Source of the DNA: a phage
NCBI GenBank assembly: GCA_016693855.1
Contig: GCA_016693855.1_4844.1
Reading direction: 5' to 3' (one strand)
DNA: 45,498 bases
The notes under the pieces were generated by a model. The model was not told where the DNA came from. It searched no databases and saw nothing but the letters and a program-made list of their open reading frames with translations. Within the stretch, counting starts at the first letter, position 1. Each line of letters opens with the position of its first letter. Below are positions 1 to 45,498 of the stretch, one piece after another. Made by a program: the position numbers and the translations under genes.

Positions 1-7
1 AAAAAAA

Positions 8-400
8 ATGGCAGCACCAACACCTGAAGAATTATTAAGCCAGATGGCATCCCGTGGAATGACTATCACCGCAACGGATGCATCTGGCATTCTGTGCCTT
101 GTGGCGTCAATCAGTGAATGCCTTGAACTGAACTATCCAAACGATGAATGCCGACAAAATGCGATCATGCTGTGGGCTTCAATCCTGATTAGCGCAAATA
201 CTGCTGGTCGATACGTTACCAGTCAAAGTGCACCTTCTGGCGCGTCACAATCATTTGCTTACGGCAGCAAGCCGTGGGTGGCGCTGTACAATCAGATGAA
301 GCTACTGGATACAGCTGGATGCACTGGTGATTTAGTGGAAGACCCTGATGGAAGCGGAAAGCCGTGGTTTGCAGTTGTGCGTGGGAGTAAGTGCAAATGA
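8..400 (+). CDS. head-tail connector/adaptor-like structural protein (hypothetical)
   Basis: 130 aa ORF co-directional and tightly packed with the downstream head-tail joining and tail genes; call is by position only, no motif recognised. Confidence 0.35.
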   Translation: MAAPTPEELLSQMASRGMTITATDASGILCLVASISECLELNYPNDECRQNAIMLWASILISANTAGRYVTSQSAPSGASQSFAYGSKPWVALYNQMKLLDTAGCTGDLVEDPDGSGKPWFAVVRGSKCK

Positions 401-738
401 CTTCGCTGGCTAACTGGAGCTACACGCAACCATGCACAATCTGGCACAAAAGCGGCACTGACAAGTACGGTAAGCCAACTTTTGATGCGCCAGTGAGCAT
501 CGTGTGCGATTATGGCTTTAACGATGATGTATCGACTGACGCAAAAGGCAATGAGATTGTGCAGAAAAATACCTTCTGGACAGAATACACTGGCGCTAAG
601 GTTGGTGATTACATCATGATTGGCACGATAACAGAGGCTGACCCGCTGGCGGCTGGAGCAAACCAGATTCTGAATGTGATTAACTATGGCAACACTTTCC
701 AAAGAAGCGAGCCGCCTGACTTTGCTCTGGTGACATAA
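391..738 (+). CDS. head-tail joining / head closure-like protein (hypothetical)
   Basis: 115 aa ORF overlapping the previous gene by 10 nt (translational coupling); position upstream of the tail genes. Confidence 0.35.
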   Translation: MQMTSLANWSYTQPCTIWHKSGTDKYGKPTFDAPVSIVCDYGFNDDVSTDAKGNEIVQKNTFWTEYTGAKVGDYIMIGTITEADPLAAGANQILNVINYGNTFQRSEPPDFALVT

Positions 739-1136
739 TGCCAGCGAAATTAAGAGGCATTCGCCAAGCCGTAGAAAGAACATCGCAGATTGTGGATGAG
801 ATAATTGCCACGAAAGCTGTGCGCGCTCTGAAGTCAGCAACATACATCATCCGCACCGAATCAGCCACGTTGACGCCGATTGATACGTCGACACTGATTA
901 ACAGCCAGTTTGATACTGTGGAAGTTAGCGGAACTCGAATCACTGGCAAGGTTGGCTACTCTGCGAAATATGCGCTGTACGTCCACAATGCCAGTGGCAA
1001 ACTTGCAGGTAAGCCGCGAAGCAATGGTAACGGCACGTATTGGAGTCCGGGTGGTGAACCGCAATTTCTTACCAAAGCGGCACAGCGCACAAAAGACCTT
1101 GTTGATAGCGTGATTAAGAAGGAGATGAAACTGTGA
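738..1136 (+). CDS. neck / tail completion-like protein (hypothetical)
   Basis: 132 aa ORF; start overlaps the stop of the previous gene; synteny with head-tail joining module. Confidence 0.3.
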   Translation: MPAKLRGIRQAVERTSQIVDEIIATKAVRALKSATYIIRTESATLTPIDTSTLINSQFDTVEVSGTRITGKVGYSAKYALYVHNASGKLAGKPRSNGNGTYWSPGGEPQFLTKAAQRTKDLVDSVIKKEMKL

Positions 1137-1507
1137 ACATGCTTGAGCTGGTTGATGCATATCTTCAGGATGCAGGATTGTATGATGGCTGGACTTCGCA
1201 GTTGCAGTTCTGGAATGACACCGGAGACGGCAATGAGCAATTTATTGTCCTGCAATCCAATGGCGGCACACAGGTGATGGATGGCCTCGGTGGTGACTTC
1301 TATTTCTCGATGTATATTGTCGGCAAACATGGACAGTATAATGTGTCGGATGTTGATGCTAAAGCCAATGAGATTATCGAATACATCAAGACTCATCCGA
1401 TTGATTCATGCGTTAACTACATCCAGTTGCAGGCTCCGCTCGGTAGGCCGATGTTAACGGAAGAGAAGCGGCCTGTGCATGAGTTGCTTTTGCGGGTTGT
1501 GAAATAA
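1133..1507 (+). CDS. tail terminator-like protein (hypothetical)
   Basis: 124 aa ORF, last gene before a terminator and the major tail protein gene; positional inference. Confidence 0.3.
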   Translation: MNMLELVDAYLQDAGLYDGWTSQLQFWNDTGDGNEQFIVLQSNGGTQVMDGLGGDFYFSMYIVGKHGQYNVSDVDAKANEIIEYIKTHPIDSCVNYIQLQAPLGRPMLTEEKRPVHELLLRVVK

Positions 1508-1510
1508 ATA

Positions 1511-1536
1511 AAGCCGCACGAAGCGGCCTTATTACT
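1511..1536 (+). terminator. putative intrinsic terminator (GCCGC-loop-GCGGC)
   Basis: GC stem aagCCGCacgaaGCGGCctt directly after the stop at 1507; weak U-tract. Confidence 0.45.
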
Positions 1537-1561
1537 GGCTTAAGCATTGCCAGCGTGCTTT

Positions 1562-1627
1562 CTTAATATCCAGCCCAGTAACCCATACATACCCCTACAT
1601 ATGATTGCGATAATGCTGGATATTAAG
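1562..1627. repeat. 13-bp perfect inverted repeat (CTTAATATCCAGC ... GCTGGATATTAAG) with 40-nt spacer
   Basis: Read directly from sequence at 1562-1574 and 1615-1627, inside a ~515 bp ORF-free region; a second 9-bp inverted repeat GCGCATCAG/CTGATGCGC lies at ~1738-1783. Confidence 0.7.
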
Positions 1628-1942
1628 TGTTGTGGTGGCCGGTGCTGATCTCCGGCTTGCGGTTATTTCAGACTCTCACGGGCGTTTAATTGCCCCGCCG
1701 AACAGCTCTTTTCCGCAATAGCTGCAATGTCTTTCGCGCATCAGCCTGCGCATTCACCACAACGGAAAGAGCACTGATGCGCTCACTTGGGACTCCTTAG
1801 CCATAACCCACGGGCTTCTGGTACACCAATGCTCTTACCTGTTGTGTGCCGGTTACGCGTCCGGCGTCTCTCGACCGCTAATTGTAATTGAAGGATTGGA
1901 TGTAATTAAATGAAATCATGGAACCAATCTCTGTTAAATCCT

Positions 1943-1986
1943 AATCTACACCACAAAATAATACCTGTCAACACCTGTGATATAAT
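1943..1986 (+). promoter_or_regulatory. promoter region with AATCTACACC motif and extended -10 TGATATAAT
   Basis: AATCTACACC at 1943-1952, GTCAACACC, then TGATATAAT ending at 1986, about 37 nt upstream of the major tail gene ATG; same architecture as at 3335-3387. Confidence 0.5.
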
Positions 1987-2022
1987 TACCACGTTAGCAG
2001 CTAACACAATTCGGAGAACGAA

Positions 2023-2739
2023 ATGGCTATTTGTGCAAATGATAAAGGCGTGCTTGTTGGTCGCATGACCCGCCTGTTCCTTGCTGAAGGCTGCGGCGAC
2101 GCAGTTCCGTCAGCAGAAGATTGGAAATATTTAGGCTCAACCACCAGTAAAGGTGTGGACTACTCGCCGCAGACTACTACGTCGGAAGCTGATACCACTG
2201 GCGGTTTTGTTTCCACTCTCGTTACCAGCTCTGATATGACCATCAGTGCAGAAGTGGAAATCCGCAAAAATGACCCGAGTGATGAGTTTGGATTCCATCG
2301 GCTTGTTGAGATTTACGCCACTGAACTGAAAGCTCGTCGCCAGCCTTCCTTGTGGGTGCGTCAGGTGACTGGTGCAACCATCGTTACCGCGTACTGCAAC
2401 ATAACCAGCATCAGTTACGAAGGTGGTACGAACGACATCGTTACTGGCAGCCTTGAGTTCAAGGTTTACGATTCTGATAGCGTTACCGTCGAAAGCCTTG
2501 AGCCACTGACGTTCACCACCGACCTGCAATCGACTGGCAGCACTGGTACGCCATTAACAGTTGTTGTTGAGGGCGGCGTCTCTCCTTACACTTACGTGTG
2601 GCGCAAAGATGGAGTAGTTGTTGGTAGTGAATCAGGCCCATCTCTGGCAAGCCCTACCGCTGGCGTGTATACCGTTACGGTGACAGACTCATCTACTGAC
2701 AAGGAAATTATTATCAGCACGGCTTGCACCGTGTCCTGA
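2023..2739 (+). CDS. major tail protein with C-terminal Ig-like domain
   Basis: 238 aa; position between head-tail joining genes and the chaperone/tape-measure pair; C-terminal ~80 aa (…PYTYVWRKDGVVVG…GVYTVTVTD) has the pattern of phage Ig-like (Big-type) domains commonly appended to siphovirus major tail proteins. Confidence 0.65.
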   Translation: MAICANDKGVLVGRMTRLFLAEGCGDAVPSAEDWKYLGSTTSKGVDYSPQTTTSEADTTGGFVSTLVTSSDMTISAEVEIRKNDPSDEFGFHRLVEIYATELKARRQPSLWVRQVTGATIVTAYCNITSISYEGGTNDIVTGSLEFKVYDSDSVTVESLEPLTFTTDLQSTGSTGTPLTVVVEGGVSPYTYVWRKDGVVVGSESGPSLASPTAGVYTVTVTDSSTDKEIIISTACTVS

Positions 2740-2745
2740 TAAAGA

Positions 2746-2775
2746 AAAAGCCCCTGAATAGGGGCTTTGTTTTAT
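2746..2775. terminator. bidirectional intrinsic terminator
   Basis: aaaAGCCCCTgaatAGGGGCTttgtttt hairpin flanked by A-run and T-run, between convergent genes 2023-2739(+) and 2772-2972(-). Confidence 0.8.
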
Positions 2776-2972
2776 TCTTGTGGTGGCTCTGGTAGTGGCA
2801 TCCAGTGAGTCACGTACTTACCATAGTGATTCCAGAATGGCTTTCCCCCATCATCAGGAACGATGTAATAATCATGCTGAACTGCGTTATTCAACGTTTC
2901 ATACACCAGGAACTCCTTATCCGTATACCCATCACCAGGAAGCATCTCACCACACTTAATCCACTGGCTCAT
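2772..2972 (-). CDS. small moron protein, DUF551-like (tentative)
   Basis: 66 aa minus-strand ORF inside the plus-strand tail module; Trp-rich C-terminus …THWMPLPEPP resembles small prophage proteins of DUF551 type as I recall them; not verified. Confidence 0.4.
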   Translation of the reverse strand: MSQWIKCGEMLPGDGYTDKEFLVYETLNNAVQHDYYIVPDDGGKPFWNHYGKYVTHWMPLPEPPQE

Positions 2973-3108
2973 ATCACCTTGTCCTCATCAAAAATAACAC
3001 CAATCACACGAAGTAAGTCTTTCGCCATTCTCTCTGCTTCTTCGTAATCGTAACCTGCATCAACATACAGTTCAGTGTAGAAAATCAGGTCTGCTTTTGT
3101 TTGTTCGT

Positions 3109-3303
3109 TCATTTCTTGTCGCCACTGTTAACTAATGCCCAAACAAGTGCTGCAACCCAACCAATAAAGCTCCATCCGACAAGAATATTCAATACACAGA
3201 TTGCGGTCGTATTTGTGTGCTTTCTTTGCAATGCCACAAATGATGGTAGAAGATAAACAAATATAACCAATCCAGCGAAAAGCAACAAAATAACAACATC
3301 CAT
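3109..3303 (-). CDS. superinfection immunity-like small membrane protein
   Basis: 64 aa from ATG at 3303 (GAGG 8 nt upstream); two hydrophobic segments and the motif NILVGWSFIGWVAALVWAL, which matches my recollection of the Imm_superinfect family signature (GWxxxGWxxALxWA). Confidence 0.55.
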   Translation of the reverse strand: MDVVILLLFAGLVIFVYLLPSFVALQRKHTNTTAICVLNILVGWSFIGWVAALVWALVNSGDKK

Positions 3304-3334
3304 AACCAACCTCATTCATATCTCGTTTCGATGA

Positions 3335-3387
3335 CTTGAATCTACATCACCGCCTCGCAGGTGTCAACACCACTGAGATGATATAAT
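3335..3387 (+). promoter_or_regulatory. promoter region with AATCTACATCA motif, GTCAACACC and extended -10 TGATATAAT
   Basis: Motif at 3339-3349; TGATATAAT at 3379-3387; ~20-30 nt upstream of the tail chaperone start; divergent from the minus-strand morons. Confidence 0.5.
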
Positions 3388-3407
3388 CAACATCAGTCAA
3401 ATTCAGG

Positions 3408-4130
3408 ATGCAAAACATGAGCAATCGCACGCCACTAACAGAAATCGGAGAGATGCGCATCTCGCTTTCCGACAGGAGTTTTTTCTTCAAGCCATCATTC
3501 CGCGCCATGAATGAAATCGGCACACCAAAGGAAATCGTTGAGGTATACGCTAAGCTCAATGGCATTGACTATGTTGCACCATTACAGCACGTAGAATACC
3601 TGCCATTTGGCGCTCAGATGCAGGTTATGAAGACCATCAGCAAGCCTGTGTATGGTCGTCATGTGCTGAGTGCGGCCTATATCGTAATGCAGTCATGCTG
3701 TGAAGATGATATTTCTGTGCTGATTGGTGGCTGGAAGCCAACGCCGCGCGGCGTGCGATATGTGCCAGGCATCATGCCAGTGAGCGACATTATTATTATT
3801 GCGCGCAACCTGATGCAGCACGGCATCATCGGTAAATCACCACTCAAAGTACCTGAGCGTCTGGAAGAGCAGAGCAAGAAAACAACAAACGAGTTTCATG
3901 CGTCGCAATACATTATCTCAGCACGCACGCATTTCGATATGACGCGAGATGAGGCTGAAAACCTGTCCATGACAGAGTTTCAGATGATGATTAAGAATAA
4001 ATATCCAGAGCCGAAAGGGTTAACGAAAGAAGAGCGCGCGGCAGAGTACGATCAGGCTAAAGCAGACCGTGAGCGCATGAAGGCACTGGCTGAACGCAAA
4101 GCGAAAAAGCGAGGAATACATAATGGCTGA
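3408..4130 (+). CDS. tail assembly chaperone (putative)
   Basis: 240 aa ORF immediately upstream of and overlapping the tape measure gene; highly charged K/E/R-rich C-terminus; assignment by conserved position. Confidence 0.5.
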   Translation: MQNMSNRTPLTEIGEMRISLSDRSFFFKPSFRAMNEIGTPKEIVEVYAKLNGIDYVAPLQHVEYLPFGAQMQVMKTISKPVYGRHVLSAAYIVMQSCCEDDISVLIGGWKPTPRGVRYVPGIMPVSDIIIIARNLMQHGIIGKSPLKVPERLEEQSKKTTNEFHASQYIISARTHFDMTRDEAENLSMTEFQMMIKNKYPEPKGLTKEERAAEYDQAKADRERMKALAERKAKKRGIHNG

Positions 4131-6492
4131 AGAAGTCGGCGGAATTGTCTATGAAGTAGGGATGGATGTTAAAGGCCTGAAAGCTGGCGCTACAACAGCC
4201 AATAAGACCTTAGATGACCTTGAATCATCAACCAACAAAACCACAGGCGCGCTTGGCAAGCTGGATAAAAACGCCAGAAATGCTGGTAACGGGATGAAGA
4301 ATGCTGGCGGCGCAGCTTCAGGGCTTAAAACCAGCATGTCGATGCTTGCTGGCGCAATCTCAGTGTCGTTAATCATTGGATGGGGTAAGGCTTTCCTTGA
4401 TATAGCTGATAACATGACACAGCTACAGGCAAGGATAAAAAGGTTAACAGGAGATGCTGAGACCGCGAAGGAAACCTTCAATTCGCTGACAAACATCGCC
4501 TCAACCACTGGCGCAAGCCTCAGCGATACTACGAAGCTGTGGGAAACATTGACGTCATCACTGAAAGAGGCAGGCGCGACAAATGCGCAGGTTCTTAACC
4601 TTACAGATACCCTGCAAAAAATAGGTCGAATCGGCGGGTCATCAACCGAAGAAATGGCGAACGCATTGCGTCAGTTCGGTCAGTCAATAGCATCTGGCAC
4701 AATCCGCGCCGAAGAATTTAACTCCATCCTTGAGCAGATGCCTGAACTTGCGCGCCAGATAGCGGCAGGCCTTGGCATTTCAATGGGTGAGCTTCGCGCC
4801 AGAATGCTAGACGGGAAACTGACGGCGGAAGATGCCCTGAACGCCATTCAGGACAGAACAAGCGTCGTCAATGCTGAGTTTGCAAAACTTCCGCGCTCTA
4901 TATCTCAGGCTACTGGCAGTCTTGAAACATCATTTGCAAAAATGATAGCGAGCATAAACGATGCAACCGGAGCCAGTTCCACTTTTGTTTCTGTTATTGA
5001 TTCCATCACTTCAGCAATAAACAGGCTTACTGGTCAAACTGTAAGTGCGGCAGAGGTTATTTCTGATTTGACGTCAACTGCCGAAATGTTCAGTCGAAGG
5101 GCGAGAACTTGGTCATGGGTTGGCATTGACGGATGGGCGGCACAAAATCAGGCAATAGCAGCGGTAGCAAATCAGGCTGCAACTTTGGTCTCAGATATGG
5201 ATGCCGTAACGAAGTCAACAGGAGAAGCAGCCAAAGCTCAGGCGCATTTGACAGTGCCGAAAGCGGCAGAGAAAGACAAAAAGAAAAAAGGCAAAAGCGC
5301 CGAAGAAAGACAAGCTGAGTCAGTTGCTGAAAAGCTGGAGAAATTACGCCAGCAAACCATGCTCAATGCCACATCTACCAGCGAACTCTCCCGCGAGCAA
5401 GCCATCCTCAATGCGCAGCAATCGCTTGGCAAAGCTGCTACTCAGGAGCAAATAAAACTGGCTGGCGAGTACGCTGCGAAGATTTGGGACCAGAAGAATG
5501 CACTGAAGGAGCAGGCGGAAGCAGAGAAAGAAAGGCAGCGCGTAGAAAAATCATATCATGGGTTGCGCGCCATTGCGTCGCCAACGACTGGCATTGATAG
5601 TGAATACCAGCAGCGCATGGCTGACCTTGACGCATACGCCGCAGCATATCCGCAAAAAATCACAGAGATTGAACAGACTCGCGCAGCAATTGAAGCACAA
5701 TACCGCCAACAGCGAATGGACGCTATGTGGGCTGAATGGCAGCAACAAAGCCTCGGCGCGCAACTGTTCGGTACCGCTCTTGATTCAGCAATGAGTACGG
5801 CATCAAACAGCATCACCGGATTGTTGACAGGTACAATGAGCGTTCAGGATGCTATGCGCAGCCTCGGCTCTACGGTACTTAACTCTCTGGTAAATAGTTT
5901 CGTCGAAATGGGCGTTCAGTGGGTTAAATCTGCGGTCATGGGGCAGACTGCGCAGGTTGCGGCAACGGCAACCACAACAGCGGCGCAAACGGCAGGACTG
6001 GCAACCACAACAGCAGCATCGACGGCGGCGGCAGCCACCACCACGGCAGCATGGACTCCTGCAGCAATCGTAGCATCAATCGGTTCATTCGGCGGGGCAG
6101 CTGCAATTGGGGTAGGTGCCGTTCTCGGAGCACTGGCGATGGGTATTGCTGGTAAGCGTAAAAATGGTGGTCCTGTTAGTGCTGGAAGTATGTACGAAGT
6201 GGGCGAAAATGGCTTGCCTGAAATATTCCAGGCGTCCAACGGTCGCCAGTATATGATTCCCGGTAACGATGGCTCAGTTATCAGCAACAAAGACCTGACA
6301 GGCGGCAGCAGTGGCGTTGTAGTTTATAATAGCATTATCAATAACAGCTCAGCTCAGGTCAGCAGCAGCGCCAGAGATAATGGTGACGGCAGCGTGACCA
6401 TTGAGACGATTGTGAGTGATATTTCGGAAAATGGCCCAATAGGGCAAGCCATCTCAAGAAACTACAACACCAACAGGAGAGCAACCGAATAA
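4123..6492 (+). CDS. tail tape measure protein
   Basis: 789 aa, largest tail ORF; long predicted alpha-helical/coiled-coil regions, Ala/Thr-rich hydrophobic stretch (…AATATTTAAQTAGLATTTAASTAAAATTTAAW…) followed by Gly-rich segment, typical of tape measure proteins. Confidence 0.85.
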   Translation: MAEEVGGIVYEVGMDVKGLKAGATTANKTLDDLESSTNKTTGALGKLDKNARNAGNGMKNAGGAASGLKTSMSMLAGAISVSLIIGWGKAFLDIADNMTQLQARIKRLTGDAETAKETFNSLTNIASTTGASLSDTTKLWETLTSSLKEAGATNAQVLNLTDTLQKIGRIGGSSTEEMANALRQFGQSIASGTIRAEEFNSILEQMPELARQIAAGLGISMGELRARMLDGKLTAEDALNAIQDRTSVVNAEFAKLPRSISQATGSLETSFAKMIASINDATGASSTFVSVIDSITSAINRLTGQTVSAAEVISDLTSTAEMFSRRARTWSWVGIDGWAAQNQAIAAVANQAATLVSDMDAVTKSTGEAAKAQAHLTVPKAAEKDKKKKGKSAEERQAESVAEKLEKLRQQTMLNATSTSELSREQAILNAQQSLGKAATQEQIKLAGEYAAKIWDQKNALKEQAEAEKERQRVEKSYHGLRAIASPTTGIDSEYQQRMADLDAYAAAYPQKITEIEQTRAAIEAQYRQQRMDAMWAEWQQQSLGAQLFGTALDSAMSTASNSITGLLTGTMSVQDAMRSLGSTVLNSLVNSFVEMGVQWVKSAVMGQTAQVAATATTTAAQTAGLATTTAASTAAAATTTAAWTPAAIVASIGSFGGAAAIGVGAVLGALAMGIAGKRKNGGPVSAGSMYEVGENGLPEIFQASNGRQYMIPGNDGSVISNKDLTGGSSGVVVYNSIINNSSAQVSSSARDNGDGSVTIETIVSDISENGPIGQAISRNYNTNRRATE

Positions 6493-7862
6493 TGGCTATC
6501 ATCAAATACCCTGACTGGCTGCCACTGGCACAACGAGCAAGTAAAAACCTGACACAGCAAACCCCGTTCCGCAGCGACCAGCCTGCGGTTGGGGCACCAA
6601 TTTTTCAGAAGCTGACAACTGACATCGCGGCGACATGGAGCCTGACGTGGGTTTTTACACTGGCGGAAGAACGCGCATTTATCCAGTGGTTGCGTAGCCC
6701 AAGTTACCTCAACAAATGCAACAACTGGTTCACCATGAGGGTTGACCTCGGCGGCAGTGGATTACAGGAGCAGACGCTGCATTTTACTGATTACCCGGTG
6801 CAGACCAGTATTGATGGAGGAGTAGTTACGTGGACTGGAAACGTTATTGCTAAAAAACTCAACAACACTATGGATGAGTTCGATGATGTTCTGGTCGAAC
6901 TGGATTACAGATGGTATAGCTGGCTGGATGAAGTAGTTAACCGCGAACTCCCGCAAGTCTATATGACGCCGATATTGCATATGCCAATTAATATGCTGTC
7001 ATCTACTCTTGATAGCCGCATTGTTTACGATGGGCCACAGGTTTACTACATCAACCGAAATGGCAATCTTGTGCAGTCCGCCGCCAATGAATGGCCTCTT
7101 ACGTTCATTGATGGTGTTGCGGTCGGGCGTGTGCCACCAGAATCCACATCCAGCAATATCCTGATTAAATCGTCGAAATTATCTGACGCATCGTGGGTTA
7201 AAACTAGAGCAACAGTGTCTGACGCAGTTGACGGATTTCTAAACGGCGGTACGTTCTCACTAGTCCCGACCCAGACAAACGGCACCCATCTCGTATATCA
7301 ATCGGTGTCTTCCGCTTTTGCGGAGGGTGATGTATACACTCTCAGTTACGTTGCTAAGGCATATGGTTATAATTATGCGAGACTTCGCGCCGCTGATGAT
7401 GCTGGGTTTATCGCGGATTGTGTTGCTAACTTATCGACAGGGGTTATTTACGCGGGCGCCCCCGGCAGCGATATAGCAGAGCTTGGCGATGGTTGGTATC
7501 GATTTACAGAAACGGTAGCTATACGCCAGGGCGGCGCATCTTCTCTGCTTTTAGCGTCATGGGTGTACAACAACTCCGCCGTTGGTTCATTTGTCGGTGA
7601 CGGGGTTAGTGGGATATTAGTGTGCGCGATGCAAATAGAAAAATCACCTTTTGCCACGTCGCCAATAGTAACCGAATCGTCACCGGTAACCCGAACGACG
7701 GCATCAGCAAAAGTAACCATGAATGGCGCGACAAGCATTGACATTACCTACTCCGACGGCTCCGTGATAAACGTTCAGGCTGTTGACGGTTACGCCTCCA
7801 TACCCCAAGCGGATTCGGCGTGGGGTAGCAAGTACATGACAACAATAAAATTCAACGCCTAA
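6492..7862 (+). CDS. minor tail / distal tail protein (putative)
   Basis: 456 aa ORF starting at the tape-measure stop (ATGA-style coupling); position corresponds to distal tail proteins. Confidence 0.5.
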   Translation: MAIIKYPDWLPLAQRASKNLTQQTPFRSDQPAVGAPIFQKLTTDIAATWSLTWVFTLAEERAFIQWLRSPSYLNKCNNWFTMRVDLGGSGLQEQTLHFTDYPVQTSIDGGVVTWTGNVIAKKLNNTMDEFDDVLVELDYRWYSWLDEVVNRELPQVYMTPILHMPINMLSSTLDSRIVYDGPQVYYINRNGNLVQSAANEWPLTFIDGVAVGRVPPESTSSNILIKSSKLSDASWVKTRATVSDAVDGFLNGGTFSLVPTQTNGTHLVYQSVSSAFAEGDVYTLSYVAKAYGYNYARLRAADDAGFIADCVANLSTGVIYAGAPGSDIAELGDGWYRFTETVAIRQGGASSLLLASWVYNNSAVGSFVGDGVSGILVCAMQIEKSPFATSPIVTESSPVTRTTASAKVTMNGATSIDITYSDGSVINVQAVDGYASIPQADSAWGSKYMTTIKFNA

Positions 7863-11206
<3,344 letters not shown>

Positions 11207-11245
11207 TACAATATACATCAAATTCACAAAGGAGCATTTATTATA

Positions 11246-13231
11246 ATGGCTACCACACCAACTAATAAACCAATTCCATCGGAAGATCCGCGCGACCTTA
11301 AGTTTAATGCCGGTAAGATTGACGAGGTAGTGACATCTGATGCGCACTACTATACCGATCGTTTCGGTAAGCGCCGCTGGACTATCGCAGGATTTCAGTA
11401 CACCGCAGAAGAAGCTATCCGTAATTATGGCTACATTACGATGGATAGCTTCGAAGATGGTGCAATACTGACTCTTTCCAATCAGACACTTCGTTATGAA
11501 GCGAACGGGGAATATTATCGCTGGGATGGGGAGTTTCCAAAAATAGTTCCAGCTGGTTCAACTCCAGATAGCACAGGTGAGGTTAAATTAGGGGCTTGGG
11601 TTAGCGTTGGCGATGCATCATTGCTAGCAAGGCTAAAAAGCAATAGTGCTGGTGATGGTGCTTCTCTTGTTACTTTTGAAAGCGGAAATTCTGTTGAAAG
11701 TCTTTCAGATAATGATGGCGCCAAGAACATAGGCAGCGGCGAAAGGAGTTTGCTTGCACGTAACAATGATATTAAGCATTCAGGAGACTTCTCTACTCTG
11801 CAAGCTGCGGTAGATGCATCTTTACCGAAAAATGACTTACTTATTTCCCCTGGTGAATATACTGAAAAAGTTACTATTGGTAACGCACAGTTAAAAGGCG
11901 TTGGCGGGGTCACAGTACTAAAAACTCCGGCAGACTTTACAAACACTGTTCAGGTTAATTTATCGACGCCTCATTGGCAATTCCGCCATAGTAGTGGTTT
12001 TGCTATAGATGGTTCTGGGACAACCGGGAGCGCAGGCATTAGTTTTGACCCGTCAGACCAATATTCTGGCCGACATAATTTTAGTGATTTATACATCCAC
12101 AACATCAACAAGGCCATTCAGAGGCCTTCCGGGAACATCGGCAATACATGGAGAAATATTGGGGTATCTACGTGTGATTGGGGGTATTACGCGATTAGCG
12201 GCTCAGAGATGCATTGCGGTGCTGATACCCTCTACAATATCCACTTCGACGGCATCTCCACCTATGCAGTCTACCTAAACGGCACTGTCGATAACGGTGG
12301 GGTGGGCGCATGGTGGCTTAAAGACTCCATTATTGAGGCTTCCGGAGGCGGCGGGATATACTTAAAAAGCAAATCTGGTGACTGCCCTACATCTCCATGC
12401 GGGGTGTCCAATATATGGATGGAAGCGGTTGCGACATCATCGGCTGTTAATGTAGACGGTGTGGCGCAAAAACCGCGAGTTCTCAAGTTGGTAGACACCG
12501 CGATATTCTTTGCTGAGTATTCGTATCTCAACAACATAGAGTTATCCAACTCCAACTTAGTAACTTATGGTTGCCGTTTCGACAACGCTGATGGTAATCA
12601 GGATATTGTTATTGATGAGCAGAGCACTATTGTAGCCCATGACGTGTATTTAAACGGCAGTTCCGGGAAGGATGTTATTGTAGAGTCTGTTGCATCGCAA
12701 TCTGCAACGATAGCTGCCACAAACTTATCTCTGAGGGGTAACTTAACAAGAGGGAGAGTATTTAACACCCCAACAGGGAATAAATTAATGAGTATCACAT
12801 TTGACTCAGGTAGCCACGAGTTTTCTGGTAGCGCTACAGTTAGCGGCTCAACTGCATCCGACGGGCTTCACGCCGCTACATGTACAGAATTCTCCTTCCC
12901 AGGCGCTGGTTTGTTCGAGATGGTAGCTTCAAGAACGACAATAACATCAGGCAGATGGTATGTTTGGGGCGTCAACTCTCGCCTCCAATCAGGAACAGCA
13001 GATGTGAGTATAACGTCAGGTATTACTATGGGTAGTGTTTACACAAAGACAGGGGAGTGGATTAGCACTTTCGGTGTAGGAAAGGCATCTGCCACTGGCA
13101 CTGTAGCGCTATACGTTTCCACAGGAGGAAGTTCAGGAGCTACGGTCAGATTCAGTGACTTTTTCATAGCGGAATTTACTACGCAAGCGCAAGCTATGTC
13201 TTTCGCCAATTCAAGGATGTCGTTATCATAA
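11246..13231 (+). CDS. tail fiber / tailspike protein
   Basis: 661 aa, last gene of the tail module before a strong terminator; Gly/Asn/Ser-rich repetitive middle portion compatible with a beta-helix; divergent C-terminus expected for a receptor-binding protein. Confidence 0.6.
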   Translation: MATTPTNKPIPSEDPRDLKFNAGKIDEVVTSDAHYYTDRFGKRRWTIAGFQYTAEEAIRNYGYITMDSFEDGAILTLSNQTLRYEANGEYYRWDGEFPKIVPAGSTPDSTGEVKLGAWVSVGDASLLARLKSNSAGDGASLVTFESGNSVESLSDNDGAKNIGSGERSLLARNNDIKHSGDFSTLQAAVDASLPKNDLLISPGEYTEKVTIGNAQLKGVGGVTVLKTPADFTNTVQVNLSTPHWQFRHSSGFAIDGSGTTGSAGISFDPSDQYSGRHNFSDLYIHNINKAIQRPSGNIGNTWRNIGVSTCDWGYYAISGSEMHCGADTLYNIHFDGISTYAVYLNGTVDNGGVGAWWLKDSIIEASGGGGIYLKSKSGDCPTSPCGVSNIWMEAVATSSAVNVDGVAQKPRVLKLVDTAIFFAEYSYLNNIELSNSNLVTYGCRFDNADGNQDIVIDEQSTIVAHDVYLNGSSGKDVIVESVASQSATIAATNLSLRGNLTRGRVFNTPTGNKLMSITFDSGSHEFSGSATVSGSTASDGLHAATCTEFSFPGAGLFEMVASRTTITSGRWYVWGVNSRLQSGTADVSITSGITMGSVYTKTGEWISTFGVGKASATGTVALYVSTGGSSGATVRFSDFFIAEFTTQAQAMSFANSRMSLS

Positions 13232-13264
13232 AAACAACCCCGCTTCGGCGGGGTTTGTTTTATC
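13232..13264. terminator. bidirectional intrinsic terminator
   Basis: aaaacAACCCCGCttcgGCGGGGTTtgtttt between the convergent tail fiber (+) and ssb (-) genes. Confidence 0.85.
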
Positions 13265-13265
13265 A

Positions 13266-13769
13266 TTAGAACGGGATGTTGTCATCGAAGTCCATAGGCT
13301 GCTCATTACCTCCTTGTGGGATTTGTTGTTTTTGTTGCTGCTGTTGTTGCGGATTTGTTCCCCATCCGCCTTGAGGTTGCTGGCCTGATTGCTGGCGTGG
13401 TTGCTGACCAGAATCTTCGCGCTTACCTCCAAGCATCTGCATAACGCCGCCAATCTGTGGAATAACAATCTCCGTGGTATATCTGTCTACGCCGTTGCTG
13501 TCAGACCATTTACGAGTGCGAAGCTGTCCTTCGATATAAACCTGAGAACCTTTGCGAAGATATTCTCCTGCAACTTCCGCAAGTTTCCCGAAGATTACTA
13601 TGCGATGCCATTCAGTCTGCTCTTTCTTTTCTCCTGTCTGCTTATCTTTCCACTGCTCAGATGTTGCAACAGAAAGGTTGGCAATTGCAGAGCCTGATGC
13701 TGAATATTTAACTTCAGGGTCGTTTCCGAGGGTGCCGACAATAATTACTTTATTTACGCCGCGTGCCAT
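13266..13769 (-). CDS. ssb: single-stranded DNA-binding protein
   Basis: 167 aa; N-terminal OB-fold sequence [20 protein letters not shown]…, Gly/Gln/Pro-rich linker and acidic C-terminal tail …MDFDDNIPF, all hallmarks of bacterial/phage SSB. Confidence 0.95.
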
Positions 13770-13772
13770 TTA

Positions 13773-14432
13773 TTAAAATCCTTCAATTGGAGTTGGTTTG
13801 TGTTCGGTTTTTTCTTCCTGCGGTTCTGGCTGTTGATGTTGAGGCTTAGCCAGTTTTGCAGGGTTAAATGATTCGCCTGATACCATGAATTTAGCCTTCA
13901 TTTCTTGATAAGCGCCAACAATAACGCGAGTTGCTGCATCATCACCACGGAACGCCTTGTATTCCTCGCCATAGATTACAGCCAACTCTTCCATGCTGGA
14001 TGCGTTGCGAATCAATGCTACTGCGTCTTTTGGTGATTTGCGCGCAGCATTGCCATCATCATCAGCCTGAGCAATACCAAACATTGCCGCGATGGAATAT
14101 CTGCGTGCATACGTCATTGCGGAGCCATACCCTTGCGCATCCTTCTTAGCTACTGGCATTGGCATCACGGATGACATGTATTCACCAGACTCATGCATTA
14201 TCGTTGTTTCAAGTTTAAGCACATCCATTGAATCGCCATCAATGGCATTCTGGATGATTATAAGACCGTTAGCCTCAAGCGCTGGGCGTATTGCATCGAG
14301 GAATGACTCAAGGTTTGCGTAATTGCTTTTCAGGTGTGGGTTTTTGGCGTTTTTCTTTGCACCACTACTCATCACCTTGCGAGCCTCAACCAGCGCCTTA
14401 ATCAGGTTAGCTTTCTGTTCCGAGAAAATCAT
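13773..14432 (-). CDS. erf: ERF-family single-strand annealing protein
   Basis: 219 aa; conserved segment …YGSAMTYARRYSIAAMFGIAQADDDG… matches the signature region of P22 Erf-type recombinases as I recall it; adjacent to ssb and a nuclease. Confidence 0.8.
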   Translation of the reverse strand: MIFSEQKANLIKALVEARKVMSSGAKKNAKNPHLKSNYANLESFLDAIRPALEANGLIIIQNAIDGDSMDVLKLETTIMHESGEYMSSVMPMPVAKKDAQGYGSAMTYARRYSIAAMFGIAQADDDGNAARKSPKDAVALIRNASSMEELAVIYGEEYKAFRGDDAATRVIVGAYQEMKAKFMVSGESFNPAKLAKPQHQQPEPQEEKTEHKPTPIEGF

Positions 14433-14448
14433 TTCATCACCTCACTAA

Positions 14449-15387
14449 TTATAAATTAAACTGTTTCTTGAACCATTCAGGCGTTTCCATTTCGATTACG
14501 GGATTACCCATTGAATAACCCGGCCATGAATTGGCTTTTTTGCATGCCTTGTAAATTTCCATTGCGCCATTCAACTGAATGCGACCGATGCGTAATTGCT
14601 CTTCAGTCAGGCGAATTAACGCAGTGATAAACGGCGCTTTCTTTTCCTGTACGAGAAGATTCACAGACCGTGGAGCGTGACCGTATGCCGCAACAAACAT
14701 ATCGTGTTGCATAGCCATTTTCATGAAGTACCCAAGCCGCGCAGCATGACGGAAAAACTCTTCAGGCTTGGCGCTTACCGCCGTCTTGTAGTCAATGATG
14801 TCGCCACCTTTTGTCAGGCAATCAAAACGAACCTTTGCTTTTTCTCCGTTAAGTTCACCGAGAATTGACACTTCAGCATAAGCGCCAGCAAGAAGGCTGC
14901 TGTAATAGCTGTTTGCGTGGATTACAGCACGCATTTGCTGAATGGCATCATAATCACCACCTTCCAGCATTTGCTTTCCCGCTGCGGCTTTTTCAGCTTC
15001 TTCACGGATAACATCGTAAATCTTCACTGGCTCGCCAGTTGCACGAATTATTTTGATCACATCAGCTTTCGACTTTCCTGAAAGTCCTTTAATCCCGCGC
15101 TCTTTCGCCCATGAGTTCATGTCACTTACAGTAACAAGCAGATCATCACCAAAATCTTCTTTTGTCGGCATCCGTGCATATTCTGCATCGAAACGCTCAG
15201 GTTCAAGCAGTGCTGTGTGGCTTCCTGTTCCGAAGATAAGTGCTTTTGACTGCTCATCTTCTTCATCTTTGTAGCGCCATGCTGCTGGGCATCTGTCAAG
15301 TATATTCCATAATCCAGAACCATTAATGTGCTCTGTGTCAGCATGATAATCCTGATTGCTTAATTCATTATTGAAATAGACTTTCAT
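14449..15387 (-). CDS. PD-(D/E)xK family nuclease (putative recombination exonuclease)
   Basis: Motif …GGDIIDYKTA… (D-x-hhDhK) typical of PD-(D/E)xK/RecB-like nucleases; located next to Erf. Start taken as ATG at 15387 preceded by GTGAGG RBS (track start 15399 is a GTG). Confidence 0.6.
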   Translation of the reverse strand: MKVYFNNELSNQDYHADTEHINGSGLWNILDRCPAAWRYKDEEDEQSKALIFGTGSHTALLEPERFDAEYARMPTKEDFGDDLLVTVSDMNSWAKERGIKGLSGKSKADVIKIIRATGEPVKIYDVIREEAEKAAAGKQMLEGGDYDAIQQMRAVIHANSYYSSLLAGAYAEVSILGELNGEKAKVRFDCLTKGGDIIDYKTAVSAKPEEFFRHAARLGYFMKMAMQHDMFVAAYGHAPRSVNLLVQEKKAPFITALIRLTEEQLRIGRIQLNGAMEIYKACKKANSWPGYSMGNPVIEMETPEWFKKQFNL

Positions 15388-15416
15388 TGTTAACCTCACT
15401 CATCATCACGTAAATG

Positions 15417-15428
15417 AATCTACATCAA
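15417..15428 (-). promoter_or_regulatory. TTGATGTAGATT motif copy (minus-strand orientation) upstream of nuclease gene
   Basis: Plus strand reads AATCTACATCAA at 15417-15428; same motif as at seven other intergenic sites. Confidence 0.4.
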
Positions 15429-15850
15429 CCCAAATCAAAAGGCAAGCCAAAATAGAAAAGTGTGGCTTTTTTTAGTTCGTCAAGACCGTAAGCGATGGCA
15501 GCATAATGACCAAGCCTGCACATCTCAGTTAACACAGCGGATTGCTCTTTGCTAACCCTGCTTTTGCTTTTATCGCGGCGCTTTGCTTCAATCATCCCGC
15601 AACTGTGATTTACTCCCGGCGTCATTATCACATTGTCGCCTATTCCAGTCTTAACCCCCATTTTCTGGCGCTTCAGCACAAACTGCACCCTGCTTGATGT
15701 GCCAGTTTCGTTGGGTACATGAAACCACAGAACATCAGGGAAGCGGTGTTGCATCCATGTACCGTAACCCATCTGATCAGTCTCCTCTTTCGGGCATTCT
15801 CCGCGATAACCGCTATCAAATACCCATATGCCGCTATCAAGCTGCTTCAC
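15425..15850 (-). CDS. VRR-NUC domain nuclease
   Basis: 141 aa; …GIGDNVIMTPGVNHSCGMIEAKRRDKSKSRVSKEQ… fits the VRR-NUC (PD-(D/E)xK) pattern of a hydrophobic strand-Asp followed by ExK and a downstream Q. Confidence 0.65.
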   Translation of the reverse strand: MKQLDSGIWVFDSGYRGECPKEETDQMGYGTWMQHRFPDVLWFHVPNETGTSSRVQFVLKRQKMGVKTGIGDNVIMTPGVNHSCGMIEAKRRDKSKSRVSKEQSAVLTEMCRLGHYAAIAYGLDELKKATLFYFGLPFDLG

Positions 15851-17771
15851 TTTGTTCTCCTGTAAAATCTTTTCTGTGGATTATGTCACGGCCTTTATCG
15901 TTGATACGATGCGTGATGCGTTTTGGCGCCTTAATCAATCCCGCATACATCATGAATTGCTTGGCGTTCTGGCATTTCAGGATTTTCCCGGCCATTGACT
16001 TATCATCAAGGTGAGGAAAGATAGCCTTCGCCTTAAACATGTTTTTCATGTGAGTTGCGCCGCCATAAGGGTAGAAAACCTCATTAGCCCATCCTTCTTT
16101 GCCATCACAACGATTAATCCAGTATCGATACAAAACCCCTTCCCCGTCCTTCGTTAACTGAACCTTGAAATCCATAACATCAGCCCACTCATTATCGGTA
16201 TACGCACGCTCATTAAGCGCCGCATTAGGGTCACGCAAAACATGATCGCAATGTCGGCAATAACGCGCAGTAGGGTCGTTTTTAGTACCACATCCATCAT
16301 CAAAAATACGTATTCCATGCTTATCGAAACCGCAACGGATGTAACTGAAAAACTCCTCGCAGCGACCATCTGGAGATACCGGGTCTTTCCCTATGCATCG
16401 ACGCGCATATGGGCTGTTCATTGTTCCACATTTTGGACACGGAACCTGTTCGCCACTGCGTTTTGAACGTTGCGCTTCAGCCTCTTCCAGAATTGGGTCT
16501 TCATACAGCTGACCAAGCTCAAACATCGTGCCTGAGAAATCCAGAACAAGATGGTCTTCTTTATGATACCCTGCATCAATTTGCTCTTTCTTCAGCAGGC
16601 GCATCCCGCGACCAAGCAACTGAACAAGAAGGGTGAGCGACATTATTTTTCTTAATATCACGCTTGTATCCCAAAGCGGGATGTTGACTCCTGTCGTAAG
16701 CGCGGCTATCTGGAATGTGTATTTTATTTTTCCAGTGTATGCATCCTTTAGTGCCTTACGTCTTGCTTTTTTCCCCATATCTTCAGTGACAATGGCGTAG
16801 CTTCCTTCTGGCAGATATTTAGCAGCTTCTAAACAATGCTTCTTGCCTGCACAGGTAATTAACACTCCATTTCTATCTTTTGTAAGCTCCATCACTTTAA
16901 GCATGATTTTCTGTGTGAGAGTGCCTTGTTCAAGTATTTCTTCCTGCATCTGCTTAAGTTGTTCAGCAGTGAAATCCTGCGTTCCGTCAACATCAGAGCC
17001 ATGAAATGATGAAAGGTCGTATTGCAAATCATCAACATCATGAAGTCCAAAGATTGTTGGAACAACAAATCCGCGATCTACCATGTACTTTGTGTCAATG
17101 TTTATTATTTCATTCTTCCAATACGCACCTTTCATTGACTCGGTGCCACGGAAAGGGCTTCCAGTGAATCCGATAGTTATCATGTCATGTCCATACTTTG
17201 CCTTACAGCGCCGATTTAACTCGGTCAGTATAACGCCATACTGTGTTGTTGGTTCACCACCGACAATGTCCTGCCACGGTACTTGGTGCCCTTCATCGCA
17301 AAGGCAAAATCTTGGGGTGAAATCACTCAACCCACCTTTCTTAACGTCACCATTTGATTCATCTTTTTTATCAAAAAGTGCGTTCACGATTGTTCCTTCA
17401 GTGCCGCATATAATAGGATATGCTGTGCTTTTCCTGCCAAGAGATGCACTATAAAGAGAGTTTTTTACACCGCACTCCCACATCATTTCAGCATTCTGCT
17501 CGGCTATTTCCCCCTGCCTTGAAATTACAAGACCATCCCACCACATATCCTGAAATCTACTGCAAAGCATTGAAATCATCACCGTCTTCCCTGATGAAAC
17601 CGACGCTGTAACATAGCTTGGTTCAGGTTTCTTGCCAAAATTACGAATAACCTCAGCGCACTTTGCGTAAACAAGCCATTGGTAATCATATGGCTCTATG
17701 GAGCCTAGTTTTATTGATTTCTTTAATTTATCTATATCAATCTCTGAAATCATCTTGTCTATTTTATGCAT
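15837..17771 (-). CDS. SF2 DNA helicase with C-terminal zinc-ribbon region
   Basis: 644 aa; Walker A-like …ASVSSGKTV…, DExH-like …LCDEGHQ…, and C-terminal Cys clusters CPKCG…C and CRHCDH. Confidence 0.8.
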   Translation of the reverse strand: MHKIDKMISEIDIDKLKKSIKLGSIEPYDYQWLVYAKCAEVIRNFGKKPEPSYVTASVSSGKTVMISMLCSRFQDMWWDGLVISRQGEIAEQNAEMMWECGVKNSLYSASLGRKSTAYPIICGTEGTIVNALFDKKDESNGDVKKGGLSDFTPRFCLCDEGHQVPWQDIVGGEPTTQYGVILTELNRRCKAKYGHDMITIGFTGSPFRGTESMKGAYWKNEIINIDTKYMVDRGFVVPTIFGLHDVDDLQYDLSSFHGSDVDGTQDFTAEQLKQMQEEILEQGTLTQKIMLKVMELTKDRNGVLITCAGKKHCLEAAKYLPEGSYAIVTEDMGKKARRKALKDAYTGKIKYTFQIAALTTGVNIPLWDTSVILRKIMSLTLLVQLLGRGMRLLKKEQIDAGYHKEDHLVLDFSGTMFELGQLYEDPILEEAEAQRSKRSGEQVPCPKCGTMNSPYARRCIGKDPVSPDGRCEEFFSYIRCGFDKHGIRIFDDGCGTKNDPTARYCRHCDHVLRDPNAALNERAYTDNEWADVMDFKVQLTKDGEGVLYRYWINRCDGKEGWANEVFYPYGGATHMKNMFKAKAIFPHLDDKSMAGKILKCQNAKQFMMYAGLIKAPKRITHRINDKGRDIIHRKDFTGEQSEAA

Positions 17772-18292
17772 TATTTTACCCTACCAAATTCACCATGATA
17801 CTTTTTTGATGCTTCTGCATAAACCTTTGCTGCTTCTTCTTTTGTATCATATCTTCCTAGCCATATTTTTTTATTATTTACATGTATAGAGCAAGTCCAT
17901 TTTTTTGTTTGCTTGCAAAAACCAACACCCTTTACACCAGAGGTGTTATGGCTTGGAATCCTCATGTTTCTTAAGTTTCCATTAAAGTTTGTTTCTCTTA
18001 GGTTTTCTATCCTGTTATTCAATCTATTTCCATCTTTATGGTCTATTATTAACTCAGGCCAATAACCATGCACTAAAGCCCATATTATTCTGTGAACCTT
18101 TATATCAACACCTAAAAAACCAACCTGAAGATATCCACTTACAGTCTTCGAACCTGCAATAGCGCCACGTTTAACCCTGTTTGTTGTTGTTCTTTTCCAT
18201 ATGAGATTTATTCCGTCATATGAAAAATACTCCCGCAACGTAGATACTGGTATTGACTTCTCTTTTAACTTCATTAATTCGAAATCATTCAC
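17771..18292 (-). CDS. HNH homing endonuclease with AP2-like DNA-binding domain
   Basis: …HRIIWALVHGYWPELIIDHKDGNRLNNRIENLRE… HNH motif followed by …SGVKGVGFCKQTKKWTCSI…LGRYDTKEEAAKVY… AP2-type domain; free-standing, immediately upstream of the helicase. Confidence 0.85.
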   Translation of the reverse strand: MNDFELMKLKEKSIPVSTLREYFSYDGINLIWKRTTTNRVKRGAIAGSKTVSGYLQVGFLGVDIKVHRIIWALVHGYWPELIIDHKDGNRLNNRIENLRETNFNGNLRNMRIPSHNTSGVKGVGFCKQTKKWTCSIHVNNKKIWLGRYDTKEEAAKVYAEASKKYHGEFGRVK

Positions 18293-18354
18293 TTTACGTT
18301 ACCCTCATTCAGTGTTACGCTTAAAGCATACAAACAGTAACAGATGGAGTCAAC

Positions 18355-19305
18355 ATGTTTTATTGGGAAGAGATACAACAAAAGATGATTGGGAATTGGG
18401 AGGCAGCACTATTGTCAATAGTCAACATAGATAGGAAAATTTTTTCTGGAAAACATCAACCATGCCCTCATTGCATGGGTGTTGACCGGTTTCGTTGGGA
18501 TAATCACTTCGAAACAAAAGGAGACGGCGGCGCAATCTGCAATCAGTGCGGTTCCGGCAGCGGCATGAACTGGCTGATGAAACTTTCAGGCATGAACTTC
18601 CCAGAAGCGCTGGAGGCGCTGGGGGGATTCCTGAATATGCACCCGCGTGAAAAGCTGGAGGCAATCAGGAAGGAGTTACCGAAGATAAATCATAATGACG
18701 ACTTCATCACCGAGCAGGAAGTCGCCGCAATCATGGCTAAAACGACGCGTGTCGCGATGAATGAGTGGACGTTGATAAATGGTATTGGTTGCGACATTAA
18801 CGTCGTCAGAGGTAAATCTGGAAGGCTTATTGCGGTTGAGATGATGCGTGCTGACACAATGAAACCGTGCAACGTGGCATTCATTGGCATGGATGGGGAT
18901 GCATTCAGAACATTCTACAAAGCGGGATACAACAAAGACTCAGCAATAAGCGGAAAACTCACGCGCGGCGCGATAAGCCCAATCGGAGAAGATAACGGGA
19001 AGTTCATTTACCTTGTATCTGATTATGCCGACGCGTGGAAATGCCATTACTTCACTGGCGCGCATGTCTGGTGCTGCTGGTCGCCGGAAAACATGTGGGA
19101 AGTAGTGCGTTCTGTCAGCGATGAGACTAAAGCACGGTTACGCTGCATAGTTAATTATAAATTTGACGAACTTTGCGCTGCGGAAAATGCAGGGCTTCCG
19201 GTGATGCTTCCTGATGATGCGGACACGATAAGAATGGCAAAGAGAATCAGGAGAAAGATTTATGACGCTGGCGAGTTGATAGAAAAAATGTCAGTAAGCA
19301 GATAA
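18355..19305 (+). CDS. DNA primase (zinc-binding domain + Toprim-like)
   Basis: N-terminal …CPHCMGVDRFRWDNHFETKGDGGAICNQCG… resembles the zinc-binding domain of P4-alpha/T7-type primases (recalled, not searched); ~316 aa; encoded opposite to the surrounding replication genes. Confidence 0.65.
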   Translation: MFYWEEIQQKMIGNWEAALLSIVNIDRKIFSGKHQPCPHCMGVDRFRWDNHFETKGDGGAICNQCGSGSGMNWLMKLSGMNFPEALEALGGFLNMHPREKLEAIRKELPKINHNDDFITEQEVAAIMAKTTRVAMNEWTLINGIGCDINVVRGKSGRLIAVEMMRADTMKPCNVAFIGMDGDAFRTFYKAGYNKDSAISGKLTRGAISPIGEDNGKFIYLVSDYADAWKCHYFTGAHVWCCWSPENMWEVVRSVSDETKARLRCIVNYKFDELCAAENAGLPVMLPDDADTIRMAKRIRRKIYDAGELIEKMSVSR

Positions 19306-19336
19306 AAGAAACCCTCCGACTGGAGGGTTTTTGTTA
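19306..19336. terminator. bidirectional intrinsic terminator
   Basis: aaagaAACCCTCCgactGGAGGGTTtttgtt between convergent primase (+) and 19337-19801 (-). Confidence 0.85.
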
Positions 19337-19801
19337 TTATGGGACGAGTCCGAGCCTTTTTCTTTCTTCGTAAAGAGCATACTCTGGATTGCCGGTTTTC
19401 TTATAAAGAATCTCCTTCAGCCTCAAAATCTCTTTCGTCGTTGCTGCCGCACCTATAACCATCGTCTCTCCGAACAAGTCAGAATAACTCAATGACTCAA
19501 GCTTCACCATGTCGTTGAAGTAGTCATCTTTTCTCGTCGCATGAAGCGACATCAGATATGGTTTATTTCTCTTATTCTTCACCCAATACACACGGTTAAC
19601 GCCATCAAGATAACCGCAACTCATTGAGCGAGCCACAAACTCTCGTGATAGGCCAAGTGCAAACTCGCCAATATCGACGCCAATTTGTTCAGCCATTCTT
19701 TTGCACTGTGTATTGCCAATTACAAATTTCTCAAGCTGAACCCTTGTGAATGTTGCATTTCCTTCACAGAATTTAAATATTGATGTTTTCATATTTATCA
19801 C
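19337..19801 (-). CDS. hypothetical protein (coupled to upstream P-loop protein gene)
   Basis: 154 aa; start overlaps the stop of the 523-aa gene (ATGA), suggesting translational coupling; no recognisable motif. Confidence 0.5.
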   Translation of the reverse strand: MINMKTSIFKFCEGNATFTRVQLEKFVIGNTQCKRMAEQIGVDIGEFALGLSREFVARSMSCGYLDGVNRVYWVKNKRNKPYLMSLHATRKDDYFNDMVKLESLSYSDLFGETMVIGAAATTKEILRLKEILYKKTGNPEYALYEERKRLGLVP

Positions 19802-21369
19802 CGAATAAGTTCAGGATTGACATACACATTACTGTCAACAACGCATACCATATTCATGGCCTCAAGCTTTGGAAGTAACTGCTCTTTTATTTTCTTCGAA
19901 ATTCCGCCTTGCGCCCTGAATGGCTTAACTTTCCTTGCTTTTTCAAGTACTCTTGACATGCTTACGTAACCCTTAGATTGTCTTGCCAGCTCTATCGTTA
20001 TTTCTGATAGTTTTTTCAGCTCGACTTCCTCACCAGCAGACCCGGATGATGTTGTTGCTGCAACATATGATTCAATTAACTCGCCAAAAATAGCGAGCGC
20101 CTCTTCCGCTGTCTCAGCAGAAATGACCTTTGATTTCTTTTCTCGACCGTCAGGTGAAAACCAATTGCGTATTACGTGAAGTACTGATGCAATCCTTACA
20201 ACCTGCTTATCCATCTTCCCGATCATACCCCTTAGCATTGAATGCCCATAAAGACCGCCATCAGCCATGTGTGGCTCTGCCTGTTGTCTTGCTGAATAAA
20301 TTGCCATTATCGCCTCATGCTCAAGAGACAGAACAACCTTTTCTTCAGTCATAATGTTGTGAATGAGTCTGTAGTATTGAGACATCAACTCTTTATCAAT
20401 TGGTGTATATGCTGGCGTTCCATCGTCATTTATGAACACGCGCTGACCAAGCATTGATTTTTCACGAAGCAGAAGGAATCGCTCACTAACACCATTAGAC
20501 CTTTCACCAACCTGCATGATTGAAAGCACGGTTTCATCCTGAGCTATAACATTTATGCACCCGTTTGCAACAAATGAAAGGTTATTTGAACCGTTAGCTC
20601 GCGCTGAAGAAACGTATTCCATATCCCACGCCTTAAGAACTGTCTCGCAGCTTGCTGTGGAATTGGCATTTGAGTAAGTAAGACCAAGCAATGTATTAAC
20701 AGCGGTAGCCTCAGCAGAAATAACGGCAAATGACCCCTGTAGAGCGTTAAGCCTGCTCAATCCTTCAGGTGTTGAGTCTGTCACAGGGAAAACAATATCA
20801 CCGAGTTTTTCAATCTCGCTTTCCAGTTTTTCCTTATCTTCGTACATGATAGCCAGTGCGGTTTTGTTTTGTTCTGATTTTATCTCCCTCTCAATCTCGC
20901 GCAGCTTGGCCAATTTTCTTTTTCTCTCTTTTCTTCTCACCTCATTAATTCTCTCATTCTCACAAACAAGAGGTGCTGTAGAGTATTGGTTTACGGAACT
21001 CTTCCCTGTCGATGGTGGCTGGCTAATGACAACATACAGTGATGTTGGCTGTTCACTTCCGTGATAGTTAACAAAGAATCGACCAAGCATGGCTGCTGAA
21101 ACGCTTCCTAAAAAATTCAGATATGCAGAAGAAGCTGGAAACTGTATTGATTTGGCAATGTTTCTTGATAGCTTACCTACAACATCAATATCATTACCAA
21201 TGCATACGTTAGTATATCCAGCATCGTTATCATCAAAGTCCTTTGGTGAGTGCCAGTAGTTTTGTGACGCTCCATATCCATTTGCTTCTATCGCAACACT
21301 CAACACAGACCGCTTGCTTTTTGCTGCCATCTCAACAATATCTTCTGGCATTAGCTTTTTCTCAAACAC
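19798..21369 (-). CDS. P-loop NTPase, DUF3987/SF3-helicase-like (putative replication protein)
   Basis: 523 aa; Walker A-like …LYVVISQPPSTGKSSV…; size and P-loop context resemble DUF3987/primase-associated helicase-like proteins of mobile elements; first large gene downstream of the iteron region. Family assignment from memory, unverified. Confidence 0.45.
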   Translation of the reverse strand: MFEKKLMPEDIVEMAAKSKRSVLSVAIEANGYGASQNYWHSPKDFDDNDAGYTNVCIGNDIDVVGKLSRNIAKSIQFPASSAYLNFLGSVSAAMLGRFFVNYHGSEQPTSLYVVISQPPSTGKSSVNQYSTAPLVCENERINEVRRKERKRKLAKLREIEREIKSEQNKTALAIMYEDKEKLESEIEKLGDIVFPVTDSTPEGLSRLNALQGSFAVISAEATAVNTLLGLTYSNANSTASCETVLKAWDMEYVSSARANGSNNLSFVANGCINVIAQDETVLSIMQVGERSNGVSERFLLLREKSMLGQRVFINDDGTPAYTPIDKELMSQYYRLIHNIMTEEKVVLSLEHEAIMAIYSARQQAEPHMADGGLYGHSMLRGMIGKMDKQVVRIASVLHVIRNWFSPDGREKKSKVISAETAEEALAIFGELIESYVAATTSSGSAGEEVELKKLSEITIELARQSKGYVSMSRVLEKARKVKPFRAQGGISKKIKEQLLPKLEAMNMVCVVDSNVYVNPELIR

Positions 21370-21379
21370 AGAGCACTCC

Positions 21380-21601
21380 TTATTTGATGCGGGTAATTTT
21401 CAATTCGCCTTCGCGCAGGCGAGTAACAAACATTAACGAGTGATCGTTTGCTGCTTTATTCAGTGCAGCTCTCACACCTGCAACAGTCATGCTCCTTTCT
21501 GATATTTCACCTAACGTAATAACGCATTCTCCACCAACATCCACGAAGCGAACTTTATCCCATACAAATTTCATGCTTGAGCCTGCGCGGTAATCTTTCA
21601 T
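21380..21601 (-). CDS. hypothetical small protein (first gene of leftward early operon)
   Basis: 73 aa ORF immediately leftward of the iteron-rich control region; no motif recognised. Confidence 0.45.
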   Translation of the reverse strand: MKDYRAGSSMKFVWDKVRFVDVGGECVITLGEISERSMTVAGVRAALNKAANDHSLMFVTRLREGELKITRIK

Positions 21602-21793
21602 GTCAAATCCTCATTCTGGAATCTGTATATTACTATATAGAAAGCAATGGAGAACTTCAATACCGCTGCTCTTAAATCACAAAGGTAATGGATAGCACAA
21701 ATTGCTAAAATCTATGCTACCTGTTTATTCGTTTCGTGGTATATTTCAGTCATCAACACGCAAGTGCTTGACAGTTAAAAGAAAAATCAAAAA

Positions 21794-22237
21794 TCCCGCC
21801 CAAAAGCCCTGAAAAATGGGGCGAAACATTCCAGATAAAAATCAATAAGTTACAAAATCTTCGCCCATTATCGCCCAAAAGAAGGGCGAAACATTTCTAT
21901 TTAAATTCAACAACTTAAACGATTTTCGCCCATTTTTAAGTTGTGGGGGTATATATGCATTGTGTAAGAGAGAAAAATAGTAGGTATGAAATGAATGTGT
22001 ATAGGGGTATGGGCAAAATGGGCGAAATGTATGATATGAGCGAAAACGAACATAGTTAGTAAGTATGATATATAGGTATGAGTAAATATAAATAACTAAT
22101 AATATTAATAACTTACATATATATATTACTTATTATTACTTATTATCTATAAGAGAAAACCGCTCAAAAAATGAGCAAAATTTTCGCCCACAATTTAGGG
22201 CGAACATAGGGCGAAGATGGGCAAGAGTGGGCGGAAC
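21794..22237. repeat. iteron array (GGGCGAA / TTCGCCC, >10 copies) flanking an AT-rich core; candidate origin / early control region
   Basis: Direct reading: ATGGGGCGAAAC (21816), GGGCGAAAC (21884), GGGCAAAATGGGCGAAATG (22011), GGGCGAACATAGGGCGAAGATGGGCAAGAGTGGGCGGAAC (22198-22237) in forward orientation; TTCGCCCATT (21860), TCGCCCAAAA (21871), TTTTCGCCCATTTT (21924), TTTTCGCCCACAA (22181) in reverse; AT-rich segment ~22050-22160 with tandem TACTTATTAT repeat; no ORF >=60 aa in 21601-22264. Confidence 0.6.
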
Positions 22238-22268
22238 GGCAAAATCATTGCGACACCTGAAAATCACA

Positions 22269-22297
22269 TTGACGTAGAATTGTTATTGATGTAGATT
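22269..22297 (+). promoter_or_regulatory. early rightward promoter: TTGACG-N17-TAGATT built from two tandem TTGAYGTAGAWT motif copies
   Basis: TTGACGTAGAAT at 22269-22280 and TTGATGTAGATT at 22286-22297; the TTGACG of copy 1 and TAGATT of copy 2 are spaced 17 nt apart like sigma70 -35/-10 elements; ~30 nt upstream of the first rightward ORF. Confidence 0.5.
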
Positions 22298-22327
22298 GAA
22301 CTCATCGAAACAAACGAGGATGAAGAG

Positions 22328-22474
22328 ATGAAAATCAAAGACCGTGAAGAATTTGAAGATGCACAGTCTATGGCGCGCATTGCAGTTGAGCGCACAAACA
22401 ACAGCATTCCTGCAGAAGCATTCTGGAACGCAGCAATGCAGGCTTTAATCTCTGCGTATGGGTTAAGCAAATGA
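22328..22474 (+). CDS. hypothetical small protein (48 aa)
   Basis: ATG at 22328 with GAGGA upstream; below the 60-aa cutoff of the ORF track; first ORF after the promoter. A 31-aa hydrophobic ORF (22471-22566) follows with ATGA overlap. Confidence 0.3.
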   Translation: MKIKDREEFEDAQSMARIAVERTNNSIPAEAFWNAAMQALISAYGLSK

Positions 22475-22569
22475 CAGGCGCAACATTCGAACTCATCGCC
22501 AGCCTGGTTGTCGTGGCATTCATCATTATCGCAGTGGCAGTTTCAAAATCAGGGTATAAGGAGTAACAA

Positions 22570-22752
22570 ATGGCAAAGACTATCTATCGTCGCGAGAAAC
22601 TGGAGCCAGAACTCGGTCACGTTGGCGCGCAGAACTTTATGAGCAAGCAGGCACGCAATGCAATGGGATCTATCCGTGTAAATCGCGTTGTGAGAGTGTT
22701 TAATGGTGAAGGTAAGCGAAGAGTAATGGATGAGCTGATTATTGTGTTCTGA
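22570..22752 (+). CDS. hypothetical protein
   Basis: 60 aa ORF with AGGAG RBS upstream; part of the rightward early operon. Confidence 0.4.
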   Translation: MAKTIYRREKLEPELGHVGAQNFMSKQARNAMGSIRVNRVVRVFNGEGKRRVMDELIIVF

Positions 22753-22788
22753 CATCGATTCAGGTGGCTTATTTTAAATGGTGATGAC

Positions 22789-23022
22789 ATGGCAAAAGTG
22801 AAAACATACGAGTTCTGGTTTGTGAAGAACGCAATGTATGCAAGAAGGACAATCAGGCTAGTACGATGGTGGAACAAGTGGCTAATCCTGTCAGGCTGCA
22901 TTGTGCTGGCAAAGTGCAAATTCAAAGCGATTGACATCACAGATGAAGATGCACTCAAAATCGCAAAGATTGAGTTTGAAGAAGATGGCTATTACGAAGA
23001 AATTATGGGGGTTAGGGTATGA
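22789..23022 (+). CDS. hypothetical protein
   Basis: 77 aa ORF in the early operon; no motif recognised. Confidence 0.4.
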   Translation: MAKVKTYEFWFVKNAMYARRTIRLVRWWNKWLILSGCIVLAKCKFKAIDITDEDALKIAKIEFEEDGYYEEIMGVRV

Positions 23023-23489
23023 GTGAAGTTAAAACATATGAAGTAAACTGCAACGACGCGTGGCTTAATACAGCTGGCGATGACATCTCTGGCTCATATG
23101 TTAAGTATGCTGATTACATGGCTCTTGCAACAAAACTCGATTTAGCCGAACGTGCTTGCGCGGAGCTGGCGGCGGAGAATGTGGGGCTAAAGACGATATG
23201 TGATGACCGTCGCAGGTTCATCATGAATGGGGTGCAGATGGGTTATATCAAGGTTCCAGCAGCGGAAACAGATCCAGACCTTGAGACAATTCGCATTGCT
23301 ATATCACCACAAAAGCCCATTCCAGCCACAGATGCTTTCCTGGATGAAGTACGTGCGCAGGGCGTGGATATGGCTCGTAACGCGATGATTGATTTTGTCG
23401 ATGGTGAAGTTGGGCCAAACAAGAACGTTCCGGGGCTGATTAGAGGCGCAGAGATATGCGTAAGTATTGCTGAACAGCTTCGCAAATGA
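23019..23489 (+). CDS. hypothetical protein
   Basis: 156 aa ORF, overlapping stops/starts with neighbours (ATGA). Confidence 0.5.
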   Translation: MSEVKTYEVNCNDAWLNTAGDDISGSYVKYADYMALATKLDLAERACAELAAENVGLKTICDDRRRFIMNGVQMGYIKVPAAETDPDLETIRIAISPQKPIPATDAFLDEVRAQGVDMARNAMIDFVDGEVGPNKNVPGLIRGAEICVSIAEQLRK

Positions 23490-23800
23490 GGATGGCAAAA
23501 ATGACAATCACAAAACAACGAGTAGAAAAAATCATATATCGCCATGAAATGGGACTGAGCAGCGATGTCACTGCCGAAGAGGTTTATGCCCTGGCTGTAC
23601 TGGCACTGAATTTATCAAATATCGCAAACCTGAGGCGATATGAGCTTGATATGAGTGGTTGTGACTCATTCGGTCAGGATTGTGGTGATGATATGACTGA
23701 AGACCCTGATGGCGAATTTGTCATGTTCGAAGATGTTGTTAATCTGGTTCAGTTTGACACCACCAACCAGCAATTCGAAAGCCTGGCTAAAAGTGAATAG
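23486..23800 (+). CDS. hypothetical protein
   Basis: 104 aa ORF, coupled to upstream gene. Confidence 0.5.
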   Translation: MRMAKMTITKQRVEKIIYRHEMGLSSDVTAEEVYALAVLALNLSNIANLRRYELDMSGCDSFGQDCGDDMTEDPDGEFVMFEDVVNLVQFDTTNQQFESLAKSE

Positions 23801-23963
23801 CTACACGTTCATATTAATTATCAGTGCGCTCTATGTGGCGCACGCTTTAGTGGATATGCATCTATGACCAGAAACAAACGACGCCGATACACTACTGGCG
23901 CTAAAATCTTCCTTGCTGTTTATGTTCTGGCGCTGGTGACAGCTATCGCAGGAGTTTTGCATT

Positions 23964-24284
23964 ATGTTTAATCAATTAGCTGACTTTTATGAAGCATATT
24001 CCAACTGGATTGATGCTGGAGCGCCAGAAGGCGAGCCATTTAGTCGTCGTAGCGGGCTTTGCGGTTCTTTATGCCTGCACCTTACAAGCAAGGGTTGCAA
24101 ATTCCCGGTAAGAGATATGGCGTTACAGTTAATGAAATCGCAATTCATTAAGGCCGGACTCAGCCGTGATTACCCGTTTAATAACGCAGATAACTCATAC
24201 TATGTGGAATGTCTTAACGGAACAATTCACACCAACAAGAATCGCATAGCATGGGTTAAAAAGGAGTGGCAGCATTATGTTTAA
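23964..24284 (+). CDS. hypothetical protein
   Basis: 106 aa ORF; Cys-rich (…CGSLCLHLTSKGCKF…). Confidence 0.5.
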   Translation: MFNQLADFYEAYSNWIDAGAPEGEPFSRRSGLCGSLCLHLTSKGCKFPVRDMALQLMKSQFIKAGLSRDYPFNNADNSYYVECLNGTIHTNKNRIAWVKKEWQHYV

Positions 24285-24593
24285 CGATATTAGCGACGCA
24301 ATGCAAAACATGTGGGAGCGCTATTGGGACAGCATGAAGACATGTCACTACATGATGGTGCAGATAGGCAATTACATTGAGGTTATTCCTGATAATGGTG
24401 TGCATGATATTAAATACATGTGCTCAACTAGGGCTTTCTCTAATGCAGACAACTAAACAGAAAGTTTGGGGAGTTGCTAAGGAGGAAAACTTAGACCAGT
24501 TCATTGCAGCAGTTGCAAAAACATTCCCCGAAGCAATTGAGATTGTCCACATTCAGTCGCCACGCAACGATGTGTGGTGTTGGAGTAATAAAA

Positions 24594-25082
24594 ATGACGA
24601 AAGAAAGAGATTGGAATGAGGTCTTTGAATATATAGATGGGCGCTTAATTTGGAAGATCAAACCTTGCAATAACGTAAAAGAATACTCACCAGCTGGGTC
24701 AACGCGAAACGATGGCTACCTGCATGTTGGTTTTATGAAAAAACTACATATGGTTCATAGAATTATATGGGAAATGCATAACGGAAAAATACCAGATGGG
24801 ATGGAGATTGACCATGTAAACCATAACAAAATGGACAACAGAATTGAGAATTTGCGGCTTGTTCGGCACGGAAGCAACCAAAGGAATAAATCTAAACAGG
24901 GGAATAACACTAGTGGTGTGACTGGTGTAACATGGAGCAGAAGGGATAAAAAGTGGATTGCGCAGATAATGGTTGAAAGAAAAAACATCCATCTTGGATA
25001 CTTCAGTGACTTCAACTCCGCAGTGGCGGCAAGGAAAAATGCGGAAAAAGAGCATCGCTTTCACAAGAACCATGGTATATAA
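24594..25082 (+). CDS. HNH homing endonuclease with AP2-like domain
   Basis: …HRIIWEMHNGKIPDGMEIDHVNHNKMDNRIENLRLV… HNH motif; …SGVTGVTWSRRDKKWIAQI…LGYFSDFNSAVAARKNAE… AP2-type domain; close paralog of the ORF at 28588-29064. Confidence 0.85.
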   Translation: MTKERDWNEVFEYIDGRLIWKIKPCNNVKEYSPAGSTRNDGYLHVGFMKKLHMVHRIIWEMHNGKIPDGMEIDHVNHNKMDNRIENLRLVRHGSNQRNKSKQGNNTSGVTGVTWSRRDKKWIAQIMVERKNIHLGYFSDFNSAVAARKNAEKEHRFHKNHGI

Positions 25083-25123
25083 TCGCATGTAATGCAACTT
25101 TCCTCATATCATCACCCAACCTT

Positions 25124-25152
25124 TAACCCGCCTTGTGCGGGTTCTTTTTTAT
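25124..25152 (+). terminator. intrinsic terminator
   Basis: AACCCGCcttgtGCGGGTTcttttttatc after the HNH gene. Confidence 0.8.
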
Positions 25153-25197
25153 CTGTGTTAAACTAAAGATATCGAAATACGAAAAGACGAAAACAGA

Positions 25198-25644
25198 ATG
25201 GCTAATCCAAACCCTGTCATGAAATTTTCCTCTGAGTACCAGCCTGCTGGCAGAGGATTAAGCTACAGAAACAGGCTTATTGAAGCATTAAAGCGATGCG
25301 GGCTTGGCGAGGAGGAATTCCTTGACGCATTCATCAGGACGTCAATCAGGATGACTGAGGAAAACCCGACTCAGGGTGTGCAAATGCTGAAGGAAATATT
25401 CCTGCGCATCAGCCCTGTGCAAAAAAGTATGGCACCTCCGGTTAATTTTAAATACCGCAAAGATGCCACGCCAGTAGAGCAGATAGAGGACGTCATTCAA
25501 TCTGTCTCCAGTGGCGAGCTTCCAATTGATGTTGCGTCTCAGGTTGTGTCTATGATTAAGGTTGGTCTTGACGTGAAAGAATTAACCGAACTCGCCGCGC
25601 GCCTTGAGCGACTAGAGAAATTACTGGAGCAGCAGAATGCGTGA
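25198..25644 (+). CDS. terminase small subunit (putative, by position)
   Basis: 148 aa ORF directly upstream of the terminase large subunit gene; no confident motif. Confidence 0.35.
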   Translation: MANPNPVMKFSSEYQPAGRGLSYRNRLIEALKRCGLGEEEFLDAFIRTSIRMTEENPTQGVQMLKEIFLRISPVQKSMAPPVNFKYRKDATPVEQIEDVIQSVSSGELPIDVASQVVSMIKVGLDVKELTELAARLERLEKLLEQQNA

Positions 25645-25781
25645 TTTCATCTTCTTTATGTGCGGAATGATATTTCAGACAATGCTTTTTGCTGGTGGCC
25701 TCGCTGATAACCACGCACTACTGGCGCTGGCGTTTATTTTTTGTTTCTCCTGCATGATGTATTCGCAATTCAGGAGTCGAT

Positions 25782-27206
25782 ATGGCTCGTAAACGCCTCT
25801 CCGCGCTGGCAATTGAAAAGCTGGAGGCGCAGATTGATGATGCAATGACAGATGTTGCAGAGTCCGCTATCTTTGGCATCTGCGACATGCAGAAGAACGT
25901 CATCAAGCGGCTAAGGATGACCGCTACTGGCGTTGATGACGTGACTAATGCAACCACCCATGCCGACCACCTTATTCCGGCAAAACTGGAGCGACTTCTT
26001 TATCCGAAGCGTTTCAAGTTTGTCTACGGTGGTCGTGGGTCAGGCAAGACGAGAACGATTATCACTATCCTTACAGAGCGAGCAAGGTTTCGCCCTGACC
26101 GCTTTGCCTGTTTTCGTGAGATTCAGCAATCCATTGAAGACTCAAGCTACCAGGAATTGTGCGACGAAATAGCGCGCAAGGGCGAATCGGCAGAGTTTCG
26201 CGTTATCAACAACGAGATAACGCACAAGAAGACCAAAGCTAAATTCCGCTTCAAAGGGCTGTATCGCAACCAGACTACAGTTAAGGGTTTCGCTGGAATT
26301 ACCGTTGGCTGGGTAGAGGAGGCAGAGAACGTCAGCCAGACAAGCTGGGATATTCTTGTGCCTACCATCCGTGCTGCCAATTCCGAGCTGTGGTGCTCAT
26401 TCAACCCCAACAAGGAAACAGACCCGACGTGGAAAAACTGGATTGCTCCATATCACTCGCAGATGGTCGATGGAATATTCGAAAATGATGAAATTCTGAT
26501 TGTCGAATGTAACTATTCAGACAACCCGTGGTTCTGGGATACGCCGTTGCCATCCGCTATGGAGCAAATGAAGCGAACTGATTACGACCGTTATCGCTGG
26601 ATTTGGATGGGAGCCTTTAATAAGCGTAGCGATGAGCAGGTCTTCGGCGGCAAATGGCGCATTGATAACTTCGAGGTCAAACCTGAATGGCATGGCCCAT
26701 ACTTCGGGATGGACTTCGGGTTTTCCACCGATCCAACCGCAATGGTTGAGGTTTATATCGAAGAATTACCAGGTGGGCGGCGCAATATTTATATTAATCG
26801 CGAGTACGGCAAGGTTGGGCTTGAGATTACCGATACGCCAGCCGCGATGGAGCAATCATTCCCAATGGCTAAGCGCGCGCGATGGTATGCGGACTGCGCG
26901 CGACCAGAAACCATCAGCCACATCAAGCGCTCGGGGTTTGACATTCATCCATGCACAAAATGGCCCGGAAGCGTAGAGGACGGCGTAACGTGGCTTCGTG
27001 GTTGCGACAGCATCATTATTCACGAACGATGCAAGGAGATGCAGAATGAGGCGGCAATGTACAGCTACAAAGTCGATAAGCTGACAGGGAATGTGCTGAC
27101 TGATATTGTCGATGCGTACAACCACTACTGGGATGCGGTTCGCTACGCACTAAATGACCACATCGTTCAGCGCGGTATCGGAATGCTAATCCGGCGCAGG
27201 CGATAA
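25782..27206 (+). CDS. terminase large subunit
   Basis: 474 aa; Walker A …KFVYGGRGSGKTRT…, followed by ATPase and C-terminal nuclease-sized region; typical size and motif order for phage TerL. Confidence 0.9.
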   Translation: MARKRLSALAIEKLEAQIDDAMTDVAESAIFGICDMQKNVIKRLRMTATGVDDVTNATTHADHLIPAKLERLLYPKRFKFVYGGRGSGKTRTIITILTERARFRPDRFACFREIQQSIEDSSYQELCDEIARKGESAEFRVINNEITHKKTKAKFRFKGLYRNQTTVKGFAGITVGWVEEAENVSQTSWDILVPTIRAANSELWCSFNPNKETDPTWKNWIAPYHSQMVDGIFENDEILIVECNYSDNPWFWDTPLPSAMEQMKRTDYDRYRWIWMGAFNKRSDEQVFGGKWRIDNFEVKPEWHGPYFGMDFGFSTDPTAMVEVYIEELPGGRRNIYINREYGKVGLEITDTPAAMEQSFPMAKRARWYADCARPETISHIKRSGFDIHPCTKWPGSVEDGVTWLRGCDSIIIHERCKEMQNEAAMYSYKVDKLTGNVLTDIVDAYNHYWDAVRYALNDHIVQRGIGMLIRRRR

Positions 27207-27223
27207 ATCCGCACCACCACACT

Positions 27224-27262
27224 TGACCAATCTACACCGAGCGCATAGTATAATCTACATCA
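27224..27262 (+). promoter_or_regulatory. promoter: TTGACC-N(16-19)-TAGTATAAT overlapping two AATCTACA(C/T)C motif copies
   Basis: TTGACC 27224-27229, AATCTACACC 27229-27238, TATAAT 27249-27254, AATCTACATCA 27252-27262; ~20 nt upstream of ATG 27283. Confidence 0.5.
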
Positions 27263-27282
27263 GGCTTACCGGAGATATCACT

Positions 27283-27489
27283 ATGCGCAGCTATGCAGGA
27301 TTTACACAGGAGGAAAAAGAGCAGGTTTACTCACTGGCGCGGGCTGGTGTGCCAGACGAGGTGATTTGCCGTCGGTATGACATCGACGAGGACTTCCTGT
27401 TGCGCGTTCTGGATGATGTCTTCGTTAACCTGCAAGAGAAGCGTGGATATAAGGGTATCTGCTGCAAGAATGATTTTTTGAGAGGGTGA
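27283..27489 (+). CDS. hypothetical protein
   Basis: 68 aa from ATG 27283 (GGAG 9 nt upstream); the longer track ORF from 27223 would start inside the promoter. Confidence 0.4.
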   Translation: MRSYAGFTQEEKEQVYSLARAGVPDEVICRRYDIDEDFLLRVLDDVFVNLQEKRGYKGICCKNDFLRG

Positions 27490-27490
27490 T

Positions 27491-27898
27491 ATGTTTAATA
27501 ATAAACTAAAGAAAATAATCCGCGATGCTGCGGATAAGAAATACACCAAAAAGATTGACATCTCATTCATTGACGGCGCTGGCCTGTACAATCATGCTTG
27601 CCATCTGAATGCAGTAAACCGTGCTCGGGATGGTGGTTCGTGCGCAGTGGTTGAGGTGGTTATGATTAATGATGATAGCGGAACAGCACATTACATCAAC
27701 ATGCAGGCGGACGGCTCTTATGTTGATTACACACTTGGCTGGCACTGGTCTGGTGCTGATTATCGCTTTGTGCGATTCGTTCCGTTTACTGAATGGCCTG
27801 ATATTACAGGTTCGCTGAGCAGGCTGAAAGCTGAGTTATGTAAACCTGTGAATAAATGGCAAAGGTTGTTGATGATAACTGATGGTGAACTTTGTTGA
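27491..27898 (+). CDS. hypothetical protein
   Basis: 135 aa ORF between terminase and portal genes. Confidence 0.5.
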   Translation: MFNNKLKKIIRDAADKKYTKKIDISFIDGAGLYNHACHLNAVNRARDGGSCAVVEVVMINDDSGTAHYINMQADGSYVDYTLGWHWSGADYRFVRFVPFTEWPDITGSLSRLKAELCKPVNKWQRLLMITDGELC

Positions 27899-28065
27899 GG
27901 TGATATGATGATTATTGAAAAAACAAATGAATGCCACAGTCTGTATATAAATACAGAACGAGTAATCAACTTAAGGCAGTGTGACGACTGGGTTCAGCTT
28001 GACAAACACCAAGCCGCGCAACTAATCGAAGTCCTGCAACTCTGGATTGATGGTGAGGAGATTGA

Positions 28066-28275
28066 GTGATGAGCGTTTATTTTTACTGCGGACACATTGA
28101 GCGACAAGGAAGCGTGGCAAGCGTCGGTAGCTTCTGCGGATTGTCTATTGGCGCTGATGCAGTTAGCGCATACGAAGATGCCATGAGAGCACAGGTGAAA
28201 GAAATTCAGTCAATCACTGAAAGTGGCGCTTTTAATCTTTCTGTTATTTTTGATAAATTCGAAAAGGTGGAGTGA
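28066..28275 (+). CDS. hypothetical protein
   Basis: 69 aa ORF, coupled to flanking small ORFs (27905-28069 54 aa; 28272-28466 64 aa). Confidence 0.35.
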   Translation: MMSVYFYCGHIERQGSVASVGSFCGLSIGADAVSAYEDAMRAQVKEIQSITESGAFNLSVIFDKFEKVE

Positions 28276-28466
28276 TGACAAGAAAGGAGGTCCACGAATA
28301 TGCTATTGCAGCCAGGAAGCGCGTCGAAGATGTGTGGAAGAATCATGGATTGCGCAGCAATAGAGCTAAATTGGTGGCACGATGCCATCAAGTCGTAAGT
28401 GGTGACAGGATTGAGTGTTACGCGTTTAATCAGTGGATGAAGTCTGGCGTTGTGAATAAGGAATAA
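28272..28466 (+). CDS. hypothetical protein
   Basis: 64 aa ORF, ATGA overlap with previous. Confidence 0.35.
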   Translation: MMTRKEVHEYAIAARKRVEDVWKNHGLRSNRAKLVARCHQVVSGDRIECYAFNQWMKSGVVNKE

Positions 28467-28587
28467 TGGTGAAGAATTGAAGTAAATCCGCTAAAATAAA
28501 CATTGCGGATAGGAAGGCCATCCGACAAGTGCGTTAGTCAGCGCATTTCCGCAATCCCACACTGACTCCTGATGACGAGGGTAAATC

Positions 28588-29064
28588 ATGAACTGGAATG
28601 AACATTTCTCAATAAAATAAGATGGGTTGCACTGGAAGCGAGTTAAAACAAACAGGCAAAAGACGACAAAAGCTGGTTATGTAAGCAATAAAGATGGATA
28701 CGTAAGAGTTATGCTTGATAGTAAATGCTATCTTGCTCACCGTATCATCTGGGAAATGCATAACGGCCCAATACCAGATGGTGTGCAGATCGACCATATC
28801 AACCATATCCGCCATGACAACAGAATTGAAAACCTTAGATTGGTAAGTAATCAGGATAACCAGAAGAACACAAAGAGGAGCAGAAATAACAAATCTGGTG
28901 TAACTGGTGTTTGCTGGTACCCAGCATATGAGAAGTGGAGAGCGTACATCTGCATAGATGGAAAGCAAATAACTCTTGGGTATTTTTCAAGTATCAAGTC
29001 AGTAGCAACAGCAAGAAAGGAAGCTGAGCTAAGATATGACTTTCACAAGAACCACGGCGCTTGA
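28588..29064 (+). pseudogene. HNH-AP2 homing endonuclease interrupted by in-frame TAA at codon 11 (pseudogene, or expressed from downstream TTG 28627)
   Basis: ATG 28588 with GAGGG RBS; reads MNWNEHFSIK-TAA(28618-28620)-DGLHWKRVK…, which aligns with the intact N-terminus of the 24594 paralog (…DWNEVFEYIDGRLIWKIK…); downstream HNH (…IDHINHIRHDNRIENLRLV…) and AP2 regions are intact. Confidence 0.6.
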
Positions 29065-29074
29065 TGATATAATG

Positions 29075-31448
<2,374 letters not shown>

Positions 31449-31535
31449 GGGCTTTGGTTTATCTTATCAGCATGCACAGAACAAATATTATTATCGCATA
31501 GCACAATATCTCTACGACGCTGAATATTGTTTTAA

Positions 31536-31775
31536 TCATTTCCACGTTTCACTTTTAAATTGGTATCCGCCAGTGCATTCTCGGCATTGAAATTCAGTCC
31601 TTCCATCGCCATATGGGTCAATCATTCCGGTGCCATTACATTTAGGGCAAATTCGCGCATCACCATCAATAACAGCTTGATGAATCTTTGCCGCGCACTG
31701 GTCAGTAAACACATTGCCATCAGATGTCTTCCAGTGTGTTATAGCAATATTTATTTGCTCAGGAAACATAATCAA
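31536..31775 (-). CDS. small zinc-ribbon protein
   Basis: 79 aa; two CxxC pairs (…CPKCNGTG…CRECTGG…); last gene of a minus-strand operon. Confidence 0.45.
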   Translation of the reverse strand: MIMFPEQINIAITHWKTSDGNVFTDQCAAKIHQAVIDGDARICPKCNGTGMIDPYGDGRTEFQCRECTGGYQFKSETWK

Positions 31776-32383
31776 TCCTCCAGTTTCACGCCGGGAATCT
31801 TGCCTGCTGCGATGGCGTCGTAGATAATTTCGTATTCGCTATAAATCCAGTTGTTGCCCTCATCAGCCTCTCTCTGCATTGCCTCTATTGCTGCATCACG
31901 CTTCCCTCCCGCTTCGGATTGGAGTGGTCGGAATTCCCACATTTTTGAATCAAGAGCAGTTGATACTCCGTTACCCCAGAAACCAAACACATGACCGTCA
32001 CAAACAGCAACAACCTTGAATTTATTCCAGTCAACTTGTGAAAATTGCTTACTTTCACATTCGCACCCCACTGGCGGGACGCCTTCGCCGTTCCATGCTG
32101 GCTTTCGCGATAAGGCGAGTGCGGATTCGTATTGGTCACGGGTAACTATTGCTGAGTTGCAATCGTCTGCAATATCATTCTTTCCTTCGAAGAAAATCCA
32201 TTTGCTATTATCGTTGCGGTTATCGCTGTCAACAAACCACCATGACTTACCGCCATTTTTCACCGGCCCTCCAGTGAAAAAATAAAACTTGCTATCGTCA
32301 GCATCCTGAACCACTGACTCAGCACCTTCAGGCCACCCGCCACGCTTAGTTAATTCACGCAATAACAGGTCGATAAGTTTCAT
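31772..32383 (-). CDS. hypothetical protein
   Basis: 203 aa ORF, Trp/Gly-rich, ATGA-coupled to neighbours; no motif recognised. Confidence 0.5.
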   Translation of the reverse strand: MKLIDLLLRELTKRGGWPEGAESVVQDADDSKFYFFTGGPVKNGGKSWWFVDSDNRNDNSKWIFFEGKNDIADDCNSAIVTRDQYESALALSRKPAWNGEGVPPVGCECESKQFSQVDWNKFKVVAVCDGHVFGFWGNGVSTALDSKMWEFRPLQSEAGGKRDAAIEAMQREADEGNNWIYSEYEIIYDAIAAGKIPGVKLED

Positions 32384-32604
32384 TTTGTTTCTCCATCAAA
32401 AAGGATTTCTTTGTATTCATCACTAACTTCATATGCCTTATTTAGTTCGAATACCTCATATGAGTTTTGACCACCTTCGCGCCATGAGTGTTTGTCATTT
32501 AGCTTTGCTGCAACATCATCAGCTTCATGCTTGTGCGGATAAACAGCAACGACATTTGATGAGACGCCGCATTCGATACAACCAACATTAAATACAAGCC
32601 ACAT
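32380..32604 (-). CDS. hypothetical protein
   Basis: 74 aa ORF with CxxC (…GCIECG…). Confidence 0.4.
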   Translation of the reverse strand: MWLVFNVGCIECGVSSNVVAVYPHKHEADDVAAKLNDKHSWREGGQNSYEVFELNKAYEVSDEYKEILFDGETK

Positions 32605-32606
32605 AA

Positions 32607-32891
32607 TTATTCTCCCAATGCCTTATTAACTGCTGCACGCGCATTATCCAGGGCACGACGCTTGCTTGATGTGGTCCAGACTTTGCCGGAGTGGTCGTCG
32701 TAGATTTCCAGTAGTTTCTGGAGTGCTGATAACAGGTCAGGAGATGCCGCAAGTAAAAACCCATTAGCATCTGCCGTCGATTCATCAAGCCATGATGTGA
32801 CAGTGCAAATGTGTCCATCCCTGTCACCTTCATAAACATTAAATGTCTCATCAAAAAACCACGGCCCCGGCGTACCTTTAAATTCTTCCAT
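32607..32891 (-). CDS. hypothetical protein, paralog of 44205-44531 (FKGTxGPW family)
   Basis: Start taken as ATG 32891 (GAGG RBS 8 nt upstream): MEEFKGTPGPW…LLAASPDLLSALQKLL…; shares N- and C-terminal motifs with the ORF at 44205-44531. Confidence 0.5.
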   Translation of the reverse strand: MEEFKGTPGPWFFDETFNVYEGDRDGHICTVTSWLDESTADANGFLLAASPDLLSALQKLLEIYDDHSGKVWTTSSKRRALDNARAAVNKALGE

Positions 32892-33051
32892 CACCAACCT
32901 CACTTAATATATTCAATAATTTCGCATTCACGCATCTGCACCAGACCAAATGGCGCAACAACCTTGCCGCACGGACGTCAAGGTTGAACACTCCGCAGCG
33001 TCCGTTTTCTTTGAATTTGACCATTACCATGACTTATCCCTCGCTAATAAC

Positions 33052-33109
33052 TTGATGTAGATACTATGCACCACCACTCAATCTACGTCAATAGTCATTG
33101 TGATAGAAT
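33052..33109. promoter_or_regulatory. divergent promoter region with inverted motif pair TTGATGTAGATA ... AATCTACGTCAA and extended -10 TGATAGAAT
   Basis: TTGATGTAGATA at 33052-33063 and AATCTACGTCAA at 33080-33091 form an inverted pair; TGATAGAAT at 33101-33109 precedes the lysis operon; on the minus strand TTGACGTAGATT-N-CATAGT could serve the leftward operon. Confidence 0.5.
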
Positions 33110-33135
33110 TAATCATTATTTGAACAGGAGGCAGG

Positions 33136-33414
33136 ATGAAACTATCGCAACGCGGCATGGAGACGCTTGGAATCGCCGATGCAGTGGATATATCGCCTTA
33201 CATCACCACCGAGACAACACAAAATCAGTTTGATGCACTGACAAGCCTCGCCGCCGACATTGGCATTGACACTTTCCGCAAATCAACGCTTCTGAAGAAA
33301 CACAATCTCCGCTGCTTCTCATGTGTCGCCGCGCATTTCATCGTGTGGGGCGAGAAGACTGGCGACAAAGTAAAACGCAAAGCTGAAAAAGAGGTTTACT
33401 GGTATGGCTATTAG
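33136..33414 (+). CDS. lysozyme-like protein with internal deletion of catalytic region (possible remnant)
   Basis: 92 aa; C-terminal half (…TQNQFDALTSLAADIGIDTFRKSTLLKKHNL…FIVWGEKTG…) aligns with the C-terminal lobe of P22 gp19/T4-type lysozymes as I recall them, but ~55 residues including the catalytic Glu/Asp region appear absent. Confidence 0.45.
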   Translation: MKLSQRGMETLGIADAVDISPYITTETTQNQFDALTSLAADIGIDTFRKSTLLKKHNLRCFSCVAAHFIVWGEKTGDKVKRKAEKEVYWYGY

Positions 33415-33868
33415 CAAAAACATGAAGGCGTTTCTGGATATGCTGGCGTACAGTGAAGGCACGGATAACGGGCGACAGAAAACCAATAATCATGGTTATG
33501 ATGTGATTGTTGGCGGCTCGCTGTTTACTGACTATTCCGACCACCCACGCAAGCTGATTAGCCTGCCTAAGCTGGGCATCAAATCCACCGCCGCCGGGCG
33601 CTATCAGGTACTGGCTAAGTTTTATGACGCGTACAAAAAGCAATTGCGTTTACCGGATTTCTCCCCCACATCGCAGGACGCTATTGCAATGCAGCTAATC
33701 CGTGAATGCAAAGCCACTGCCGACATCGAGGCTGGTCGCGTTGCCGATGCCATTCATAAATGCCGTTCACGCTGGGCTTCGTTGCCTGGCGCTGGCTATG
33801 GTCAGCATGAGCAGAAGCTGGATAAGCTGATTCAGGTGTACAATGATGCTGGCGGAGTTGTGGCATGA
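33404..33868 (+). CDS. R: endolysin, lambda R-type lytic transglycosylase
   Basis: 154 aa; near-identical motif blocks to phage lambda R as recalled: …KAFLDMLAYSEGTDNGRQKT.NHGYDVIVGG.LFTDYSDHPRKL… and …WASLPGAGYGQ.E.K…; followed by holin-like and Rz/Rz1 genes. Confidence 0.9.
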   Translation: MAISKNMKAFLDMLAYSEGTDNGRQKTNNHGYDVIVGGSLFTDYSDHPRKLISLPKLGIKSTAAGRYQVLAKFYDAYKKQLRLPDFSPTSQDAIAMQLIRECKATADIEAGRVADAIHKCRSRWASLPGAGYGQHEQKLDKLIQVYNDAGGVVA

Positions 33869-34104
33869 AAAAGCTAAGCAACTGGCTGCTCGCCGCGTGG
33901 ATTTCGTTCTGCTCACTGTTGCAGCTGTGGCCTGATGCAATGATGCATGTGTGGGTAATGATGCCTGATGACCTGAAAGCGGCGCTACCGCCAATCGTGG
34001 TTAAAGGTGTGAGCTACTCAATCATGCTTGTTGGCATCCTCGGCAAAATGCACGGCATGAGGAAGGAAAACCGGAGGCTGCGCGATGATGTCGATTCTCG
34101 CTAA
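33865..34104 (+). CDS. holin-like small membrane protein (putative)
   Basis: 79 aa, two hydrophobic helices (…LSNWLLAAWISFCSLLQLW…, …VSYSIMLVGILG…) and charged C-terminus; ATGA overlap with endolysin stop; located inside the lysis cassette. Confidence 0.4.
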   Translation: MKKLSNWLLAAWISFCSLLQLWPDAMMHVWVMMPDDLKAALPPIVVKGVSYSIMLVGILGKMHGMRKENRRLRDDVDSR

Positions 34105-34576
34105 ATACTGGCGACCGCTGGCAATTATTATAATTGTTGCTGTTGGTGCGCTGTGGGCATCCAATAAAGTGTCCAGTTACGGCGATCAGCAATATGCCGC
34201 TGGATATGCAAAGGCCGTCGCAGAGCAGAAGGCAGCAGACAAAAAAGAGGAGCAACGACGCAATGCAGAACTGCAAAAGATTCAGGCCGAGGCACAGCAA
34301 AGGATTGATGCTGCGCGTAATGATGCTGTCAATGCTGCTGCTAAGTCTGGCAGGCTGCAGCAACAACTCGCAAATATCCGCAAGCAGCTCGTCGGATACT
34401 CCACCACTGAGTCCATTGGCAATCCAGCCGCAGAAACCGGAGTTTTGCTTGCCCAGCTGCTCTCAGAGTCTGTCGAAAGAAATCGACAACTGGCAGATTA
34501 CGCTGACAGGGCAAGGGAGGCGGGATTAGCGTGCGAGGCGCAGTACAATTCTCTGCGTAATAAAAAAGCCCCATAA
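34085..34576 (+). CDS. Rz: i-spanin (Rz-like)
   Basis: 163 aa; N-terminal TM helix, long coiled-coil-like Ala/Gln/Lys/Glu-rich periplasmic region; contains an embedded +1-frame lipoprotein ORF; follows endolysin. Confidence 0.7.
   Translation: MMSILAKYWRPLAIIIIVAVGALWASNKVSSYGDQQYAAGYAKAVAEQKAADKKEEQRRNAELQKIQAEAQQRIDAARNDAVNAAAKSGRLQQQLANIRKQLVGYSTTESIGNPAAETGVLLAQLLSESVERNRQLADYADRAREAGLACEAQYNSLRNKKAP
34308..34529 (+). CDS. Rz1: o-spanin (Rz1-like lipoprotein) embedded in Rz
   Basis: ATG 34308 in alternative frame inside Rz: MLRVMMLSMLLLSLAGC… with lipobox L-A-G-C and Pro-rich mature region (…DTPPLSPLAIQPQKPEFCLP…). Confidence 0.65.
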   Translation: MLRVMMLSMLLLSLAGCSNNSQISASSSSDTPPLSPLAIQPQKPEFCLPSCSQSLSKEIDNWQITLTGQGRRD

Positions 34577-34592
34577 TGGGGCTTGTGTTTAA
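34561..34592. terminator. bidirectional intrinsic terminator
   Basis: aaaaaAGCCCCataatGGGGCTtgtgttt right after the Rz stop. Confidence 0.8.
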
Positions 34593-34715
34593 TTGGTTTG
34601 CTCAGACTCTTCTCGCCGCTTCCACATCTGCTTCAGCTGGAAATAAATATACGCCTCATCGCCATCTTTCGCATTGCGCTCCATTTATTCACACCATGCG
34701 GATGGTTTTGGTGGC

Positions 34716-35024
34716 TCACTCCGCTGGCAATGTTGCTGGCTCATCAATAGATTCCTCAGTCGCAGCTTCAACGATGCGCACCAGCGAACACTCAAGATTC
34801 GGTGCATTGTAATTACCCGCCAGAAACAGAACGCTACCAGTGCTAATCAGCACCTGCTTTGCATTTGCTTGTGACAGGTTCTGTACGATGAATTGCGCTG
34901 TTTCGGTGCCGATTTTCAGCACTGCGCTGCCGTCACTGTTCAGTGATACCAGTTGCGCGGATGTGTCAGCAATATTGGTAAAGTTCGCGTTTCGTTGCGC
35001 GATTGTGATGTCGCAGAATGACAT
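34716..35024 (-). CDS. hypothetical protein
   Basis: 102 aa, last gene of a 3-gene minus-strand operon; no motif recognised. Confidence 0.4.
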   Translation of the reverse strand: MSFCDITIAQRNANFTNIADTSAQLVSLNSDGSAVLKIGTETAQFIVQNLSQANAKQVLISTGSVLFLAGNYNAPNLECSLVRIVEAATEESIDEPATLPAE

Positions 35025-35503
35025 TATTTAATCTCTCCGTTCAGTTCATTAACAATTAACGTCGCATAGCCAGCAATATCTTTCCAGCTATCGTCATATG
35101 TCGGGTTGCCATTCAGGATTCGCCCAATCTTGTGCTGAATCATGTCGAGCGCCTCGCGTTGGCTTGGCGTAAGATTATGCCACCCATCCACCTCGCGCAT
35201 CACATCTTTCAGCTCCTGCATCATTTCAGCACCGTCTTTGAATTTACCATATCGGCTACCGCGTTCGGTGATGAGTCGCTCTGTTGTGTCAGCCTCCGGT
35301 GCGCCAATGCAATCATTCAAATCATCCTCATCGGTGGCTGGTTCACGAAGTGCCACCAAATCAAATAACTCCGCCTTGATGATTTCCGGCTTGGCAGTCC
35401 AGACAGGATGTCCGCATTCCTTATGCAAATACTTATGCGTAGCCTCAGCGTGACCACCAACAAAATCCTTCTCGCAACCTTTTATGTATTTCCACTTTTT
35501 CAT
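35024..35503 (-). CDS. hypothetical protein (weak resemblance to phage nucleotide pyrophosphohydrolase-associated domains)
   Basis: 159 aa; …ERGSRYGKFKDGAEMMQELKDV… and …DSWKDIAGYATLI… are patterns I associate loosely with MazG-related phage proteins; unverified. Confidence 0.4.
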   Translation of the reverse strand: MKKWKYIKGCEKDFVGGHAEATHKYLHKECGHPVWTAKPEIIKAELFDLVALREPATDEDDLNDCIGAPEADTTERLITERGSRYGKFKDGAEMMQELKDVMREVDGWHNLTPSQREALDMIQHKIGRILNGNPTYDDSWKDIAGYATLIVNELNGEIK

Positions 35504-35694
35504 TTCATTGTCACCAGATTATTTTCATCAACATTAAAATTCTCCCGAATCAAATCATACATCTCATCCTTTGGCATATCAGCCAGCGCCACATAGCAAC
35601 GGGCAAAGTAGCGAACATCACGGAGTGTCAGCGGCTGCCTCTTCTCCACAATGCTGGTGATAATGTCCATCGGCTCTCGTCGTGGTCTTGGCAT
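35500..35694 (-). CDS. hypothetical protein
   Basis: 64 aa ORF, first gene of leftward operon from the 35722-35766 promoter region. Confidence 0.4.
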   Translation of the reverse strand: MPRPRREPMDIITSIVEKRQPLTLRDVRYFARCYVALADMPKDEMYDLIRENFNVDENNLVTMK

Positions 35695-35721
35695 ATTTAC
35701 TACTCCTTCTCTAAAAACATC

Positions 35722-35766
35722 TTGACGTTTCTACATCACTTAGTCAATACTTATTGACGTAGATTG
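35722..35766. promoter_or_regulatory. divergent promoter region with TTGACG / TCTACATCA / TTGACGTAGATT motif copies
   Basis: TTGACG 35722-35727, TTTCTACATCA 35728-35738, TTGACGTAGATT 35755-35766; lies between divergent operons (35694 leftward, 35794 rightward). Confidence 0.5.
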
Positions 35767-35793
35767 TACCATAACGGAAAAGGTGATGTGGAA

Positions 35794-35991
35794 ATGCGAT
35801 ACAAAGAAATAGCGGCGAGGTATCAGAAAGAGGTGCGCGAGGTTATGGAAATCCTTAACGTTCGCGAGGATGCCATTAAGTATGTGGAAACTGCCATGTG
35901 TTCACTTGCGCTTGAGGCGGAGGTTGCAGGTCGTGAAAAGGCTGACGAACTTATATCTGCGGTGGTTTATAGTTCAACCAGTAACGGTTGA
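35794..35991 (+). CDS. hypothetical protein
   Basis: 65 aa from ATG 35794 (AGGTGA RBS); first gene of rightward small-gene operon. Confidence 0.35.
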   Translation: MRYKEIAARYQKEVREVMEILNVREDAIKYVETAMCSLALEAEVAGREKADELISAVVYSSTSNG

Positions 35992-36051
35992 GGATGAAGG
36001 TTATCTGTGCGTTGAGCACGTTGTTATTAAATTCTACGGGAGAAATTATAA

Positions 36052-36246
36052 ATGGCGCATGACGAACTGTACGAGCAATCGTTAATCCAGCGACTGAATG
36101 AAGTTGAGCGCACTCGCGAATGGCTTGAGTGCGAACTTCGTGAAGTGCGCAACCGACTGCAACGCAAGCGCAGTCAGCAAAGAGACGTTATCGACTGGTC
36201 TGGTGATACGCCTAAATTTAACAACTTAGGGGAGTGGTTAAAATGA
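36052..36246 (+). CDS. hypothetical protein
   Basis: 64 aa, Arg/Glu-rich helical (…LNEVERTREWLECELREVRNRLQRKRSQQ…). Confidence 0.4.
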   Translation: MAHDELYEQSLIQRLNEVERTREWLECELREVRNRLQRKRSQQRDVIDWSGDTPKFNNLGEWLK

Positions 36247-36464
36247 GAAAGTTCAGCACGTTAGTTGACTTGATTCTCGCTGACATCAGAGAGTCCAACG
36301 CCAGAAACAAGAAGTCAAGAAATCAGCGGCAGGATATTACATTTCGCACACTGCTTAAACAATCTATGCTCAGCAAAAAGGAATGGAGGTACAGGCGCGA
36401 CCGAGTTCTGATAAGACTGTGCAAGTTAAACATGAATAAGATACTTAAGGATATGGCAAAATGA
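36234..36464 (+). CDS. hypothetical protein
   Basis: 76 aa basic protein, overlapping coupling with neighbours. Confidence 0.35.
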   Translation: MVKMRKFSTLVDLILADIRESNARNKKSRNQRQDITFRTLLKQSMLSKKEWRYRRDRVLIRLCKLNMNKILKDMAK

Positions 36465-36712
36465 GCGCACCACATATGCCAATGATGAATGACGAAATGC
36501 TGCTTGAGTGTCCGTTTTGTGGAGATACTCATGCGTATATAGATAATGATGGCCCTGGCGCGTTTTATGTCGCTTGCTCGCAGTGTGGGTGTGGTACTGA
36601 TGAGTGTCCTCATCAAGCATCAGCAGTGAGGTCATGGAATACCCGAAACGGACACCTCTACACGGCAGACGACTTCAATCAGGCAGCAGAGGAGCGCGAT
36701 TATGGATTATAA
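36461..36712 (+). CDS. Lar-family-like restriction alleviation zinc-ribbon protein (tentative)
   Basis: 83 aa; …CPFCGDTHAYIDNDGPGAFYVACSQCGCGTDEC… two Cys pairs with spacing recalled for Lar-type small proteins of Rac-like prophages. Confidence 0.45.
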   Translation: MSAPHMPMMNDEMLLECPFCGDTHAYIDNDGPGAFYVACSQCGCGTDECPHQASAVRSWNTRNGHLYTADDFNQAAEERDYGL

Positions 36713-37190
36713 ATCACAAATCATGCGCGTGATTGTCAATCATCCTGGTGCAACTCGTGCATATATTGAGAAGCATTGCGGCGGAAAGCATTCAAGCACC
36801 ACAACGCATCGTCTACATGAGATGCTTGCTCTTGGCTTTATTCGCCGCGAGAAGTCCGTGATTCGTGGCGGTAAGTGGCAGTATAAATATTTCATCTCTG
36901 ATGATGCAGCAGGTATTGACGATGCGATTAAGTGCCATTTGCTTGATAACGCTGGCGCAGAGGTGAAAGAAATCAGCGCCGCCACTGGCATTGAGTACCG
37001 AATCGTGAAAAGCCGCATCCGCATTATGTTTCATAACGGTGATGTGACGAGAATCTATGACCACCACAAGAAACTGTGGCGTTACTCATGGCATGAGCAG
37101 GAAGTAAACGTGAGCAAACTGTTTAATTCACTCCTTCGCAACGCAAGAGGTCATCATGGGAAAAGCGAAACGCAAGAAACAAGAGTATGA
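36702..37190 (+). CDS. hypothetical protein (possible winged-helix DNA-binding)
   Basis: 162 aa; two segments with helix-turn-helix-like character (…ATRAYIEKHCGG…LHEMLALGFIRRE…); low certainty. Confidence 0.4.
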   Translation: MDYKSQIMRVIVNHPGATRAYIEKHCGGKHSSTTTHRLHEMLALGFIRREKSVIRGGKWQYKYFISDDAAGIDDAIKCHLLDNAGAEVKEISAATGIEYRIVKSRIRIMFHNGDVTRIYDHHKKLWRYSWHEQEVNVSKLFNSLLRNARGHHGKSETQETRV

Positions 37191-37315
37191 GCCATTGCCG
37201 CCATGCGAAATATCAGGAATCCCGCAACAGGAGGATGTAATTCTCACCGAAGCTGAGTGGCGCAAGGTGGCAAGAGTGCAAATCATGTTCCGCAAACTTG
37301 CTGAGGACGTACTAA

Positions 37316-37726
37316 ATGAGATGGGCTATTAAGCATAAATCCGGCAGAACTCTGTTTGTAACATCAGATGAGTTTATTGCCAATAACCGTAGAGAGATGG
37401 GCTGGATAGTGGAGGAAGTGAAGATGACAAGCAGAGAGCTGTTTGAAGAAGAAATGAGCGATAAATATGAGTGGTTCAGTGATGCGATCGCTTGTGCTGA
37501 TTTTTGCGGTGACGATGATGATGGCTACTATGTTGGCGGCGACTATATCTATCATGGAACTTCATGTTCAGAGGCTTTGTTCTGGTTATGGCGAGGATGG
37601 CAGGCATCGCGCGCAGCAATTGAGATTGAATTGCCAGAGGAAGAAAGTTTGGGATGCCACGCTATTTACTATGCAGAAGATGTTGTTGAGGCAATTGAAC
37701 AAGCAGGATTAAAGGTGAAAAAATGA
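37316..37726 (+). CDS. hypothetical protein
   Basis: 136 aa acidic ORF; a 58-aa ORF (37157-37333) precedes it. Confidence 0.45.
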   Translation: MRWAIKHKSGRTLFVTSDEFIANNRREMGWIVEEVKMTSRELFEEEMSDKYEWFSDAIACADFCGDDDDGYYVGGDYIYHGTSCSEALFWLWRGWQASRAAIEIELPEEESLGCHAIYYAEDVVEAIEQAGLKVKK

Positions 37727-38049
37727 TTATCCAGTTAAACGACATTATGAAAGCAGACATCATTCAGCTTGAGGATTATGATATGCAACTGGCGTTTGAA
37801 ATCGAAACTGTCGAGCGCCAACTGCAATATGCAGACAAGAAGAATGACCGCGTCTGGCACGAGAAAGCACTTAAGGCGCGTGACCACATGAAGCGCACAC
37901 GAGCACTTATCAAAACGCGACTTGATAAGCTGTATTTTGGCGAGGAAAGAATGATCCACGGGGCTATATTGGCACAAATCCGTAAGGAAATGCCTATTGG
38001 CAAGTTTATGTCATACGTGCACCGGGCAAAACAGGAGGCTGGGTTATGA
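37723..38049 (+). CDS. hypothetical protein
   Basis: 108 aa helical charged ORF, ATGA-coupled; followed by two tiny hydrophobic ORFs (38046-38192, 38248-38370). Confidence 0.45.
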   Translation: MIIQLNDIMKADIIQLEDYDMQLAFEIETVERQLQYADKKNDRVWHEKALKARDHMKRTRALIKTRLDKLYFGEERMIHGAILAQIRKEMPIGKFMSYVHRAKQEAGL

Positions 38050-38386
38050 TTCCATTACTGTGGATATTATCAGCCTACGCATTCGCGAGAGTATTTGAGG
38101 CTGACACTCTGTATCAGATGATTTGCTATGGCGCTCTGTTCTGCCTGTCAGGTGCTGCACTTACATTTATGGATGATGTAATTTCAGACTAACACCGTAT
38201 ATGTTTTGTTCATCATGGGCTGCTATCATTTAATCAGGAGGTAGCCCATGAACATAATCCCTATCACTTTCTTTCTCACACTCTACGCACTCACCAATTC
38301 GCCATTGTTTGCACTGGCTACCGCCTCATGGTGCTATATCTCCCTGTGTTATAATTCGACCACAAACTAACCGTGGAGAGTTAACC

Positions 38387-40266
<1,880 letters not shown>

Positions 40267-40268
40267 TA

Positions 40269-41342
40269 ATGGAAAAGATTATCTTTACCAAAGATTTGGT
40301 AGCCAACTCCGCAATAGTGGCTGACCAGTGGAAACATCTCACCATCGACCGCAAGGTGTTCTGCAATGCAGAAGCTGAGCTGGCGAAAACTTACGGTGTT
40401 AACGCCACCGCACTGGTAACAAAAGATTACTGGCGCGACGTGGATAACGTCACTACCCGCGTTTTCCGTAACGAGGCTGGTCAGGACATGATGGCTGACC
40501 TGATGGGTATCGCGGCAAACATCAATATCGGTAAGACCGTGGCAATCAGCCGCATTGCTTCCGATGCTGGTAAGGTCGTCCGCACTCTGTCTGGTCAGGA
40601 GCCGGAAGATTTGGATAAAACTCGCTACGATTACACTGGCGATGTGATTCCAATCTTCAAAACTGGCTACAGCCGCGAATGGCGCGAACTGCTGGGTATG
40701 CAGTCAGAAGGTTTTGACCCACTGCTGGACGATCAGGCTAACGTCACCTTTAACCTGCGTTCCGACATGGCGCAGTATCTGCTGACTGGCGACCAGACTC
40801 TGAACGTGAACGGCGTTTACACTGGTTACGGCATCACTAACCACCCGAACACTGTTCAGGTTAACCTGAGCGTTTCCGGTGGCGGCCCGAATATCGACCT
40901 GCAAACCGCAACGCCAGACGAAATCGTGAAATTCTTCAATCAGGATTTCCAGGCTATTCTGGATGCGCAGAACGTATTTGAGCAGGTGACTCTGTGGGTT
41001 TCTCCGGCAGTGCGTCGCAGCTTCATGCGCCCGTATTCTGATGCGGCTGGCTTCAAAGGCGGCACAATTGAGCAGTACATCACGCAGTTCGGCAATGGTC
41101 GCATCGGCAAGATTGGCACAAACTTCCTGCTGACTGGCAACCATTTCGTTGGCTACGTTCGCAACGACATGTACATCCGTCCGCGTGTTGCTCAGCCTGT
41201 TTCCACCTATGCGGCAGCCCGTGACAATCCGCACGATAACTTTAACTTTATGGTGTGGTCAGCTTTCGGTTTGCAAATTCGTAAGGATTTCACCGGCAAG
41301 TCAAAAGTGTTCAACGGCTACGGTACGCAAACTCCGCAGTAA
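40269..41342 (+). CDS. major capsid protein (putative)
   Basis: 357 aa; position after scaffold/decoration genes, followed by a strong terminator; size typical of HK97-fold capsid proteins. Confidence 0.6.
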   Translation: MEKIIFTKDLVANSAIVADQWKHLTIDRKVFCNAEAELAKTYGVNATALVTKDYWRDVDNVTTRVFRNEAGQDMMADLMGIAANINIGKTVAISRIASDAGKVVRTLSGQEPEDLDKTRYDYTGDVIPIFKTGYSREWRELLGMQSEGFDPLLDDQANVTFNLRSDMAQYLLTGDQTLNVNGVYTGYGITNHPNTVQVNLSVSGGGPNIDLQTATPDEIVKFFNQDFQAILDAQNVFEQVTLWVSPAVRRSFMRPYSDAAGFKGGTIEQYITQFGNGRIGKIGTNFLLTGNHFVGYVRNDMYIRPRVAQPVSTYAAARDNPHDNFNFMVWSAFGLQIRKDFTGKSKVFNGYGTQTPQ

Positions 41343-41344
41343 TA

Positions 41345-41368
41345 GAAAAGGGGCGAATAGCCCCTTTG
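41345..41368 (+). terminator. intrinsic terminator after capsid gene
   Basis: aaAGGGGCgaataGCCCCTttgtg. Confidence 0.7.
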
Positions 41369-41385
41369 TGAATTTGAGGTGAATA

Positions 41386-41583
41386 ATGGCTAAATACGAA
41401 GTCATCGCACGCGGAATCTTTGTTAAAGAGAAAGGCAAGATTCGTGAATTGCAGCTTGGCGAGGTTATCACGGAGCCTGCTGAGCATCTGCTGCCAAAAC
41501 TGCGCGTTATGCCAGAACTGGAAAAGTCTTTCGAAGTCGCAACCCCACAAGAAAAGACGACAAAGAGAAAGAAAGCAGAGTAA
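41386..41583 (+). CDS. hypothetical protein
   Basis: 65 aa Lys/Glu-rich ORF with GAGGTG RBS, flanked by terminators. Confidence 0.4.
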   Translation: MAKYEVIARGIFVKEKGKIRELQLGEVITEPAEHLLPKLRVMPELEKSFEVATPQEKTTKRKKAE

Positions 41584-41585
41584 AC

Positions 41586-41612
41586 TGAACCCGCATAATG
41601 CGGGTTTTTTAT
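41586..41612 (+). terminator. intrinsic terminator
   Basis: AACCCGCataatGCGGGTTtttt. Confidence 0.85.
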
Positions 41613-41623
41613 TGGGGGTTTCC

Positions 41624-42442
41624 ATGGCTGTCAGATACGAAATAAACACAACTCCGGCTGATGGAGAGGTTTTGCTTAGCGAAACCATGTCTGCTGACTG
41701 GACTGCATTGCAGGTACAGATTGTGCCGCTAAATTCTTCCGGTGGCTATGAGCCATTAACAAGCGGGTCCGTTTCCGTAATGGTATCGCCGTTTGCGTCT
41801 GGTGATTTCTGGATTGGCGTTAACAATAATAATTATTATGGCGTGGCGCTGCGACTGAAGGTGATCAAGTCCCAGATACCTGCTGGCATTGCATCCCTGA
41901 AAGTCCTGGTATGGCGAGCTGCCACATCAGTACCATCAAGTCAGGTTGTCGCGCAGTCATATGCAGAGTTTGCCAACAAGCAAGGGAAGTTATTCACCGC
42001 ATCACGTCGCGTGACTGACGTCGCTGGTGGCTCAAACCTTGATAGCATATTTATCACCGGAACAAAGCAGGTGATATTCAACCAGCGCATTATTGGCTAC
42101 ACAGGGAAAGGTGTCGTTGCATCAATCTATCGCGGCGCGGTTGTCACTGGCGGTACGGCTGCGGATATTAATAATCCCAACGACATAACACCGCAGGCAG
42201 CTACGGCGCAGCTTCTGACTGGCTCTACGATCACAAGTATTGGACAGCTTACGGTCGCAGCAACATATAGTGAGGGTAACGCATCGAATCAAGGGCAGGG
42301 CAACTCGCAGGCTATATTAGGCGAGCAGATCATCATGGCACCAAACACGACGTATTTGCTTCGCATAACATCACTGGATACTGCGGTGCAGAATATCAAT
42401 GCATATGTCTCGTGGTTTGAGGATGATACTTATCTGGCGTGA
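41624..42442 (+). CDS. hypothetical structural protein
   Basis: 272 aa from ATG 41624; Ser/Thr/Gly/Val-rich beta-type composition; follows capsid genes. Confidence 0.4.
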   Translation: MAVRYEINTTPADGEVLLSETMSADWTALQVQIVPLNSSGGYEPLTSGSVSVMVSPFASGDFWIGVNNNNYYGVALRLKVIKSQIPAGIASLKVLVWRAATSVPSSQVVAQSYAEFANKQGKLFTASRRVTDVAGGSNLDSIFITGTKQVIFNQRIIGYTGKGVVASIYRGAVVTGGTAADINNPNDITPQAATAQLLTGSTITSIGQLTVAATYSEGNASNQGQGNSQAILGEQIIMAPNTTYLLRITSLDTAVQNINAYVSWFEDDTYLA

Positions 42443-42444
42443 TA

Positions 42445-42474
42445 AAAGAAAAGCCCCGTGAAGGGGCTTTTTAT
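42445..42474. terminator. bidirectional intrinsic terminator
   Basis: aaaagaaAAGCCCCgtgaaGGGGCTTtttatt between convergent 41624-42442 (+) and 42477-43013 (-). Confidence 0.85.
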
Positions 42475-42476
42475 TG

Positions 42477-43013
42477 CTACAGGCGCATCGGCATAACAAC
42501 AATCTTCGCAGTCTCGCCAGATGGCGCACTAAGGCAGCAAACTGCGGCATTTGTATTTCCATTCAGTTCAAATTTGACACCACAGAATTTTGGATTAAAT
42601 AGCTTGGCGCACTTCTCAACATCAGCAAGGTATTTAGCGTTAAATCCGATTTGCTCAGTTGGCGAAGTCTGTTTTGGTATAACGCGATCAATATCAGGGA
42701 ATCGACCGTCAATAATGTTACAGATACCAGCACCTACCATTAACTCTGTATCATCATGGTACGTGACCATTTTTGTTTTGGTATCCAGCACCGCATAATC
42801 ATAGCGCTTAATTGGCGACTTACTGACTGATACAATGACGCTGTCTGTCAGTTTGTTGTCGTGCTTGCCACCAACAAACATCCTATGCCCATCAGTTGAC
42901 GCAACGCGACCATCTGGCATGAAGCAAATACCGTTCAGATAGTAACGCACATCATTCTTTGCCTGAAACATCAATGCGCCTTCGAGTAATAACTTGCTGA
43001 TTTTTAATTTCAT
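42477..43013 (-). CDS. truncated DNA polymerase III beta sliding-clamp (DnaN) homolog
   Basis: 178 aa from ATG 43013 (AAGGTG RBS). Ordered matches to E. coli DnaN as I recall it: FQAKNDVRYYLNG (DnaN ~150), ASTDGHRMF (~172), DGRFPDIDRVIPK (~240-253), IGFNAKYLADV (~325) and the C-terminal …IVVMPMRL (DnaN ends …YVVMPMRL). Domain I and the first half of domain III are absent. Confidence 0.7.
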   Translation of the reverse strand: MKLKISKLLLEGALMFQAKNDVRYYLNGICFMPDGRVASTDGHRMFVGGKHDNKLTDSVIVSVSKSPIKRYDYAVLDTKTKMVTYHDDTELMVGAGICNIIDGRFPDIDRVIPKQTSPTEQIGFNAKYLADVEKCAKLFNPKFCGVKFELNGNTNAAVCCLSAPSGETAKIVVMPMRL

Positions 43014-43186
43014 CACTTCACCTTAATCATATGTTGTTTTGCAACCTTGAGGCACTCTTCAAAAATGCCACCCTTCTTTGCGCTCTGATTGCGCTTGTAA
43101 TACTGAATTGCCGCATCAATTGCCATCTGGTCGATGTCCGTCAGCTTGGCGCGAAGTTGTTTTTCGATGAATTGTTCTGGTGTCAT
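43013..43186 (-). CDS. hypothetical small protein (57 aa)
   Basis: ATG 43186 with AAGGA RBS; stop overlaps the DnaN-like start (TGATG); below ORF-track size cutoff. Confidence 0.35.
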   Translation of the reverse strand: MTPEQFIEKQLRAKLTDIDQMAIDAAIQYYKRNQSAKKGGIFEECLKVAKQHMIKVK

Positions 43187-43398
43187 TGACTTATCCTTGT
43201 GTCGAATTGAGATTTGTAAAACAAATCAATACTTCCCAATGCTTTGTATTCAAATTTCCCATTCTCGCGGCAAACCCACTTCTCAAACCCATAATTGTCA
43301 TTATTTGCCGTCCATGTTGTCACAGAGAAAAAAACCACTAGCCTGGATTATTGCTCCATTACCATCCCTGTCACCGAACTTTATAATTTTGTAACGCA

Positions 43399-44208
43399 TC
43401 ACATCTTTTCCAGAATTGCCATAACCTCGTGAATATCAGCAACAGGAATCTGGATAAACTCCTCATCCTCTGCCACCACATGACCAGCAGGTAGAATCAC
43501 ATGGTCTGCTGGCTTCAATAACTCGATCAGGCGGTCTACTGGCTTAATCTTTTTCGACTTCAGCACTTTGGCTGTGACCTTGTCCTTGCCTTGTGCTTTG
43601 GCCTCTTCGACTGCCTCGTCGATAACTTTAACCGCATCATCGCCATGTTCACGCGTTACTGCTACGGCATTTGCATAGCTGATTTGTCCTGCACTGATGC
43701 GCGCTTTTACTTCTGCTGGCACATCACCCAGCGACAGGTGCATTTGCACGTCAGATACTGAGCGGCCTACCTTCTTGGCGATTTCTTCATTTGTCCAGCC
43801 AAATCCTTTCAATCGCGTGTAAGCCTTTGCACGCTCAAACGGGTCAAGCTGCTTGCCCTGACTGGATGACACCATGAAGGCGATTTTGTCCGCCTCGTCG
43901 CCAGTGAAATCCTTGCACTCAATGCGAACGATTGGTGCGCCGCGTTCAATGGCTCGTAGTGCACCAAGATAGCGATGCTGACCATCAAGAATGCGGATTC
44001 CTTTGTCGTCAGGGATAACTGTTAATGCTGGCAATGGCTGACCTGATTCCCAGCACTGAGCGAAATATTCAACGTGTTGCTCATCTGCTTCACGGATGTT
44101 ATATCCCGGCTCCAGATAGATTCGCTCCACTGGCACGAGATAGGTTTTGTTAACAGCAATACCGTTGCGCGTTTCTTTGTCTGAATAGATTTTGCTTAGT
44201 GTTTTCAT
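43399..44208 (-). CDS. ParB-like protein (ParB N-terminal nuclease-like domain + HTH)
   Basis: 269 aa; …IRILDGQHRYLGALRA… matches the ParB/Srx-fold arginine-containing box; …FGWTNEEIAKKVGRSVSDVQMHLSL… is HTH-like; no ParA partner in the window. Confidence 0.7.
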   Translation of the reverse strand: MKTLSKIYSDKETRNGIAVNKTYLVPVERIYLEPGYNIREADEQHVEYFAQCWESGQPLPALTVIPDDKGIRILDGQHRYLGALRAIERGAPIVRIECKDFTGDEADKIAFMVSSSQGKQLDPFERAKAYTRLKGFGWTNEEIAKKVGRSVSDVQMHLSLGDVPAEVKARISAGQISYANAVAVTREHGDDAVKVIDEAVEEAKAQGKDKVTAKVLKSKKIKPVDRLIELLKPADHVILPAGHVVAEDEEFIQIPVADIHEVMAILEKM

Positions 44209-44531
44209 TGTTTCTTTCCTAATGCTTTCTTGATAGATTCTTCAGCTAACAGCAATTCTTCTGGGTATTGCTCATTCCAGTTTTGTTTGTATGCCTTGCC
44301 AAGCATTTTTTGCAGAGCTTCAAGCAACTCAGGTGCTGCGGCTATTAACTTTGCATTTGCACGCGTTTCATCAGCCTCTCTGGCATGAACATTTTCATAA
44401 ACAGGTGTTAATACATTTGCCACCTTATATCGATGACCAATAATTGCGCCTCTGATTCTGATGTATGGCTTATCTACTTCTTCTGGTAAAACCTGCCACG
44501 GACCTTTTGTACCTTTGAATTCATCTTTCAT
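44205..44531 (-). CDS. hypothetical protein, paralog of 32607-32891 (FKGTxGPW family)
   Basis: Start taken as ATG 44531 (GAGGTGAG RBS): MKDEFKGTKGPW…LIAAAPELLEALQKML…; first gene of the leftward operon that ends with the DnaN-like gene. Confidence 0.5.
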   Translation of the reverse strand: MKDEFKGTKGPWQVLPEEVDKPYIRIRGAIIGHRYKVANVLTPVYENVHAREADETRANAKLIAAAPELLEALQKMLGKAYKQNWNEQYPEELLLAEESIKKALGKKQ

Positions 44532-44557
44532 ATCACTCACCTCTAACATTTATTGTT

Positions 44558-44618
44558 GTTTCTACGTCACTAACTATAAACGCACCATCAATCTACGTCA
44601 ACAGGAATGTGCTAAAAT
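44558..44618. promoter_or_regulatory. divergent promoter region with TTTCTACGTCA and AATCTACGTCAA motif copies and extended -10 TGCTAAAAT
   Basis: Motif copies at 44558-44570 and 44590-44601; TGCTAAAAT at 44610-44618 ahead of a 39-aa basic ORF (44649-44768). Confidence 0.5.
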
Positions 44619-44767
44619 CATGCTAATCAAACAACAGGAGATTTAAACATGGGTTCAACAAACGGTCCGTCTCGTTCACGCGCTACTGGTAACACAAAAA
44701 CTGGCGGCAAAACCGGCGCAGTGAAGCCAAACGGCTCCACCCGTTCACCATCACGCGGTAAGAAATA

Positions 44768-45208
44768 ATGTTCGGCGCAGATATTGCCATCATGATCATG
44801 TATGTGCTGGGCTTTGCCTGCACGGGCATGGTCGCGTTTTTGGTGTTCATTCCGGCAATGGTGACGTCTGTGTATCTTGGATGGGTGCTTGTTGATTCAT
44901 TTCCCGCCGAATATCTGTATTACCTTGCGCAGTCTATGGTCTGGTTGTTTCCGGCTATTGCACTGCGCAAAAGTACAAAGATGGCGCTCTGCGTGCTGAC
45001 GATGAGCCTTTACGAATGGCTGGTTGCGATAGAGTCATTCGTATGGGAATTTATCACGCCTGTAGAAACGCCGCTTCATGCGCAGTACGCATTTATTATT
45101 ATCGGCATCCATCTGTTCATCCTTTCCATCACTTTTAAATGGGGCGGCGAAATTGGACATTATTCTTGGCGTGGTCGCCATTGTTTTTTCGCTGATTCAA
45201 ATCTATAA
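44768..45208 (+). CDS. polytopic membrane protein (hypothetical)
   Basis: 146 aa with at least 4 hydrophobic segments; no motif recognised. Confidence 0.45.
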   Translation: MFGADIAIMIMYVLGFACTGMVAFLVFIPAMVTSVYLGWVLVDSFPAEYLYYLAQSMVWLFPAIALRKSTKMALCVLTMSLYEWLVAIESFVWEFITPVETPLHAQYAFIIIGIHLFILSITFKWGGEIGHYSWRGRHCFFADSNL

Positions 45209-45240
45209 GTGCTGGAAACATATCATCAGCGAGACACGCA

Positions 45241-45498
45241 ATGAACGGAGCACTAAGGCAAGTCGCAGAGCAGATTATAAGCGGAACGGCAGGGCAGGTG
45301 ATTGATAAGGCTGGATATGCTTCTATTGGCACTGGCATCGGCCTAAAAGTCGCAGAGCAAACACCTGTCACGCAATCTTATTTTGAGGCTATGATTCCAC
45401 ATAGCCTGACAGAGTGGGCGGCAGTAGCGTCAATCCTCGGCGCTCTGTCTCTGGTAATAAAAAACCTCTTTGAAATGTGGTGGAAGGTACGGGAGTCG
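45241..45498 (+). CDS. hypothetical protein, 3' end outside window (partial)
   Basis: ATG 45241, open to the window end: MNGALRQVAEQIISGTAGQVIDKAGYASIGTGIGLKV…WAAVASILGALSLVIKNLFEMWW…; contains a hydrophobic helix. Confidence 0.3.
   Translation, partial: MNGALRQVAEQIISGTAGQVIDKAGYASIGTGIGLKVAEQTPVTQSYFEAMIPHSLTEWAAVASILGALSLVIKNLFEMWWKVRES

Follow-up and report, generated by a model that had tools for sequence, protein, structure and literature searches.

The analysed stretch of phage DNA (45,498 nucleotides, hereafter the window) carries a gene for a 178-aa protein, here called the mini-clamp, which is very probably a non-canonical clamp module that has retained the partner-binding pocket of the bacterial beta clamp, DnaN. 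It would be a stand-alone phage accessory protein, consisting of DnaN domain II and the C-terminal half of domain III arranged around the pocket for clamp-binding motifs (CBMs). The mini-clamp probably binds such a motif, and there is about an even chance that it acts as a loader-independent tether, by which the polymerase of the host, or other proteins with a CBM, would be kept on phage DNA.

The gene lies on the minus strand (coding sequence 42480..43013, stop codon 42477-42479), and the open reading frame of 178 aa that the initial annotation had placed at 42477-43013 is real. Its length is counted from an ATG, with a GTG one codon 5' of it. The ATG overlaps the stop codon of a 57-aa ORF (phrog_4439; 43013..43186, minus strand) in the sequence TGATG, by which the two genes are translationally coupled, and is preceded by the Shine-Dalgarno-like AAGGTG. 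An intrinsic terminator-like hairpin (42449..42471, minus strand; 9-bp stem with 5 GC pairs, followed by a T tract) is found just 3' of the mini-clamp stop, where it sits between convergent operons and ends the leftward one. Given the coupled start and the hairpin after the stop, the mini-clamp was assigned as the last cistron of a leftward unit that also includes the genes for a phrog_1273 protein (44205-44549, minus strand) and a ParB-like protein (43399-44208, minus strand). The promoter-like site 5' of this unit (44573-44601) is a consensus match only, and such matches were as numerous as expected from shuffled sequence. The 57-aa ORF is lineage-specific and confined to the window's own clade: it was found directly 5' of the mini-clamp in 61 of the 64 loci of that clade and in 0 of 22 other clades. 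No PADLOC match to a defence system was obtained for the mini-clamp gene or its operon neighbours. The window itself belongs to a siphovirus, with about 88% DNA identity to IME207 (genus Shuimuvirus), swi2, Sf11 and C1.

Homology to DnaN was assessed at the sequence and profile levels. With phmmer against the PDB sequences, the mini-clamp matched beta clamps only (E 1e-14 for Enterobacter and 4e-13 for E. coli), residues 7-154 aligning to DnaN 136-289 and residues 119-178, collinearly, to DnaN 313-366. The overlap between these stretches was settled by hhalign, in which a family profile of 133 members (28-50% identity to the query) was compared with E. coli DnaN (MG1655 sequence): residues 8-116 aligned to DnaN 137-252 and residues 118-178 to DnaN 313-366, with a probability of 99.6% and about 36% identity over the aligned columns. 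The similarity of the mini-clamp to DnaN is far above chance level. The absence of domain I and of the first half of domain III, proposed earlier, was borne out by the same alignment, in which nothing corresponds to DnaN 1 to about 130 or to about 253-312; the latter stretch includes the I272/L273 dimer-interface strand.

The five conserved DnaN segments named by the initial annotation were all found in the order given. Residues 1-101 (42711..43013, minus strand) form the domain II-like part, of which residues 8-101 align to DnaN 137-237. This part carries two walls of the pocket: RYYLNG (residues 23-28; 42930-42947, minus strand), aligned to E. coli DnaN R152-G157, and TDGHR (residues 40-44; 42882-42896, minus strand), aligned to T172-R176. 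It is followed by the inter-domain linker (residues 102-116; 42666..42710, minus strand), which contains DGRFPDIDRVIPK (residues 102-114, aligned to DnaN D238-K250) and contributes the pocket residues P106, R110 and V111. Residues 117-178 (42480..42665, minus strand) correspond to the C-terminal half of DnaN domain III and make up one beta-alpha-beta-beta-beta motif. Within this half-domain lie IGFNAKY..DV (residues 122-132, aligned from DnaN I317; the IGFNAKY part at 42630-42650, minus strand), a lysine-rich helix (residues 126-139) and the C-terminal end VVMPMRL (residues 172-178; 42480-42500, minus strand), aligned to DnaN V360-L366.

Domain profiles gave a picture of a partial clamp. Pfam DNA_pol3_beta_2 matched residues 18-107, and the match to the beta_3 profile covered only its last 54 positions (68-121 of 121); both scores (21.4 and 16.7 bits) are below the curated threshold of 27. 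TIGR00663 picked up these two pieces as well, likewise with a score below its cut-off (43.4 bits versus 137.65). The mini-clamp is therefore not a three-domain DnaN of about 366 aa with DNA_pol3_beta, DNA_pol3_beta_2 and DNA_pol3_beta_3. The two segments that form the head-to-tail dimer interface of DnaN, in domain I and around I272/L273 of domain III, are both deleted, so a canonical DnaN ring is impossible. The proposal that the protein is not a functional ring thus held for the canonical DnaN ring; it does not follow that the protein is a monomer, as a head-to-head dimer was suggested by the tandem model described below.

An AlphaFold2 model of the monomer was built on the 133-sequence family alignment and was obtained with high confidence (pLDDT 97.4, pTM 0.91). 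The chain has the beta-alpha-beta-beta-beta repeats of the beta-clamp fold, and in a Foldseek search of the PDB all 50 of the top 50 matches to the model were beta clamps. Recovery of the DnaN fold, which had been set as a check at the outset, was thus obtained from both the profile comparison and the structure comparison. The model superposes on DnaN over about 90% of its length, which means that the two retained pieces are still oriented to each other as in DnaN. DSSP analysis of the model revealed a further loss: strands 59-63 and 73-77 are joined with no helix between them (none at residues 64-72), and the second, channel-lining helix of domain II is therefore also missing. With this helix and the segments listed above removed, the mini-clamp is centred on the domain II/III junction, the site of the pocket, and is trimmed at both distal ends.

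Since the half-domain would be expected to expose a surface that is normally packed on its twin motif, a tandem construct was folded (178 aa, a 30-residue GS linker and a second copy of 178 aa; paired alignment of 20 sequences). The tandem model had a pTM of 0.74, with disorder in the linker only. The half-domain strands 121-125 and 145-149 were longer than in the monomer, and a complete clamp domain was newly detected; new matches to a split PCNA (3l0x_B) and to a designed protein were also obtained. The model suggests that two half-domains pair about a two-fold axis to complete one clamp domain, giving a head-to-head dimer with two pockets, and residues 117-178 are accordingly the predicted dimerisation element.

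The pocket was compared with a published list of 18 DnaN residues in two subsites (PMC11139829): subsite I comprises R152, L155, T172, G174, H175, R176, L177, P242, R246, V247, V360 and M362, and subsite II comprises H175, N320, Y323, V344, M362, P363, M364 and R365. The suggestion that the partner-binding cleft had been kept proved correct at the sequence level: 16 of the 18 residues are identical in the mini-clamp, and the pocket columns are the most conserved of the family. In subsite I the identical residues are R152, L155, T172, G174, H175, R176, P242, R246, V247, V360 and M362; beyond those shared with it, subsite II adds N320, Y323, P363, M364 and R365. The two changes are L177 to M and V344 to T, and V344 is one of two pocket positions that are not conserved even in DnaN (PMC11139829).

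Across the 133 family members, the mean frequency of the top residue was 0.73 in the pocket columns and 0.37 elsewhere (Mann-Whitney p 6e-7), and, with the start Met set aside, nine of the 12 best-conserved positions belong to the pocket (G42, P106, R23, M174, H43, L26, T40, Y128 and P175). The test is not circular, because the alignment was built from whole-sequence HMMER matches and not by selection for the motifs. Inherited constraint could explain part of the signal, since the pocket is also the best-conserved part of bona fide DnaN; that it has been kept in a truncated protein through so much divergence speaks against this. From these alignments, strong purifying selection acts on the pocket throughout a large phage family.

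The extent of this family was determined by several searches. Full-length homologs were found by tblastn in 255 phage records, at 85% down to 27% identity, in phages of Salmonella, Escherichia, Klebsiella, Vibrio, Shewanella, Edwardsiella, Sodalis and other hosts; one plasmid only was found to carry a homolog. An index of 5.8 billion proteins gave 503 matches, the best 120 of which were all close relatives. When 1.84 billion cluster representatives were scanned exhaustively with HMMER, 2782 matches were obtained; among the best 150 of these, 132 were 165-222 aa long and three were full-length DnaN. The full-length short proteins (170-220 aa) fell into more than 130 distinct 50%-identity clusters, and the 133 family sequences into about 70 clusters at about 38% identity. 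The initial annotation had allowed that the ORF might be a fragment of a full clamp gene disrupted in this isolate. This case fails, as the short form is the norm in the 255 phage genomes and in a highly diverse metagenomic family.

The gene is routinely annotated as "DNA polymerase III beta subunit", and many records name a processivity factor. Two PHROG families were matched: PHROG 3007 over the full length (E 8.6e-61; residues 1-178 on profile positions 1-186 of 190) and phrog_947 (E 2.7e-13). PHROG 3007 is labelled "RusA-like Holliday junction resolvase", and a RusA identity was rejected: no match to PF05866 was obtained at E <=1, and the fold is that of a clamp. The "RusA-like" label is present for this family in RefSeq phage annotations. 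Genuine RusA genes were seen as separate ORFs at some mini-clamp loci.

The mini-clamp also differs from DnaN in charge. Its pI is 8.85 (net charge +4.7); the family has a median pI of 8.2, with 63% of members above 7.5, compared with 5.25 for E. coli DnaN and 6.1 for the region of DnaN equivalent to the mini-clamp. Outside the inherited pocket, conserved basic positions were found at K19, K134, K137 and K142. K19 corresponds to DnaN H148, in the 148-152 loop; the only helix of the half-domain bears K134 and K137, with K142 just past it. The equivalent helix in DnaN lines the DNA channel. A high pI was used by Kazlauskas & Venclovas to tell loader-independent non-ring clamps (UL42, UL44) from ring clamps (PMC3201878), and by its charge the mini-clamp falls with the non-ring clamp-fold processivity factors. 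Direct contact with DNA is probable for the basic helix on the channel side and for the loop resembling 148-152. Instead of binding DNA, the basic surface could serve no purpose beyond charge complementarity to the acidic CBM flanks.

Among the genes of the window are those for an SSB, an Erf-like annealase, a RecE-like exonuclease, two helicases and a primase. No DNA polymerase gene was found in the window or in the complete IME207 genome, and no clamp-loader gene in either. In the podovirus Sortsne, which has this module too, two methyltransferase genes flank the mini-clamp, and the 29 kb viewed contain no DNA polymerase. In the temperate Vibrio myovirus R19R the mini-clamp is near Dam and SSB, again with no polymerase. 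Sodalis phage SO-1 (Dhillonvirus) has its own PolA-type polymerase; its mini-clamp is a reverse-strand gene among head genes and is annotated as "possible moron". In several relatives the mini-clamp is among Erf/RecE recombination genes and adjoins DNA methyltransferases.

For a census of neighbourhoods, 23 loci from IMG/VR and GenBank were used after dereplication at 60% identity. No neighbour within +/-10 kb was universal. The most frequent was an unknown 508-aa protein (7/23 loci), followed by SSB (6/23), DUF7249 and DUF2800 nuclease (5/23 each), and RusA, primase-helicase and SO-1-type polymerase (4/23 each). Within this distance, a looser association was observed only with SSB, DUF2800 nuclease, primase-helicase and RusA. 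As for close neighbours (+/-3 genes; blastp clustering and PHROG census), no family was present in more than two of the 23 neighbourhoods. A strict terminal CBM was found in none of the 706 neighbouring ORFs at the 23 loci (1.4 expected by chance) and in none of the window's ORFs; the sole CBM-like string in the window is QMHLSL, internal to the ParB-like protein. The mini-clamp gene moves from one genomic setting to another, and no phage partner regularly accompanies it. Conservation of the pocket, with no phage partner conserved alongside it, suggests that the ligand is a universal one of the host.

Taken as a mechanism, the mini-clamp would bind host CBM proteins without being loaded as a ring. 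The candidate clients are Pol III alpha or epsilon, the clamp-loader subunit delta, Pol II/IV/V, Hda and MutS/MutL. Two copies would pair head-to-head through their half-domains to form a three-domain arc with two pockets, and as a tether this arc would be comparable in function to the herpesvirus non-ring factors UL42 and UL44. A tether of this kind would help a phage that has helicases, a primase and an SSB but no polymerase to capture the host replicase. Capture of host Pol III cannot be the sole role, as homologs occur in phages that bear a polymerase (SO-1, and 4/23 loci of the census). In its most explicit form, the proposal is of a head-to-head dimeric "C-clamp", seated on phage DNA via its basic channel face and tethering the Pol III core or other CBM enzymes with its two pockets; in this full detail it is tentative, and we consider it rather unlikely. 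If this is true, UL44 of herpesviruses would have a counterpart in a bacterial virus, the capture of the host replicase by phages that encode a helicase and a primase but no polymerase would be explained, and the question of what stand-alone viral PolIIIβ homologs do would be answered.

Almost as likely as the tether, and in itself a possibility on the doubtful side, is a soluble decoy or sponge that works off DNA, drawing at least one CBM protein of the host away from the host's own clamp. Candidate clients of a sponge include the translesion polymerases, MutS/MutL, Hda and delta, and possible outcomes are the shutdown of host replication, a block of RIDA, or the removal of translesion polymerases and mismatch repair, which would otherwise slow or attack phage DNA during its rapid replication and recombination. 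Retention of the pocket with loss of ring formation is what a sponge would look like, as is a stand-alone, moron-like gene of varying context and without phage partner; the gene is carried by lytic as well as temperate phages, whether or not these encode a polymerase, as would suit a general function directed at the host, and its position near Erf/RecE genes and DNA methyltransferases in several relatives is compatible with interference with mismatch repair. However, the window's phage and its relatives depend on the host polymerase, so that indiscriminate titration of Pol III alpha or epsilon would harm the phage itself; stoichiometric titration would also require high expression, and neither the family-wide basic pI nor the DNA-facing lysines of the helix would be necessary in a soluble decoy. 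On the basic pI, the channel-facing lysines and the lack of a phage polymerase, we lean toward the DNA-bound tether over the soluble decoy.

Two further readings were each judged very unlikely. In the first, the pocket serves a phage protein with a degenerate or internal motif, for example the ParB-like protein, or the mini-clamp is a regulator that couples replication to late transcription. The internal QMHLSL lies in a protein of the same operon, translation of the mini-clamp is coupled to that of the 57-aa ORF, and clamps are known transcription co-activators, namely T4 gp45 and host beta with Mu MuC (PMC2988020, PMC12867686). Against this, the ParB-like and 57-aa neighbours are not conserved beyond the window's clade, the internal motif is one weak match and is probably in a folded region, and the 706 neighbouring ORFs are without a terminal CBM.

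The second reading is a ring clamp of new stoichiometry, such as a tetramer of two head-to-head dimers forming a six-domain ring, which the clamp loader of the host would load and polymerases of host or phage origin would use. The arithmetic is suggestive: with three beta-alpha-beta-beta-beta-like units in each chain, four chains supply the twelve that make up a clamp ring. In the AlphaFold model one half-domain complements the other, and the processivity-factor annotations and the phrog_947 match point the same way. Yet the channel-lining helix of distal domain II is lost and the canonical inter-domain interfaces are gone, D2 symmetry would leave no distinct faces for a loader or polymerase, neither the window nor IME207 has a clamp-loader gene, and the basic pI is typical of non-ring factors (PMC3201878). 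A functionless, decaying remnant of a captured host dnaN, for which the scores under the curated Pfam and TIGRFAM thresholds and the horizontal acquisition suggested for some viral clamp homologs by Kazlauskas & Venclovas (PMC3201878) might be quoted, is effectively refuted by conservation across the family: the same truncated architecture is found from 96% to less than 30% identity in hundreds of phages and more than 70 clusters, the pocket residues are near-invariant, the fold is predicted very confidently, and the gene retains both its coupled start and a terminator of its own.

Among known proteins, DnaN (E. coli, PDB 1MMI/2POL) is a clear homolog with the same CBM pocket residues. Unlike DnaN, the mini-clamp is half the size, being without domain I, the first half of domain III and the second helix of domain II; it is basic (pI 8.85) where DnaN is acidic (5.25), and no head-to-tail dimeric ring is possible. 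The herpesvirus factors UL42, a monomer, and UL44, a head-to-head C-shaped dimer, form no closed ring and need no loader; each has two complete domains and a pocket that binds a polymerase peptide, and each pairs with its own viral polymerase. The mini-clamp resembles both in being basic and without a closed canonical ring, and would resemble UL44 if it forms the two-fold dimer suggested by the tandem AlphaFold model. In contrast to UL42 and UL44, it descends from DnaN, has about 1.5 domains, is accompanied by no viral polymerase here and has no specific sequence relationship to them. Twort Gp168 (PDB 7EVP), Mu MuC and the partners of T4 gp45 bind the clamp, often via a CBM; the mini-clamp, unlike these, mimics the clamp pocket and would bind the clamp's clients.

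Short phage polIIIβ homologs "covering the second and third domains" were noted in 2011 (Kazlauskas & Venclovas, PMC3201878), and stand-alone PolIIIβ homologs were discussed in 2016, when their role in polymerase-less viruses was posed as an open question (PMC4889955). Like the mini-clamp, these homologs are phage-encoded, some of them in genomes without a DNA polymerase, and the mini-clamp almost certainly belongs with them (PMC3201878, PMC4889955). As both papers already mention short or stand-alone homologs, the gene cannot be called unknown. The statement of the initial annotation that no phage protein of this kind had been described therefore needs amending on account of the 2011 report (PMC3201878), and stands in so far as no functional or structural study of short or stand-alone phage PolIIIβ homologs was found in the literature. 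By phmmer and Foldseek, no PDB entry is closer to the mini-clamp than the full-length clamps. Relative to the two papers, the 1.5-domain architecture, with only half of domain III, appears to be new, as do the focus of selection on the pocket, the reversed charge, the absence of a phage partner and the predicted head-to-head dimer.

The beta-clamp pocket is a hub for bacterial polymerases, the clamp loader, Hda and mismatch repair, and is an antibiotic target. Known phage factors bind the host clamp, and to our knowledge exploitation from the clamp side by phages has no experimental description. A practical by-product of the analysis is that the RusA-like label, now spreading in RefSeq phage annotation, is shown to be wrong. 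A small, soluble, monomeric or dimeric pocket module might also be of use for screening clamp-binding peptides and inhibitors. The mini-clamp further provides a testable handle on the question raised in 2016 of why polymerase-less viruses carry PolIIIβ homologs (PMC4889955). A DnaN pared down to little beyond its pocket in a large phage family would mean that phages exploit the client network of the beta clamp from the side of the clamp itself.

The mini-clamp gene was translationally coupled, through a TGATG overlap, to a 57-aa ORF of unknown function (phrog_4439; 43013-43186, minus strand). Within the window's clade, 61 of the 64 loci carried this ORF immediately upstream of the mini-clamp; the arrangement was absent from the 22 other clades. 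A weak QLRAKL string was present in the 57-aa product. The same operon contained the gene for a ParB-like protein (phrog_1033; 43399-44208, minus strand), which carried the sole strict clamp-binding-motif-like string of the window (QMHLSL, internal, at residue 155); this string may be a chance occurrence.

The replication and recombination module (13266-21369) encoded an SSB, an Erf-like annealase, a RecE-like exonuclease, a phrog_824 protein, a 644-aa helicase, a primase and a 523-aa helicase. Both the window and the complete genome of its relative IME207 lacked a DNA polymerase gene. Of this module, the SSB, Erf, exonuclease, helicase and primase genes were also present in the podovirus Sortsne, although the structural module of the latter is P22-like. 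Two HNH endonuclease ORFs of the window belonged to phrog_99: the first (17771-18292, minus strand) lay between the 644-aa helicase and primase genes, and the second (24504-25082, plus strand) preceded the large terminase gene (25782-27206) by approximately 700 bp, the two being separated by a 148-aa ORF (25198-25644). In IME207 too, an HNH gene immediately precedes the terminase gene. Downstream of the major capsid gene, the product of ORF 41420-42442 (plus strand) matched phrog_5335 (unknown function) over its C-terminal 170 residues only; neither its N-terminal part nor its true start is certain, and it is overlapped by a 65-aa ORF of phrog_2138 (41386-41583).

In Sodalis phage SO-1 (Dhillonvirus), the mini-clamp homolog (record L086, 5082-5600) is encoded on the opposite strand within the head-gene block and was annotated by the depositors as a "possible moron"; this phage has its own, intron-containing DNA polymerase gene. 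Dam-type or C5 DNA methyltransferase genes adjoin the mini-clamp or lie in its vicinity in several phages that are otherwise unrelated: Bas78 (record L001, 5031-5828), Sortsne (record L003, 19309-19959 and 20560-21300) and R19R (record L087, 40229-40894). In the window, no methyltransferase gene adjoined the mini-clamp. Because the neighbour census of 23 loci revealed no methyltransferase PHROG common to the loci, the link between these genes and the mini-clamp is considered anecdotal.

The mini-clamp family is named "RusA-like Holliday junction resolvase" in PHROG 3007 and in many RefSeq phage genomes (e.g. gp47 of NC_031924.1; record L164, 18704-19243). A RusA identity was rejected for the window protein (42480-43013, minus strand) and its homologs, which lack a RusA domain and have the fold of a beta clamp. 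True RusA genes were found as distinct ORFs close to the mini-clamp in 4/23 loci, and the RusA-like label of PHROG 3007 may have been derived from such separate neighbouring genes.

Follow-up and report, generated by a model that had tools for sequence, protein, structure and literature searches.

The leftward island inside the structural region is a single early-type operon of a virulent Skatevirus-like siphovirus, with a predicted promoter carrying paired TGAYGTAGA sites. The operon is compact, runs antisense to the structural genes and has its own promoter and terminator. Overall, we read it as a conserved operon in which a ParB/KorB-like regulator is combined with an accessory "mini-clamp", a pocket module for host clamp-binding proteins, and give this reading a probability of roughly 0.55. 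The mini-clamp itself is a reduced but true homologue of the beta sliding clamp of bacteria. Positions below refer to the window, i.e. the whole stretch of 45,498 nucleotides of phage DNA that was analysed, and the features are:

44573..44601, minus strand: sigma70-like promoter TTGACG-17-TATAGT, from a consensus scan (10/12 positions)
44592..44600, minus strand: TGACGTAGA site 1, core of TTGACGTAGATT, overlapping the -35 element
44561..44569, minus strand: TGACGTAGA site 2, direct repeat of site 1, located 31 bp downstream of it
42477-44549, minus strand: leftward island of five minus-strand ORFs
44205..44531, minus strand: gene 1, FKGTKGPW protein, 108 aa (ORF 44205-44549; ATG 44531 the likely start)
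43399..44208, minus strand: gene 2, ParB/KorB-like HTH protein, 269 aa
43183..43399, minus strand: gene 3, 71 aa, frameshifted, aligned with IME207 gp50
43328..43334, minus strand: T7 homopolymer (A7 on the plus strand) with an extra base, T6 in phage IME207
43013..43186, minus strand: gene 4, p57, basic 57-aa protein, PHROG 4439
42477..43013, minus strand: gene 5, mini-clamp, 178 aa from its ATG, DnaN-derived
42449..42471, no strand assigned: bidirectional intrinsic terminator hairpin AAAAGCCCC-GTGAA-GGGGCTTTT, common to the convergent capsid-side genes

The island lies downstream of plus-strand capsid genes (decoration and major capsid proteins, 39799-41342) and is followed by plus-strand membrane and head-tail genes, both flanking sets being syntenic with annotated relatives. 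Stop and start codons overlap (ATGA or TGATG) at all gene junctions of the island, including the ATGA shared by the gene 4 stop and the mini-clamp start, which is compatible with a single transcription unit. The ATG of gene 1 at 44531 is preceded by a GAGGTGA ribosome-binding site and agrees both with homologues of 100-112 aa and with the point at which the preliminary description ended the unit. That description had counted five genes, which holds for four intact genes plus one, the third, that is broken by a +1 frameshift. Gene 3 is split here into ORFs 43301-43402 and 43183-43338, and removing one T from the homopolymer restores its 71-aa ORF; it is rare cargo, with its DNA found in just one other phage of the collection. 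Purifying selection acts on the four intact genes, with dN/dS at 0.07 (ParB-like gene), 0.13 (p57), 0.10 (mini-clamp) and 0.32 (FKGTKGPW gene).

A promoter bearing a genome-wide motif and a bidirectional terminator had been proposed as the two ends of the unit, and both were recovered. The promoter is located ~40 nt 5' of the gene 1 ATG, with the second of its two TGAYGTAGA sites sitting between the -10 element and the ribosome-binding site. The motif as first described, TTGACGTAGATT, has six sites with at most one mismatch (0.19 expected), and TGAYGTAGA, its core, has 11 exact sites in the window (0.62 expected). In nearly all clade loci that were fetched, a pair of these cores with ~30-31 bp spacing stands 5' of the island, and the core recurs in the window and in the relative Bas78 at intergenic sites that are syntenic. 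Such pairs head non-structural units, and the genome's other non-structural transcription units are marked by these sites too; the island is one of several similar leftward units with a common promoter motif. At the distal end, the hairpin stands between an A run and a T run, which makes termination possible both ways, and in phage Skate two terminators are annotated at the same place.

The Skatevirus group, to which the phage belongs, is virulent and has no encoded DNA polymerase; a T1-like assignment was dropped, as the closest records and the BASEL paper point to the Skatevirus cluster. The nine ORFs scanned in the replication/recombination region of the window, among them those for two helicase-type proteins, a primase, SSB, ERF and an exonuclease, contained no DNA polymerase, and none is annotated in Bas78. 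A clamp loader was likewise neither annotated in Bas78 nor seen among the replication-region ORFs scanned. Some carriers of the mini-clamp, such as Kagunavirus and Jerseyvirus, may encode their own polymerase, which would weaken any argument from the lack of a polymerase.

The island was found in 201 records and in all clade loci, where it is clade-wide but mosaic, with the promoter and ParB-like gene constant and the other genes varying. Variable cargo includes the 71-aa gene, the first gene and a methyltransferase; in relatives, the position of gene 1 is taken by DUF551, anti-restriction, EaC or other genes, and an anti-restriction gene, DNA methyltransferases and EaC are carried in the same operon. 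The proposal that the island is a moron fits in part. As in morons, a unit of promoter, gene(s) and terminator lies antisense in the structural region with varying cargo, and the term suits the individual cargo genes as well as the lone mini-clamps found elsewhere, whose insertion in Kagunavirus, Bcep781, Shewanella 1/41 and Proteus RS10pmA is exactly moron-like. It does not suit the whole island: promoter and ParB gene included, this is conserved throughout the clade, and part of it is kept in the smallest viable genome of a relative.

The FKGTKGPW protein is assigned to PHROG 1273 and its homologues carry Pfam PF27050, while the protein itself had no match in Pfam, NCBIfam or PDB. The first gene of the operon in phage seszw is not homologous to it, hence the seszw deletion data described below do not apply to this protein. 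The p57 gene is situated upstream of the mini-clamp in 41/41 clade loci, usually abutting it.

The product of gene 2 had been called ParB-like, and profile and structure searches agree. It matches Pfam PF17762 HTH_ParB (E 2.6e-11; 44 bits, cut-off 22.6) and PF08535 KorB (E 7e-6; 26.3 bits, cut-off 22.3), and with the NCBIfam models parB_part and Noc it stays under the cut-off. Its closest solved structures are Spo0J 1VZ0 (E 5e-13 against the PDB entry), Noc and KorB. The protein thus shares with Spo0J/ParB, Noc and RK2 KorB a ParB HTH, a KorB-domain match and an N-terminal ParB/Srx-type domain that keeps the G..R motif, here with DGQHR instead of GERR. It differs from them in that the canonical CTP-binding motifs GERRxRA and ENxQR are degenerate: the alignment to 1vz0 shows GQHRYLGA for GERRYRAA and SSSQGK for ENLQRE, and (D/E)G(Q/H)(H/R)R and SSxG are the forms kept in the family. 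The protein may bind a nucleotide in some other way. Further differences are the virulent lifestyle of the phage and the missing ParA partner: no ParA is annotated in the complete relative Bas78, and the scanned ORFs of the window showed none. Unlike the palindromes parS and OB, the recurring site TGAYGTAGA lacks such symmetry.

The ParB-like protein is 98-99% identical at the amino acid level across about 137 phage records, and its gene was kept in every genome-reduced seszw record examined. It is full length in 50/50 of the mutant seszw records listed, with two further records showing in-frame 15-aa deletions only, and the smallest seszw genome, grown on a single host, still carries it. From this conservation and retention we infer a DNA-binding regulator or organiser that is hard for the phage to lose, not a plasmid-partition protein. 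The role in segregation put forward in the preliminary description is unlikely given the virulent group, the lack of an annotated ParA in a relative and the degenerate CTP motifs.

The mini-clamp shows significant sequence and fold homology to DnaN, in line with the clamp-derived identity first suggested for it. Its predicted structure, modelled from a deep alignment, is a compact fold (pLDDT 96.8) whose structural matches are all sliding clamps, and a search of BFVD showed this fold to be common to many phage proteins of 180-250 aa. Profile scores point the same way at sub-threshold level (Pfam DNA_pol3_beta_2, 21.4 bits with a cut-off of 27; DNA_pol3_beta_3, 16.7 bits; TIGR00663 dnan, 43 bits with a cut-off of 137), and the N-terminal DnaN Pfam domain gave no match. 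In RefSeq and PHROG 3007 the protein is labelled a RusA-like Holliday junction resolvase. This label was rejected, as no RusA hit was obtained in Pfam (E<=1) or NCBIfam, and it looks like an annotation error.

Compared with E. coli DnaN (PDB 1MMI/2POL), the mini-clamp is 178 instead of 366 aa long, phage-encoded, dispensable and basic rather than acidic (pI 8.85 against 5.25), and it probably forms no ring. A basic pI would also fit direct DNA binding. It consists of DnaN domain II and the C-terminal half of domain III, without domain I. On the most parsimonious alignment DnaN ~254-315, about 60 residues of domain III, are missing, with the exact deletion boundary ambiguous owing to the internal repeat of domain III; the mini-clamp stretch NPKFCGV resembles DnaN 275-281 of the first half-domain. 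Pocket residues (subsites I and II) and interface residues were taken from a review (PMC11139829), in which the DnaN dimer is held by I78/F106 of domain I against I272/L273 of domain III and by ion pairs from K74/R96/R103/R105 to E298-E304. The lost stretch includes the ring-closing I272/L273 and the E298-E304 patch, and with domain I gone both halves of the canonical head-to-tail interface are absent. In the model one channel helix is also lost, the second helix of domain II being replaced by a proline-containing loop.

What the mini-clamp has kept is the pocket that receives clamp-binding motifs, where 16/18 residues are identical to E. coli DnaN. In a family alignment (n = 129), at least 70% conservation was reached at 11/18 pocket positions and at 17/160 other positions (Fisher p 3e-6); such conservation could partly stem from fold constraints inherited from DnaN. 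At 50% identity the family falls into >120 clusters, whose members are 165-220 aa long and have the same shortened architecture, and no paper on it was found in the literature searched.

These data bear on the idea that the mini-clamp is a functionless, decaying fragment of a captured host dnaN. The protein is indeed shorter than DnaN, a Bcep781 homologue is annotated "DNA Pol III beta subunit fragment", and the gene is dispensable in seszw and split in Bas80. However, a dN/dS of 0.10, one shortened architecture held over all these divergent clusters, the compact model and conservation concentrated on the pocket contradict decay, which we consider very improbable.

To place the mini-clamp in other genomes, its loci were searched with a 26-sequence alignment. 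Among distant IMG/VR loci, 31/40 have it directly upstream of an O-type initiator, a DnaB-type helicase or an SF2 helicase, and in Hafnia phage yong1 the order is cII, mini-clamp, replication genes. Elsewhere it occurs as a lone antisense insertion in structural operons; lone mini-clamps with no ParB-like neighbour are found in Kagunavirus, Dhillonvirus, Bcep781, Shewanella and Proteus phages. Dispensability was read from deposited genome-reduced mutants of the relative seszw: the viable mutants 220S, 250L and 300L.2 are without genes 16 and 17 (mini-clamp and p57) and retain genes 18 and 19. Moreover, the Bas80 mini-clamp is split into ORFs of 56 and 120 aa. The mini-clamp is thus an accessory fitness factor that is dispensable on the laboratory host, and is not required for recruitment of the host polymerase.

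It had been proposed from their co-transcription that the ParB-like protein and the mini-clamp form one functional module, which would make them a single DNA-loading or partition-like machine in phage DNA replication or segregation. In keeping with this, the genes are tightly packed and predicted to be co-transcribed, the two are co-located in about 40 clade loci, and the order ParB-like gene, mini-clamp, SF2 helicase recurs in two distant lineages (L051 and L054), the helicase being homologous to the 644-aa helicase of the window. Outside the clade the pairing largely dissolves, however: a ParB-like neighbour related to that of the window lies near the mini-clamp in only 3/40 distant carriers, and 37/40 have none within 5 kb. 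The two proteins also evolve at unequal rates (amino acid identity of 98-99% for the ParB-like protein and 77-85% for the mini-clamp), and the seszw mutants lose the mini-clamp and p57 while keeping the ParB gene. Being mostly unlinked elsewhere and separately deleted, the two do not constitute one obligate machine; together with the split gene of Bas80, the unannotated ParA and the degenerate CTP motifs, this makes the single machine a decidedly unlikely explanation. The part of the proposal that stands is a replication link for the clamp derivative, by its context in other phages.

Could the mini-clamp nevertheless ride on DNA, as a processivity or transcription factor tethering host Pol III or RNA polymerase to the phage genome? 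T4 gp45 and Mu C are precedents for RNA polymerase tethering. Four copies with three half-domains each would supply the 12 units of a clamp ring, or the protein could act without a ring in the manner of UL42/UL44. The herpesvirus proteins UL42, UL44, PF-8 and BMRF1 have the clamp fold and no closed trimeric ring, although the likeness is one of principle only, with no detectable sequence relationship; they have two complete domains and serve the virus's own polymerase, in eukaryotic viruses. We regard a DNA-riding factor as unlikely, as both ring-interface halves are missing, the second channel helix of domain II has given way to a loop, no clamp loader was seen among the ORFs scanned and the mini-clamp gene is dispensable.

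Most likely, the mini-clamp serves in an accessory way, as adaptor or decoy towards clamp-binding proteins of the host. Predicted to be unable to close the canonical beta2 ring, it would act as a free pocket module for the clamp-binding motifs of host replisome and repair proteins, with Pol III alpha/epsilon, clamp-loader delta, Hda, MutS/L, translesion polymerases and RecBCD as candidate ligands. It may either tether such partners to the phage replication machinery or titrate them off the host clamp. A search of the window proteins for clamp-binding motifs gave no strict match, which makes host proteins the likely ligands. Two loose matches (one in a capsid protein and QMHLSL in the ParB HTH) were discarded as meaningless, since they fall below a rough chance estimate of ~ten.

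Other phage proteins reach the same host machinery by different means. N4 gp8 acts against the clamp-loader delta subunit. Twort Gp168, seen bound to the beta clamp in PDB 7EVP, binds the host clamp. Both are unrelated in fold to the mini-clamp, which differs from them in being a clamp derivative itself, which would compete for or capture the partners of the clamp.

A counter-defence role of the island is possible. In its full form this reading makes the island mainly a counter-defence cassette, whose ParB/Srx-type protein and mini-clamp neutralise or evade host immunity. The anti-restriction, DNA methyltransferase and EaC genes in the same operon of relatives would fit, as would a mosaic content typical of accessory islands and a mini-clamp that is dispensable on the laboratory host. 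RecBCD is reported to use a clamp-binding motif for its binding to the beta clamp (bioRxiv 10.1101/2025.08.20.671105), which would make it a possible target of a pocket decoy. Yet no protein of the module significantly matches an anti-defence-annotated family in Pfam, PHROGs or NCBIfam, and the main context of the mini-clamp elsewhere is a replication module. Retention of the ParB gene in the smallest single-host genome argues against a purely host-specific accessory role for that protein. As the island's main function, counter-defence is therefore improbable.

Extending the adaptor or decoy reading to the family, we tentatively suggest that the 165-220-aa phage genes annotated as "DNA polymerase III beta subunit" and spread over many phage lineages are a distinct, ring-incompetent, pocket-only class of host-takeover proteins, which would capture clamp-binding motifs in the replisome or repair proteins of the host and so work as decoys or as adaptors to phage helicases; the extreme variant of this idea would be a D2-symmetric tetrameric ring of 12 half-domains.

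The analysis corrects the widespread RefSeq "RusA-like Holliday junction resolvase" label, and distinguishes between a dispensable cargo gene and a ParB/KorB-like gene kept in the smallest viable genome of a relative. The common promoter/operator motif may mark out the early regulon in Skatevirus-type phages, a group under development for therapy and genome minimisation. The beta clamp's pocket acts as a main hub of bacterial replication and repair and an antibiotic target, and a large phage family keeping only the pocket would be a natural, evolution-tested reagent against this hub. It could reveal which partners of the clamp it matters most for a phage to capture or disable, and could account for the coupling of host Pol III to phage helicases in phages without a polymerase; it could also give a minimal soluble scaffold for pocket-ligand screening.

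Five minus-strand ORFs, flanked by plus-strand capsid genes and by plus-strand membrane and head-tail genes, form a genuine operon of the early type, which occupies a conserved accessory locus. Stop and start codons overlap at every gene junction, and purifying selection acts on the four intact genes (dN/dS 0.07 to 0.32). This confirms the preliminary description of a five-gene unit with its own promoter and bidirectional terminator, except that one of the five genes is broken.

Features of the island
44601-44573, minus strand: promoter, TTGACG-17-TATAGT
44205-44549, minus strand: gene 1, FKGTKGPW protein, 108 aa, likely start ATG at 44531, GAGGTGA ribosome-binding site
43399-44208, minus strand: gene 2, ParB-like protein, 269 aa
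43183-43399, minus strand: gene 3, 71 aa, split by an additional T in a homopolymer run
43013-43186, minus strand: gene 4, 57-aa protein (p57)
42477-43013, minus strand: gene 5, clamp-like protein (mini-clamp), 178 aa
42449-42471: hairpin with an A run on one side and a T run on the other, terminating in both directions

The window is the genome of a small siphovirus whose nearest relatives (~88% nucleotide identity) are Salmonella, Escherichia and Klebsiella phages, e.g. IME207, swi2, Sf11 and Skate, grouped in the BASEL study as "Skatevirus and relatives" (PMC11990801). A T1-like affiliation was rejected, as the closest records and the BASEL grouping both point to this virulent group. The third gene of the island has a run of seven Ts (43328-43334) vs six in IME207, and removing one T restores the 71-aa ORF; either the homopolymer was mis-sequenced or the gene has recently become a pseudogene. 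Identity to IME207 across this stretch is ~97–98% vs ~88% in the surrounding region, suggesting that it was recently exchanged, and the gene is present in just one other phage of the collection.

Among relatives the promoter and ParB-like gene are constant, the ParB-like protein being 98–99% identical across about 137 records. The first gene differs by relative (FKGTKGPW protein, DUF551, anti-restriction protein, EaC and others), small genes are gained and lost, and several relatives carry a DNA methyltransferase inserted 3′ of the ParB-like gene. FKGTKGPW homologues carry the precomputed Pfam family PF27050, which also occurs on 536 kb and 284 kb contigs of Enterobacter and other enterobacteria, probably prophage locations. 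Identity of the clamp-like protein among relatives is just 77–85%. The p57 gene lies upstream of it, mostly abutting, in 41 of 41 island loci from the group. In Bas80 the annotation splits the mini-clamp (1534-2070 of locus L010) into two hypothetical ORFs (56 and 120 aa). Each matches the mini-clamp PHROG, so either the gene is disrupted in Bas80 or its sequence is in error.

The island shares its upstream signal with other transcription units. The motif TTGACGTAGATT has six sites at ≤1 mismatch in the window (0.19 expected), and exact matches to its core, TGAYGTAGA, number 11 (0.62 expected), at 3341-3349, 15419-15427, 22270-22295, 27254-27262, 33053-33090, 35730-35763 and 44561-44600. Most of these form pairs, direct or inverted, that head non-structural transcription units. 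Bas78, a relative, has 13 sites (0.41 expected) syntenic with those of the window, including at other leftward gene groups inside the structural region. A pair spaced by 30–31 bp is found directly upstream of the island in nearly all clade loci fetched, irrespective of which gene comes first, and was absent from the distant mini-clamp loci fetched. Conservation upstream of the island and synteny elsewhere place the island in a shared regulon, which is probably early, and TGAYGTAGA looks like a common early promoter or operator of the Skatevirus group. Other leftward groups within the rightward structural and lysis region lie at about 2750-3340, 31770-33080 and 34710-35500, all on the minus strand, and in Bas78 at genes 0014-0017, 0022-0026 and 0059-0061; some are headed by TGAYGTAGA, and the island is one of a set.

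The ParB-like protein combines a ParB HTH domain with a KorB-domain match, its nearest solved relatives being Spo0J, Noc and KorB. Its N-terminal domain retains the (D/E)G(Q/H)(H/R)R motif; unlike in ParB, GERR and ENxQR are replaced, and the protein scores under both the ParB and the Noc cut-off of NCBIfam. The annotation of a relative lists no ParA. With these motifs replaced, no annotated ParA and a virulent phage group, a partition role, as in the segregation proposed earlier, is unlikely. Our best guess is a KorB-like regulator or DNA organiser, with the TGAYGTAGA sites possibly its targets.

Evidence on which genes are needed comes from seszw, a Skatevirus that underwent CRISPR-based iterative genome reduction (PMC9825161), and whose ParB-like protein and mini-clamp are 99% and 81% identical to those of the window. 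Wild-type genes 16–19 are the mini-clamp, p57, ParB-like gene and first gene. Genes 16 and 17 were lost, and 18 and 19 kept, in the viable mutants 220S, 250L and 300L.2, the last being the smallest (36.6 kb; 52 annotated features vs 81 in wild type). This makes the mini-clamp and p57 non-essential on the laboratory host, as the authors define the term (PMC9825161). The ParB-like gene was full length in all 50 mutant records listed, just a handful of which held the complete mini-clamp/p57 segment. Two mutants (proteins P0396, P0397; record MZ375305) carry 15-aa in-frame deletions in the ParB-like protein, one of residues 55–69, immediately before the DGQHR motif, the other of residues 160–174, immediately after the HTH. 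The gene was retained despite these deletions, so both stretches are dispensable. We infer that this is the pattern expected when Cas9 targets a needed gene; in seszw the ParB-like gene behaves like an essential or near-essential gene.

Sequence comparison identifies the mini-clamp as a genuine homologue of the bacterial beta clamp. It matches E. coli DnaN over residues 136–289 (phmmer, E 4e-13), with a second stretch at 316–366 ending in an identical VVMPMRL, and a profile of 129 family members matches stretches 136–303 and 313–366 (E 3e-28). The label "RusA-like Holliday junction resolvase", which passed from PHROG 3007 to RefSeq records of relatives (e.g. NC_031924 gp47), was rejected, as every match, by sequence or by fold, is to a sliding clamp. 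On the simplest reading of the alignment, the protein would consist of DnaN domain II and the C-terminal half of domain III, lacking domain I and DnaN residues ~254–315; because domain III is internally repeated, the exact limits of the deletion are ambiguous. With these segments the ring-closing interface would lose both of its sides, namely I78/F106 plus the basic residues in domain I, and I272/L273 plus E298–E304 in domain III (interface and pocket residues as listed in PMC11139829). In the predicted structure a proline-containing loop replaces the second channel helix of domain II, and the protein is basic (pI 8.85 vs 5.25 for DnaN). That it nonetheless forms a ring is a less likely alternative. 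The hydrophobic pocket for clamp-binding motifs is retained, the window protein sharing 16 of its 18 residues (subsites I and II) with E. coli DnaN. In the family as a whole, 11 of 18 pocket positions are conserved at ≥70% vs 17 of 160 others (Fisher p 3e-6), the rest of the pocket showing mostly conservative substitutions. A motif search found no strict clamp-binding motif in the window proteins.

An exhaustive search returned >120 clusters (50% identity) of 165–220-aa proteins of this architecture, which outscore full-length DnaN, and in BFVD many phage proteins of 180–250 aa share the fold. The phage collection holds 280 records with a match, from Salmonella, Escherichia, Vibrio, Klebsiella, Serratia, Burkholderia, Proteus and other phages. 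Lambdoid temperate phages have the order cII, mini-clamp, O-type initiator, then DnaB-type helicase. Two distant lineages (L051 and L054) have a ParB-like gene, mini-clamp and SF2 helicase in succession, the helicase being homologous to the 644-aa zinc-ribbon SF2 helicase of the window (15837-17771, minus strand; 26% identity, E 4e-28); this order suggests an ancestral replication module split up in the Skatevirus group. In a third context a lone antisense mini-clamp sits in head/tail gene clusters (Kagunavirus, Bcep781, Shewanella 1/41, Proteus RS10pmA). In Dhillonvirus it is antisense within the head gene cluster and follows an Nmad5 gene (nucleotide modification associated domain 5, E 7e-56), as in 'rolling' (L003, 3174-3938), where Nmad5 is directly upstream. 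In a sample of 40 distant IMG/VR loci, biased toward relatives of the query, an initiator or helicase was immediately downstream of the mini-clamp in 31, and a ParB-like gene related to that of the window occurred in just three. The proposal that the ParB-like protein and the clamp act as a single machine was not borne out.

In the window phage, nine ORFs of the replication/recombination region were scanned. They yielded two helicase-type proteins, a primase, SSB, ERF and an exonuclease, and no DNA polymerase, which is likewise missing from the Bas78 annotation. Between the helicase and primase genes (17771-18292, minus strand) lies a fusion of an HNH endonuclease with an AP2 DNA-binding domain, probably a homing endonuclease. 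The mini-clamp's association with replication modules and the absence of a polymerase among the ORFs scanned favour a replication-linked role for it, and its dispensability marks it as accessory; counter-defence is a less likely alternative. Most likely, the mini-clamp would act as a free pocket module that takes up clamp-binding motifs on host proteins, serving as a decoy or linking those proteins to the phage replication machinery as an adaptor. The family has long been annotated as "DNA polymerase III beta subunit" or "fragment", e.g. in Bcep781, and our literature search found no study of it. What is new is its architecture, with the pocket retained and the ring interface gone, and the breadth and genomic context of the family.

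Follow-up and report, generated by a model that had tools for sequence, protein, structure and literature searches.

Two short open reading frames beside a ParB-like gene of a Guernseyvirinae-like phage appear to be one 71-codon gene split by an extra T

Introduction

Directly downstream of a ParB-like gene, on the minus strand of the phage DNA studied here, two short open reading frames (ORFs) follow each other and meet at a run of seven T residues (T7; A7 on the plus strand). The locus raises the question of whether these are two unrelated ORFs, one gene broken by mutation or by an error in the sequence, or one gene whose expression depends on slippage at the run. The window, i.e. the whole stretch of DNA that was analysed (45,498 nt), appears to be a complete circular phage genome and had no close match in the phage collection. 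The phage is a Guernseyvirinae-like siphophage with the relatives swi2, C1 and Sf11, which were the best matches (approx. 90% identical over 60-68%) of the half that was searched (20500-45498).

Results

Layout of the locus

Coordinates of the two pieces and of their neighbours are collected in table 1. By minus-strand reading and the ORF list, ORF-A starts with an ATG at 43399-43397 and comprises 32 sense codons (MRYKIIKFGDRDGNGAIIQASGFFLCDNMDGK) followed by a TAA at 43303-43301, and the +1 frame relative to ORF-A is open from the tract to a TGA at 43185-43183 (...SVTTWTANNDNYGFEKWVCRENGKFEYKALGSIDLFYKSQFDTRISQ). The mechanical ORF-B of that list (43183-43338) has a GTG start and a length of 51 aa. 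A preliminary description of the window had noted the 32-codon ORF, the T7 run at its end and the continuing +1-frame ORF, and all three were confirmed in the sequence; the one correction is that ORF-A begins at 43399 and not at 43398. It had also placed them in a space between ParB and DnaN, which is imprecise: the ParB-like gene adjoins them on one side, on the other side the next gene is one of 57 aa, and the clamp-like gene of 179 aa, the DnaN of that description, comes only after it.

Table 1. Positions of the disrupted gene and its neighbours in the window.
Feature	Position	Strand	Remarks
ParB-like gene, 269 aa, upstream	43399..44208	−	phrog_1033, E=6.7e-91; Pfam HTH_ParB
Whole disrupted gene	43183..43399	−	217 nt; with T6, 216 nt (71 codons and stop)
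5′ piece, ORF-A	43301..43399	−	24 native codons, 8 out-of-frame codons (LCDNMDGK) and TAA
Frameshift site	43328..43334		A7 on plus strand, T7 in gene sense; 1 base more than in relatives
3′ piece, ORF-B frame	43183..43327	−	ancestral codons 25-71 and TGA; fully open; fits family consensus
Conserved 57-aa gene (phrog_4439), downstream	43013..43186	−	95% identical to swi2 gp74
179-aa clamp-like protein, last operon gene	42477..43016	−	phrog_3007, E=8.7e-61
Terminator-like hairpin with T-rich tail, operon end	42449..42471	−	

The ATG of the disrupted gene overlaps the stop codon of the ParB-like gene (ATGTGATG), which ends in ...AAG ATG TGA, and its TGA overlaps the ATG of the 57-aa gene (ATGA), which has a ribosome-binding site of its own (AAGGA, 7 nt upstream of the ATG). 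The order on the minus strand is a promoter-like site (44601-44573), a 114-aa gene, the ParB-like gene, the split gene, the 57-aa gene, the clamp-like gene and the terminator. The clamp-like protein matched Pfam DNA_pol3_beta_2 and _3 below threshold only; the label of phrog_3007 is 'RusA-like Holliday junction resolvase', and public annotations give the homologues conflicting names (beta clamp, DNA polymerase, RusA-like).

When the length of the tract was varied in silico, T6 and T9 fused both frames and T5, T7 and T8 did not. The product with T6 is a protein of 71 aa (MRYKIIKFGDRDGNGAIIQASGFFSVTTWTANNDNYGFEKWVCRENGKFEYKALGSIDLFYKSQFDTRISQ).

Homologues spanning both pieces

The virtual T6 fusion was compared with phage genomes by tblastn and matched phage IME207 over residues 1-71 in a single piece (E=3e-39, 94% identical), which puts the junction of the two pieces far beyond chance. 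The matching region is an annotated 71-aa coding sequence, gp50 (YP_009322763.1, 'hypothetical protein'), and lies in the same position, between a ParB-like gene and a 57-aa gene, with the same start and stop overlaps. In pairwise alignment the DNA was 96.7% identical over 300 nt with a single gap, at which IME207 has one base fewer in the T run; IME207 thus carries T6 and an intact ORF where the window carries T7 and a split one. A still closer counterpart was found in L021 (SRR27430042, 47.4 kb; 97.7% identical over 2.5 kb), where a T6 run lies in an uninterrupted ORF that encodes the identical 71-aa protein. The sole differences between this gene and the split gene are the T indel and one synonymous G/T change, the latter in the 3′ piece.

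More distant homologues also ran across the junction. Klebsiella phages Eowyn, KpGz_1, KpHz_2, Klyazma and RAH2 gave tblastn matches of 33-37% identity, and uninterrupted homologues were present in eight metagenomic contigs. The protein database yielded seven homologous clusters (70-72 aa) and then 21 by profile, all uninterrupted. An exhaustive profile search brought the family to 46 clusters at 50% identity, nearly all of them stand-alone proteins of 64-113 aa that cover the whole profile and all but two or three of them uninterrupted. Conserved motifs stand on both sides of the break (GDxxGxGA before it; TWT, WVCxExG and FY after it), and the joined pieces have every invariant residue of the family (G9 D10 G13 G15 ... 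T30 C43 E45 G47 F60 Y61 T67). The repaired ORF matched phrog_20151 (E=1.3e-05, residues 2-62). By full-length similarity it belongs to the family of IME207 gp50 and PHROG 20151, and the one trait of that family absent from the window is the single uninterrupted ORF, which the +1 nt frameshift at 43328-43334 interrupts, as in a disrupted allele.

Three peculiarities were noted among the remaining members. Jumbo phage Eowyn (L002) has two paralogues (98 and 102 aa), both of them extended at the C-terminus (BFVD A0A7R8R576 and A0A7R8MJS8). The 40-aa member P0063 ends just before the conserved WVC motif and may be another truncation or the end of a contig. In P0026 and P0045 (1177 and 973 aa) short parts of the profile were matched seven to nine times, probably driven by repeats.

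Both halves of the gene vary mainly at third codon positions. Across the aligned homologous genes, variable sites at codon positions 1/2/3 numbered 19/17/41 in total and followed the same pattern in each half (7/5/14 and 12/12/27), with a pN/pS of approximately 0.2-0.25 in each. The AlphaFold model of the 71-aa protein (pLDDT 85.8, pTM 0.73) is one small domain of strands β1-β5 and a C-terminal helix, with the break in the turn between β2 and β3.

That two unrelated short ORFs abut at a homopolymer by chance, one of the two readings offered in the preliminary description, finds nothing in its favour beyond the mechanical ORF list, and it is contradicted by the single-frame homologues that cover both pieces, by a model in which both pieces fold as one domain and by the want of a credible ribosome-binding site before the GTG of ORF-B; we regard it as refuted for practical purposes. 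As a candidate gene in its own right ORF-B was rejected, having no ribosome-binding site and encoding a product that would lack β1-β2; an exact look-up of the 51-aa protein found nothing on record. ORF-A, as 32 aa, had been called by a gene caller on a Logan contig identical to the window (L025, see below). The other reading, a gene of roughly 75 aa split at the homopolymer, stands with the length revised to 71 aa and with homologues in IME207, in the eight metagenomic contigs and in distant Klebsiella phages. The search it had proposed, for an uninterrupted homologue in related phages, succeeded with IME207 gp50, L021 and others. Its author would have given the reading up had no homologue spanned the pieces and had the tract been invariant; spanning homologues exist, and the tract is T6 in L021 as against T7 in the window. 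On the strength of these comparisons, both short ORFs are best described as parts of a single conserved accessory gene of phages, 71 codons long, that one extra T has split.

The tract among relatives

For a DNA alignment of nine sequences, the window and its relatives, DNA was fetched for all of the seven first clusters. Within this alignment the extra base was unique to the window, and the ORF was uninterrupted in all eight close relatives. The site reads T6 in IME207, L005, L021 and L033, in-frame GTTTTTTTC in L011, TTTCTTA in L006 and L008, and GCTTTTTTCC in L009, L012 and L013. An exact 36-mer containing T7 had no match in viral_contigs, and when the tract was allowed to vary in length, IME207 was the only match in viral_contigs and metagenome_contigs had none. 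Among near-identical genomes two alleles of the tract are represented, T6 in L021 and T7 in the window and in two contigs described below (L025 and L026); the gene differs between the alleles at one further position.

A diverged allele with its own +1 insertion was seen at 365-463 of L033, a metagenome contig of 807 nt (GCA_001292545.1, CYGL01012227.1). Compared with window positions 43320-43334 it keeps T6 and has CTCTT for CTCT 4 nt after the run; its ORF is 32 aa long (P0058, ...GFFSCDDMDGK) and its 3′ half is intact. This allele would fit recurrent loss of the gene, and the contig itself could contain an error.

Mutation or artefact

Could the phage truly have T6 and an intact gene, with the homopolymer over-called by one base during sequencing or assembly? 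Several features are in keeping with such an artefact. The break falls at one of only five runs of at least 7 bases in 45.5 kb, the rest of the gene is flawless and would encode a protein identical to that of the intact allele, and the source is an automated per-run assembly. The window was traced, by its exact ParB protein, to the Logan contig ERR4501691_13 (L025; 45,528 bp), to which it is 100% identical with an alignment that wraps round the window ends; the window is therefore that circular contig minus a 30-nt overlap (45,528 versus 45,498 bp).

A second contig, L026 (1,557 bp), belongs to another run (ERR4501695); it matches the window at 100% identity and likewise has T7. The same T7 was thus assembled from two runs, which argues against an over-call. 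A systematic homopolymer miscall could have been repeated in two runs of the same study, and the adjacent accession numbers ERR4501691 and ERR4501695 may not represent independent biological samples.

The rest of the genome was used as a control. At a minimum length of 5 bases the window contains 151 homopolymer runs, at 6 bases 43 and at 7 bases 5. Of the 88 annotated proteins of swi2, 69 match the window, and one other gene among these is split between two frames. Despite the 151 runs of at least 5 bases, none of the genes shared with swi2 has another frame break linked to a homopolymer, and each of the three remaining internal runs of 7 bases falls within an intact ORF and is in frame. A terminal overlap of exactly 30 nt would be expected from a de Bruijn assembly of short reads with k=31. 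Consensus errors at 7-mers are uncommon in de Bruijn short-read assemblies. Neither of the two signs by which an artefact would be recognized, a T7 that is not reproduced or further breaks at homopolymers, was found in the two runs and in the genes shared with swi2.

Since T7 recurs in the second run, no other shared gene is broken at a homopolymer and the other internal 7-base runs are in frame, a sequencing error is less likely than a mutation. The probable explanation, and the one that we favour, is a true change from T6 to T7 by replication slippage, of very recent date; an artefact is unlikely. The undamaged downstream half does not separate the readings, as it fits an artefact or a gene expressed by slippage as well as a very recent mutation.

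The other split gene among those shared with swi2 is a small gene at 32878-33030 on the minus strand, which lacks 13 nt relative to swi2 gp49 (47 aa; GCAAATCAAAATC in swi2). The deletion point, about 32977/32978, is not at a homopolymer. Owing to the deletion, the N-terminal half matches swi2 gp49 in one frame and the C-terminal half in another, which leaves a chimeric ORF of 50 aa; the 13 bases of swi2 gp49 are kept in most of approximately 150 related phage records.

Recoding and slippage

The remaining alternative is that the run is functional, either setting a low level of full-length protein through T7 or toggling the gene ON and OFF in the population through T6 and T7. In reporters, slippage of Escherichia coli RNA polymerase gave a rescue of about 5% at T7, rising to 10% at T8, and none below T7, so that T7 is the shortest T run with detectable slippage there (PMC6260861). 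The heptamer UUU_UUU_C also allows tRNA-Phe to re-pair in the +1 frame, and, as read from the sequence, the wild-type protein would be restored if this tRNA slipped by +1 from UUU to UUC; in the 0 frame a CUC codon follows. The occurrence of T6 and T7 alleles in near-identical phages, the undamaged 3′ half and the second, independent +1 insertion 4 nt away in L033 would likewise suit a functional site. A −1 shift on U_UUU_UUU was discarded as unproductive, since translation in that frame would meet a stop after two codons (GFFSL*).

Against this stand the comparisons with relatives and the features of the site. Programmed +1 frameshifting would be expected to show a conserved two-ORF layout and shift site, and neither is conserved here: with two or three exceptions the 46 clusters are uninterrupted proteins, and the sequence of the site varies, with TTTCTTA in two relatives and GCTTTTTTCC in three. 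No stimulatory element, whether SD-like or a downstream structure, was found either. Shuffled sequences fold as well as the 106 nt from the site downstream (z=+0.68). The T7 allele has no SD-like element of its own, its upstream sequence being that of the in-frame relatives, and the 0-frame codon in the A site is CUC, not a stop. The L033 insertion does not lie at any slippery site, so the same kind of rescue would be impossible there. Efficient programmed transcriptional slippage takes a conserved A/T run of approximately 9 nt or longer in most bacteria (PMC1088944, PMC6260861). It is also from about 9 nt that slippery runs are seen to be selected against or put to functional use (PMC1088944); the run in the window is 7 nt long and not conserved.

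Established slippage genes, such as Shigella mxiE (T9), Thermus dnaX (A9) and insertion sequence elements with A9, resemble the locus in having two overlapping ORFs at a homopolymer that are fused by loss or gain of a base in the mRNA (PMC1088944). They differ from it in that their runs measure approximately 9 nt and that run and two-ORF layout are conserved, whereas the window has 7 nt and a layout unique to the allele. A further comparison is with frameshift mutations that non-programmed slippage partly rescues, in the reporters mentioned above (PMC6260861) and, reportedly, in tssM of Citrobacter rodentium (PMC4256274): in such a case RNA polymerase could get past an accidental homopolymer indel at a low rate. 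By that analogy any rescue in the window would amount to a few percent at most, and accidental leakiness of the T7 allele at this level is conceivable.

A functional recoding or contingency switch is accordingly considered very improbable, and the suggestion that slippage at the tract is a purposeful mechanism of expression was abandoned, given a split that is not conserved, a variable site and no downstream structure. We take the locus to be a commonplace frameshifted allele of a hypothetical protein already catalogued in phages, and not a recoding device.

The slot after the ParB-like gene

The slot that follows the ParB-like gene (43187-43398 in the window; 2810-3838 in L016-L025) differs in content among phages with identical ParB. 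It is empty in L016 and holds an N6/N4 methyltransferase in L017, unrelated genes of 83-86 aa or 74 aa in L018, L019, L020, L022 and L023, a C5 methylase in L024 and the 71-aa gene in L021 and L025. Two other small genes occupy it in swi2. An apparently empty slot in L020 was examined as a possible further frameshift and discarded, the sequence being identical to the intact 74-aa gene of L022 and merely uncalled. In prophages of Klebsiella aerogenes the nin region harbours a member of the family, with the replication genes on one side and the Q antiterminator on the other. From these contents the position after the ParB-like gene reads as one of exchangeable cargo; judged by genomic position, the 71-codon gene looks like exchangeable, non-essential cargo, the loss of which is tolerated.

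All named hosts of family members are Klebsiella. Klebsiella is also the host of IME207, whereas the tailspike of the window resembles those of E. coli phages. Of this tailspike (11246-13231, plus strand) only the N-terminal approximately 144 aa match swi2, and the C-terminal 511 aa are approximately 92% identical to those of E. coli phages Golestan, LM33_P1 and fEg-Eco06, podoviruses included. The pattern suggests that a receptor-binding module has been exchanged and that the host is E. coli.

Discussion

The history that we propose for the locus begins with a T6 run that would have become T7 recently, through one-base slippage during replication. With the extra T the frame shifts after codon 24, and ribosomes add eight aberrant residues before stopping at the TAA. 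Going by the predicted structure, the resulting 32-aa product would keep only β1-β2 and be non-functional, making this a null or near-null allele. The lesion is likely to be very recent, because the 47 downstream codons carry no further damage and only the indel and one synonymous change separate the gene from the intact allele, and it would be tolerated because the gene appears to be dispensable cargo in a hypervariable slot. Some full-length protein, a few percent, might still leak through if RNA polymerase dropped one U at U7 or tRNA-Phe slipped +1; going by the literature only, either event would recreate the exact wild-type GFFSVTTWT.

As to what the protein does, we would guess, with low confidence, that it is adapted to Klebsiella and acts either as a host-specific accessory protein or in host takeover. 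A more speculative extension, to which we give little credence, is that the T-rich stretch of codons 22-26 may be a hotspot for repeated shut-off or for a slippage-dependent trickle of protein, and so a contingency locus of the phage. A Klebsiella-associated gene would then be switched off where its protein is useless or harmful, as it might be here, in a host that the tailspike indicates to be E. coli. The two +1 insertions 4 nt apart, in the window and in L033, each with an intact 3′ half, are compatible with such a locus and do not demonstrate it.

Under the favoured reading of a recent frameshift mutation, the region calls for a single annotation, that of a 71-codon gene of the IME207 gp50-like family which a frameshift has turned into a pseudogene or disrupted allele; it should be labelled neither as two tiny ORFs or intergenic space nor as a candidate for recoding. 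If a function is ever assigned to the gene, the natural null allele of this phage and the intact gene of the near-isogenic L021 would provide a convenient comparison.

What the first reader, a model, noticed from the sequence alone, without database searches (positions are those of the whole stretch)
43399..44208. Orphan ParB-like protein without ParA and without an obvious parS palindrome
The ORF has a ParB N-terminal box (ILDGQHRYLGALRA) plus an HTH, but no partition ATPase is encoded nearby and no 16-bp palindromic parS-like site is visible in its flanks. Orphan ParB-like proteins in phages may act as nucleases, transcriptional silencers or CTP-dependent clamps; the binding target might be the recurrent 12-bp motif or the iteron array, which is pure speculation.
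Basis: partly seen in the sequence, partly recalled or inferred. Interest (0 to 1): 0.5.

Follow-up and report, generated by a model that had tools for sequence, protein, structure and literature searches.

The report
Orphan ParB-like DNA-binding protein, lytic phage
A Jersey-like lytic phage carries a well-conserved early gene for a ParB/KorB-type DNA-binding protein with no partition ATPase anywhere in its genome, which makes it a member of the already recognised class of orphan ParB proteins on mobile elements; its DNA target and role are still unknown.

Summary
ORF 43399-44208(-) encodes a 269-aa protein with a ParB/Srx-fold N-domain, a ParB-type HTH and a small C-terminal domain (AF2 pLDDT 87; best structural matches Spo0J, ParB, Noc, KorB). 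It matches phrog_1033 over its whole length (E=7e-91). The window is a complete, circularly permuted 45.5-kb genome of a Jersey-like siphovirus and encodes no ParA. The N-terminal ParA-binding peptide is missing, and no parS, Noc-site or KorB-operator sequence is present. Homologs sit in integrated lambdoid prophages, between cII and O or after N, so partition is not the function.

The nucleotide pocket is conserved but atypical: N-x-R, D-G-[Q/H]-H-R and S-S-Q-G replace QPR, GERR and ENLQR. The phosphate-binding Arg is kept; the catalytic Glu and Box III are lost.

The gene is under strong purifying selection but is dispensable (lost in phage SB28). It lies in an early sigma70-driven accessory cassette whose neighbouring slots are hypervariable.

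Most likely it is a ParA-independent, NTP-gated DNA clamp or regulator of the KorB/Noc/VirB/BisD kind. New member of a known kind; modest interest.

The parts
43399..44208 (-). ParB-like protein gene, 269 aa (phrog_1033 family)
   Evidence: ORF. phrog_1033 E=6.7e-91 over residues 1-268. PDB sequence hits: Spo0J 4.7e-13, Myxococcus ParB 1e-9, Noc, KorB. Against Sf11 there are 57 synonymous and 2 non-synonymous codon differences.
43852..44145 (-). N-terminal ParB/Srx-fold nucleotide-binding domain (about residues 22-119)
44092..44100 (-). Box I-like motif N37-I38-R39 (N and R invariant in the family)
   Evidence: N37 and R39 are invariant in 54/54 sequences, and present in 142 and 140 of 147 distant representatives. 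HMMER alignments place the motif one residue out of register with Q52-P-R54 of Myxococcus ParB, so structural equivalence is not settled.
43951..43992 (-). Box II, ILDGQHRYLGALRA (residues 73-86): keeps the GxxR P-motif (G76, R79) but has Q77/H78 in place of Glu-Arg
   Evidence: Aligned to GERRYRAAL and GERRWRA of Spo0J and ParB. Position 77 is Q in 29 and H in 25 of 54 sequences, never E. The wider clade reads D-G-[H/Q/E]-[H/C/R]-R.
43855..43869 (-). Box III position, S114-S-S-Q-G118, replacing ENLQR
   Evidence: Alignment VSSSQGKQL against VENLQREDL. S115, S116 and G118 are each present in 50 of 54 sequences.
43603..43851 (-). ParB/KorB-type helix-turn-helix DNA-binding domain (residues 120-202)
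43405..43542 (-). Small C-terminal alpha/beta domain (residues 223-268), possibly for dimerisation; preceded by a conserved G-K-x-K-V-T basic linker
   Evidence: AF2 secondary structure H223-231, E235-239, E249-253, H256-268 with pLDDT 77-86. K210 and T212 are conserved. No Pfam hit. The fold was not assigned separately.
44573..44601 (-). Sigma70-type promoter of the cassette, TTGACG-17-TATAGT; carries the recurrent 14-mer TTGACGTAGATTGA
   Evidence: Promoter scan gives 10 of 12 matches. Motif copies are listed.
44205..44549 (-). First gene of the cassette, 114 aa, phrog_1273 (unknown function); its stop overlaps the ParB-like start
   Evidence: Found in 9/24, 20/41 and 1/15 related loci, so it is not an obligate partner. 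It is replaced by an EaC-like gene in phage ST1UNAM.
43183..43399 (-). Hypervariable slot just 3' of the ParB-like gene; here it holds a frameshifted copy of a 72-aa ORF
   Evidence: The window has a T7 run where IME207 has T6 and an intact ORF. Across 81 loci the slot has more than 20 unrelated fillings, including C5 and N6/N4 methyltransferases.
43013..43186 (-). 57-aa protein, phrog_4439 (unknown function); the most constant neighbour within the Jersey-like group
   Evidence: Present in 23/24 and 37/41 loci of the lytic group and 0/15 of the distant group.
42477..43016 (-). 179-aa beta-sliding-clamp-like protein, last gene of the cassette
   Evidence: phrog_3007 E=9e-61 and phrog_947 'processivity factor' E=3e-13. 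Weak Pfam DNA_pol3_beta_2 and _3 hits. Co-occurs in 22/24, 23/41 and 1/15 loci.
42449..42471 (-). Intrinsic terminator that closes the cassette (bidirectional hairpin)
   Evidence: Terminator scan; hairpin also seen.

Best explanation
The gene encodes a stand-alone, ParA-independent member of the ParB/Noc/KorB class: an N-terminal nucleotide-binding ParB/Srx-fold domain, a ParB-type HTH and a small C-terminal domain.

**Shown.**
- The fold and the domain order.
- The complete absence of ParA, of the ParA-binding peptide and of known ParB-type operator sequences.
- Transcription from a consensus-like sigma70 promoter, as part of a five-gene minus-strand cassette embedded between the morphogenesis operons.
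- Strong purifying selection on the gene, yet natural loss of the whole cassette in a related phage.
- Delayed-early positions of homologs in integrated lambdoid prophages: between cII and O, often overlapping O by 4 nt, or just after N.

**Inferred.**
- The protein dimerises and binds DNA through the HTH at a site not yet identified.
- It uses its conserved but atypical pocket (N-x-R, D-G-Q/H-H-R, S-S-Q-G) to bind a nucleoside triphosphate, which gates N-domain engagement into a DNA clamp, as in KorB, Noc, VirB and BisD.
- The catalytic Glu of GERR and the ENLQR box are systematically missing. Hydrolysis is therefore probably slow or absent, or the nucleotide is not CTP.
- The biological role is an accessory, early-acting control of DNA transactions on the phage genome, either transcriptional regulation or modulation of replication. 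It is not segregation.

For: **Not partition.**
- No ParA in a complete genome.
- No deviant Walker A in 93 related loci totalling 941 kb.
- The ParA-binding motif is absent from the N-terminal peptide in all 54 sequences.
- Homologs occur in integrase-bearing prophages and in lambdoid early operons.

**Pocket under selection.** N37, R39 and G76 are invariant; D75, H78 and R79 are near-invariant. The GxxR arginine is the residue whose mutation abolishes NTP binding across the fold (PMC12704722; BisD R95A, PMC12409273).

**Functional gene.** 1137 synonymous against 68 non-synonymous codon differences over 18 comparisons.

**Early expression.** Promoter TTGACG-17-TATAGT.

**Replication-linked contexts.** Phage_rep_O directly downstream in 6 of 15 distant viral loci, and also in Mulock, Serratia and Morganella. 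A beta-clamp-like gene in 45 of 65 lytic-group loci.

**Precedents for ParA-independent ParB-fold regulators on mobile elements.** KorB, VirB and BisD.
Against: - No DNA target could be found. Known operators are absent, and palindromes are at chance level. No palindrome is shared between lineages. Within the cassette, only a coding-constrained 5-bp-arm near-palindrome is conserved.
- Box III is lost and the Box II Glu is missing, so canonical CTPase chemistry cannot operate. Whether any nucleotide binds is untested and cannot be predicted.
- A phage ParB activator is known whose conserved NTP residues are dispensable for its function (PMC13229309).
- The C-terminal domain was not shown to be a dimerisation domain.
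- The hypervariable, anti-restriction-flavoured neighbourhood fits an anti-defence role at least as well as a regulatory one.
- The gene is dispensable in SB28.
Confidence: 0.5

Rival explanations
1. Anti-defence or DNA-modification helper. The protein loads on phage DNA early. It either assists DNA-modifying enzymes, as the ParB-methyltransferase fusions, DndB/DpdB and the 5mYOX-activating phage ParBs do, or it shields or marks the genome against host nucleases. Regulation of gene expression would not be its main job.
For: - The gene sits in an accessory cassette whose flanking slots are hypervariable among phages with 98-99% identical ParB-like proteins.
- In the lytic-group loci the slot that abuts its 3' end holds a C5 methyltransferase (PF00145; 6 of 81 loci, plus Bas78 and ST1UNAM) or an N6/N4 methyltransferase (PF01555; 3 loci plus VLCpiS13f). 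The start usually overlaps the ParB-like stop.
- PF01555 is the family known to be fused to ParB folds in phages (PMC12704722).
- VLCpiS13f has an annotated anti-restriction gene in the same cassette. The Pantoea prophage has a Lar restriction-alleviation gene directly downstream.
- The Box II string is literally DGQHR, the signature of DndB-type ParB-fold ATPases, with weak TIGR03187 and PF14072 hits.
- The cassette is dispensable.
Against: - This genome has no methyltransferase in the cassette, and none is annotated in Sf11.
- Methyltransferases fill the slot in only about 9-13 of 81 loci, against 20 with no insert and many unrelated small ORFs. The adjacency may simply reflect an insertion hotspot.
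- The 5mYOX activators lack an HTH, whereas this protein has a full ParB HTH.
- There are no PADLOC hits.
- The DndB and DGQHR models score far below their cut-offs.
Confidence: 0.22
2. An NTP-independent, ordinary HTH transcription factor. The N-domain would serve only as an oligomerisation or partner-binding module, and no clamp would form.
For: - The canonical CTPase residues are missing: the Box II Glu and the whole of Box III.
- The protein is annotated as a 'putative transcriptional regulator' or 'DNA binding protein' in many records.
- Precedents exist for ParB relatives whose function does not need NTP residues (PMC13229309) or that lack the CTPase fold altogether (ParT).
Against: The pocket residues N37, R39, D75, G76, H78, R79 and S-S-Q-G are invariant or nearly so down to about 30% identity. 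That is hard to explain without a ligand or catalytic role. The GxxR arginine is retained.
Confidence: 0.15
3. A ParB-like nuclease or nickase that cuts host or competitor DNA, or nicks phage DNA to help replication (Osa, ParB-methylase Bce_0392, DdrB-like ParB type).
For: - The ParB/Srx superfamily includes NTP-regulated DNases (PMC5512222).
- A conserved Asp-Gly-x-His-Arg could coordinate a metal.
- The Bordetella phage homolog is annotated as a 'ParB-like nuclease domain protein'.
Against: - The best sequence and fold matches are the DNA-binding clamps, not nucleases, and cover N-domain plus HTH together.
- A sequence-specific-type HTH and a C-terminal domain are present, unlike in the solo or polyvalent nuclease versions.
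- The DdrB-like versions are late, virion-associated proteins, whereas this gene has an early-type promoter.
- Nuclease activity reported for ParB folds is weak and non-specific.
Confidence: 0.08
4. A true partition or maintenance protein that works with a host or unrecognised ATPase, stabilising the phage genome in a carrier or pseudolysogenic state.
For: Database labels say 'ParB-like partition protein'. Relatives at about 32% identity occur on 860 plasmid records.
Against: - No ParA in the complete genome or in 941 kb of related loci.
- No ParA-binding peptide and no parS.
- E. coli, Salmonella and Klebsiella have no chromosomal ParABS (PMC12704722).
- Homologs sit in integrated prophages that carry an integrase.
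- TIGR00180 scores below its cut-off.
Confidence: 0.03

Closest known systems
KorB of IncP plasmid RK2 (ParB-CTPase-fold sliding clamp and transcriptional repressor; PDB 8qa8, 8qa9, 1r71)
   Different: KorB lies in an operon with IncC (a ParA) and KorA and also serves partition; this genome has no ParA or KorA-like partner. The KorB operator TTTAGCSGCTAAA is not enriched. The pocket motifs differ (GQHR and SSSQG). Sequence similarity is weak (E=4e-3 with the single sequence, 1.4e-5 with the profile).
Chromosomal ParB/Spo0J (Thermus 1vz0, Myxococcus 7bnk, Caulobacter 6t1f, Bacillus 6sdk)
   Different: No ParA, no LG[KR]GL peptide and no parS. GERR becomes GQHR and ENLQR becomes SSSQG. TIGR00180 scores below its cut-off and PF02195 is not detected.
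Noc, VirB and BisD (orphan or re-purposed ParB-fold CTP switches)
   Different: All three keep a canonical CTP pocket and have identified palindromic sites. Noc has a membrane-targeting helix, and BisD has an extra activator domain plus the partner BisC. None of these features was found here. The Noc binding site is absent.
DndB/DpdB-type 'DGQHR' ParB-fold ATPases, sulfiredoxin and SerK
   Different: Scores are far below the family cut-offs. The overall architecture (ParB HTH) and the best matches are ParB-type. No dnd or dpd genes are in the genome.
Phage ParB-methyltransferase fusions and 5mYOX-activating phage ParBs
   Same: These are phage-encoded ParB folds without ParA that are linked to DNA modification. 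In relatives of this phage, a PF01555 or PF00145 methyltransferase abuts the gene.
   Different: Here the genes are separate rather than fused, and this genome has no methyltransferase in the cassette. The 5mYOX ParBs lack the HTH.

Membership tests
ParABS partition ParB (type I / chromosomal) | Cognate ParA (deviant Walker A ATPase) encoded next to parB or elsewhere on the replicon | tested here: not met
   No K[GS]GxGK[ST] motif in six frames. All ParA-sized ORFs are assigned elsewhere. The window is the complete genome. None found in 93 related loci.
ParABS partition ParB (type I / chromosomal) | N-terminal ParA-interaction peptide [LFI]G[KR]G[LFI] | tested here: not met
   Absent from the N-terminal peptide in all 54 family sequences. 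The single match lies inside the HTH of one sequence. The motif definition is from PMC12704722.
ParABS partition ParB (type I / chromosomal) | Palindromic parS site(s) on the replicon | tested here: not met
   No match to TGTTNCACGTGAAACA with up to 3 mismatches. Palindromes are at chance level. The only perfect 16-bp palindrome (39532) is not conserved in relatives that carry the gene. A divergent, unrecognised site cannot be excluded.
ParABS partition ParB (type I / chromosomal) | Curated family models (TIGR00180; Pfam ParBc PF02195) | tested here: not met
   TIGR00180 scores 39.4 bits against a cut-off of 58.45. PF02195 is not reported at E<=1 and is not precomputed for any of 120 homologs.
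ParABS partition ParB (type I / chromosomal) | CTP pocket motifs: Box II GERRxRA and Box III ENLxR | tested here: not met
   The protein has GQHRYLGA and SSSQG instead. Glu is never present at position 77 in 54 sequences. Only G76 and R79 (GxxR) are kept.
ParB-CTPase-fold DNA clamps/regulators independent of ParA (KorB, Noc, VirB, BisD) | ParB/Srx N-domain followed by a ParB-type HTH in one polypeptide | tested here: met
ParB-CTPase-fold DNA clamps/regulators independent of ParA (KorB, Noc, VirB, BisD) | Conserved GxxR P-motif arginine required for NTP binding | tested here: met
   G76 is invariant. R79 is present in 53/54 sequences and in 142/147 distant representatives.
ParB-CTPase-fold DNA clamps/regulators independent of ParA (KorB, Noc, VirB, BisD) | NTP binding and NTP-dependent N-domain engagement (clamp closure) | not testable with these tools
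   Needs biochemistry. The literature states that specificity cannot be predicted from sequence or AlphaFold3.
ParB-CTPase-fold DNA clamps/regulators independent of ParA (KorB, Noc, VirB, BisD) | Specific loading site on the element | tested here: inconclusive
   Known operators are absent. There is no palindrome shared between lineages or conserved within the cassette beyond coding constraint. The promoter 14-mer and the iterons are rejected by natural controls.
ParB-CTPase-fold DNA clamps/regulators independent of ParA (KorB, Noc, VirB, BisD) | C-terminal dimerisation domain | tested here: inconclusive
   A small alpha/beta domain is predicted at residues 223-268 with pLDDT 77-86. No Pfam hit. 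Neither the fold nor dimerisation was tested separately.
DndB / DGQHR-domain ParB-fold ATPases | Match to the curated models (TIGR03187, PF14072) and linkage to dnd or dpd genes | tested here: not met
   TIGR03187 scores 16.9 bits against a cut-off of 58.85. PF14072 scores 12 bits against 29.1. No dnd or dpd genes are in the genome. Only the five-residue motif is shared.
PHROG phrog_1033 ('ParB-like partition protein') | Full-length profile match | tested here: met
   E=6.7e-91 over residues 1-268 against profile positions 15-294 of 334. The family name is an annotation, not a tested function.

The most novel reading that the evidence does not exclude
The protein represents a large, coherent phage and prophage clade of full-length ParB proteins (N-domain + HTH + C-domain). 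There are 1,343 clusters at 50% identity with E<=1e-10. The clade's nucleotide pocket has been remodelled to N-x-R / D-G-[H/Q]-[H/C/R]-R / S-S-Q-G, which resembles Srx and DndB rather than GERR/ENLQR. Because the clade does not hit Pfam PF02195, surveys based on that domain model may have missed it.

On this reading, the clade would be an ATP- or GTP-using, or hydrolysis-dead, DNA clamp. It would be made early in infection and would load on the phage genome to organise replication, given the recurrent linkage to O initiators and to a beta-clamp-like protein. Alternatively it would protect or mark the DNA against host defences. Either way this would be a new functional class of ParB switch specific to viruses.
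Probability: 0.2. Interest if true: 0.6.

Novelty: new member of a known kind. Interest (0 to 1): 0.3.

Why it matters
Orphan ParB-fold proteins on mobile elements are a current topic: KorB, VirB and BisD have been worked out, and a 2025 survey showed the fold is widespread and can bind CTP, ATP or GTP. This family is abundant in enterobacterial lytic and temperate phages. It is under strong purifying selection and combines a full ParB architecture with a non-canonical pocket. It also comes with natural controls, namely phages with and without the gene and with different neighbouring cassettes. That makes it a convenient system for two questions: what an NTP-gated DNA clamp does for a virus that never needs segregation, and how pocket remodelling changes nucleotide use. 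As it stands, though, it is an annotated gene family of unknown function and not a surprise.

Tried and rejected
1. **Known operators as targets.** Canonical parS, the Noc binding site and the KorB operator are absent or at chance level.
2. **De novo palindromes.** The count equals that of shuffled sequence, and the long ones are terminators.
3. **Perfect 16-bp palindrome GTTGACAGCTGTCAAC (39532-39547).** It is kept in Sf11, degraded in VLCpiS13f and absent from CF-SP1, both of which carry the gene. Rejected.
4. **Recurrent 14-mer TTGACGTAGATTGA as the target.** It is a promoter -35 element plus extension, it is non-palindromic, and it is kept in the ParB-less SB28. Rejected as a ParB-specific site.
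5. **Iteron array as the target.** The repeat is absent from Sf11, whose protein is 99.3% identical. Rejected; it is probably the replication origin.
6. **Palindromes shared between loci of distant lineages.** None found.
7. **Near-palindromes conserved in 65 cassette loci.** Only GTGCAAATGCAC was found, inside the HTH-coding part, and coding constraint explains it.
8. **A specific ParB-methyltransferase gene pair.** The adjacency is real but occurs in a minority of loci, in a slot with more than 20 unrelated fillings. It is treated as context only.
9. **The small ORF in the window as a methyltransferase remnant.** There is no similarity. It is a frameshifted copy of a 72-aa ORF.
10. **Defence-system libraries.** No PADLOC hits for any cassette protein.
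11. **Literature on this specific family.** Nothing was found, and the supplement of the 2025 survey has no match to the motif or to these phages.
12. **Plasmid relatives.** Their contexts were uninformative or were prophage insertions.
14. **Box I register.** The register of N37-x-R39 against QPR could not be settled from sequence alignments.
Full report
**What the window is.** The 45,498-bp window is a Jersey-like virulent siphovirus of enterobacteria. Its closest records are Shigella phage Sf11 (genus Cedarrivervirus), Escherichia phages C1 and swi2, and 'Salmonella' phage IME207, at about 89% nucleotide identity with a mosaic structure. Joining the window's end to its start reconstitutes an intact 94-aa membrane protein, and the junction is colinear with Sf11. 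The window is therefore a complete, circularly permuted genome. This matters for the finding, because nothing can lie 'just outside the reading'.

**Checking the observation.** ORF 43399-44208(-) is real: ATG start, 269 aa. The quoted string ILDGQHRYLGALRA is residues 73-86. Pfam finds HTH_ParB (residues 120-202, E=2.6e-11, above its cut-off) and the KorB domain (137-183). It does not find the ParB N-terminal model PF02195, even at E<=1. TIGR00180 scores 39 bits, below its 58-bit cut-off. PHROGs places the whole protein in phrog_1033, 'ParB-like partition protein' (E=6.7e-91).

**No ParA and no ParA-binding peptide.**
- A six-frame scan finds no deviant Walker A.
- Every ORF of ParA size has another PHROG assignment: tail, Erf, exonuclease VIII, primase, head morphogenesis, HNH, MarR and SSB. 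Two are of unknown function and lack a Walker A.
- The 82 annotated features of Sf11 include no ParA.
- The published ParA-binding motif [LFI]G[KR]G[LFI] (PMC12704722) is absent from the N-terminal peptide of all 54 aligned family members.
- No ORF with a deviant Walker A occurs in 93 related loci totalling 941 kb.

**No parS.** Canonical parS, the Noc site and the KorB operator are absent or at chance level. The number of palindromes (74) lies within the shuffled range of 49-75, and the long ones are terminators.

**The pocket is conserved but not canonical.** In alignments to Spo0J and ParB, GERR becomes G76-Q77-H78-R79 and V-E-N-L-Q-R becomes V-S-S-S-Q-G. Within the family down to 37% identity, N37, R39 and G76 are invariant. 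D75, H78 and R79 are near-invariant. Position 77 is Q (29 of 54) or H (25 of 54) and never Glu, and S-S-Q-G is kept in 50 of 54 sequences.

An exhaustive HMMER search of 1.84 billion representatives finds 1,343 clusters at E<=1e-10. In the 147 best of them the signature is N-x-R, D-G-[H 112 / Q 15 / E 13]-[H 87 / C 30 / R 18]-R and [S/T]-S-[S/A]-Q-G.

Residue roles in Myxococcus ParB are R54, R95 and N127 for phosphate, Q52 and E93 for hydrolysis (PMC13229309). By that mapping this clade keeps the GxxR arginine (R79) and probably the Box I arginine. The Box I mapping is uncertain because N-x-R sits one residue out of register with Q-P-R in ungapped alignments. The clade has lost the catalytic Glu and the Box III Asn.

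The literal DGQHR string gives only sub-threshold hits to the DndB and DGQHR models. The 2025 survey of the fold reports that Box III is often absent in orphan ParBs and that CTP, ATP or GTP can be bound. It also reports that neither sequence nor AlphaFold3 predicts which nucleotide is bound. I therefore make no claim about the nucleotide. That survey's domain-centric search used PF02195, which this family does not hit.

**Gene context in this genome.** The gene is the second of five in a minus-strand cassette embedded between plus-strand morphogenesis operons:
- a consensus-like sigma70 promoter, TTGACG-17-TATAGT (44601-44573);
- a 114-aa protein (phrog_1273);
- the ParB-like gene, whose start overlaps the preceding stop;
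- a short variable slot;
- a 57-aa protein (phrog_4439);
- a 179-aa beta-clamp-like protein;
- a terminator at 42471-42449.

**Family context.** I extracted 80 related viral loci.
- The slot that abuts the 3' end of the ParB-like gene, usually with an ATGA overlap, is hypervariable. It has more than 20 unrelated fillings among phages whose ParB-like proteins are 98-99% identical.
- These fillings include nothing at all (20 loci), a C5 cytosine methyltransferase (PF00145), an N6/N4 methyltransferase (PF01555), an endonuclease VII-containing protein and many small ORFs.
- In this window the slot holds a frameshifted copy of a 72-aa ORF that is intact in IME207.
- The upstream slot varies too: phrog_1273, an EaC-like gene, or an annotated anti-restriction gene plus small ORFs.
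- The 57-aa gene (60 of 65 loci) and the clamp-like gene (45 of 65) are the usual companions within the lytic group, but not outside it.
- Phage SB28 (Macdonaldcampvirus) has lost the cassette. It keeps the promoter and a 41-aa remnant of the ParB-like C-terminus.
- The gene is nevertheless strongly constrained. Against Sf11 there are 57 synonymous and 2 non-synonymous codon differences, and over 18 comparisons at about 91.5% nucleotide identity the totals are 1137 and 68.

**Temperate relatives.** Homologs at 40-50% identity sit in integrated lambdoid prophages and phages.
- In Klebsiella phage Mulock, Morganella and Serratia the order is cI - cro - cII - ParB-like - O - P.
- In Chimaeribacter and a Klebsiella plasmid-borne prophage the gene lies in the pL operon after N.
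- In Pantoea it follows the replication genes and sits next to Lar and RusA.
- Phage_rep_O directly follows the gene, overlapping by 4 nt, in 6 of 15 distant viral loci.

These elements integrate into the chromosome, so they do not need a plasmid-type partition system.

- The recurrent motif is TTGACGTAGATTGA, which is the -35 hexamer plus eight bases of at least four promoters (22286+, 33078-, 35754+, 44588-). It is conserved in 4-5 copies in relatives. It also survives as two exact copies in the ParB-less SB28, so its conservation does not depend on this protein. It is not palindromic.
- The 'iteron array' is a set of eight GGGCGAA/TTCGCCC repeats (21819-22215) flanking an AT-rich core (about 22060-22145) in a 1.2-kb non-coding region. 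This is classic origin architecture. Sf11, whose ParB-like protein is 99.3% identical, has no copies, so the iterons belong to the mosaic replication module.
- A perfect 16-bp palindrome at 39532 is not conserved among phages that carry the gene.
- No palindrome is shared between lineages near the gene.
- The only near-palindrome conserved within the cassette is explained by coding constraint.

The target therefore remains unknown. The BisD case shows that loading sites can lie inside genes and have needed experiments to confirm.

**Interpretation.** Several points are solid. This is a ParA-independent, full-architecture ParB-fold DNA-binding protein. It is expressed from an early-type promoter, it is accessory but strongly selected, and partition is not its function.

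The mechanism I consider most likely (confidence 0.5) is an NTP-gated DNA clamp or regulator of the KorB/Noc/VirB/BisD kind, with slow or absent hydrolysis or a nucleotide other than CTP. It would act on transcription or replication of the phage genome. The recurrent linkage to O initiators and to a clamp-like protein hints at replication.

The rivals, with my confidence in each, are:
- an anti-defence or DNA-modification helper (0.22), supported by the hypervariable, methyltransferase- and anti-restriction-flavoured neighbourhood;
- a plain HTH regulator with a non-nucleotide N-domain (0.15);
- a nuclease or nickase (0.08);
- true partition (0.03).

**Novelty.** Orphan ParB-fold proteins on plasmids, integrative elements and phages are now a recognised class (PMC12704722, PMC11790492, PMC10770331, PMC12409273). 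The loss of Box III in such proteins has already been noted. This gene family is already annotated (phrog_1033), although I found no experimental work on it. I rate it a new member of a known kind, with modest interest. The remodelled pocket together with a canonical HTH, the size of the clade, and the natural controls available in sequenced phages make it a reasonable experimental target.

Noticed in passing
window 45241-45498 joined to 1-27: The window's end and start join into an intact 94-aa membrane protein and are colinear with Sf11 across the junction. The window is therefore a complete, circularly permuted 45,498-bp phage genome.
   Followed up: yes
window 43183-43399 (-), homopolymer at about 43326-43334: The small ORF just downstream of the ParB-like gene is split by a +1 frameshift in a T7 run. 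IME207 (L025) has T6 and an intact 72-aa ORF, at 97% DNA identity. This is either a sequencing error or a recent pseudogene.
   Followed up: yes
window 22286(+), 33078(-), 35754(+), 44588(-); also L001, L011, L012, L013: The 14-mer TTGACGTAGATTGA (the -35 hexamer plus 8 nt) is kept nearly exactly at 4-5 promoters per genome, across phages that are only about 80-90% identical. Two copies remain in SB28. This is far more conservation than a sigma70 -35 box needs, so it is probably the site of an unidentified phage-encoded regulator.
   Followed up: partly
window 21780-22260: Putative replication origin. Eight GGGCGAA/TTCGCCC iterons in both orientations flank an AT-rich core (about 22060-22145) in a 1.2-kb non-coding region next to early genes. 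The iteron sequence is absent from Sf11, which indicates a swapped replication module.
   Followed up: partly
window 42477-43016 (-): The 179-aa protein is labelled 'RusA-like Holliday junction resolvase' in RefSeq through phrog_3007. It instead resembles domains 2-3 of the beta sliding clamp (phrog_947 E=3e-13; weak PF02767 and PF02768 hits). A half-size clamp-like protein that co-occurs with the ParB-like gene is unexplained.
   Followed up: partly
L008 1879-2676, L009 3549-4346, L011 16474-17190; viral loci L014-L093: The position abutting the 3' end of the ParB-like gene is an insertion hotspot. It has more than 20 unrelated fillings, including two unrelated DNA methyltransferase families (PF00145 and PF01555) and an endonuclease VII-containing ORF.
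   Followed up: yes
L012 (SB28) 14409-14943: Phage SB28 has deleted the whole ParB-like/clamp-like cassette. It retains the promoter 14-mer and a 41-aa ORF that is 64% identical to the last 44 residues of the ParB-like protein. This is a natural knockout.
   Followed up: yes
window 11942-11958 and 40848-40864: The exact 17-mer AACACTGTTCAGGTTAA occurs twice, in a tail gene and in the major capsid gene. The second copy overlaps the 12-bp palindrome CAGGTTAACCTG. The 17-mer is not present in Sf11. Unexplained, and possibly chance.
   Followed up: partly
window 44650-44769 (+): A 39-aa, very basic Ser/Gly/Arg/Lys-rich ORF (MGSTNGPSRSRATGNTKTGGKTGAVKPNGSTRSPSRGKK) lies between the divergent promoter region and the lipoprotein gene. 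An ORF of the same size (Bas78_0048) is annotated at the corresponding position in Bas78.
   Followed up: no
plasmid records, e.g. NC_003905.1 (Rts1) 200687-201754: Relatives at about 32% identity occur on 860 plasmid records, 555 of them conjugative. They are annotated as hypothetical proteins. In Rts1 the gene sits in a long same-strand run of small unknown genes with no annotated ParA nearby.
   Followed up: partly
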